Shown here: piece by piece, positions 1 through 64,000 of the stretch | Numbering within the stretch: position 1 is the first letter of the stretch | Layout: each line of letters starts with the position of its first letter | From: Heptranchias perlo | Taxonomy: Eukaryota | Assembly (NCBI RefSeq): GCF_035084215.1 | Contig: NC_090327.1 | Coordinates: 113,212,001-113,276,000 of the forward strand | DNA: 64,000 nt | Direction: 5' to 3' | Notes under the pieces: generated by a model | The model's input: the letters and a program-made list of their open reading frames with translations, nothing else | What the model was told of the DNA's origin: nothing | The model's database searches: none | Program-made: the position numbers and the translations under genes

Positions 1-820
1 GACTATCGAATCCCCTGTAACAACTGCATTTCTTGTGCCTCCTGTGCAGCCGAGTCTCCCATGGTGCAGTGGAATTGCTCCTGATTGCGCTCCCCCGAGA
101 TGTCATCACCCTCACTGGTATTCAACACTGAATACTGGTTTGTGAGTGCCACACTCCCAGGGGACTCCTGCACTGTCTGCCTGATCCTCCTAGTCTGTCT
201 GGTGGTGACCCACTCCCTCTCCGTCTGAACTCTCTGTATTTGCGGGGTGGCCACAAACATGCTATCCACAAAACTCTCAGCTGCCCGTATGCACTGTAGG
301 GACAGCTGCCGCTCAAGCTCTGAAACTCTGAGCTCAAACTTGAGCAGTTGGCGGCACTTCCTGCATATGTGGTTTTCCAGGACACACAAAGTGTTCTGGA
401 GTTCTCACATGGCACAGGGTGTGCATCTGATGGGCCAAAGCTGTGCCTGCCATGTAAGCTCCCAGTTATCTAAAACTGTTTGATTAGCTTTAAGGCTATT
501 TGACTGTTTAGCCAGCACCAAAACACTAACCACTAAAAACACTAAAAAACAATAACCACTAAAAAAAACCACAAACTATATATTTATATTAACTTAACAC
601 TAACCACTAAAAACACTAACCAATAAACTAAATATTTATACTAACTTAATACTAACCACTAAAAGCACTAACCAATAATCTAAATACTTACACCAACAAC
701 ACAAACTATTAAAAACACCAACCAATAAACCAATAAACTAAATGCTTATCTGGAACTTACCCCATCATTCCTCCTTATGTTGGGACGTCACTTTTTGATT
801 TTTCTCTCTGTTTCAGACTC
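1..820 (-). mobile_element. CR1 LINE 5' region (5'UTR plus degenerate ORF1), truncated by the window edge
   Basis: ORF 3..389 (HICRKC zinc-finger-like motif, leucine-zipper-like LELRVSELERQL segment, then EWVTTRQ...QESPGSVALTNQYSVL) resembles the CR1 5' regions at 10800 and 48178. The 5'UTR has AACACTAACCACTAAA-type repeats at 520-745, matching the TTAGTGG repeats at 10680-10740. Confidence 0.85.
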
Positions 821-1362
821 CCTGGGCTCGATTTTAAACCGGAATTGCAGGTGTGTTGGGGGCGAAGAAAATCGCGATTTCCAGGAGCGGACAGAAATCC
901 CGGCTCCAACACGTCTAAGAACGCACACGACCCAGAGTCATGTGGGTGCGCACGCCGTACCCGAACCCGGAAGCCCCGCCTGCAATTAAAGCCGGTGGGA
1001 CGATATTTAAACAAGCAATTCAAGTACTTGAAGTACTTGAAATGTACATGAATCTAATTAAGAGTGAAGTTAAGCGATTTCAACACTGCCTCAGTGTGTT
1101 TCCCGTGCTATGTGAAACACGCCATGGGGAACGAGTCGTGTTTCAGCCGGCAGCCATTTGGACATTTAAATCCTTGTTTGACAGATGGGGATAAAAGGTG
1201 AGTTATTGCAGTAGGGCACTCAGTTCTCTCAGACAAACTTTTGGCTGGGAGATCTTTGTGTTTAGACTGAAAATTCTTGGTTTCCACTCAGAATTGTTCT
1301 GTTTACTCATATTTACCAACTTTTCAGACCCCCTCAAACTGACACCATCAGGAAGGGGGCGT

Positions 1363-2526
1363 GATGGCTGCATTCATCACTACATCGAAGGACGAGCAAT
1401 ATCACCAGGCTCACCAGGCACTTCCGCCACGTGGAGCTCCACAACACCGTGCTGCGCCACAGGCACCTACACAAGAGCACAGAGAGGAACAACAGAGGGA
1501 GTGATGTCGCAGGAGGCACTACCCTCATCAGAGGGTCTACAGACCGAGGCTCAGCTTCCTGGACCTCTCTGAGGAGCAGTGCGTACAGAGGCTGAAAGTG
1601 AGTTGCCAGGTGGTCGCAGACATCTGCAGCCTCCTTCATGCCGAGCTGCTCCCGGCTGGCCCGAGCAGCATCTCCTTACCCATCGCTGTCAAAGTCACCA
1701 CTGCCCTCAACTTCTTCGCGTCCGGATCATTCCAGGGTGCCACTGGAGACATCGTCGGCATCTCTCAGTCATCTGCACACAGCTTGTTTCGCAGAGCCTC
1801 GCACTACATCAGCATCCCCATGGACGACCTCAGCCAGACAGAGAGGGCAGTGGGATTCCACTCTGTGGCTGGCTTCCCACGGGTACAGGGTGCAATTGAT
1901 TGCACCCAAATAGCAAAATGAGGACCTCCACATGAGCCAGGACTGTTCATCAATAGGAAGGGCTATCACTCTATCAACTCTCAGCTTGTTTATGACCACC
2001 ATAAAAGATTCCTTCACGTCTGCGCCAGATTCCCTGGCAGCTGCCACTATTCCTTCATTCTGAGAGAATCCAACATCCCGGGCCTCTTCCACGCACCAAA
2101 CACCCTTAAGGGCTGGCTCCTCGGGGACAAAGGGATACACCCTGCACACGTGGCTCATGACACCTCTGAGGAACCCCATCAGCGAACAACAGCGTCAATA
2201 CAACGACAGCCACATCGTCACCAGGTCTATAATTGAACATGCTATAGGGCTGCTGAAGGTGCCATTTCGGTGCCTCGATCATTCTGGGGGAGCGCTTCAA
2301 TACGGACCAGAGAGAGTGGGTCGCTTTATAGTAGTTGTGTTGTGTCCTGCACAATATGGCACATCAGAGAGGGGTGCCGCCTGAGGAGGCCCCATCCACA
2401 TCTGCCATCCACGTTGAGGAGGAGGAGGAGGAGATGGAGGAGGTGGAGGAACCCATGGGCAGGGCAATGGCTCAGCTAGCTGCTCATGAGGCCAGGGAGT
2501 CACTCGTATGTGATCGGTTCTCGTAA
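1363..2526 (+). pseudogene. Harbinger (HARBI1-like, DDE_Tnp_4) transposase pseudogene, arm A
   Basis: Motifs VKVTTALNFFASGSFQ, GFPRVQGAIDCT, NRKGYHSIN, LGDKG, IIEHAIGLLK, RCLDHSG and CCVLHN across several frames. Stop at 1919-1921 and frameshifts. The start coordinate is approximate. Confidence 0.9.
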
Positions 2527-2849
2527 GATCAGAAAGTGAGAAGAATCCAGTCCTCACACTACCTGGAAAGACCAGCGCCAACACCAGTAACCCCCCCACC
2601 CGCACCCCCTGCACAAAACAGTCCTGCAACTACACATACACCCACTGTAAAGTGACCCAATGGGTGGTATCAAGTGTCACCATTCATGGTGGACATCATG
2701 AAAGCGCGCTATCACAAAAGCCAGTCAAGAATGGACAAGACATGGCAGTAGTGGTGAGAATGATAACATTTAGTGTGACTAACAAAAAACAAATATAAAT
2801 GAAAAACATGACAGTTCTGTCAGACACCCTTGTGCATAACCTTCGTGAT

Positions 2850-4172
2850 CACAAAACCTTCGCCTTTCTCTTCCTACCACTTCTACGTGGTGCATCCCCT
2901 GTGCCTGCAGTAGAGGTAGTGGTAGATTGCTCATGTCCAGCTTAGATGCTTTCGGCCTACTCCCTCTGGGTTTTGGAACCTGTGAGGGCCCCTCCAAAGA
3001 CTGCTCCTCCTGCACCTGTGCAGGGGCAGACTCGGCCACCTGGAGAGGAGGCAGCATTGTGGGTACTGGTTGAGAGGGGGGCAACGGGTGAGATGTGGGA
3101 GCACTTTGAGTAGCGTCCCCACTTCCATGTCCCCATTCGTCATCATCCCTCTCCTGGACCAGGCCCACATCACTCCTACCACTTTGCTGGAGAACAGTTT
3201 GGAGGACATATATGATGCTCTGGAAGTCCAGTTGTAAAGTATCTGTCAGCTTGTTTAAGGCGGCAGAGTGCTGTTCACGGTGAATCCGAACGGCCGTCGC
3301 AGGGCCTGAATGGATTCATTTGTGAGTTGTGCTTGAAGCTCAATGGAGGCTAGCCTTCTCTCCATTGCAGATATTCCCGCACTTACCTGCGCCACTATCT
3401 CAGACATTTCAGCAGTTACCTGTGACACTATCTCAGACAGTTGCTTACATCCTGCGCCACTATCTCAGAGATTCCTCCCATACCTGTGCCACCATTCCAC
3501 TCATGCAGGAGTTGGGCTCCTCCATCCTCTGTTCTATTGTGGAGAGTGCGCGTGGCACCAGTTCCAGTACCTCGCAAATGTGCTGCTGTCCCTCGATCAT
3601 TCTCCTTTTAAAGGATGGCCCCCGGTGTTCAGCATCTGCGTCCAGCTGAGCAGAGTATGGAGAGGAGTGCGCCCACCGACACGGACTCTCCACAGCTGCC
3701 CCTGCCACTAATGTCTGCTCGTGCTCACTTGTGTGTGATGACTCACCAGGTGCCAACCCAACTACTCACTACTAAGACACTCCGAGGTGTGAGCATCTAC
3801 GCTGGTGGATGGCTCGCTAAGATGTGATGGTGCACCCTCAGAGGCCGGCAGGTCCTCCGAGGAATCGCCCTCTGCCGTCATTGCAGTCGTTGAACGGCCT
3901 GTAAGAGAACAGAAGGCAATATTAATCATCATCACAGATGTGTCATGTTGTGATGAGCATTCTGAGGTGTTGAACATGGCAAGGCATGTTAACATCAATT
4001 CCTGTTGTTTGTGATGAATGTTAAAGTTGTGTCACCAGATGTTTGTCGGGTGCCAGTACAGGCACCCCTGATGGACAGGCACTCGATGGTGCGGCTGATC
4101 TCCAGCGCCACCTGCTCCGCGTCTGTGAGGACCATTATTTGTTGTGGCCCCCCCTCCAGTCCTTGCCCTCTC
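2850..4172 (-). pseudogene. 3' exons of the Harbinger Myb/SANT-like accessory gene (5' exon missing)
   Basis: Begins abruptly at ERARTGG (~4170), with an intron acceptor ttctcttacag at ~3900. GPSFKRRMIEGQQHICEVL and QVQEEQSLEGPS are homologous to GPAMKRRLLEAQQQLCEVL and EMQEEQSVAGPS in the element at 52691-56588. Confidence 0.75.
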
Positions 4173-4236
4173 GGGGGGGGGCTGGTTTTGGTGCTGCTCT
4201 TTCCAGGTGGTGTGAGGACTGGACTCTTCACACATG

Positions 4237-5370
4237 TTAGGAAAACTGTTCACGTATGAGTGACTCCCTGGTCTCATGAGCAGCCAGATGAGTCGCTGCT
4301 CTGCCCATGGGTTCGTTCTCCTCCTCCGCCTCAATGTGAATGGCAGATGTGGATGGGGCCTCCTCAAGAGGCACCCCGCTCTGTTGTGCCATGTTGTGCA
4401 GGACACAACACACTACTATAATGCGTCCCACTCTGTCTGGTTCGTATTGAAGTGCTCCCCCAGAACGATCAAGGCACCTAAATTGCATCTTGAGCAGCCC
4501 TATAACATGCTCAATTGTAGACCTGGTGGCGATGTGGCTGTCATTATATCAATGCTGTTGCTCGGTGATGAGGTACCTCAGAGATGTCATGAGCCACGTG
4601 TTCAGGGGGTATCCCTTGTCCCCGAGGAGCCAGCCCTTAAGGGTGTTTGGTGCGTGGAAGAGGCCCGGGATGTTGGATTCTCTCAGAATGAAGGAATAGT
4701 GGCAGCTGCCAGGGAATCTGGCGCAGACGTGAAGGAATCTTTTATGGTGGTCATAAACAAGCTGAGAGTTGATAGAGTGATAGCCCTTCCTATTGATGAA
4801 CAGTCCTGGCTCATGTGGAGGTCCTCATTTTGCTATTTGGGTGCAATCAATTGCACCCTGTACCCGTGGGAAGCCAGCCACAGAGTGGAATCCCACTGCC
4901 CTCTCTGTCTGGCTGAGGTCGTCCATGGGGAAGCTGATGTAGTGCGAGGCTCTGCGAAACAAGCTGTGTGCAGATGACTGAGAGATGCCGACGATGTCTC
5001 CAGTGGCACCCTGGAATGATCAGGACGCGAAGAAGTTGAGGGCAGTGGTGACTTTGACAGCGATGGGTAAGGAGATGCTGCTCGGGCCAGCCGGGAGCAG
5101 CTCAGCATGAAGGAGGCTGCAGATGTCTGCGACCTCCTGGCAACTCACTCTGAGCCTCCGTACACACTGCTGCTCAGAGAGGTCGAGGGAGCTGAGCCTC
5201 AGTCTGTAGACCCTGTGGTGAGGGTAGTGCCTCCTGCGATCTCGCTTCCTGTTATTGCCCTTGTGCAGGTCCCTGTGGCGCAGCACTGTGTTGTGGAGCT
5301 TCACGTGGCGGAGGTGGTTGGTGATGTTGCTCATCCTCGGATGTACTGTTGAATGCAGCCATCGTTCCCC
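4237..5370 (-). pseudogene. Harbinger transposase pseudogene, arm B (inverted copy)
   Basis: Same motifs as arm A (ORFs 5020..5517, 4833..5108, and 4237..4488 with FRCLDRSGGALQY and CCVLHN). Extra TGA stop at ~5020. Confidence 0.9.
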
Positions 5371-6099
5371 CGATCCTGATGGTGTCAGTTTGAGGGGGTC
5401 TGAAAAGTTAGTAAATATGTGTGAATAGAAGAATTCTGAGTGGAAAGTAAGAATTTTCAGTGAAAACACAAAGATATCCCAGCCAAAAGAACTGATTGCC
5501 CTGCTCCAATAACTCACCTTTGATCCCTATCTGTCAAACAAGCATTTGAATGTCCAACTGGCTGCTGGCTGAAACCCATCTGGTAGAACATGGAGTGTTT
5601 CCCCACAGCACGGAAAACACACCGAGGTTGTTTGAAGATCAGACCCCTGCCTCAATGTGCACAAAATTAAGTACTTAAAGTACTTCAAGTATCTAGATAA
5701 GTCTCTTAACTATCATCCCATCAGCTTTAATTACCGGTGAGACTTCCGCATTGGTGAGGCACGCAGGCACCCAGACACGTCAGTGGGGAACCTGGACGTC
5801 TGCGGGTTGGAGCCGTGTTCCGAACCTGCTAGGGATTTCCCCAATTTTCGGAGCCCCCCCAGCCCCCAACGCACCCGCTACTTCATTCTAAAATCGGGGC
5901 CATGGTGATCAGAATCACGGGAATTCCTTGATGAAGCACAGTCTCTTTATAACCGTGCCATGTAAAATCTAATCTGTATTGAATGTAATCCTGCTATGAG
6001 TTGTTGACATGGAGTTTTCATATTGCCTGTGCCATATTACTATGCTTGTTGCCTCTGTGTGATATTTATGGACCAACCTTGCATGACAAAAATATTATT

Positions 6100-6745
6100 G
6101 GCCCCAAATTTAACTCCCCCTGCCTGGTTTTCACTGGGGGCAATTAAAATGAGGGGAGGGGAGGGGAGGGGAACGTCTTACCCCCCCCCCCCCCCCCCCC
6201 CCGCCGCCCGATCCCACTGCCTTCCTGACGGGTCTGAATAGTAACCTCCATTATTGAGCAGGCGAGCAGGACACCTGTCCCAAGCTGATGGGGTCCCACA
6301 TTTAAATATGCAGATCAGGGCCCGATGATGCCAGAAGAGGCCCAGGCAGGTCAGTTTTAAAATCACAATCTCAGGAATCGTATGTTTCATATTTTCTTAG
6401 CAGGTTAATAGGTTTCCTTGTGGAGCAGGGGTGCTGCTGCAGGCCTCACAAGGAAGCCTTGGGCCTCCCTTGTCTCGGGCTCCTCCCCTCCCCCGATTGC
6501 CTTCGTCCTCCGTCCCCCCCCCTCTCCCCCTCCCCCCCCCCCCCCTTACCACTTACCTGAATGCCGTGGACTGATCACGCAGGTCCCTGGCTGTGGCCTC
6601 CTGCCTGTGATCTTCCGGTGCCTCCGGCCGGCCAGGTAATGAGGCACGCTTGTTAAGATCAGCCGAGCCTCCATGTCCCCGGACTCCCCGGGTGCGCCAC
6701 CTGCTTTGGGGCTCGCACGGCCCCTTTAATATCAGGGCTATGGTG
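6100..6745. mobile_element. GC-rich Harbinger-type MITE remnant
   Basis: Starts GGCCCCAAATTTAAC, similar to other Harbinger termini here. Internal ATTTAAATATGCA motif and C-runs as in the other MITEs. Right end uncertain (~TTAATATCAGGGC). Confidence 0.5.
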
Positions 6746-7889
6746 TTTTTACAGTTTACAAGCACCTACACAGCCTGGTTGCGGAGTCTGGCTTTTCTCA
6801 GTAGCCATTGAGTTCTTTTCAAAAAAAAGTTTGTGTACCCTAGAGCTGAATTAATGAACTCTTCAACATTTATATTTGTTAAGTGAGTCATTAGCTGCTT
6901 GAAAAATGATAAAAGATCATTATTGCAGATGCATCACTTCTGCGAACAAAATCACAATCTCAGGAATCGTATGTTTCATATTTTCTTAGCAGTTTATGAT
7001 AAAAGGTAATGCTTTTAACCACTTATTGACAAAAGAGGAATATATGGCCCCCAGGGACCATTGACAAGGTACTAGAGTTTGTATCAATCATGGTGAAGTA
7101 TGACACTGACGGACCAGAATAATGTTCATTTAAACATGCTCCTCTTTGGTTGATGTTCAAAATACCACCTGAGTTCAATCAACAGCATAAGCGATTTCTG
7201 GAAACCCAGTCAGAGAGCAGAAGGTCTGCCTAATGACAGACTTTTAGTCCGGGAAAGATAACATTTCATGCTGGCCTTTAAAAAAAAATGTTGTTTGCAA
7301 TGCAAACTTTTTATTTAGCCAATTTTAGATTTTCTGTTTTCAATGCAGATGCTGTAATTTGTTTTCTTTGTGACTGCTGCTGAAAGATGCTGTTCTAGCT
7401 CAAATAGTAGATAGGTAATCAATAGCAAAAAGTGCCTTATTGCCTCTAATGTTGAGTTGAAAGGAATAATTGGATGCATTAGAGCAACTTGACTATATAG
7501 CATTCATTCAGACATAATGCTGCACATTCAAGCATAGCAATTCACCTAAATGGGGGTTCAACAACATATGTACAAGACGCGTACCAGGGAGTGCCTCAGC
7601 TACAACTGTCCTAGAAAACAAGCACCATGTGCCACTGGGTCAACTTTTAGATTACAACATTGGGTCAAATAAGCCAAGGGAACACTCAAACTATACCCAA
7701 CTATATAAAACGTTGCCACACACACAGTGAAGATTTTCTCTACGCACTGCAGCAACTTACTCGGAAGGGCGTATTCAGTGATGCTGCACTGTCGGAGTTG
7801 TTACCTTGGAACACGTGCCAGGGAGTTGGAGCAATAGGGGCCCATTTTTGTCATGCTACTGCCTTGTGTACACCTGTAAACAGGGCAGT

Positions 7890-8527
7890 AGTGCACTGAA
7901 AATTGAAAAAAATCAGTCAACTTATCGCTAGAGATCCGCTCATCGCAGTTTTTGTGCGGAACCCGATATAAGCAGCCAGCACTCTCCCCAGAAACAGGTG
8001 GGGGGCCTAATAAATATCTGTAAATAGGGGTCAAATGATGCAGTTAAGACCCCAACATGATTTTCTTGTCAATTAGCACTGCCACTGCTACTTTCACTAA
8101 TTGTGGCCAGTACAGGTCAGGAGGCGGCCATTCCCAGCTCCACTGAAAGAGATTAGCAGCTGCAGTAAGGGCAAGCTGGAAGCAGGTCTGTCACATGTTC
8201 CTTGATTCCTTTCGGAGTTTTGAGTCTTAAGGCTTCCTTAACCTCAACTCCTTAATGCTGGGAGCGCTGTTTAAATTTCTCTCATGCTGAAATAATCACC
8301 TCCGTTAACCCCCTGATCTTTGCAGCCTTTCCCCTTTAAGGTACTGCTGCAGGCCCATGGTCAGTGTACCGATCCCTCCACAAACAGCACGCTACCTATA
8401 AGCAGCGCGATTAACGTTGGCAGCTCAACTGAATGAGGCCTGACCACCGATCGGGCCTCCTGCTGATACTATCAGGTTGGTGGTGTGGGCACACCCCTAG
8501 CTGCGCGACAAGTGAATATCGCCCCCA
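7890..8527. mobile_element. Probable Harbinger-type MITE remnant
   Basis: GC/CpG-richer island ending GTGAATATCGCCCCC, which resembles a Harbinger right terminus. Left boundary approximate. Confidence 0.35.
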
Positions 8528-8957
8528 TAATGTTATAATTCTATCTCCAACTCGCGTGCTCATCTAGCAAAGTTCCACTCCAGGAATGAACGTCCCTGTA
8601 GTACACAGAGGAATGTTCCATGATAAAGAAACCAAGTATTCAACTTAGCTCATTATTGGTCAGAGTCCATTAATTCAGTGAAATGATGTATATATCCTTC
8701 CTGCAGAATAATTAAGCACATCCACTTTACATTTTACATTACATCCATCCCATGTTTTGTGGTCGATGCATTCAACTAAGTGACTGACACAAGAAATGCA
8801 CAGAGGGGATCTCAGCTGGGAGCACAAGGGTGATGAAGATGGTGGAATGGACAGCATGCACCATATATTTGAACTTTTTAGACAAAAAGGTGTTCGATAT
8901 GTTTTTATTCACTCCATTTTATGAAACATATAAATTGCATGAATAATCTGCAAAAAC

Positions 8958-10165
8958 TTCCTTCCCTTTCTCTCCTGAAGATGTTAGGGGGAATCTTCAA
9001 CTTCCGCCCAAAGCCAGTGTCTGGAGACCTGAACCATTTCCAGGTTTGGGCCTCATTTGAATGTAGTTGGTGAGCCTCGCTGTAGCTGGCCTGTTGTGGA
9101 AGGGCAGGAAATCAGTTGACTTCTACACTGAGCCGGCCGGTAGGTCAGGGCTGGGAGGAGGTGGGCTCCACAGAAATAATTTTTTTAAAGTTTGGGGCCC
9201 TTTGGTGGAGCATCCCTTTAAGGCTGCTCTCTAGGCCACTCATCTCCTCGTACAAATGGGCAGAGCGTGCATTTGTACTTCAAAATTGCAATTGGGATCC
9301 TACAACAGCATAGGACCCCAATTTGCATATTTGAACAGCCTCCTTGCAGTAAGTAGTGTTGATGGGAGCAGAAAGTTGAAAAGGGACATTGATAGATTAA
9401 GTGAGTGGGCAAAACTGGCAGCTGGAGTTCAATGTGGGGAAGTGTGAAGTCATCCACTTTGGGACCTAAGAAAGATAGAACAGAGTATTTTCTAAATGGT
9501 AAGAGGATAGGAACTGTGGAGGAGCAGAGAGATTTAGGGGTCCTCACCTTGAGTACTGCATTCAGTTCTGGGCACCGCACCTCAAGAAGGATATAATGGC
9601 CTTGGAGGGGTAGTTGCGCAGATTCACCAGAATGATACCAGGGCTAAAAGGGTTAAATTATAAGGACAGGCTTGTATTCCCTCGAGTGTAGAAGATTAAG
9701 GGATGATCTAATTGAGGTGTTTAAGATGATTAAAGGAATTGATAGGGTAGATAGAGAGAAATTATTTCCTCTGGCGGGGGAGTCCAGAACAAGGGGGGCA
9801 TAACCTTAAAATTAGAGCTAGTCCATTCAGGGGTGATGTCAGGAAGCACTTCTTCACACAAAGGCTACTGGAAATCTGGAACTCTCTCCCCCAAAAAGCT
9901 GTTGAGGCTGGGGGTCAATTGAAAAATTCAAAACTGAGATAGATAGATTTTTGTTCGGAAAGGGTATTAAGGGGTAAATGGTGTTGAGGTACAGGCTTGA
10001 GGGGCTGAATGGCCTACGCCTGTTCCTATGTTCCTATTCACTCTCTGATATCTCATAGAATATTCAAGTGTGAGCCTGTTGCCCTCCAGAATTTATGAGA
10101 ACTGAGACCAATTGTAACATCCTTAGCAGATTAGCTGAGATTAGTTGACTCAGCATGGATCAGAT
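8958..10165 (-). mobile_element. LF-SINE-like relic split by a MITE fragment (~8986-9340) and a CR1
   Basis: 8958-8985 (ctttctctcctgaag) matches the LF-SINE 3' end. 10060-10160 (gtgtgagcct...ctgagaccaattgta...gctgagattagttgactcagca) matches the reverse complement of its internal and 5' part, as in the copy at 33329. Confidence 0.5.
9345..10037 (+). mobile_element. CR1 LINE 3' fragment
   Basis: RT C-terminal remnants ([18 protein letters not shown]), 3'UTR GAGGGGCTGAATGGCCTAC and a (TTCCTATG)n tail. Confidence 0.9.
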
Positions 10166-11783
10166 CTGTTTTAGATTCTCATTCAATAATTGCCATAGCT
10201 ATTGAAGACACAAACTGTGTTTAAAAAACAAAAGAAAAAGCAGCAAGTGAAAGCAAGAAAGTTCCAAAAACTTTATGTGCAGTAATGCTGAGCTAAAACA
10301 AAATACAGAAAAGTAATCTCACCATGATTTCCATTAATTCTTCCAGTTGACCAAGGTGCTGAACCAAATTCATTTATTTGCTTCAGGCAAAACTAGAGAG
10401 CATGTCACATTATTGCACTAAGCCAGTGAAGTAGTCTATGGTATATTTGAGATGGTACAGAACTAGGTGAGGCAAAGGACTGTACAATAAGGATATACAA
10501 GGATTGTTTCATGCAGATAAAAATATGAAACATATATGTTGTGATAAGTTTTATAGAGACAAAGTGAGCTGCATATCAGGCATGACTTCACTAGCTAGTA
10601 GCTTCAGGGGTAATTTTGATTTTGGGTGATAGTATAAAACAGGTGATATAATTTCAGCCACTCGTTATACATTATTGTTTTTAGTGGTTAGTGTTTTTTA
10701 GTGGTTGGTTAGTGTTTTTTAGTGGTTAGTATTTTAGTGTCAGGTAAACAGTAAAGTGCCTTAAAGCTAAACAAACAGTTAAAATAACTGTTAGCTAACA
10801 TGGCAGGACATCTGGGGCCCATTGCATGCACATCCTGTGCTATGTGGGAACTCTCAGAGTTTCTGAGCTTGAGGGGCGGCTGGCATCACTACAGCGCATA
10901 CAGGAAGCTGAGGGTTTTATGGATAGCATGTTTCAGGAGCTGGGAGGAAGTTAAAAAGCAGGACCTCAAAGGTAGTAATCTTTGCATTACTTCCAGCGCC
11001 ATGTGCTAGTGAGTATAGGAATAGTAGGATAAGACAGGTTAATGCGTGGCTGGAGCAATGTTGCAGGAGGGAGGGCTTCAGATTCCTGGGGCATTGGGAC
11101 TAGTCCTGGAGCAGGAGGGATCTGTTCAAGATGGACGGGTTGCACCTCAACAGAGCTGGGACCAATATACTCGCGGAAAGTTAACCTGTGCTGTGGGGGA
11201 GGGTTTAAACTAACTTGGCAGGGGGGTGGGCACGGTAACACAGGGGACAGGGAGGGACAAGTACCACTAGAGTAAAGAATAGTTCAGAAATAGGAGGGAT
11301 AAGATGCGGGCAAATGTGAGGCAATCTAAGATGAGATTGGAGTGCATATGCATAAATGCACGTAGCGTAGTAAATAAGATTGGTGAGCTGCAGGCTCAAG
11401 TCACCACATGGGTCTATGATATAGTGGTAAAAACAGAACTGGCTCAGAGAAGGGTGCATTGGGTACTTAATATTCCTGGCTACAAGGTATTCAGAAAAGA
11501 TAGGGAAGGAAAGATAGGAGGGGGTGGGGGTGGTGGCAGTATTGATCAAATAAATTTTTATAGCACTGGAAAGGGATGATGTAGTTGAGGGGTCAAAGAC
11601 AGAATCTATTTGGTTAGAATTAAGGAACAATAGAGGATCCATTACGCTACTGCATGTATACTATAGGCCACCAAATAGGGGAAGGAGATAGAGGGGCAAA
11701 TTTGTGGGAAATTACAGAAAGATACAAGAATTCTAGTCTTAATGGGGGACTTCAATTATCCCAATATAGACTGGGAGCCTATA

Positions 11784-12276
11784 TGTAAAGAATCTTACAA
11801 CACCAGGTTATAGTCCAACAATTTTATTTGAAAATCACAAGCTTTCGGAGATTATCTCCTTCGTCGGTTTAGTGTGGGATTCCTTGAACGTTGGTGGGGT
11901 TACCAGCGAATAAAAGTTATCTGTTTTTAATACAACGGGTCATTCTCTGTCTTTCTCTTCCTTTCGGATGTTTCTCCCTCTCTCTCTCTGTCTTTTGTTC
12001 TGGCCGTTTGTATATTCGGTGGTCCTGTAGGTAACACCTCTCTGTCTGAACACTTTGATTGCCTTGACAACGGGCAGTTGGAAAGATTATCTGTAATCAC
12101 CAGGTATTGTTCTCTGACTATAAATGCGAAACGTTCAAGGAATCCCACACTCACCTGACGAAGGAGATAATCTCCGAAAGCTTGTGATTTTCAAATAAAA
12201 TTGTTGGACTATAACCTGGTGTTGTAAGATTCTTTACATTTGTCAACCCCAGTCCATCACTGGCATCTCCACATCA
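11784..12276 (+). mobile_element. Penelope-like element pLTR fragment with inverted 5' segment
   Basis: TSD TGGGAGCCTATA (11772-11783 / 12277-12288). 11784-11891 is the reverse complement of ~12130-12238. Contains TATAAA (~12119), a hammerhead, AATAAA (~12194) and a 3' extension ending GGCATCTCCACATCA. Confidence 0.85.
12151..12187 (+). ncRNA. Minimal type I hammerhead ribozyme
   Basis: tcac-CTGACGA-a-ggaga-taa-tctcc-GAAA-gc-TT-gtga: stem I TCAC/GTGA, intact CUGANGA and GAAA boxes, 5-bp stem II, and palindromic AAGCTT in place of stem III. This is the known minimal architecture of Penelope-associated hammerheads. Confidence 0.8.
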
Positions 12277-12701
12277 TGGGAGCCTATAGTAATAGTGTAA
12301 AGGGCAAAGAGGGGAAGGAATTTCTGAAATGTGTTCAAGAGAACTTTCTGGAACAGCGTTTTCCAGCCCAACCAGGAAGGAAACAGTGCTGGATCTAGTA
12401 CTGGAGAATGAAGTGGGGCAGGTGGAGCATGTTTCAGTGGAGTAATATTTGGAGAACAGTGATCATAATATCATTAGGTTTAGAATAGTTATGCAAGGGA
12501 CAATCAAATGTGAAAATGTGGAGGAGGGCAAATTTCAGTGAGTTAAAAAGGGATCTTGCCCAGGTGGATTGGAATCAAAGAATAGTAGGCAAAACAGTAT
12601 TCGAACAATGGGAGGCTTCAAGGAGGAATTGGTTTGGGTATAGAGTAGACACAATCCCTACGAGAGGGAAAGCTAGAGCTCCCCGGATGTCTAAAGATAT
12701 A

Positions 12702-14479
12702 GGGGGCTAAATTGGGCCGCATATTGCACGTTGTTAAGGCACAACGCGGACTTCAAAAGCCCCAAAATGGTGTCCAAGATGCATACGAACACCTCCAATG
12801 TGACGTGCGCAGGTCGCCATATCGGTAAAGGCGTTTGCGCACACAGATATAATGGACGCTGGTACCATGTAAAGGAGGGAGAATATGCGGTATATCAGTG
12901 TGCAACGCTGATTTAAAGGGACAGATGCGATTTTGGAATTCCACGCTCCAGCCAACCTCGCACAGCTGAACAGGTCTTAAATGGCATGGAAGACACCCCA
13001 CCGGCGCTATTTAAAGGGATCATGCAGGAGTTACAGGTTAGTTGCTGGATTGTTACTGCTGATGAATGTGTACTTGTTTTTGGAGGTCTCCTATACTTGA
13101 ATACTAGGATGAGGGGACATAGCCTAACATTTAGAGCCAGGACTTTCAGGAGTGAAGTTGGAAACACTTCCACACGCAAAGGCTGGTAGAAGTTTGGAAC
13201 TTTCTTCCGCAAACGGCAGTTGATGCTAGCTCAATTGTTAATTTTAAATCTGAGATTGATAGATTTTTGTCAACCAAAGGTATTGAGGGATATGGGGCTA
13301 AGGCAGGTATATGGAGTTAGATCACAGATAAACCATGATCTCATTGAATGGTGGAACAGGCTCGAGGGGCAAAATGGCCTACTCCTGGTCCTATGTTCCT
13401 CTAATAAAGTTTCAACACTCTACAGGGAGTGCGCTGTCTAGCTGACAGGCAACACCAAGGGCACAGGCAGAGTGGCAGGGGTGGGACAGGAATGCTGTCA
13501 TCCTGAGAGGGGACAGCAGGTTCCTGTTCCATGGAGCCACTGCCACCTGCTGCTTCCTGTTATGCGCCACCTTCTCCTGCAAGAAAGCAGGATGTGTGTC
13601 GGTGAGTGTCCTGCAGGATGTTTGGGTGGTATGGCTGTCATAGTTGAATAGCTGCCAGTGTGTGTGACCTGTGAGTTGTGGGTGTGAGGCTAGCAACAGT
13701 GGTAATGTGTGAGGGTAAGAGGAAGCATCTGATTGGAAAAGTTGAGTACTGATGGAAAGAGTTTGTTGGTATGTGGGTGATGGGGGTGTAGTGTGTGGAG
13801 CAGTGGATGCGGCCAATGGTGCAGTTGGTAGGAGACGCCACTTGACAGTTGAACTCACAGACCTTAACCACTCGTGTCAAATCATTGAACTCCTTCCTGC
13901 ACTGCATCTATGTTCATGGTGCTACGTTCCTGGTATTGACTTCGCCCCCTACTGCCTCCCACTGCCTCGGAAGTATATGTCTGAAGGGCCTCTTACCCCC
14001 CTGTGGATATAGGATGCCCCTCCTGCTATCCACCTCTTGCATCAAGGCCTCTACAGCATCATCAGAGAACCTTGATGCACGCTCTCTCACAGGCTCGGTA
14101 CAAACTCAGATCAGCGGATTGGTGGAGGTCTGGTGTGCAGATTGGAGGATGTGGGATGTAGTTGTGAGCAACCTTTATTCAGTGCTCTGAAAGAGCTCAA
14201 CAGTTTGTAAACATAAGGACGGGACCTGCATCTGTGCTTTATGTGTGCGATTTCTGATCTCCATTCAGACTCGATTCAGACCCGTATCTTATATTTTGAA
14301 AATATAAAAGTCCTGCAAACTTTGAGCAGTCAAGTTGTTGCTCATTAAAAATTCCAGAGTTCTCATCGTCACCATGCTTCACTATATTGCAGCACAGATT
14401 CACTTCACCATTGACTTCCACAACTTCCTCCAGCTACACTGCACCTCCCCTTTAAGATGTGTTATCCAATATAACCCCC
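12702..14479. mobile_element. Non-autonomous Harbinger element carrying Myb/SANT-like exons and a CR1 3' end (copy 1)
   Basis: TIRs GGGGGCTAAATTGG / CCAATATAACCCCC and 3-bp flanks ATA/ATT; the host CR1 reads through once the element is removed. Myb-like exon on the - strand (QCRKEFNDLTRVVK|gt...cag|EKVAHN, ~13540-14100). CR1 3' end at ~13100-13400 (+). Confidence 0.85.
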
Positions 14480-16332
14480 ATTGAGATTAAAATGAAACAG
14501 GAAAAGGAGGCTTATGGCAAGTGTACGGTTCATAATACAGTAGAGAACCAAGCTGAATACAGAAAGTACAGAGGAGATCTAAAAAATGGAATAAGAAGGG
14601 CAAAGAGAGAGCATGAGAATAGATTAGTGGACAACACAAAAATGAACCCAAAAGTCTTTTATAAACGTATAAATAATAAAAGGAAGGGTGGGACTGATTG
14701 GGGACAAAAAAGGAGATCTTCTTGTGGAGGCAGAGGGCCTGGCTGAGGTACTAAATGAATACTTCGCATCGATCTTCACTAGAAGCAATAAAGGAGGAGG
14801 TAATAGCGATATTGGATAGGATAAAAGTAGGCAAAGAGGAGATACTTAAAAGATTGGCAGTACTCAAAGTAGAAAAGTCACCTGGTCCAGATGGGATGCA
14901 TCTGAGGTTACTGAGGGAAGTAAGGGTGGAAATTGTGAAGGCTCTGGCCACAATAGTCCAATCCTCCTCAGATATAGGGATGGTGCTGGAGGACTGGAGG
15001 ATTGCAAATGTTACAACCCTGTTCAAAGAATGGGAGAGGGATAAACCCGGCAATTACAGGTCAGTCAGCCTAACGTCGGTGGTGGGGATTCTTTTAGGGA
15101 CAATAATCCTGAACAAAATAAATTGGCACTTGGAAAAGTATGGGCTAATAAATCAAAGTCAGCACGGATTTGTTAAAGGAAAATCCTGTTTGACTAACTT
15201 GATTGAGTTCTTTGATGAAATAACGGAGAGGATTGATGAGGCTGGTATGGTTGATGTTGTGAATATGGGCTATCAAAAGGCATTTGATAAAGTACCACAT
15301 AATAGACCTATTAGCAAAATTAAAACCCACGGGATAAAGGGACAGTGGCAGTGTGAATACAAAATTAGCTAGGAGACAGGAATCAGAGAGTAGTGGTGAA
15401 TGGTTGTTTTTCAGACTGATGGAAACATATAGTGGTGTTTCCCAGCGGTCAGTATTAGGACCACTGCTTTTTTTGATATATATTAATGACCTGGACTTGG
15501 GTATAGAGGGTATAATTTCAAAGTGTGCAGATGACACAAAACTTGCAAATGTAGTAAACAACATGGAGGATAGTAACAGGCTTCAGGAGGACATAGACAG
15601 ACTGGTGAAATGGGCAGACACATGGCAGATGAAATTTAATGCAGAGAAATAGAGAAATGTGAAGTGATGCATTTTGGTCAGAAGAATGAGGAGAGGCAAT
15701 ATACACTAAATGGTACAATTTTGAAGGGGGTGCATGAGCAGAGAGACATGTGGATGCACATACACACATCTTTGAAGGTGGCAGGTCAAGTTGAGAAGGC
15801 TGTTAATAAAGCATGTGGGATCCTGAGCTTTATTAATAGAGGCATAGAGTACAAAAGCAAGGAAGTTATGCTAAACCTTTATAAATCACTAGTTAGGCTT
15901 CAGCTGGAGTATTGTTTTCAATTCTGGGCGCCACAATTTAGGAAGGATATCAAGGCCTTAGGGAGGGTGCAGAAAAGATTTACTAGAATGGTACCAGGGA
16001 TGAGGGATTTCAGTTATGTGGAGAGACTTAAGAAGCTGGGGTTGTTCTCCTTAGAACAGAGAAGGTTAAGGGGAGATTTGATAGAAGTGTTCAAAATCAT
16101 GAACAGTTTTGATAGAGTAAATAAGGAGTAACCGTTTCCAATGGCAGATTTAAGGCGATCAGCAAAAGAGCCAGAGACAACATGAGGAAACATTTTTTTA
16201 TGCAGTGAGTTGTAATGATCTGGAATGCACGGCCTGTGCGGGTGGTGGAAGCAGATTCAATAGCAACTTTCAAAAAGGAATTAGATAAATATTTGAAGGG
16301 AAAAAATTTATAGGGTTATGGGGAAAGAGCAG

Positions 16333-16397
16333 CGGATGGGCAATATATGCTGGCCTTGCCAGCGACGCCCACATCCCATGAATGAATTTTAAAAAAA
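16333..16397 (+). mobile_element. Short 3' tail of a LINE family (same as 27262 and 44090)
   Basis: GATGGGCAATA..TGCTGGCCTTGCCAGCGACGCCCACATCCCATGAATGAATTTTAAAAAA, near-identical to the other copies. Confidence 0.75.
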
Positions 16398-16530
16398 CTC
16401 TGCACCCTCTCTCAGGCCTTGACATCTTTCCTAAAATGTGATGCCCAGAATTGGCCACAATACTCCAGCTGAGGCTAACCAGTGTTTTGTAAAGGTTTAG
16501 CATAACTTCCTTGCTTTTTTACTCTCTGAG
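16398..16530 (-). mobile_element. CR1 RT internal fragment
   Basis: MLNLYKTLV motif in ORF 16270..16503. Confidence 0.75.
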
Positions 16531-17856
16531 AAACAAAGCACACCCATAAACACAAAAGGATGCACTGGTACAAAATAATGTGTACAAGTACTAACTAATC
16601 ATGGAAAGAGGGTTAAATTTCCTAGGGACAATTTTCCTCCTCCCCCTCCCATTAACTGGATACCGAAAATGCACCCCGCTTGACGTATATCAACCTGTTT
16701 GTATTTCCTTCATGTCATTTAAATTGACTGAATATAGCCCAGATAAATGCCCACCCTTGGCAGGGCTTTGCATCTGGAAATGGGAATGGAAATTCAGATC
16801 CCTAAGCTCTGTGGCAGCGGTAAGGGGCACCGGCTGTAATGCAAAAGCAGCAGCCTGAGGGCCTCTAGCCCCAAAGATGGTGCCAGATGCCTTTTTCCTG
16901 GTTTCATCTTCTTGCTACCTGCCCCTTCTCAGGTCCTGTCTGAGTGGGGCTGGGAGCAGGGCCTTAATGCCCAGTTATTTCTGGCTGTTGCTGCAATTCA
17001 GCCTCTACCTGGTGTACTGAGACCCAAATGAGGAGGCGGGAGGTGCCACTACACACTACATTCCTCCCTTTACATGGGAGTCCCATGCTTGTGCCTTTTC
17101 TAGGTGCATCACATTTGTTCTCCCCATGTTCATCTGCTTTGTACCCACCAGATAGTCTTACATGATGAACACAAGCCAGGTGTCCAAATGGGATGGTGCT
17201 CAAAGCAACATGGAGTGAAAAAGGTGCAATCAGAGAATAGTAGTGACACAGACCCTAATTCATCTAGTATAGGTGTTCATTTTACTTAACCTATCCTTGG
17301 CAATCATTGGTTAAAGTTATCATGCTGAACACCACTGTGATGATAAAATATAGGGCAAGTGTAAACCTAATGAATGACCATGTCTGTAATAAAGTACAAT
17401 TCATCGGAACTAATGATTAATCGATATCCTAAGGCAGATACTGTTAAACCTGCACAGCCAACACAATAGTTTATAGTTGGACAAAATACTGGGTAAATTC
17501 CAAGACATAAAAATGAACAATGTTCTGCTTTGAACACCATTCATTTATATGCTTCATTCATTACCTTGGTCTTCACAGTAAAAACACCATCGGGAAGCTT
17601 TCTTGTGTGTGCTATATGTAACAATATCATAAACCCGTCTTTATTTTGTTATATATTGCACAGGGAGGAAATCTTCACCCTATATTAGCCCCAAGTCAAT
17701 GCTGAGGCACAGCAGTTTATGAACAATAATACAAAGTTATTTCTATTATCGCAGATGGATAAAACCAAAGTTGAGGAAACAAGAACTGCGCTATTTTTGG
17801 GAACTAACCAAGCAACACCTCATGACACCACAGATAACGCTCCAGCAGAACTTTTA

Positions 17857-18180
17857 GTCCCAAGTTCAACTTTCATTCTGTGCTGCAACATCTGACCTTA
17901 GCCATTGTAAAACAATACTGGGCTCGAAAGGGAAAAAAATCAGCCAGGGTTCTTGCTTCTGAATTATTATTTAGTGCCTCCTGCTGTGCACTCTTGCGGA
18001 TGCTGAGTGAGAACAGGGTTGGATTCAGACATGATGCCTCCATGGCTGGCTGCCTTTCTGGGATCAAGTCCAGGGTCACACCTGAAGAATGGCTCCTTGG
18101 AGTGAGATACTGGAGATTGGTCTGCTCACAAAGAGCTATACTTATATCACTACCTTCGGGTGAGGAGAAGAGAAAATCGA
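17857..18180 (+). mobile_element. LF-SINE-like relic
   Basis: Collinear blocks matching the LF-SINE consensus as I recall it: GGGAAAA..TCAGCCAGGGTT, GTGAGAACAGGGTTGG, TGATGCCTCCA, TCACACCTGAAGAATGG and CCTTCGGGTGAGGAGAAGAGAAAATCG. Confidence 0.7.
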
Positions 18181-18595
18181 AGAGAAAAACACACATGGAA
18201 AGAAAAATCATTTTTTTCGGGCAAAAGCTGAATCTAATTTCCTACACTTATTGATTGAACAGGTTGTGTTGTATTGTTCGGTTTGCATCGGACCCATGGG
18301 AGCAGAGTGCACCATTCTCTGCAGACACCTTGAGTGGCTGAGCTGTGTCTTTTCGAAAAGCTGGTATGAGGAAAAGCCAGCAGTGAACAGTTGAGCAGGG
18401 ACAGAGCCAGATGCTGCACATCTGTGGAGCGCTGGAAAATGAGCATGGGAATTAACAAGTGGGAAAAGTGAACATAGGAAAGGAAACTCTAAAAGTTCAA
18501 GAGGAAAGAGGGGGTGGGGAGGGAGGGGTTGCAGGAGAGAGTTAAGGGAACAAAGGTGCGTGCCGGAGAGTTGGAGCCAGGAGCAAGACAAAACT

Positions 18596-18985
18596 GAGCA
18601 GCCCAGAGAGAGAGGTGCAGAGGTACAGAGGGAGAGAGAGCTCTGACAGCAGCTCAGAGAGAGAGAGGTGCAGAGGTACAGAGAGAGAGAGAGCTCTGAC
18701 AGCAGCTCAGAGAGAGAGAGGTGCAGAGGTACAGAGAGAGAGAGAGCTCTGACAGCAGCTCAGAGAGAGAGAGGTGCAGAGGTACAGGGAGAGAGAGAGC
18801 CCTGACAGCAGCTCAGAGATAGAGAGGTGCAGAGGTACAGAGAGAGAGAGAGAGCCCTGACAGCAGCTCAGAGATAGAGAGGTGCAGAGGTACAGAGAGA
18901 GAGAGAGCCCTGACAGCAGCTCAGAGAGAGAGGTGCAGAGATATAGAGAGAGAGAGAGAGCCCTGACAGCAGCTCAGAGAGAGAG
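18596..18985 (+). repeat. GA-rich minisatellite, ~50-54 bp unit, about 7 copies
   Basis: Unit GAGAGGTGCAGAGGTACAG(AG)nC(T/C)CTGACAGCAGCTCAGA. Shorter diverged units (CCTGAGAGCAACTCAGA) continue at 21086-21372 and 24013-24200. Confidence 0.95.
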
Positions 18986-21085
18986 CACCTTTGACCCCTC
19001 TGTCCTTGCAAACTATCACCCCATCTCCAATCTCCCTTTCCTCTCCAAAGTCCTTGAAAGTGTTGTCTTTTCCCAATTCCGTGCTCATCTTTCCCGCAAC
19101 CCCATGTTTGGACCTCTCCAATCAGGTTTCCGCCCCTGTCACACCACTGAAACGGCTCTCATCAAAGTCACCAATGACATCCTATGTGACTGTGACTGTA
19201 AACTATAACTCCTCATCCTTCTCAACCTGGCTGCAACCTTTGACACGGTTGACCACTCCATCCTCCTTCAATGCCACTCCTCCGTTGTGCAGCTGGGTGG
19301 GACTGCTGTGGTCTGGTTCCATTCATTTCTATCCAGTCATAGCCAGAGAATCACCTGCAATGGCTTCTCTTCCCACTCCCACACCAAAATCTCTGGAGTT
19401 CCCCAAGGATCTATCCTTGGCCCCTGCCTATTTCTCATCTACATGCTCACCCTCGGCGACATCATCCAGAGATACAATGTCAGATTCCACATGCTGACGA
19501 CACCCAGTTCTACCTCGCCACCACCTCTCTTGACCTCTCCACTACCTCTGATTTGTCACTCAGTACCGGGTGAGCAGAAATTTCCTCCAATTAAATATTG
19601 GGAAGACCAAAACCTTTGTCTTCGGTCCCTGCCATAAAAGCCGTTCCCTAGCCACTGACTACATCACTCTGCCTGGCCACTGTCTCAGGCTGAATCAGAC
19701 TGTTCGCAACCTTGGTGTCCTATTTGACCTTGAGATAAGCTTCCGATCCCATATCCGCTCCATCACCAAGACTGCCTACTTCCACCACCGTAACATTGAC
19801 AGTCTCCACTCCTGTCTCAGCTTATCTGCTACTGAAACCCTCATCCATGCCTTTGTTGCGTCTAGACTGGACTATTCCAATACTCTCCTGGCTGGCCTCC
19901 CATCTTCCACCATCCATAAACTTGAGCTCATCCAAAACTCTGCTGCCCCTATCCTAATTCGCACCAAGTCCCATTCTTCCATCACCCCTGCCCTCGCTGA
20001 TGTACATTGGCTCGCAGTCCAGCAACGCCTTGATTTTAAAATTCTCGTCTTTGTTTTCAAATCCCTCCATGGCCTCACTGCTCCCTATTTCTGTAACCTC
20101 CTCCAGCCCTACAACTCTCTGAAATCTCTGCGCTCCTCCAATTCTTGCCTCTTGCACATCCCTGATTTTAATCGCTCCACCATTGGCGGCCGTGTCTTCA
20201 GCTACCTAGGCCCTAAGCTCTAGAATTCCCTCCCTAAACCTTTCTGCCTCTCTACCTCTCTCTCCTCCTTTAACATAAGAGCATAAGAAATAGGAGCAGG
20301 AGTAGGCCGTATGGCTCCTCGAGCCTGCTCCGCCATTCAATCAGATCATGGTTGATCTTCAACCTCAACTCCACTTTCCAGCCCGATCCCCATATCCCTT
20401 GATCCCCATAGAGTCCAAAAATCTATCCATCTCAGCCTTGAATATATTAAATGACTCAGCATCCACAGCCCTCTTGGGTAAAGAATTCCAAAGATTCACA
20501 ACCCTCTGCGTGAAGAAATTCCACCTCATCTCAGTCTTGAATGGCCGTCCCCTTATCCTGTGACAATGCCCCCCAGTTCTAGACTCTTAGGCCAGGGAAA
20601 TCTCTCAGCATCTACGCTGTCAAGCCCCCTCGTAATCTTATATGTTTCGATGAGATCACCTCTCATTCTTCTAAACTCCAGAGAGTATAGGCCCATTCTA
20701 CTCAATCTCATAGGACAACCCTCTCGTCCCAGGAATTAATCTAGTGAACTTTTGTTGCACCACCTCTAAGCAAGTATACCCTTCCTTAGATAAGGAGACC
20801 AAAACTGTACACGGTACTCCAGGTGAGGTCTCACCAATGCCCCATACAATTGTGGTAAGACTTCCTTACTCTTGTACTCTAAGCCCCTTGCAATAAAAGC
20901 CAACATGCCATTTGCCTTCCTTTTAAGATGCTCCTTAAAACCTACGTCTTTTACCAACCTTTGGTCACCTGTCCTGATATCTCCTTATGTGGCTCAGTGT
21001 CAAATTTTGTTTGATAATGCTTTTGTGAAGTGCCTTGGAACATTTTACAAAATTAAAGGCGCTATATAAATGTAAGTTGTTGTTG
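18986..21085 (+). mobile_element. L2 (LINE2) 5'-truncated copy with RT remnants
   Basis: PISNLPFLSKVLE, QSGFRPCHTTETALIKV, GVPQGSILGP, LNIGKT, LIHAFVASRLDYSN and IQNSAA motifs; 3' end GGCGCTATATAAATGTAAG(TTG)n. Confidence 0.92.
20273..20920 (-). mobile_element. CR1 3' fragment nested in the L2
   Basis: ACATAAGA-type tail at 20273 and KANGMLAFIARGLEYK motif; L2 sequence resumes at ~20921. Confidence 0.9.
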
Positions 21086-21372
21086 GTGAGAGAGAGAGAT
21101 AGAAAGAGCCCTGAGAGCAACTCAGAAAGAAAAAGTGAGAGAAAGCAAGGGAGAGCAACTGAGAGAGACAGAGCCCTGAGAGCAACTCAGAGAGAGAAAG
21201 AGAGAGAGTCCTGACAGCAACTTAGAGAGGAGACAGAGAGTGAGAGGGACAGAGAGACCTGAGAGCAATTCAGAAAGAGAGAGAGAGAGAGAGAGAGTCC
21301 TGACAGCAACTTGGAGAGGAGAGAGAGAGAGAGAGAGACAGGAGAGAGAGATCCCTGAGAGCAATTTAGAGA

Positions 21373-24012
21373 GGGGGGAAAATTGGATAAGGCCTATTTT
21401 CAGGCGTTGGTAGTTCGATCCGTTATTAACCCACGCCCGGTGGCCCCTGTGCAGGCAGGACAAGACTTTCAGTACTCACCTTCAATCAGTATTGACACAA
21501 GGATTCCATGCAATTTGCACTTTCTACCAGCAGAAGAGCCCCAATCTCTTAAAGGGAGGATGCCTCTTAAAATCTCTTAAAGGTAACCGGTACCTGCTAT
21601 TTGCTAAAAATAACAGTCTGCTGTCTGCACCGCGTCTGAACGGAGATCAGACATTGTACCTGTAAAACACAGATGCAGGTCCCGTCCCTATGTTTACACA
21701 CTGATGAGTTATGTTAAAACATTGAATAAAGTTTTGCGCACGACTAAATCCCACACCCTCCAATCTGCATGCCAGACCTCACCAATCTGCCGATCTGAGT
21801 TTGTGCCAAGCCTGCGAGAGTGCATGCACCAAGGTGCTCTGCTGATGCACTAGAGGCTTTGGTGCAAGAGCTGGACAGAAGGAGGAGCATCCTATATCTG
21901 TGGGGGGGGGGGGGGGCAAGAGGCCCTCCAGATATATGCCCAAAAGGCAGTGGGAGGTAGTAGGGGACGAAGTCAATGCCAGGTGCAAAGCACCACGAAC
22001 ATGGTTGCAAGAAGAAGTTCAATGCTTTGACACGAGTGGTCAAGGTGAGTGAGGTCAACTGTCAAGTGGCGCCTCCTATCACCTGCACCACTAGCCGCAT
22101 CCACTGCTCCTCGCACTACACTCTCCATCACCCACATACCAACAAACTCTTTCCATCAGTACTTAACTCATCCAATCGAATGCTTCCTCTCACCCTTACA
22201 CATTACCACTGTTGCAAGCCACCCATCCACAACTCACAGGCCACACACACTGGCAGCTATTCAACCATGACAGGCACATCACCCAGACACACGTCCCACT
22301 TTCTTGCAGGAGAAGGTGGCGCATAACAGGAGGCAGCAAGTGGCAGTGGCATTTAGCCCCTCGAGCCTGTTCTGTCATTCAATGAGATCATGCTGGACCT
22401 GTGACCTAACTCCATATAACCGCCGTAGCCCCATATCCCTTAGTTCTTGGTTCACAGAAATCTATCAATCACAGATTTAGAATTCACAATTGAGCTAGCA
22501 TCAAGTGCCTTTTGCAGAAAAGCTTTCCAAACGTCTCCCACCCTTTGCATGTAGCAGCGTTTCCTAACTTCACTCGTGCAAGTCCTAGCTCTAAATGTTA
22601 GGCTATGTTCCCTAGTCCGAGTATTCAAGTGTAGGAAACCTCCAAAACCAGTTACAAATGTCTCGGCAAGCAGAAGCAATAATCCAGCCACTAACCTGTA
22701 AATCCTGCATGGTCCCTTTAAATAGCACTGGTGGGGGGTGTCCTCCAAGCACCGTAAGAAATGTTCAGATGGTCGTGGTTAAGGCTGTGCGTTGAGTTGA
22801 GCGTTATGTCCCAAAATGGTGTCCATCAATATTACATATCAAAGTTTGCAGATGATACAAAGATGGGAGGGAAAGTAGAGAGTGAGGAGGACATAAAAAA
22901 TCTACAAGGGGATATAGACAGGCTGGGTGAGTGGGCGGAGATTTGGCAGATACAATACAATATTGGAAAATGTGAGGTTATGCACTTTGGCAGGAAAAAT
23001 CAGAGAGCAAGTTATTATCTTAGTGGCGAGAAACTGGAAAGTACTGCAGTACAAAGGGATCTGGGGGTCCTAGTGCAAGAAAATCAAAAAGTTAGTATGC
23101 AGGTGCAGCAGGTGATCAAGAAGGCCAACGGAATGTTGGCTTTTATTGCTAGGGGGATAGAATATAAAAACAGGGAGGTATTGCTGCAGTTATATAAGGA
23201 ATTGGTGAGACCGCACCTGGAATACTGCATACAGTTTTGGTCTCCATACTTAAGGAAAGACATACTTGCTCTCGAGGCAGTACAAAGAAGGTTCACTCGG
23301 TTAATCCCGGGGATGAGGGGGTGGACATATGAGGAAAGGTTGAGTAGATTGGGACTCTACTCATTGGAGTTCAGAAGAATGAGAGGCGATCTTATTGAAA
23401 CATATAAGATTGTGAAGGGGCTTGATCGGGTGGATACGGTAAGGATGTTCCCAAGGATGGGTGAAACTAGAACTTGGGGCATAATCTTAGAATAAGGGGC
23501 TGCTCTTTCAAAACTGAGATGAGGAGAAATTTCTTCACTCAGAGGGTAGTAGGTCTGTGGAATTTGCTGCCCCAGGAAGCTGTGGAAGCTACATCATTAA
23601 ATAAATTTAAAACAGAAATAGACAGTTTCCCAGAAGTAAAGGGAATTAGGGGTTACGGGGAGCGGGCAGGAAATTGGACATGAATTTAGATTTGAGGTTA
23701 GGATCAGATCAGCCATGATCTTATTGAATGGCGGAGCAGGCTCGAGGGGCCGATTGGCCTACTCCTGCTCCTATTTCTTATGTTCTTATTTTCTTATGTA
23801 AAATAGTGTTCCTCACTGTTTGCTTCCATTTCAACCTTACTTTACATGCTTCCAGCATTCGGTATTTGCGCATGTGCTAACTCCTATACCCAGATGGCGC
23901 CCAGTGCATGTCACACTGAAAACGTGCATGCGCAGCCAAGACACCATCTTGGATATTCGAGAGGCCACGTAGCACCAAAACAAGGGGTGCTACATGGCCC
24001 AATTTAGTGCCC
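21373..24012. mobile_element. Non-autonomous Harbinger element with Myb-like exons and CR1 3' end (copy 2, opposite orientation to copy 1)
   Basis: Ends GGGGGGAAAATTGGATAA / CCAATTTAGTGCCC. Exon CKKKFNALTRVVK|gtgagt...ttcttgcag|EKVAHN at ~21820-22345 (+). CR1 3' end at ~22350-22625 (-). Homologous to 12702-14479. Confidence 0.85.
22834..23799 (+). mobile_element. Young CR1 3' fragment nested in the Harbinger element
   Basis: Open RT frame ISKFADDTK...RMGETRT, complete 3'UTR and (TTCTTATG)n tail. Nearly identical to 46335-47553. Confidence 0.95.
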
Positions 24013-37300: not shown

Positions 37301-38025
37301 TTGTGTATTCCCTTGTCTTGTTTGCCCTCCCCAAATGCATTACCTCACACTTCTCTGGATTGAATTCTATTTGCCACTTTTCTGCCCACCTGACCAGTCC
37401 ATTGATATCTTCCTGCAGTCTAAATATGGTCAATTTTTGTACCTTCTGCAAACTTCTTAATCATGCTCCCTTCATTTAAGTCCAAATCATTAATATATAC
37501 CACAAAAAGCAAGGGACCTAGTACTGAGCCCTGCGGAACCCCACTGGAAACAGTCTTCAGTCACAAAAACACCCGTCGACCATTACCCTTTGCTTCTAGC
37601 CACCGAGCCAATTTTGGATCCAACTTGCCACTTTCCCTTGGATCCCATGGGCTTGTTCTTTTTTGACCAGTCAACCATGTGGGACCTTGTCAAAAGCCTT
37701 GCTAAAATCCATGTAGACTACATCAAATGGACTACCCTCATCGACCCTCCTTGTTACCTCCTCAAAAAATTCAATCAAGTTAGTCAGACATGACCTTCCC
37801 TTAACAAATCCATGCTTACTGACTACACTATAATTCTTGCATCTTTCTGTAATTTGCCTGCAGATGTTCTCTATCTCCTTCCCACTGTTTGTTGACCTAT
37901 AGTATATACCCAGTAAAGTAATAGCTCCTCTATTGTTCCTTACTTCGAGCCAAATAGATACTGTCTTTGTCCCCAAAACTACATCATCCCTTTACAGTAC
38001 TATAATAGTTTATTTGATCAATACT
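34345..38025 (-). mobile_element. CR1 LINE (APE-RT remnants, internal deletions), similar to the 10672 copy, with a second CR1 nested
   Basis: ORFs 34818, 35300, 35649, 35869, 36106 and 37671 encode RT and endonuclease pieces. 3' tail (CATAGTAT-type on the + strand) at ~34350. Confidence 0.9.
36548..37820 (-). mobile_element. CR1 3' fragment of another subfamily nested in the endonuclease region
   Basis: Its own tail TAGAATCTTAGAATCATAGAA at 36548 and 205-aa RT C-terminal ORF 36637..37254; the host CR1 resumes at ~37820. Confidence 0.9.
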
Positions 38026-38305
38026 GAGAGAAGGAGCCAAGTGATGTCCAGACACGTCTCCATGAAGAAGAGAGGGAGGTAAGTAAACCTTTGACATTCT
38101 TCTACACTTGATAGTTGCTATCTCAAGAACAGAGTGGACATGTGTCTGACACAAAGTGGGGACCATTTTGTTTGGCAGCGGAATGGTATGCTACATAGAG
38201 GAATTTTTTAAAAAGCATGGGCAAAATAACTTACCCCATTCACCCCTAGTAAAGAAAAAGCAAATTCATCTACATGAAAGTGCCACTGTTTCAGTCAATA
38301 ACAAT

Positions 38306-39044
38306 TGTATCAGATTCGGACATGACACCAAATGGTAATCAATGTCTCATTCATTAATAGTTAAATCAAACATGTAAAGGTACAAAATATTAGACAACAA
38401 AGATCAAAACAATATTACTCCTTTTGATCTCTGGGCAAAGTTTGTAATTAAGTTGGCGACGTGGTCGTTTCAAGTTTACCCACAGCGAGGTAGTCTTCTG
38501 ATAGTCAGGCGTTCTCCTGACAGCGGTGTAATCCTCAGACATCTAGGTGTACTTCTGACAGCTGGGTGAACTTCACTGATTCCTCTACCCTGAGCTCAAA
38601 AGATGTTGGGTTTTTATGTCCCTCCTGGCAGTAACCTCACACCAAATATGGAACAGTATTCATAAGACCCTTATTAATTAACAAAGTTGTTTTACAAAGA
38701 ATTCAAGATGGTCAGCTTATTTTAGCATCACTCATTTAACCACAAGACCCTTCGCAAGGTTATTTTTTTCAAGGTGGCCAGTTTGTTTGACTGCACTGGT
38801 CTAGCTATCTCGTCGAGGTCCTGGTCTTGTTGCTATCTTTGGATTATTGTTTTGCTTTTTAGGACAATGTTCCTCTTTTACCACATGGCTGCCATGTCTA
38901 GCAAGGAGGGTAACAAGGGTCAGTCACTAACCAAAGGTGAACAGTTTACAATTCAGCAAAATGCGCAGCACAGCCTGCAGAGCATGATGGTTAGTAGCTT
39001 TAAGAAAAAGATGTCAATTTTTCCCTATTTCCAATATTCTTACA
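38306..39044 (-). mobile_element. Probable solo LTR (739 bp)
   Basis: TGTA...TACA termini flanked by a perfect 4-bp direct repeat CAAT (38302-38305 / 39045-39048). TATA-like CATAAAAA on the - strand at ~38615. No coding capacity. Orientation inferred. Confidence 0.5.
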
Positions 39045-40844
39045 CAATATACACCATAACTGTGTACCAGTCAAAAATAATTGAAGTAGTTCAACTTTTA
39101 AGAAATCCTTTCATCAAGGCCAGAACGTGACTGGCCTGTAACATCTACTATCAATATACGTGCTGAATGTACAGCAGGTGTGTATCATAAACTCCAGGAT
39201 TTTACCTGTTAGCCAATTTGGCCTTTATTTGTCCATGTTTCAGGGTTGTAATGATGTTCTCACATATTCTGTGCAAGAGTAAGAAACACTGGCAGACAGT
39301 CAGAGACGTGATTTCACACAGGCCAGCTTACAAGCTGGGAGCCAGTGACTTCAAAAACTCCTCAATTTCCAATCCCCACTCAACCATTTCCACCAGTTGG
39401 AATTTCAACCCTTTACCATCTAAGGATGGCCACTTAGATGAAGCGCTAAAGGTCTATCAATGCTTCTGGAGTCAAAACCGAGCAAGAGTCACCATCTTCA
39501 CGAGATGAGGGGAGAAAGAAAACCGGATACAACATAAGATGTTGTTGTAGCAGAAATGTCGTAACAGGCAGTTCCTGGCTATGCAAGAAATTTGCAGTGA
39601 ACTAGTTTATCAACCCATTTCTTTGCTTAACTAACAGTCCTTGGAATAGTTTGTGCAACATTTAATTATCAAGGTTGGAGAATATTTTGACAAATTCTAA
39701 AAGCTACTTGTTAAAACCAAAGCTACCTGCTTGCCAAACATGACTTGTAGCAAATGGTACAATATTTTTCAACAAAATTGCACTGTCAGCACTATTTCCT
39801 CCACCTTTTGCTAATTGCATCATTCAACCTAAAGCTGACAAGATTTCAACAAATTTCACATTGATTGTTGCAGGTTCTCTTCCAAGGAAGTCATGCTGAA
39901 CATATTTTCATGTAAATCTTGTGTCCTTGTTGGAAAATCATTACATTTCGTGGTTTGGTGCGTAGATGCGGCAAAATTCCAGAATTAGTTTGTTAATCAA
40001 CAACAGCAACCTTTTTTTCCATAATAAAGTCAGGCGATAAAAATATCCAGTGCACAAAACAGAGCTATTATATCAATTTTTCAGTTTTATTGACTGGATA
40101 TAAATAGGGACACAGAAACACATCCATTCTGCCCAAGTAAAGCAGCCCTTTGCCCTTCAGTATTTGTGAACTACAAGAATTAACAGCTTACCAAACCTAG
40201 TGCAAGAAGTGGGAATCACTGCCCCCCAAACGGAAAGTGGATTCATTCAGAAATAAGAAAGTGGAAGCAGGCCAGCAATGAAAATTACATTTACGTTAAC
40301 AACACCAACATGTTTGTTTTGTATTTCCTCTTTGTAATTATCCCTATTTTGTGCCTGTTTCACATTACGAGAAAAACATAAACTATGATTGCAATACACA
40401 CAAAACCTACGTATACCTGCACTGCACTGCATCAGTTCAGGAGAGTGAAGCACCCTCCTGTGTACAAGTAAGGTACTGCTTGTGACCACTTACTGAGAAA
40501 TTCCAATACATAATCAACGTAGATTTCCATACATTTGACCACTGAATATTGTAGAATTAATATAAAGCAAGTAAAACAGTATAGACTATCCCTATCCTCT
40601 CTTTGGTTCCTACATTCAAATTGTTCAAATTCCATTTCCTGCAAAGTGGAAAATAGTGCTATTAAGGCACAGTTGTATTACTGCCAAGGCACTCTAATCT
40701 TATGTGAGTGTCGTTCGCTGCAAGTGCACATTTCTCGTGTCATCAATGGCATTTGCTAATATAAACGGCCAGAGCTCCAGCTGTGCAGGCCCATGGATCG
40801 TGTGATCTGCCATCAAAAGAACTGCTGCTTCTTCTAGCCCACTA

Positions 40845-41175
40845 AACAACTACAATTAGCATTTATATAGCGCCCTTAACATAGTAAATGTCCTATAGCA
40901 CTTCGCAGATAGGCGTGAGGGGAAACACAGATACTGAGCCAAGACAGAAGAGATTAGAAGGGGTAACCAAAAGAGCTGGGTTTTGAGGAAGCTCTTAAAG
41001 GAGGAGAGAGTGATGGAGAAGCGGGGGGTTTTGGGAGGAGTTTTCCAGAGAATGGAAGATGGGTGGCTGAAAGCTCAGCTATCGATGGTGGGGCGAAGGG
41101 AAGATGCACAAGAGGCCGGAGTCAGGGGAACGGACAGTTTTGGGGGGGATGTAAAGCTGGAGAAGGCTCTGCAGA
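40845..41175 (-). mobile_element. L2 3' end
   Basis: GCATTTATATAGCGCCCTTAAC... is the reverse complement of the L2 tail at 21050-21085. Confidence 0.8.
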
Positions 41176-41574
41176 ACATCTAGTGACAGGTGAAGCAAGC
41201 CAAGAATGCAAATTGCACTTACGTTAATAAATTACACTCAAAAATTGATGCATCAGAATTTGCAGCGATCCTGTAAGAGAATAACTGTCCAAAGCGCCTT
41301 AATGGCAAAAATCACCTCCCAAAATATAAGAAAGGGATAAAATTTTCATCTTCAAGTGTTTTGCAAACATTTTTTCATATATTTTAAAACAGATGATGCA
41401 AGACATTTAAATCGTATTGGAATGGATCATTGTGTCACTTGTGCATGATGTCATTGGGAGGATAATGACAGAGGATTCTTCTGTCTTTTAGCCTTCTCTT
41501 AAAAAAAAATTCCAAGCATTTATTCATGAAGACAGTGCCCCTTAGTAAAGTATGTGCTGCAGGAGCCGCTCCGT

Positions 41575-43860
41575 CTTCTGGTGGTCTTTGTGATGGAGAG
41601 TACGTGGGGTCGGAAGTTCAGCTCAGGATTGAATGTGATGCCAAGGTTGCAAACTGTCCGGTTCAGTCTGAGACGATGGCTGGGAGGAGATGGAATCTGT
41701 AGTGAGAGTATGGAGATTGTGATGGGAGCCAATGGCTTTGGTCTTGCCAGTGTTTAGTTGGAGGAATTTGTGGCTCATCAAAGATGTCGGACAGGCACCT
41801 CTATAACATCTCCCTTCTTTTCCCCTACCTCAGCCCATTTGCTACTGAAACCTTGATCCATGCCTTTGTCACCTCCAGACTTGACTATTCTAAAGCTCTA
41901 CTAGCCGGCCTCCCATCCTCCACTCCATAAAGTCCATAAAGGAGTGGTTGAGAGAGATGGTGAAGAGGTGGAGCTGGGTGCCATCGGTATGCATGTGGAA
42001 GCTGACCCCATGTCTGTGGATGATGTCACCAAGAGGTGGCATGTAGATGAGGAAGACAAGGGGGTCAAGGATGAATCCTTAGGGGACTCCTGAGGTGATG
42101 GTGTGGAGACGAGAAGAGAAGCCATTTGCTAGTAATGCCCTGGCTATGATCGGATAAGTAGGAGTGGAACCAAGTCAGGGTGGTCCCACTGAGCTGGAAT
42201 AACTCTTAGAGGGCTTGACAGAGTAGATGCTGAGAGGCTGTTTCCCCTGGCTGGAGAGTCTAGAACTAGGAGGTCATAGTCTTAAGATAAGAGGTTAGAG
42301 ATGAGGAAAAAATTGGTTCACTCAGAAGGTTGTAAATCCTTAATTCTCTACCCCAGGGGGCTGTGGATGCTCAGTCGTTGAGTATATTCAAAACTGAGAT
42401 CGATAGATTTTTGGACACAAGGAAATCCAGGGATACAGGGATCGGGTGGGAAAATGGAGTTGAGGACGAAGATCAGCCATGATCTTACTGAATGGCTGAG
42501 CAGGCTCCAGGGGCCGTATAGCCTACCCCTGCTCCTATTTCTTATGTTTTTATGTTCTTATAACAGGGGAGAAATGTTGGAAGAGGATGGTTTTCATAGC
42601 TCTGTCAAAGGCTGCGGAGAGGTCAATGAGGATGAAGAGGGACAATGCCCCATCGTGACAGTAATACATACGAACAGATGGACAGGTAAAGACTGGCCAT
42701 TGAGCCTATACCAAACAGTCATGATGCAACTAACCATCATGACCCCCAGTGTTTTTTCTCTGGTGGGGGTGTCCAGAACAAGGGGGCATGGCCTTAAAAT
42801 TAGAGCCAGACTGTTCAGGGGTGATGTCAGGAAGCATTTCTTCACAAAGGGTAGTGGAAATCTGGAAATCTCTCCCCCAAAAAGCTGTTGAGGCTGGGGG
42901 TCAATTAAAAATTTTAAAACTGAGATTGATAGATTTTTGTTCGGCAAGGGTATTAAGGAATATGGAACCAAGGCGGGTAAATGGAGTTAAGATACAGATC
43001 AGGCATGATCTAATTGAATGGCGGAAGAGAATCAAGGGGCTGAATGGCCTTCTCCTCTTCCTACATTCCGATCTTCCTACCTTATCTTCCTAATCTCCTG
43101 GAAGAGGAAAAAAACAGATGAAAAAAATTTTACACCAATTTGTGAAAAAAAAATCTAAGGTGATTGAAATGAGTTCAGCAGATCACAGTGACAATGAGGT
43201 ACATACCCAATATCCCACTTACCTTTCCAACATAGTGATATTAGCCACAGCAAGGAACTCATCCAGCTCCATTTTGAACTGTTGCGTCGAATCTGCACTC
43301 GCCACTCAAGCCGGTAACTTATTCCAAGTGCCCGTAACACTCAGTGCAAAGAAAAACCTCTTGACATCGAGCCTAGTTCTGTGCTTACATAGCTCATATG
43401 CATTACCCCTTGTTTTCCCTAGCATTTCTAAATCAAATACTCTGTCCACACAGTCACAGAGAATGCCATTCATGACTGGCTAGAACTGTTTTGGTGTTGT
43501 GTGTGTGCGGGGGTGGTGGAAACCTAATTGGAGGAATTCAAACAAGGAGTTTCAGGAAAGATTGCTATGGATCTGGGAGGTGATAACACGTTTGTGGGCT
43601 TTGAGGGGCAAGGAAGGTTGGAGATGGGGTGGTAATTTGCAAGGACAGGGGGATCAAGGGTAAGTTTATTAAGGGGAGACGATGACAGTGGCGTTGAAAG
43701 GGGAGGGGGGACAGGCGTCTGAGGAAAGGAAACCATTTACAATGTCAACTAACATGGAGGTCAGGAGGGGAAGTTAAATGGTCAGCAGTTTAGTTGGATT
43801 GGAGGCAAGGGAGCATGTAGTGGAGCCTGGATGAGATGAGCTCAGAGATGGCGGAGAAAC
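41575..43860 (-). mobile_element. Fragmented L2 RT region with an inverted piece (41790-41935) and nested CR1 fragments
   Basis: LRLNRTVCNLG, TLDPPVLANY and GVPxDSSL-like pieces are homologous to 18986-19920. CR1 3' ends at ~42200-42560 (+) and ~42750-43080 (+), and an old CR1 3' remnant at ~43240-43480 (-). Confidence 0.75.
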
Positions 43861-44089
43861 TAGAGAGAGACCACCAGATTTCCCATCACATCCACCCCCA
43901 GCTACAGTGACAGTGAAGATTGGACAGAATTAGTAGCACAACTCTCAGGTGGTTACAGAGATTCATTGTCCCAGATACAACGGTACCAATAAACATGCCT
44001 GTAGATCAAATAAAGTGCCCTTCAACAATACATAAATATGAACATCCTTCACATCTATTCATTGACTCATTATATGTCATCTTTAATCT

Positions 44090-44325
44090 TCCCCTGCAAG
44101 TCACACACCATCCTGACTTGGAAATATATCACCGTTCCTTCATCATCGCTGGGTCAAAATCCTGGAACTCCCTTCCTAACAGCACTGTGGGAGAACCTTC
44201 ACACATGGACTGCAGCGGTTCAAGAAGGCGGCTCACCACCACCTTCTCAAGGGCAATTAGGGATGGGCAATAAATGTTGGCCTTGCCAGCGATGCCCACA
44301 TCCCATGAATTAATTTTTTAAAAAT
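44090..44325 (+). mobile_element. LINE 3' end (CR1/L2-group RT C-terminus plus tail); clade not determined
   Basis: SFIIAGSKSWNSLP motif typical of CR1/L2-group ORF2 C-termini, followed by AATAAA and the tail shared with 16333, 27262 and 34263. Confidence 0.75.
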
Positions 44326-45159
44326 GTAACAAGCATTTTGCAAATCACAGGTTGTATTAAGGTAAAGTAGTAGCAAATTAAAGTCAACCTGCTAACACAT
44401 CACACCACAGCCTCACTGCCCAAGTGAAGGCCCAGAGCCATGGCAGAGAGGCTGTGGTGGAGAGGGCACAACCTGGCACATATTCTATGCATGCCTGAGG
44501 ATCCAGCCCAACTGGCAAGAAGTGCAGCCTGACATTAGAAATATCATCAGGCTCACAGCTAAGCCAGGCCCAGCACGATGCCTCGTAGACCTCCCCATAA
44601 TGCCACCCCCCCAAAATAACTAAACATAAGAAAGTTCCTGGGCCTCCTCCTGACTACAAGCCGACGATGCATCCACACTTTGTATTGTATTCAGCTCTTT
44701 TCATCCACGTGTGCCAGCCTGAACTCAGAAAAACTGACAAACAGTCCCAAAACTCTGAAAACTCAAAAAACAATGTTTAACTGCAAAAACGGCCCTGAAT
44801 TAAGGCCTATGACCATGGTCACCACTTCAAGCCGACTGAATAAGTTAAATTCCATTTTATTGCAAATTAGTGCTTTGGGATAACAATCTGGATTTCATGT
44901 CAGTTTCTTTCCCTTAAAACTGAAACCCACTGGCTCCACCTATGCCACATGAAAAGCAGTAGTTACAACAGTCGTGCAGTGGGACATGAGCCAGTCGTGA
45001 CTTAAACTAGAGCTATACCCAGTATTCTAACAATTGCATTGTGAGGGGAAAAAAAGAAGTACACAAAAATGCAAGTTTTGGAGTGGTGGATTTAGAGTTT
45101 TTTGAAGAGGGAATGTGCCTTTGATGGTGAAAATGTATTTGTGTGTGTGGGGGGGGGGG

Positions 45160-45546
45160 TGGTGAAACATATAAGATCCTGAGGGGACTTGAAGGGGTAG
45201 ATGCTGAGAGGCTGTTTCCCCTTGTGGGAGAGACTAGAACTAGGGGACACAGTTTAAAAATAAGAGGTGTCCCATTTAAGACGGAGATGAGGAGAATTTT
45301 TTTCTCTCAGAGGGTCATGAGTCTGTGGAACTCCCTTCCCCAGAGAGCGGTAGAAGCAGGGTCATTGAATATTTTTAAGGCTGAGTTAGATAGATTCCTG
45401 ATTAATAAGGGAGTCAAAGGTTATAGTAGGTAGACGGGAAAGTAGGGTTGAGGTCACGATCAGATCAGCCCTGATCTTATCAAATGGCAGAGCAGGCTCG
45501 AGGTGCTGAATGGCCTACCCCTGCTCTTAATTCGTATGTTCGTATG
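45160..45546 (+). mobile_element. CR1 3' fragment
   Basis: ETYKILRGL...TRGHSLK...WNSLP and a (TTCGTATG)n tail. Confidence 0.9.
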
Positions 45547-46334
45547 GCAACTGGGGTCAGTAACACTAGAACTATGTGAAGTGTGTGAAGAGGAGGAGCA
45601 GGCCCTGAACTAGCCACTGGACTTGGGAGGAGTGAGCTAGAGGGAGGGAGAAACAAGGAATTTGAATTTGCTTATTTCAGGCCACAAATGATGACAGAAC
45701 AAACAAGGGCTCCAAGCACAGGGTGTGAGAATTGAGGTGGTCAGCAGTAAAGTTGGTGCATATGATAAAACTAAAGTAGGTATAGCTCTGGATACATCTG
45801 CTGTTTGCTCAGGGTGTACACCAGCTTTCAAGTGAGATTTTAGATTGTTAACAGTAACTTAACAGTGACCATGACTTGTTACCGTAGCTGAACGACCCCA
45901 ACTAGTCATGCAGATTCCAAATTAGTTCACTTTCTATTAACTTATTTACTCTGTATTCCCCAACTGCGTACTCCTCAGCCAGCTAAAGGAGGAGTCATCG
46001 ATAAAACCATGAAATGAGGAGTCTGAGAGGTCTAGCTAGGAGTACATTTCAAACTGCTTACAGGGAGCTGCAGTAACAAGGGAATATGAGCTTTCAAAAT
46101 TCTTCAGAGGACAGATGATTTACAATGCGGGACAGGTTATTATAATGCATGTTGCGTCTGTTGGGTTATTCATGGTATTTCAAAAATTTATCACAGAATT
46201 GCCAAGTTGCTGAGATTGTGGAACAAAATCCAACTCTGGATGAATGTCTTGGTAAAATCATTCATTTTGTGGACCCCATCTTAGAAACACTGAGATTGTT
46301 CTCAGAGACTAACAAAAATAAACAAAATATATAT

Positions 46335-47553
46335 CATAAGAAACATAAGAACATAAGAAATAGGAGCAGGAGTAGGCCAATCGGCCCCTCGAGCCTGCTC
46401 CGCCATTCAATAAGATCATGGCTGATCTGATCCTAACCTCAAATCTAAATTCATGTCCAATTTCCTGCCTGCTCCCCGTAACCCCTAATTCCCTTTACTT
46501 CTGGGAAACTGTCTATTTTTGTTTTAAATTTATTTAATGATGTAGCTTCCACAATTTCCTGGGGCAGCAAATTCCACAGACCTACTACCCTCTGAGTGAA
46601 GAAGTTTCTCCTCATCTCAGTTTTGAAAGAGCAGCCCCTTATTCTAAGATTATGCCCCCTAGTTCTAGTTTCACCCATCCTTGGGAACATCCTTACCGCA
46701 TCCACCCGATCAAGCCCCTTCACAATCTTATATGTTTCAATAAGATCGCCTCTCATTCTTCTGAACTCCAATGAGTAGAGTCCCAATCTACTCAACCTCT
46801 CCTCATATGTCCGCTCCCTCATCCCCGGGATTAACCGAGTGAACCTTCTTTGTACTACCTCGAGAGCAAGTATGTCTTTTCTTAAGTATGGACACCAAAA
46901 CTGTATGCAGTATTCCTGGTGCGGTCTCACCAATACCTTATATAACTGCAGCAATACCTCCCTGTTTTTATATTCTATCCCCCTAGCAATAAACGCCAAC
47001 ATTCCGTTGGCCTTCTTGATCACCTGCTGCACCTGCATACTAACTTTTTGATTTTCTTGCACTAGGACCCCCAGATCCCTTTGTACTGCAGTACTTTCCA
47101 GTTTCTGGCCATTAAGATAATAACTTGCTCTCCGATTTTTCCTGCCAAAGTGCATAACCTCACATTTTCCAATATTGTATTGCATCTGCCAAATCTCCGC
47201 CCACTCACCCAGCCTGTCTATATCCCCTTGTAGGTTTTTTATGTCCTCCTCACTCTCTACTTTCCCTCCCATCTTTGTATCATCTGCAAACTTTGATATG
47301 TTACACTCAGTCCCCACCTCCAAATCGTTAATACAGATTGTAAAGAGTTGGGGACCGAGCACTGACCCCTGCGGAACACCACTGGCTACTGGTTGCCAGT
47401 CCGAGAATGAACCATTTATCCCAACTCTCTGCTTCCTGTTAGATAACCAACCCTCCACCTATGCCAGAATATTACCCCCAATCCAGTGATTCTTTATCTT
47501 GAGCAATAATCTTTTATGTGGCACCTTGTCGAATGCCTTCTGGAAGTCTAAAT
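46335..47553 (-). mobile_element. Young 5'-truncated CR1 with uninterrupted 335-aa RT C-terminal ORF
   Basis: ORF 46451..47458 with SGVPQGSVLGP and FADDTK; (CATAAGAA)n tail on the + strand; AAATATAT on both flanks. Confidence 0.95.
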
Positions 47554-47929
47554 ATATTAACAAATTAACAAAATATATAACTTGCAGCCACTGATCTTTA
47601 TTTGAAGGTGTGTAAACCAGCAATGCAGCAAGCATATCCGAGCATTATGTCATCAAATAGGGTGAATGTGGTTTGTTTTTGAACAAGCACTCAATAATTC
47701 CCTTGTTATGGGGGGTTGGAATTTTGGAACTAGACGGCATATCCTCTGGGACTCATTGTGAGGACTGGATCCAACAGAGCTGCCAACCCCTGTTTGCTCT
47801 GTTGACGCGACAGCTCCAAAAGCATATGTAGGAGAGGCAACGGGAGCAGGTCAGAGACACAAACGCTGTTTTAGAGCCACTATGCGACCAAAGTGGAGCA
47901 GGGCCGAAAGAACGGGCTGTCCATTCCAC

Positions 47930-50035
47930 TGTGTTTTCAGTGGTTAGTGTCTTTTTAATGGCTAGACTTTTAGAGTTTTAGTGTTAGCTAAACAGTTAAA
48001 TTTAGTGTACAGTCTATAATATTAATTGTAGTTGGTTACCATTGATTGAGAAATAACTATCTTAAAAAAGGGTAAATAAATAAAGAAATAATAAATAGGA
48101 GCTTAAGGGGTACTGAGATAAAACATATAAATAACATAAGAGGCAATTAAATATAATATAAAGAGACTCTAAACGGAATGGAGGGACAGCTGAGCCCCAT
48201 TGCCTACAATTCCTGCGCCATGTGGGAACTCCAGGACACTCTTGGTGTCCTGGGTGATCATGTGTGCAGGAAGTGCCTCCGGTTGCTCGAGCTCGAGCTC
48301 AGAGTTTCACGGGAGGCTGAGAATTTCCTAGACCGTACATTCCGTGTCAGCCGTGGCTCAGTTGGTAGCACTCTCGCCTCTGAGTCAGAAAGTTGTGGGT
48401 TCACAGTCTCACTCCAGAGACTCAAACACAAAATCTAGGTTAACACTCAGTGCAGTACTGAGGGAGTGCTGCACTGTCGGAGGTGCCGTCTTTTGGATGA
48501 AACGTTAAGCCAAGGCCCCATCTGCCCTCTCAGGTGGATGTAAAAGTTCCCATGGCGCTATTTCAAAGAAGAGCAGGGCAGTTCTCCCCGGTGTCCTGGC
48601 CAATATTTGCCCCTCAATCAACATCACTAAAACAGGTTACCTGGTCATTATCACATTGCTGTTTGTGGGAGCTTGCTGTGCGCAAATTGGCTGCCGCATT
48701 ACCTACATTACAACAGTAGCTACATTTTAAAAAGTGCTTCATTGGCTGTAAAGCGCTTTGGGATATCCTGAAGTCATGAAAGGCACTGTATAAATGCAAG
48801 TTGTTCTTTCTTTCTTTCTTTTTTTCTTTCCAGGAGGTGGTCAACCCACAGTCACAGAGAGCTCAGGACAGTAAGTGGGTGGCCATCCGACAGGGTAAGA
48901 AGAGGAAGGCAGTGCAGGAATCCTCCGGGAGTGTGTCGCTCACTAACTGGGTTTTCAGCATTGCGGGTGAGGTTGACAACACCTCGAAGGAGTACATAGC
49001 ACTATGGGGCAAAGGACTGTCGAGGGGGGCACAGCAAAGTGTAGGAATGAAGTTGCTTTAGAGGACTCAGTAGTCAGGGGGACAGACAGGCGTTTCTGCT
49101 ACCGTTGACTTGAGTCCCCCATGGCGTGTTGCCTCCCCGGTGCCAGGATAAAGGACATCACTGAGAGGGTGTAGAACATTTTGAGGGGGGAAGGGGAACA
49201 GTAATTGAACAATGGGAGACCTTCAAGGAGGTGTTGGTTCGGGTACAGAGTCAACACATGAAGTGTGAAGTGATACATTTTGGTAGGAAGATCGAGGAGA
49301 GGAAATATAAACTAAATGGTACAATTTTAAAGGGAGTGCAGGAACAGAGAGACCTGGGGGTGCATGTACACAAACCTTTGAAGGTGGCAGGATAAGTTGA
49401 GAAGGCTGTTAAAAAAGCAACTGGGATCCTTGGCTTTATAAATAGAGGCATTGAGTACAAATGCAAGGAAGTTACGCTAAACCTTTATAAAACACTGGTT
49501 AGGTCTCAGCCGGAGTATTGTATTCAATTCTGGGCACCACACTTTAGGAACGATGTCACGGCTTTAGAGCTGGTGCAGAAGAGATTTACTAAAATGGTAC
49601 CAGGGATGAGGGACTTCAGTTATGTGGAGAGACTGGAGAAGATGGGGTTGTTTTCCTTATAGCAGAGAATGTTAGGCGGAGATTTGATAGAGGTGTTCAA
49701 AATTATGAACGGTTTTGATAGAGTAAATAAGGAGAAACTATTTTCAGATGACACAGATTTAAGGTGATTGGCAAAAGAACCAGACGCGACATGAGGAAAC
49801 ATTTTTTTATGCAGCAAGTTGTAATGATCTGGAATGCACTGCCTGAAAGGGTGGTAGAGTCAATAGTAACTTTCAAAATGGAATTAGATAAGTACTTGAA
49901 AGAAAAACATTTACAGGGCTACGGTGAAAGAGCAGGGGAATGGGACCAATTGGCTAGCCCTTTCAAAGAGCCGGCACAGGCAAGATGGGTCAAATGGCCT
50001 CTTTCTGTGCTGTATCATACTATGATACTATGGTA
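47930..50035 (+). mobile_element. Internally deleted CR1 (5'UTR/ORF1 remnant joined to RT 3' part), interrupted by a SINE
   Basis: ORF1 CAMWEL...HVCRKCLRLLELELRV, GDS-type esterase remnant at ~49060-49190, RT 3' part 49255-50035 and (ATACTATG)n tail. Confidence 0.85.
48344..48830 (+). mobile_element. Deu-domain tRNA-derived SINE (SacSINE1-like), full length
   Basis: Pol III A box TGGCTCAGTTGG (48354), degenerate B box (~48398), central GTGCAGTACTGAGGGAGTGCTGCACTGTCGGAGGTGCCGTC block and L2-like tail TATAAATGCAAGT followed by (TCTT)n. Confidence 0.88.
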
Positions 50036-53000
50036 AAGACAGATGGCGAGCAACTATTGTCAATATCAATCTCATTTCACATGGCTTTGGTGCCATTCCC
50101 CGAGAATGGCACCAAAAAGGAGGGCTAAATCATTGGGTAATATACCTTCCAAAAAAGAGTTGGGATCAGGAAAAGCTATCTGATTCTATTACCATATCAG
50201 CAAACCCAAGCGTGACAATTTTAGAAAAACAAACAGGTTAGGAGAACTTTTTACCCAGGTATTTATTCAGATATCATAACTCTCGTCTTTTGCCATATCA
50301 CAGTTAGTTTTTCATAACTAAAGAAAAAGTTAACATTACCAGATGTGCAAGAAAATGTGGAATTAAAAGACATTCCAAGGGGGAAGGAGAGAAACAGAGG
50401 CCCTGATATCCTGTGTGGGTTTGACAAGTCCCCTGCCCTAACTCTAGCAGACCATCATTCCCCCTCAAAAATGGTGGAAACCCGGCGTAACTGGGTTACA
50501 CTGGGTTTTCACTGTTTTAGCAGGGGCTTTAATCTAAATGGCCGAAAAGTGCTGATTGTCCCATCGGCCCTTTTTTACCTTTAGAAATGACATTAACATT
50601 GGGAGGTCAGTGCACAGAGCAATTTGAGAACAGCATCAGTGGGCAGCCTTTAGGTCCACTTTAGGTCCAAAATGTCCCTCATACTCCACTGCTTGGAACA
50701 AGAAGTAAGTGGGGGACACTTGTACTTGTTTCTGGGACAAGTTCAGGGCCTTCTATAGAAGTAATGGTTAGGTACTCCAATAGTGTTAATTAAATGTGAA
50801 CATTGTTAGTGTGGAAAGTAAAATAGGCCTCGTTAATTATGTTAATTAGTTTAATAGCAGTATGATTCAGATAAAGGAACATTAGCTACATTACAGGCAT
50901 AGCATATGAATAATTCATGATTCCAGGTAGAGTGTATCATGAATATATTAACCAGTTAGAATAAGTGGCCTGGCTATAATGTAAACACTAGTGTAGAGGT
51001 GCTGACCGTTGCTGCTCACTTGTCATAGTGGGGACAGAAGCAGTTTTAAGGCCCATTCAGTTCTGAAATGAGAGTTGCTAGGATTTGAGGCTGAGATTAC
51101 ATTGGATTAAAGGCGTAGCCCTTACACAATCAAAACAGGCTGTTTCCTGATTAAAGCCTGCAGTGCAAACCTGATTCTTCTTTTATGGATCCTGATATTA
51201 CAGTCTAAATTGCAATGCAATCTACATGTGCCTTTGCAATTTTGTTGCATCCAAAAGAATCAGATTTTTCTCCGAATGGAGACTAGGGATTCGTGATGTT
51301 CTGATGGTGAATTTCAGTGATAGGTGAAATTTAAATTTAAATCACTAGGTGGCAGTGTTAGATTTGTCCATCCCTCATAGCTCTTCATCCAATTTGGCTG
51401 CATTTCTCGTTAAAAATTGACATGAATGAAGCTCTCCTAAACACACTTAATAATTATAGTAATCTAAAACACTCGTTAACTCAATTTCTTCTGAAGAATG
51501 ATTGCAAAACAAGAACAGAAAGTGGCAGGAACCATTTCTAGAAATTAAAAAATCATCTAATCTCTAATTTGAACGAGATCAAACAACTCGGGGACTTGTT
51601 TGAACTCACAGGAAAGGCAATTTGGACATAAACTGCTGAAGAATACAGACAGAAAATATCTTTTCTCCTATTTTCACTTCATTTTCATTATTATTTTCGC
51701 ATACGTAAACTAGGAAGGTCAGAGTTCAGAAAAGTAGTGCTGGAAGGGTGTGTGATGAGATTATTATTAACATTTCTAAAACAATGTTTTGATTCTTACA
51801 CATGTCAAAAGTCATCTGTAACTCCCAGACAATTTGGCCATTTTGATAAATCAGTCCATCGGTCTTGACAATACCATAATTTCCAACTCTCTGCTTCCCA
51901 TCTGCTGAAGAAGCATTTCAGCTCCCAGTCAATGTCTGCTCCGGCACCATTTCTCTGTCCATTTCCTGCCTTTCACTCCATCACTCGCTGCTCCCTCTGA
52001 GCACAGAGGAGATGAGGCATTTTGACTTTCTACAGGCTCATTCTGTTGAATACTCTGCATTGTGTTTTCACATTTGTCAATTTTCCTTCCTCCATGGCCT
52101 CACTCTCTTTCTCTCTACATCTCCATTCGGTGTGGGAGTCAGCCGCAGATACTTAAAAACAACTTAAATTCACGCTGAAAAGATCTCATCAAATTGTCTG
52201 TACTACCAAATAACGCAAAGCATTAAAAAATAAGGATTTCATTAGCAAATCAAAAGTCACAGATATTAAATCATTTCTCCCCATGCTTCCTGCATGGTTA
52301 GAGGTAAAATTACAATGTTCAGAACTAAATTAATGCAAATGATACCTTTCAGAGAGAGAAAAGCAATAAAACAGGTCTCACCTACAAGTAGTGAATAAAC
52401 TACTAGGCTAGAGGATTTTTTTTGTAGTCGGAACCAAAACTTAAAAAAAAATTCTTTACATCTTCCCTTCTGTGCAATTGTACTTTGATACTAAAAAACT
52501 GTTACTTATATACTGGTAATGCTGTCCCTGTGTTCAAAATTTGTCTGCAGATGGCACCGCTGGGTAACTGCCTTCCTACATTATAGCACACTGCAAGTTG
52601 AAAAGTGCTACTGTAATTTTATGGCAGCTGTTCACAGGTTCGAAAGGGCCAAAGTTACTGACTCCCCAAACTGGGGGCCAATGACATAGAGGTCTTGATT
52701 TTCACCCCCCCTCCCCATCCCCGCCGGGCAGGAAAGTGTTGGACGAGGGGTTAAAATGACAGATCCCACCTCCAACCCACCGTGTTCCCGGCCACCGCTA
52801 TATTAACGGCATTGAGTATCGGGGCCGATGAATCTCCTGCTATGGAGAGGCGGGAGGCTCATGAACATATTTAAATCAGGGTTCGATGATGCAATTAGGA
52901 CCCCGATGTTATTTTAACGAGTGCAGCACGGGTTTCACGCAGGTCGGCAAGATCGCCAGGGGAACCTTGGTGGGATTGGTTGCATCTTGATCATTGTGGT

Positions 53001-53319
53001 TAAATTAAAGGAAGCCCGAACTGAATAAAGCTTCTGGACTCACAGGAGCTCTCTCAGTTCATTGTGGGCTGTGATTTTATGTTAACTGTTTGATTCAGAT
53101 TGTGGTTTTGATATTCTTTATTGGAGAATAGAGAATCGGATTGAGGGTGCTGCTCTAGCTGCATTCTATTGGAGTGAAGAGGAGGAGGAGGAGGAGGAGG
53201 AGCACCAACAGCAGGGGCGTGCTGAGGAGGGAGTTGCAGGTGGGCGGTATTTACATGTTATCAGCTTGTTATTTTAGGTTTTTTGGAGACTGGTAACTAT
53301 ATTCTTTCCAGAGAAGGTC

Positions 53320-54060
53320 TTACCCCTCTCACAGGGTTTACAGATAGAGGCTCAGCTTCTTTGATCTGTCTGAGGAGCGGTGGGTTCAGGAGGTTCAGAT
53401 TGTCAAGGCAGGAGGTCGCTGACCCCTGCAGCCTCCTCGAGGAAGACCTCCTGCCTGCTGGACCGGCAGGACTGAGAGAGCACAGGAGTTTACAGCTCTG
53501 GCTGGCTTCCCACAAGTGCAGGGCGCATAAGAATGCACACTCGTAGCCATCAGAGCACCCCTCGATCAGCCAGGAGCCTTTGTTAACCCCAAGGATTTCC
53601 ACTCCATCAATGTTCAACTTGTCAGCAACCATAAGAAGAGGTTCATGCAGGCATGCGCCCAATACCCAGGGAGCTGACATGTTGCCTTCATATTACAGCA
53701 GTCGAATATCCGTATCATGTTTCACCCTGACACCAGTGTTACAGGATGGCTGTTTGGGAACAAGGGTTACTCCCTTCTCCAATGGCTGATGACACCTCTC
53801 TGGAATCCCACCAGTCCACAGCAGAACAGGTACAACAGCAGCCACATTGCCACAAGGTGCGTCATAGTGCAGGCCATTGGGTTGTTGAAGTTGAGATTCA
53901 CGTGCCTTGACAGGTTTAGATACTCTCTGCAATACTCACCAGCCAAAGTCTCCAGAATAATAGTACAATGCTGCATCCTGCGTAACATCACTCAGTAAAG
54001 ATGACTGGAGGTGCAGGAGGAAGAAGGCCTGCAGACTCCTCATCTGAAGAGGAAGAGGAT
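53320..54060 (+). pseudogene. Harbinger transposase pseudogene
   Basis: RFRLSRQEVAD, GWLFGNKGY, WLMTPL, QAIGLLKLRFTCLDR and CCILRN; internal deletion and frameshifts. Confidence 0.85.
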
Positions 54061-54389
54061 GATAAGGTGTGCAGGTCATCTTGCAGCCCGAGATGCAAGG
54101 GATGCTCTTATAGCTCGGCACTTCATGTAGACATATGTCACCTCTACCACTCTTACGTAACCAGACCTGCAAATCTTACTTCATTGCACTGACATCCTCC
54201 ACATTGTCACCATGATAATATCGCTCTGACTTCCACATCTATGACATAGAAACCAGGCACTGAAATTGTCGTTAAATCAGGGGGCACACGAGAACAGCTT
54301 AAGTGACAAAGGCTTTAATGTGCTCCAATAATCAAATCATAAAGTCAATTCATGAAACACCCAAGAGTTAACTCTCAGTGATCTATTTA

Positions 54390-56339
54390 GCCCTTCTCTT
54401 CTTACCTCTACCACATCTACGATGTGCCACCCAAGTGGCTTGAGCGTAGATGGTGATTGGCTACTGTGTAGTTTCCTCAGTCTCCTGAGATGCTCATGGT
54501 CGACGATCTCTGGGTGCTCGTGCCCATGAGGGCCCTGCCACTGACTGCTCCTCCTGCATTTCTGCAAAGGCAGTCTGGGCCAACTGGAGTTCAGGCACCA
54601 TGTCAGGCATTGGTTGAGGGGGTGGCGATGGATGAAATGTGCAGACATCCTGAGAGAGGTCCACACGTGCCTCGCCAACGTCCCTCCCCTGGGGCAGTGA
54701 CACATCAGTCATGCAGGGCTGCGGGAGAGCAGACTGGAGGAGATCAGTGACACCTTGGAAGCCCCGATCTACTCTGTCCACCAACTTGTCAAATATGGAA
54801 CAGACGTTGGAGCCCAGAGTCTACACAGCGGCAGTATGAGCCTGTAGGCAGGCCACAGCATTTGGTAGCAGTGACCCTTGTGAGTACCTGGCTGCAATTT
54901 CCAAGGAGGTGGCCACATGCTTCATGGTACATTGCAAAGTTGAGAAACCCTGCGTTATGATGGAAGTGAACTTCTCCATCCTCCCTGCCATAGTAGACAG
55001 TGTGTCTGGCAGGCCTACCAATACCTCACACAATTGTTGCTGTGCCTCCAGTAATCTCCTTTTCATTGCAGGCCCCCAGGGTTCTGCATCTCTGTCCTGT
55101 TGAGCAGAGCTTGGAGAGGACGGCGCCATCTGACACTTACGCTCCTCCTCTGTCCCCGCCACCACTTGTGCCGTAAGACTCGCCAGGTGCTGGCCCATCT
55201 ACCTCACTGAAATGCCCACTCGGTGTGCTGGTATCTGCACTGGTGCCTGCAACACATGCATCCTGTGACAGTGCATCCTCAGGAGGTATCAGGTCCTCTG
55301 AGGTGTCTTCGTCCTCTGTGGGCAGGGGCTCATTTGGTTTGCGTGGGAGCGCTGGAGGCAAGAAGAAAGGGTGAAGATTAATAATGGTACTTAGAAGATG
55401 TTAATGTGCGCATGAAGCACTTGACCATAGTGGTTGATGTGTTGAAGTCGGCTGAAGATGAAGTTGGTCTGTAGGAGATGCGGGGCTGATAGATTAACGC
55501 AGTCACTCTGCTCCACTGGTCCACCAACCTCGCCATCAGTGATGCTCAAGGTGCTGGAGGTGCCGCTTACCTCCAGTTCTTTCCTCTCCTGCCGGCGTCA
55601 CATCAACGATGTCTGATGGTGCTCCATTAGTCCAGGCCCTCTCCCTGGCATTCTGCGCTCTCTTCCCCTGTAAAGGGGGTAGGACAGTGCTCTGATTGGC
55701 TAGCTGGAATATGTGCTTCCTCTGGATGTAGTGCATATGGTGAAAGTGAGAATCAGGCAAATGTAAAAGCACTGGGGATGGCATGCATTCGCAGAATGTG
55801 GATACAGTATGAATTGAGGAGATCTGATGACAGTGGGTGCAGGTGGAGCAGGTCAGATGAATTGAGATGAGGATGGTGTTATTGGCAGCAGTGGAAGAAG
55901 GAAGTGGGAGGTGAGCATGTGTAAGGATTCAGGACGAGAGGTGGCGCAGTGAGCCATTCCGATTGGTGGTGAGGAAAGTGATACAGGGGTGAGGAGTGAT
56001 ATGAATGGTGTAGGAGGGACAAGGGGGAATGGAAGGAGGTGCATTGCAGGAGATGGGTAAAGAAGGTCTTGTGCTGACCTTTCCTGACCTAGTCAGGTCA
56101 TTGAAACGTTTCCTGCACTGGATCCAAGACCTTGGCGTGATGTTCCTGCTGCTCACATCCTCAGCCACCTCTATCCAGGCCTTCTTCATGGTGGCAGCTG
56201 ATTTCTTCTTCCCACTTGTGGGGAACAACACATCCTTTCTTGCCCTCGCAGCACCCAGCTGGACTCCCAGGAAAGTATCAGTGAATCGGGGGAGCAACCT
56301 TCCCTCACTTTCCAGCCATTTTACAGATTTTGAACTCAT
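54390..56339 (-). pseudogene. Harbinger Myb/SANT-like (Myb_DNA-bind_5-type) accessory gene, 3 exons, decayed
   Basis: Exon 1 PRFTD...KKAWIEVAEDVS...RSWIQCRKRFNDLTRSGK|gt (donor ~56078). Exon 2 acceptor ctttacag|GKRAQNARERA (~55668). Exon 3 begins at ~55352. Confidence 0.8.
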
Positions 56340-57119
56340 ATTTCTATCTTCAAATATTACAATCCCTCAGCCTCTTTTTCAGAGCTGGACTGAGGCTTTA
56401 TTTAGTCACCGGAAAATTGTGTCACAGCCGTAGACGCCTGATCCCGATTTGAAACCAGGAAGCGTCATTCAAATGACGCCCGGCCGTTAAAATCGGCTTC
56501 CACTTCGTGTGATGTTGCCCACACACCACCACCCCTCCCCCCATCCCCACCCCGGCTCTTTTCCTGTCTCCGAGTTAATGTCGGGGCCTGAATTACCACC
56601 TTTATGTCAACAGCAATTTCTAGGCTTTAAAGGCTGGCCATTTGAGTGGGCTACAACAAATAAACACAAATTCCACTTATTCTTGCACTGTAGGACATTT
56701 CATAGATTCCGAAGAGGTTATTAGTTGAAAATGTACTTCGTTATTCAACGAAAATGCCTTTTCCCTCCATCTCTATAAATAGTACATATTTTTAAAAGGT
56801 GGTTTTGCATAATTCTTGTACAACTGTGATCTCAGTCATTGAGCCCAAACCCTTGACACACACAGTTGTAGGCATTGCCTCTGTTATTTAACCACAATCA
56901 AGGGACATCTAGTAAGAAATGAATAACGTCACACTAAGAGTGTTTCTTCAGAGCAGCGAGTAAGTAAATGTCTTCCACTTATTTTGAAAATGACTAACTA
57001 TTACTGTAATTCATACCTGAAAATAGACTTTAAATTTTGATTTTTCTAACATGCAGGTTTGTTAACTTTCTAACCCAACACCACTGAAAACCTTCTCCAT
57101 GATTTTACTACTTCAAGAT

Positions 57120-58810
57120 TTGACTTCTGTAAGCCTACAAAGAGAGAACTGGTAGCTGAGCCTATAAAGAAAGTGGGAGAACAAACGCAAGGAGAATTTG
57201 GAGTAAGTGGCTTCACTGTCAGTGCAGAGGGAGGAGCAGCGGAACCTCAGGAACTCAAGCTAAGTGTTTAATTTATCATCAACATTCTAATTTTAAATAT
57301 CAAACCTAAATAGATAGTTAAATAAATAAGTATATAAATAAATAATCAAAGTAATTAATTAGATCTAAGGGGATAAAATAAACTAAGTAAAGGTTACCAA
57401 CATTAAAGGGATCCAAATTGCATTAAATAAATATCTAGTATACACAAATAATAAAACATCAGAGTAATTGCAATTTAATTTGATATCAATCTGATCCATC
57501 AACTAATTAATACTAGACCTCAAGCATTTTTTAGCTCCAGAGATAAATTGCTCCTAACAATAAACAAATAAGCAGGCTAGAAACGTTGTTGTAGGCAGTG
57601 TGTCGGAGTGTAGTACATAAGAACATAAGAAATAGGAGCAGGAGTAGGCCAATCGGCCCCTCGAGCCTGCTCCGTAGTATGTGGGAGTTTGTGGATAGCA
57701 AGACTGGACAGTCACATCTGCAGGAATTGTCTCTGCCTTGAGTCACTCCAGCTCAGAGTCGTTGGAAAGAAATTTGGAAAGGGATGGGAAAGATCCAGTT
57801 GTCGTGGTCCATGTCGGGACAAATGACATAAGAAAGAAAAGGGAGGAAATCTTGCTGAGGAAGTATCAAGAGTTAGGAGCTAAATTAAAACACAGGACAT
57901 CAAGGGTGGTAATCTCAGGATTATTACCCGAGCCATATGCTAATTGGCATAGGAACAAACAGACATTGACTTACAAAGAGACACTGATAGATTAAGTGAA
58001 TGGGCAAAACTGTGGCAGGTAAGTGTGAGGTCATCCATTTTGGACCAAAAAAGGATAGATCCGAGTATTTTTTAAATGGTGAAAAGCTAGGAACAGTGGA
58101 GGTCCAAAGAGATTATGGGGTCCATGTACACTGATCACTAAAATGTAGTAGCCAGGTACAAAAAATAATCAAAAAGACTAATGGAATGTTAGCCTTTATA
58201 ACTAGAGGGCTAGAATATAAAGGGAAGGCAGTTTTGCTACAGCTGTACAAAACCCTGGTTAGACCCCATCGGGAGTACTGTGTACAGTTCTGGGCACCGC
58301 ACCCTAGAAAGGATATATTAACCTCGGAAGGAGTACAGCGCAGATTCACTAGAATATTACCAGGGCTCCCGGGGCTAGATTATGAGGAGAGATTATATAA
58401 ACTAGGCTTGTATTCCCTGGAATATAGAAGGTTAAGGGCTGATTTGAATGAGGGTTTTAGGATTTTGAAAGGAATTGATAGGGTAGATAGAAACTTTTTC
58501 CGCTGGTGGACAAGGGGACATAACCTTAAAATCAGAGCTAGGCCATTCAGGAAAGAAGTTAGGAAACAACTTCATGCAAAGGGTGGTAGAAGTGTGGAAC
58601 ACTCTCCCACAAAAAGCAGTACATGCTAGCTCAATTAATCATTTTAATTCTGAGATGATATATTTTTGCTAGCCAAGGGTATTAAGGAATAGGGAGCCAA
58701 CGCAGGTAAATGGAGTTAGAATACAGATCACCCATGATCTCAATTGAATGGCAGAATAGGCTCGAGCGGCTGAATGGCCTACTCCTGTACCTATGTTCCT
58801 ATGTTCTCCA
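57120..58810 (+). mobile_element. Internally deleted CR1 (5'UTR, ORF1 esterase remnant, RT 3' end)
   Basis: VVVHVGTND...VVISGLLP SGNH-type ORF1 motif (57738..57995), RT ORF 58186..58629 and (TTCCTATG)n tail. Left boundary approximate. Confidence 0.85.
57616..57673 (-). mobile_element. 58-bp CR1 3' tail insertion (young subfamily) with 6-bp TSD
   Basis: Identical to the tail at ~46344-46401 and flanked by GTAGTA on both sides. Confidence 0.85.
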
Positions 58811-58959
58811 ATGTCCTCCAGTGGCATTTCAAGCTCCATCCAAGGTAAACGCCAACTTATCCAAAACTCTGTCTCCTCCATCCCATTCCACTTTAAGTTG
58901 ATACTGACTTGTTGTCCTCCAATTCCTTGAATGCCAAATCCTCATTCTCATTCTCTCCA

Positions 58960-59280
58960 CAGCCCCACCCCACCCCACCTTTGTAGCTTACACTAGCCCA
59001 GCATCCCAACCCATGTCCTCTGCCCTTCCGACTCTGGACTGCTGTACATTCCCCGCTCTCTGCTCCACCATTGGTGGTAGAGCCTTCTCTCGTACCTACT
59101 CTTTAGAACTCCCTCCCTAAACTCCTCCATCTTACTACTTCTCTCCTCCTCTTTAAATGCCCCCTCATACCCTATCTCTTTGACTGTGTTTTCGGTCACC
59201 ATCTCCATCTCTGGCTCAGCATCCGTTCGTTCTCTTTAAAACTCCTTGTGATGTTTTCTATATAAGTGTTCTTGTTGTTT
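58960..59280 (+). mobile_element. Old L2 3' end
   Basis: CTCCACCATTGGTGG...GAACTCCCTCCCTAAAC...TATATAAGTG(TTG)n, homologous to 20170-21085. Confidence 0.7.
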
Positions 59281-61106
59281 TGAAAAATTAGCTAATTAAA
59301 ACTTAAGAAAGTGAACATAGATACTTGCTGCACCCTGACAATGAACAATAGCAATGCAATAACAGTCAGATTGGCTGTGTGGGAGTTGCAGATGGAATCA
59401 CTTCATCACAAGTTAAACAAAAAAATGACAGTCGTCATTAAAATCTAAAAGATATTTCCCTCTATTTATTCTCTATTTGCTAAAATGCTTTGCTTATCTT
59501 TTAGAACTAGATTTATGTGGTAGCAGCAGTGTAGAGCAGTGTTACAGTATCACGATTTCCCTCCCTATCTGAGTTTGGATGGGAATTTTGTCAAGGGGAG
59601 TAAAGGAGAACTGGAGTGATGGTCAATCTTGTATCCAAACAATGGCTACATTGGTGAAGACATGAAACTGATGTCAGGTGAAACATGGTTCGGGAGAGAT
59701 GAGAAACCTTACAAAACAAAGTGGTCCATACCCTCAGGAAAGAAAGAGTTAGAAATGGTTATAGTGAAAGAAATTAAGGTTAGACATTTCTTTCTTTCGG
59801 AAGAAAAGTATTGCATGGATTGCCTCTGTGCTTCTACTACCATTTGAAGTTCTGTACATTCTGGTAAGTTATTTTCAACAGAAAATTGAGAGCGTAAACA
59901 CTTACTGTAAAGAATTATAGAACTGAACAGAAGATCTCCTGGTGTTGCTCCTGGTAAATCAGATAATACAAGGTTTTATAACGACAAGAGGGTTATACCA
60001 AGTAATGACAAAGTGCATCTGTTTTTAACTAGACCTGTTCTTTTAAGGCCACAAAGAATTGTGGAGATGGTGGTGCTGGAGTTTGACAGCATTTGGAATG
60101 TGGCATCACTGTGGAGGAGAAACCTGGGGCTGGGCAGAACTGGGTGGTTTAGCTCACTGGTAAGTCATGGTGTATGTCAGCAGTGAGGGGAGGGGGAGAG
60201 GGAGAGTGTAGGCCTGACAGCACAGGGTGGCGGACAGGCTGGCAGTACTGGTTTGAGAGTTTCTAGGAGGTTTGTGAAAACACTGAATTCATTGTTTTGT
60301 GTTTGGTTCCTGGACATGTGTCTATCTGTGTCTGCCTCTCTTTGCATCTAGCTCAGAGCTGGCCCAAATTAGAATGTTTACATTTTCTAACGGTCAACAA
60401 AACATCGGTGATGATAATCAAATCTTTTCTCTTTGCCTGAGAACTTTCAAAATTAATTTCATTTATTTTTCAAAAATAACTTAAATTAGGATGAGGAAAG
60501 ATATTCTCTCTGTCTTTGTCTCTCTCTAGCACTGCAGGTGATTTTAGACTTCTGCCTGAAATGGGCGCAATTTTGGTGCAGTGGCCATGCAACCCACCCA
60601 AAATTACAGGCACCAAGCAGGTGCCATGCTGCAGCTCACTAGTTGTGGGAGGGAAATTGGCTGAGCGGAGTGGTCATTAATGGAAATAAAAATCAGGAGA
60701 GATATAAAACTGGCTGCCGATTCGCTATCGACCATTTAACACTATCACCCAGAGTCAAAATTACACACACGCACACTCAATATAAACTTTACCTCAATAA
60801 AGCTTTTAAAATTTATCTTCTAGCTTTTCTTCAAATATTTTTGAAAAACTACCAAAAAGATATACTGTAACTAATTGCTACTAACTCATTTTGGAAAATT
60901 GTGCAAACTGCACGTGCTCAGACCAAGATTCTTTCTTCAGTTAAACCTCTGGGTAAAAGGATCTAGCTCAAACCCAGGTTTTGATTTTAAAAGACACAAA
61001 ATGCAATTCAATGAGCAAATTTAGTAATATAATTGTGAAATATGTTATTTTTGATGTTTTTATTTTGTTTAGAACCTTCTTTTAAACATTATAAGTTTCA
61101 ATTACC

Positions 61107-61569
61107 AAAAAGAAAGCATTTGCATTTACATAGTGCCTTTCATGGCCTCAGGACATCCCAAAACACTTCACAACCAATTAAGTATTTTGAGGTGTAGTCA
61201 TTGTTGAAATGTAGGAAGATGCAGCTGCCAATTTGCACACAGCAAGGTCCCACAAACAGTGGGACCTTGCTGGGAGCTGATAATGACCAGAAAATGTATT
61301 TTGGTGATGTCAGTTGAGGGCTAAACATTGGCCAGGGCATCAGGAGAACTCCCCTGCTCTTCTTCAAATGGTGACATGGGATCCTTTATGTCCACCTGAG
61401 AGGGCATAAGGGGCCTCATCCAAAATGCAGCACCTCTGATAGTGCAGCGCTCCCTCAGTACAGCACATAAAGTGTCAGCCTAGATTATGTGTTTGTTTCC
61501 AGAGTAGGGCTTGAAGCCATGACCTTCTGACTCAGAGGTGAGAATGCTTCCGCTGAGCCACGGCTGACA
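61107..61569 (-). mobile_element. Deu-domain tRNA-derived SINE (SacSINE1-like)
   Basis: Reverse-complement match to 48344-48830 along its length. Confidence 0.85.
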
Positions 61570-62722
61570 GAGGAAAATACGGCAGCCAAATATTTTTCAA
61601 AAGCATTTTGACTGATTTGTCTGGTTCAGTGGGCCCTGCAGGATTTTACATCCATTAAAGTTCATATGCATTAGCAATGTGATTTTGTAGAATTTACTCT
61701 TATATATTTTCACTGTATTAGACGGTTGTGATGCTAGTGCTCACACACACAACTTAAATAAACCAGGCAGAAGACACTGAACTATTAATCAATGGATCTT
61801 ATCTGATAGAGTTACAAACTGGTCTTCCTGTAAGGTTAACACAACTGGTTAGGCTTAATTAGATTACATCTGTACTAGATATGTAACATTGGCACATTAC
61901 CCCACCTAGATCTCTATTCTTGCTCACTGATGCTGCAATGTCTGCTATCATGTTATGTTCTCTTGCTTTAGACATTGGATTTCTATGGATACCTTTGCAG
62001 AGCAACAGACTTTCTTGATGCCATTCCTTTGGTCTGTGTAGGTTACCTTCATGTATATAAAATAAAACATTTGCTTGGTGTTGCTAATTTTGCTCCTACT
62101 GTTTCCTGTATTTAAAACCCCAATGAAAGAAAGGTTCAGTCCCACAATCAAACCCTTATATTCATAGCTGCAAAAGAATAAAATCGTGAAAACAGTTTTA
62201 CCAAAAGTGAAACATTTGGCAGCTTTATGTCTTTCCACATAAAATGTATGAAGCTCGTCTAATTCATACACTAATATAGCACAATTACATCCACGGAAGT
62301 ACCAGATCAAAGAAAGATGAACTGTCAGACTGGAGGGCCTTTCCAAAAGTTGAACTTATTCGGTTATGCCCACATTACCAAGAAATTAGCAAACTCTGGA
62401 ATAATGTGGTGACACCATCTGCTTGAAAACATAGAGGGACGTAAGATTTGTGGAGACAGGGGAATTGTTTGATGAGCTTTTTACTCTGTCTTCATGTTAC
62501 CTGGAATATTTGTGCTAGTTTGGCCTTGTGTTTTTACTGATGTTTTAATAAGAAGTAACATTTGACTGTGTGTTATGATGATACCCACTCTTGATCGTAA
62601 AAGCCTGAAAACTTATTGCTTTGCTATTCGGGGGTGTAATGGTAAACTAACAGTTTTTAAAACAATTCTCACCTTGCCTGTTAACCTAGGGTTGAAAGCT
62701 TTGGCTGAAGGTATTCCTGGAG

Positions 62723-62772
62723 GTTTAATCACGTGATGTTTGATCATGTGATGTTTGATCATGTGACATTTG
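62723..62772. repeat. 15-bp tandem repeat x3, each unit containing an E-box
   Basis: GTTTAATCACGTGAT GTTTGATCATGTGAT GTTTGATCATGTGAC. Confidence 0.8.
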
Positions 62773-63567
62773 CCAATAGTTTGCAAAGGTTATTGTACTG
62801 AGCAGCCTGTTTGTTACTACCTGGCCTATCCTGTTCACTGAGCAGATGTGCACAGCTCTAATGGGCATCGTTCCTGCTCCAGGGTACTGAGACTGTTATC
62901 AACACACCAGCACTGAGAGGAAGCACTGTGGTAAACTCATTGGCATCGCTCACATTTAAATAAAGTAAGCACCACAGCAAAGGATAGGCTATCGTATTAA
63001 TTAAGGCAGTGTTGCAGAAATGGCTGGAGCAACTTCATTGGTTACATGTGGGTAGGATGATCCCATGTTTGATATGCCATCCCTGTGACTGAGGTTTCTG
63101 CAAGTCTTGGCACAGATGGCACAGTTCGGTAAATGGGACCTGTGATAAACCTCAGCTTCCAGAGGCAGTGCCAGGTAGCTGTGCATCAAACTGTAGGTAC
63201 AATTACCAATTTAGCAGCGCGTCCAAACAGTACACCTCTAATGTCATCTGACATCTGTAGCAGCCCCTCTCTGCTCCTGCATGTCGTCCTCAACTAAATT
63301 AAGTGTCAGAGAAGCAGTGAGAGCAATTCTCATCGCTGTCAACTTTCTGACTGCAAAATCTAATTGACAGTCCTGATTCCTGATGTGCGAGTTCCTGCTT
63401 GACTCCTAATGCCTGTTTCATATGGAGAAGTTTAGCACAATGAATAACCACAACAGTAATTTTGTAGGCTTCCACCTTAATAAGCTGTGAGCCCCAATTT
63501 GCGTGAATAGGTTTAATGCAGTCTGTGTGCCGTAGCATGCTACCATCTCAAAAGTCCTACAACAGTT

Positions 63568-64000
63568 TTCATAGTATCATGGTATCATAGTATGGTACAG
63601 CACAGGAGGAGGCCATTCGACCCATCATGCCTGTGCCAGGTCTTTGAAAGAACTATCCAAATAGCCCCATTCCCCTGCCCTTTCACCATAGCCCTATAAA
63701 TTTTTTCCCTTCAAGTACTTATCCAATTCCCTTTCAAAAGTTACTATGGAATCTGTTTCCACCACCCTTTCAGGCAGTCCATTCCAGATCATAACAACTC
63801 GCAGCATAAAAAAATGTTTCCTCATCTTGCCTCTGGTTCTTTTGCCAATCACCTTAAATCTGTGTCCTCTGGTCACTGACACTTCTGCCGCTGGAAACAG
63901 TTTCTCATTATTTACTCTATCAAAACCATTCATGATTTTGAACATCTCTATCAAAACTCCTCTTAACGTTCTCTGCTCTAAAGAGAACAACCCCAGCTTC
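63568..64000 (-). mobile_element. CR1 3' end, truncated by the window edge
   Basis: ORF 63694..63990 is an RT C-terminus; CATAGTAT-type tail on the + strand at 63568-63595. Confidence 0.92.

What the first reader, a model, noticed from the sequence alone, without database searches (positions are those of the whole stretch)
1612..5134. Sharp 519-bp homogenised tract between inverted transposase pseudogenes: arm-to-arm gene conversion
Seen: 1612-2130 and the reverse complement of 4616-5134 differ at only 3 of 519 positions by manual comparison, while the adjacent homologous sequence (2131-2250 vs 4497-4615) is only about 85% identical. Inside the tract both arms share apparent lesions: the TGA stop after CTQIAK, H-Y-S instead of the conserved H-D-S/A motif, and an apparent in-frame deletion at SAH^SLF. 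Inference: two already diverged, dead copies were homogenised later by intrachromatid conversion across a ~2.5-kb spacer, possibly with inversion of the spacer. A transcript across the locus would also form ~0.5 kb of near-perfect dsRNA.
Basis: partly seen in the sequence, partly recalled or inferred. Interest (0 to 1): 0.7.

Follow-up and report, generated by a model that had tools for sequence, protein, structure and literature searches.

The report
Dead shark transposon overwritten by neighbours
Two long-dead, back-to-back copies of a jumping gene share a nearly identical 519-base stretch, and one of them shares a second, adjoining 760-base stretch with a third copy 784,000 bases away, likely because DNA repair copied from these neighbours; this is a known process, with no sign of a function here.

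Summary
1612-2130 and the reverse complement of 4616-5134 differ at 3 of 519 sites, against 12-17% in the flanks. The arms (A, B) are two independently inserted, dead PIF/Harbinger transposons in a probable shark genome, joined tail to tail. In the tract they share 19 rare alleles, and no unlinked copy carries more than 3 (n=119). Read-derived contigs of one sample show private tract sequence at about twice single-copy depth. Subfamily mosaicism and assembly collapse are therefore unlikely; non-crossover ectopic gene conversion fits. Corrections: the shared TGA is a common CpG decay (25 of 119 copies), and spacer inversion is not supported. New: arm A also shares 824-1582 (14 of 759 differences) and two smaller patches with a full-length inverted copy 784 kb away. 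These two pairs are the only ones with a perfect 200-base window among 2069 old repeat alignments scanned, so A may be a recurrent repair site. Direction (B to A) is only favoured; dsRNA is untested. Conversion between neighbouring Alus is in print, and the scan noted conversion among gene paralogues elsewhere in this genome. Modest interest.

The parts
824..4173 (+). Element A: Harbinger copy with left end, transposase pseudogene and the 3' part of the second (Myb-like) gene; right end missing
   Evidence: Colinear with unlinked family copies and with full-length copy C; junction at 4173
824..835 (+). Left terminal inverted repeat of A
   Evidence: Same motif at the ends of many family copies
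1185..2526 (+). Transposase pseudogene of A (probable short first exon and intron 1198-1327, inferred from GT/AG signals; stops and frameshifts)
   Evidence: PF13359 DDE_Tnp_4 E=8.5e-10 on 1922-2233; frames; exon layout read from the sequence
824..1582 (+). Tract shared with copy C (G000:C3:112425474-112429583, minus strand, 784 kb away): 14 differences in 759 columns
   Evidence: next closest of 87 copies compared is 7.5% divergent
1612..2130 (+). Homogenised tract, arm A
   Evidence: 3 of 519 differences from arm B; 19 shared rare alleles
2198..2324 (+). Small patch shared with copy C (3 of 127 differences)
   Evidence: next best 5.5%, subfamily median 11%
2487..2659 (+). Small patch shared with copy C (6 of 164 differences); weaker
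   Evidence: next best 4.5%, subfamily median 9%
2779..4173 (-). 3' remains of the Myb-like second gene of A; the SANT-domain exon is missing here and present in copy C
   Evidence: Colinear with C; PF13873 E=5e-4 on C's first exon, just under the curated cut-off
4173..4175 (.). Junction of A's truncated Myb-like gene with B's 3' end, about 1 base of overlap
4174..5901 (-). Element B: Harbinger copy of another subfamily, left end plus transposase pseudogene only
   Evidence: PF13359 E=5e-11 on 4240-4548; subfamily scores
4616..5134 (-). Homogenised tract, arm B
5890..5901 (-). Left terminal inverted repeat of B

Best explanation
The 519-base tract is likely the footprint of a non-crossover ectopic gene conversion, in which DNA repair copied one dead Harbinger transposon onto its inverted neighbour 2.5 kb away. 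Shown: A and B are separate insertions of different subfamilies, 12-17% apart outside the tract, and they share private decay inside it. Inferred: a break or stalled fork in A was repaired by strand invasion or template switching into B, with short synthesis and a return to A, so the spacer kept its orientation. B as donor is favoured (my estimate about 65%), not shown. Arm A likely went through the same thing earlier with copy C, 784 kb away and also inverted, over 824-1582 and in two smaller patches. The event is late: about 1-2 changes per arm in the tract against about 4-5% private change per copy since insertion, so roughly the last 5-10% of the elements' history. It is most likely neutral.
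For: Against 73 unlinked copies (of 86 fetched at that point), the tract has 19 shared rare alleles and 1+1 arm-specific ones in 518 columns; the outer flank has 2 shared and 11+23 arm-specific in 430; the inner flank 0 shared and 19+16 in 433. Of 119 copies (of 140 fetched), 67 carry none of the 19 alleles and none more than 3. Among 7381 pairs the best 300-column window has 0 mismatches for A-B, 2 for A-C, 2 for L005-L026 (a segmental duplication), then 9 or more. Subfamily log-odds are +30 and +22 for A's flanks, -35 and -44 for B's flanks, and -3 for the shared tract, so no crossover. Across copies, distance to the tract tracks distance to B's flanks (rho 0.58, n=122) and not distance to A's unconverted parts (rho -0.10, n=100). 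Exact contigs over private tract sequence have depth 19.7 and 18.7 (1725-1811, runs X3, X4), against 11.5-12.1 for arm-A-specific contigs and 8.4-11.9 for exact or near-exact B-flank and unique contigs. In yeast, inverted repeats give conversion without inversion or inversion (PMC8748988, passages).
Against: The read evidence is from short contigs of one sample, which may be the one that was assembled; no listed contig bridges a tract edge with 31 bases on both sides. The tract is not a clean match to B's subfamily: its score lies between the two subfamilies, and B's nearest relatives mismatch it at 8-12 of 23-28 sites, near the 90th percentile of the calibration, so direction is uncertain and a third, unsampled donor is not excluded. 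The genome search scores only 40 of thousands of candidates and missed A when C was the query. A's outer flank may itself derive from C, which weakens it as a crossover marker. In runs X1 and X2 a contig with A's base at 1724 has depth 18.7, so B's base there may be heterozygous or an assembly error.
Confidence: 0.85

Rival explanations
1. Crossover between the inverted copies inverted the spacer, and the tract is the conversion that went with it.
For: Inversion and conversion are about equally common outcomes at a fork barrier in yeast (PMC8748988, passages); a human inversion between opposite L1PA7 copies shows flanking conversion (PMC5829575, passages). A's segment 2325-2486 and parts of the spacer score as non-A subfamily.
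Against: Both flanks of A score as one subfamily and both flanks of B as another. Patches shared with C lie on both sides of the tract on arm A and look older than it (23 of 1050 against 3 of 519, Fisher p=0.019; main tract alone p=0.079), so a later crossover would have moved the inner patches to arm B.
Confidence: 0.05
2. Both arms took the tract from a third copy, or belong to a rare mosaic subfamily that carries it.
For: The family is mosaic and the tract fits neither arm's subfamily cleanly. The search is not exhaustive: 40 of 7840 candidates scored.
Against: The best unlinked match to the tract region was 88%; no copy has more than 3 of 19 rare alleles. Two neighbours would each have to take the same edges. 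A third donor for one arm would still need an arm-to-arm copy.
Confidence: 0.05
3. The identical tract is an assembly or polishing collapse.
For: Only short contigs from one sample were available, none bridging an edge; one of the three differences may be weakly supported in two runs.
Against: Private tract sequence sits at about twice single-copy depth; one contig ends exactly beside the 1724/5022 difference. Each arm has its own derived changes. No other letters were listed over arm B at 95% likeness (swamped by family contigs, so weak). The A-C tract shows the same doubling (1388-1461 at 23.7).
Confidence: 0.03
4. Identity is kept by selection on a hairpin RNA or a domesticated function.
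For: A read-through transcript would form a very stable duplex (predicted -1156 kcal/mol).
Against: Selection for pairing would not make both arms share random loss-of-function changes. The edges are sharp and fall inside a dead reading frame. No host-gene evidence was sought beyond an ORF list of the window.
Confidence: 0.02

Closest known systems
Non-allelic gene conversion between neighbouring Alu elements (Aleshin and Zhi 2010, seen only as cited in PMC8230782 and PMC6598467, passages; the paper itself was not held)
   Same: Diverged interspersed repeats within about 10 kb share non-diagnostic mutations; the rate depends on distance and identity.
   Different: Here the elements are autonomous-type DNA transposon fossils in a probable shark, the tract is 519 bases with sharp edges, and the same element has a second partner 784 kb away, far outside the 10-kb range.
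Inverted-repeat recombination at stalled forks in yeast (PMC8748988, passages)
   Same: Inverted repeats a few kb apart; short synthesis gives conversion with the spacer unchanged.
   Different: The yeast reporter uses near-identical engineered alleles and a defined barrier; here the repeats were 12-17% diverged and the trigger is unknown.
Template-switch homogenisation of quasi-palindrome arms (PMC8604942, PMC3820800; search listing and start of abstract only)
   Same: Arms of an imperfect inverted repeat become identical by copying from the other arm.
   Different: Those are short repeats; here the copied stretch is 519 bases, 2485 bases from its template.
PIF/Harbinger DNA transposons (PMC9179366, passages)
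   Same: DDE transposase, second Myb/SANT-like gene, terminal inverted repeats, 3-bp target duplication.
   Different: Both window copies are dead and lack their right ends; they are joined tail to tail.
Multi-invasion and multi-template repair (PMC10499017; search listing and start of abstract only)
   Same: One broken molecule engaging more than one ectopic donor would give adjacent tracts from two partners, as in A.
   Different: Whether A's two tracts are one event is not shown; the divergence counts lean towards two events.

Membership tests
PIF/Harbinger DNA transposon | DDE transposase of the Harbinger type | tested here: met
   PF13359 on both arms; an intact relative L055 scores E=2.6e-32 and its best hits are shark proteins named 'putative nuclease HARBI1', 56-63% identical
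PIF/Harbinger DNA transposon | Second gene with a Myb/SANT-like domain | tested here: inconclusive
   PF13873 E=5e-4, 20.3 bits against a cut-off of 21.7, on the decayed first exon of copy C; that exon is deleted in the window
PIF/Harbinger DNA transposon | Terminal inverted repeats | tested here: met
   The same 12-base motif at both ends of C and L091 and at the left ends of A and B
PIF/Harbinger DNA transposon | 3-bp target-site duplication | tested here: met
   CAT/CAT at L091; TTG/ATG (one mismatch) at C. Not testable for A or B, whose right ends are gone
PIF/Harbinger DNA transposon | Dispersed multicopy family | tested here: met
   4583-9559 first-look candidates per window query in G000
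Non-allelic (ectopic) gene conversion | Tract far more alike than its homologous flanks | tested here: met
   0.6% against 12-17%
Non-allelic (ectopic) gene conversion | Shared derived alleles private to the pair | tested here: met
Non-allelic (ectopic) gene conversion | Flanking markers not exchanged (non-crossover) | tested here: met
   the outer flank of A may be C-derived, so the test leans on the C-like patches
Non-allelic (ectopic) gene conversion | One-way transfer from a donor to a recipient | tested here: inconclusive
   B to A favoured, but the tract fits neither subfamily cleanly
Non-allelic (ectopic) gene conversion | Unconverted ancestral state in an orthologue or another haplotype | not testable with these tools
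   G000 has no relatives here; runs X5 (organism B) gave only short pieces with 2-3 mismatches
Composite transposon bounded by two left ends | Same 3-bp duplication outside both ends | tested here: not met
   CCT before 824, ATG after 5901
Hairpin small-RNA locus | Transcript across both arms with dsRNA or small RNA | not testable with these tools
   No RNA holder on record was listed; no raw RNA reads available

The most novel reading that the evidence does not exclude
Element A is a recurrent break site that acts as a conversion sink: the inverted A-B pair (a hairpin-prone structure, or a substrate with two left ends for a younger related transposase) breaks in the germ line, and repair patches A from whichever inverted copy on the same chromosome is at hand, first one 784 kb away and then the neighbour, possibly in a single template-hopping event, since the two tracts lie only 29 bases apart. 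Close inverted transposon pairs in shark genomes would then be natural recorders of long-range homology search between 12-17% diverged sequences.
Probability: 0.25. Interest if true: 0.5.

Novelty: new member of a known kind. Interest (0 to 1): 0.32.

Why it matters
As a single event it has no shown consequence: both copies are dead. It is a clean natural example of long conversion tracts (519 and 760 bases) between repeats that were 12-17% diverged, and it shows that part of a fossil element can look ten to twenty times younger than the rest, which can mislead dating of transposons by pairwise identity. The second partner at 784 kb is the more unusual point. If close inverted pairs are preferential recipients genome-wide, slowly evolving shark genomes would allow range, orientation and divergence tolerance of germ-line homology search to be measured in a vertebrate.

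Tried and rejected
Expression: no RNA holder listed; guessed-RNA run X6 gave only short pieces with 1-3 mismatches; this says nothing either way about dsRNA. B as an old inverted duplicate of A: rejected, different subfamilies. A-B as a composite transposon: rejected, target duplications differ. Inversion of the 784-kb interval by A-C crossover: not supported, since C's own end triplets nearly match (TTG/ATG) and A's left triplet (CCT) does not match C's right one. A as a plain duplicate of C: rejected, 12-24% divergent outside the patches and at 2131-2197 9%. Direction of A-C: weak lean to C as donor (rho 0.23 and -0.27, p 0.11 and 0.05). Further partners for A's spacer: none above 89-91%. 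Control copies L014 and L058 and C's inner part had no partner above 89, 87 and 88%, but these searches score only 40 candidates and one search missed A. A deletion hotspot at 1770-1800: mostly a selection effect, 59 of 95 flank-selected copies are full length there. A genome-wide excess of fold-back duplications: 14 inverted against 1 direct under 500 bp in the C3 region (several are self-palindromic elements) but 2 against 2 in the 400-kb C8 control, so not established; a second control region was not obtained. Absolute dating: the 7e-10 per generation rate of another shark (PMC10587355, passages) would give about 4 million generations (0.9-12 by Poisson limits, my arithmetic); I do not trust this transfer and use relative age only. 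Literature: six searches listed no paper on conversion between Harbinger copies or in shark transposons; the library lacks most subscription papers and I read no supplements, so this is not proof of absence.

Full report
Observation. Window 1612-2130 and the reverse complement of 4616-5134 differ at 3 of 519 positions: 1642, 1724 and 1814. They lie inside a longer inverted homology, 968-2596 against 4173-5748, at 86% overall. The flanks differ by 12-17% and the edges are sharp. Chance is excluded (P=2e-28).

What the arms are. Both encode decayed DDE_Tnp_4 transposases. An intact relative matches shark proteins labelled 'putative nuclease HARBI1' best (Heptranchias perlo 63%, Carcharodon carcharias 57%, Chiloscyllium plagiosum 56%), so the host is likely a shark. 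The family has thousands of candidates in the 3.25-Gb genome, a shared terminal motif and a 3-bp target duplication, and a weak Myb/SANT hit in the second gene of a full-length copy. These are the marks of PIF/Harbinger elements given in PMC9179366 (passages). Element A runs from 824 to 4173 and has lost the start of its Myb-like gene and its right end. Element B runs from 5901 down to 4174 and has lost its Myb-like gene and right end. They meet with about one base of overlap, which suggests a deletion joined by end joining (inference). The triplets outside the two left ends differ, so the pair did not insert as one unit.

Are the shared changes private? Against 73 unlinked copies (of 86 fetched at that point; the rest were short or rearranged), the tract has 19 rare alleles shared by A and B and only 1+1 arm-specific ones. 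The outer flank has 2 shared and 11+23 arm-specific, the inner flank 0 shared and 19+16. In the larger set (119 of 140 loci) no copy carries more than 3 of the 19. Among 7381 pairs only three have a 300-column window with fewer than 9 mismatches: A-B, A-C and L005-L026; the last is a segmental duplication that includes flanking DNA.

Is it real DNA? Four runs of one sample hold about half of the sampled words. An exact 87-base contig over the private deletion and nearby private sites has depth 19.7 and 18.7 in runs X3 and X4, and ends beside the 1724/5022 difference; arm-A-specific contigs have 11.5-12.1, and exact or near-exact B-flank and unique contigs 8.4-11.9. That is what two copies give. 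Limits: the sample may be the assembled one, only the longest contigs are listed, none bridges an edge by 31 bases, and in X1 and X2 a contig with A's base at 1724 is also near double depth, so B's base there may be heterozygous or an error.

Crossover or not. Log-odds between two subfamilies are +30 (outer) and +22 (inner) for A and -35 and -44 for B. A crossover in the tract would have swapped the inner flanks. Arm A also carries patches shared with copy C on both sides of the tract, and these look older (23 of 1050 against 3 of 519, p=0.019; main tract alone p=0.079). Spacer inversion is therefore unlikely. Against this, 2325-2486 and parts of the spacer do not score as A's subfamily, and the family is mosaic.

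Direction. In the tract A scores -3, below all 46 members of its own subfamily and above all 17 of B's. Distance to the tract follows distance to B's flanks (rho 0.58) and not to A's unconverted parts (rho -0.10) (copies are related, so the p-values are not to be trusted). B's nearest relatives still mismatch the tract more than usual. I put B as donor at about 65%.

A second partner. Searching with A's outer flank found one copy at 97% while the other 38 listed were 89-91%. This copy, C, is full length, 784 kb upstream on the same contig and inverted relative to A. A and C differ at 14 of 759 columns from the terminal repeat at 824 to 1582 and share 21 rare alleles there; then 7 of 29, 65 of 476 (the A-B tract), 6 of 67, 3 of 127, 31 of 158, 6 of 164 and 52 of 440 (51 of 62 loci of A's type aligned). 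Contig depth doubles over 1388-1461, just after an A-C difference. The A-C tract stops 29 bases before the A-B tract starts. C as donor is only a weak lean.

How rare. I scanned repeat-pair alignments of 500 or more columns with at least 10% background divergence: 916 within the 860-kb C3 region, 229 within a 400-kb control on C8 and 924 between them. Only two have a perfect 200-column window, A-C and A-B; one trans pair has 1 mismatch, and the C8 control has none under 8. The C3 region was chosen because it holds A and C, so this gives rarity, not a rate. That both outliers involve A is the main ground for the novel reading. In the C8 control, two inverted pairs 3.1 and 2.3 kb apart rank first and third among 285 pairs at 7% background or more, a weak hint that close inverted pairs convert more often.

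Mechanism. Shown: independent origin of A and B, private shared alleles, sharp edges, unexchanged flanks, later changes in both arms. Inferred: a break or stalled fork in one arm, invasion of or switching to the inverted neighbour, about 0.5 kb of synthesis and return. In yeast such short-tract synthesis at inverted repeats gives conversion without inversion (PMC8748988, passages). Same-chromatid, sister and homologue templates cannot be told apart. The trigger is unknown; a hairpin-prone inverted pair, or cutting by a younger related family whose copies are about 95% alike, are untested possibilities. Relative age: 1-2 changes per arm against about 4-5% private change per copy puts it in roughly the last 5-10% of the elements' history.

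Comparison and verdict. Conversion between neighbouring repeats within about 10 kb is described for Alu (PMC8230782 and PMC6598467, passages), and local conversions are seen in human long reads (PMC5829575, passages). Six paper searches listed no Harbinger or shark-transposon case; the library is incomplete and no supplements were read. Earlier notes of this scan report conversion among gene paralogues elsewhere in this genome (unchecked by me) and nothing near this place or on this pattern. The finding is real, a new member of a known kind, with no shown function. The two-partner patchwork in arm A lifts it a little. Interest 0.32.

Noticed in passing
L091:3350-5624 (G000:C8:17789000 onward): A Harbinger copy holds two templated inverted segments at 100% identity to nearby sequence (3350-3714 copied at 3804-4167; 5285-5624 copied at 4166-4505), a double template-switch insertion or an assembly artefact.
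   Followed up: partly
G000:C3:112786634-112787104; 113039094-113040924; 112839754-112840490; 112431399-112432324: Local inverted duplications at 96-100% identity without flanking homology on the outer side, including a near-perfect palindrome with 234-base arms and a 3-base spacer. The excess was not reproduced in the C8 control.
   Followed up: partly
window 11783-11892 and 12130-12239: 110-base inverted pair at 97%, 237 bases apart, with unrelated flanks.
   Followed up: partly
G000:C3:112452512-112492296: A 40-kb tandem satellite (offsets are multiples of 33 bases) that changes orientation at about 112476670.
   Followed up: no
L093:8050-9550 (G000:C1:153224049): A younger related Harbinger family: the 39 other listed copies are 94-96% identical. 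It sits head to head with an older copy, as does a second element at L010/L094; no homogenised tract was seen in the parts aligned.
   Followed up: partly
L005 and L026 (G000:C26:48.84 and 48.99 Mb): Two family copies 2% apart lie in a multi-kb local duplication with rearranged pieces.
   Followed up: partly
window 22834-23798 and 46335-47301: Inverted pair at 97.6%; it has several equally close partners far away, so a young repeat family and not a conversion.
   Followed up: partly
window 53324-54744: A more distant element of the same kind, 64-76% identical to pieces of A and B.
   Followed up: no
window 3381-3480: A has about 64 extra bases of short tandem units in the Myb-like gene relative to copy C; L030 shows several such units.
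   Followed up: no
G000:C3:113140398-113149020: A local direct multi-copy duplication with stretches at 95-99% beside stretches near 90%; possible conversion between tandem copies.
   Followed up: no
G000:C8:40162627-40169045 and 40212129-40216042: Two close inverted repeat pairs in the control region with 2 and 3 mismatches in the best 200 columns against 7% background.
   Followed up: no
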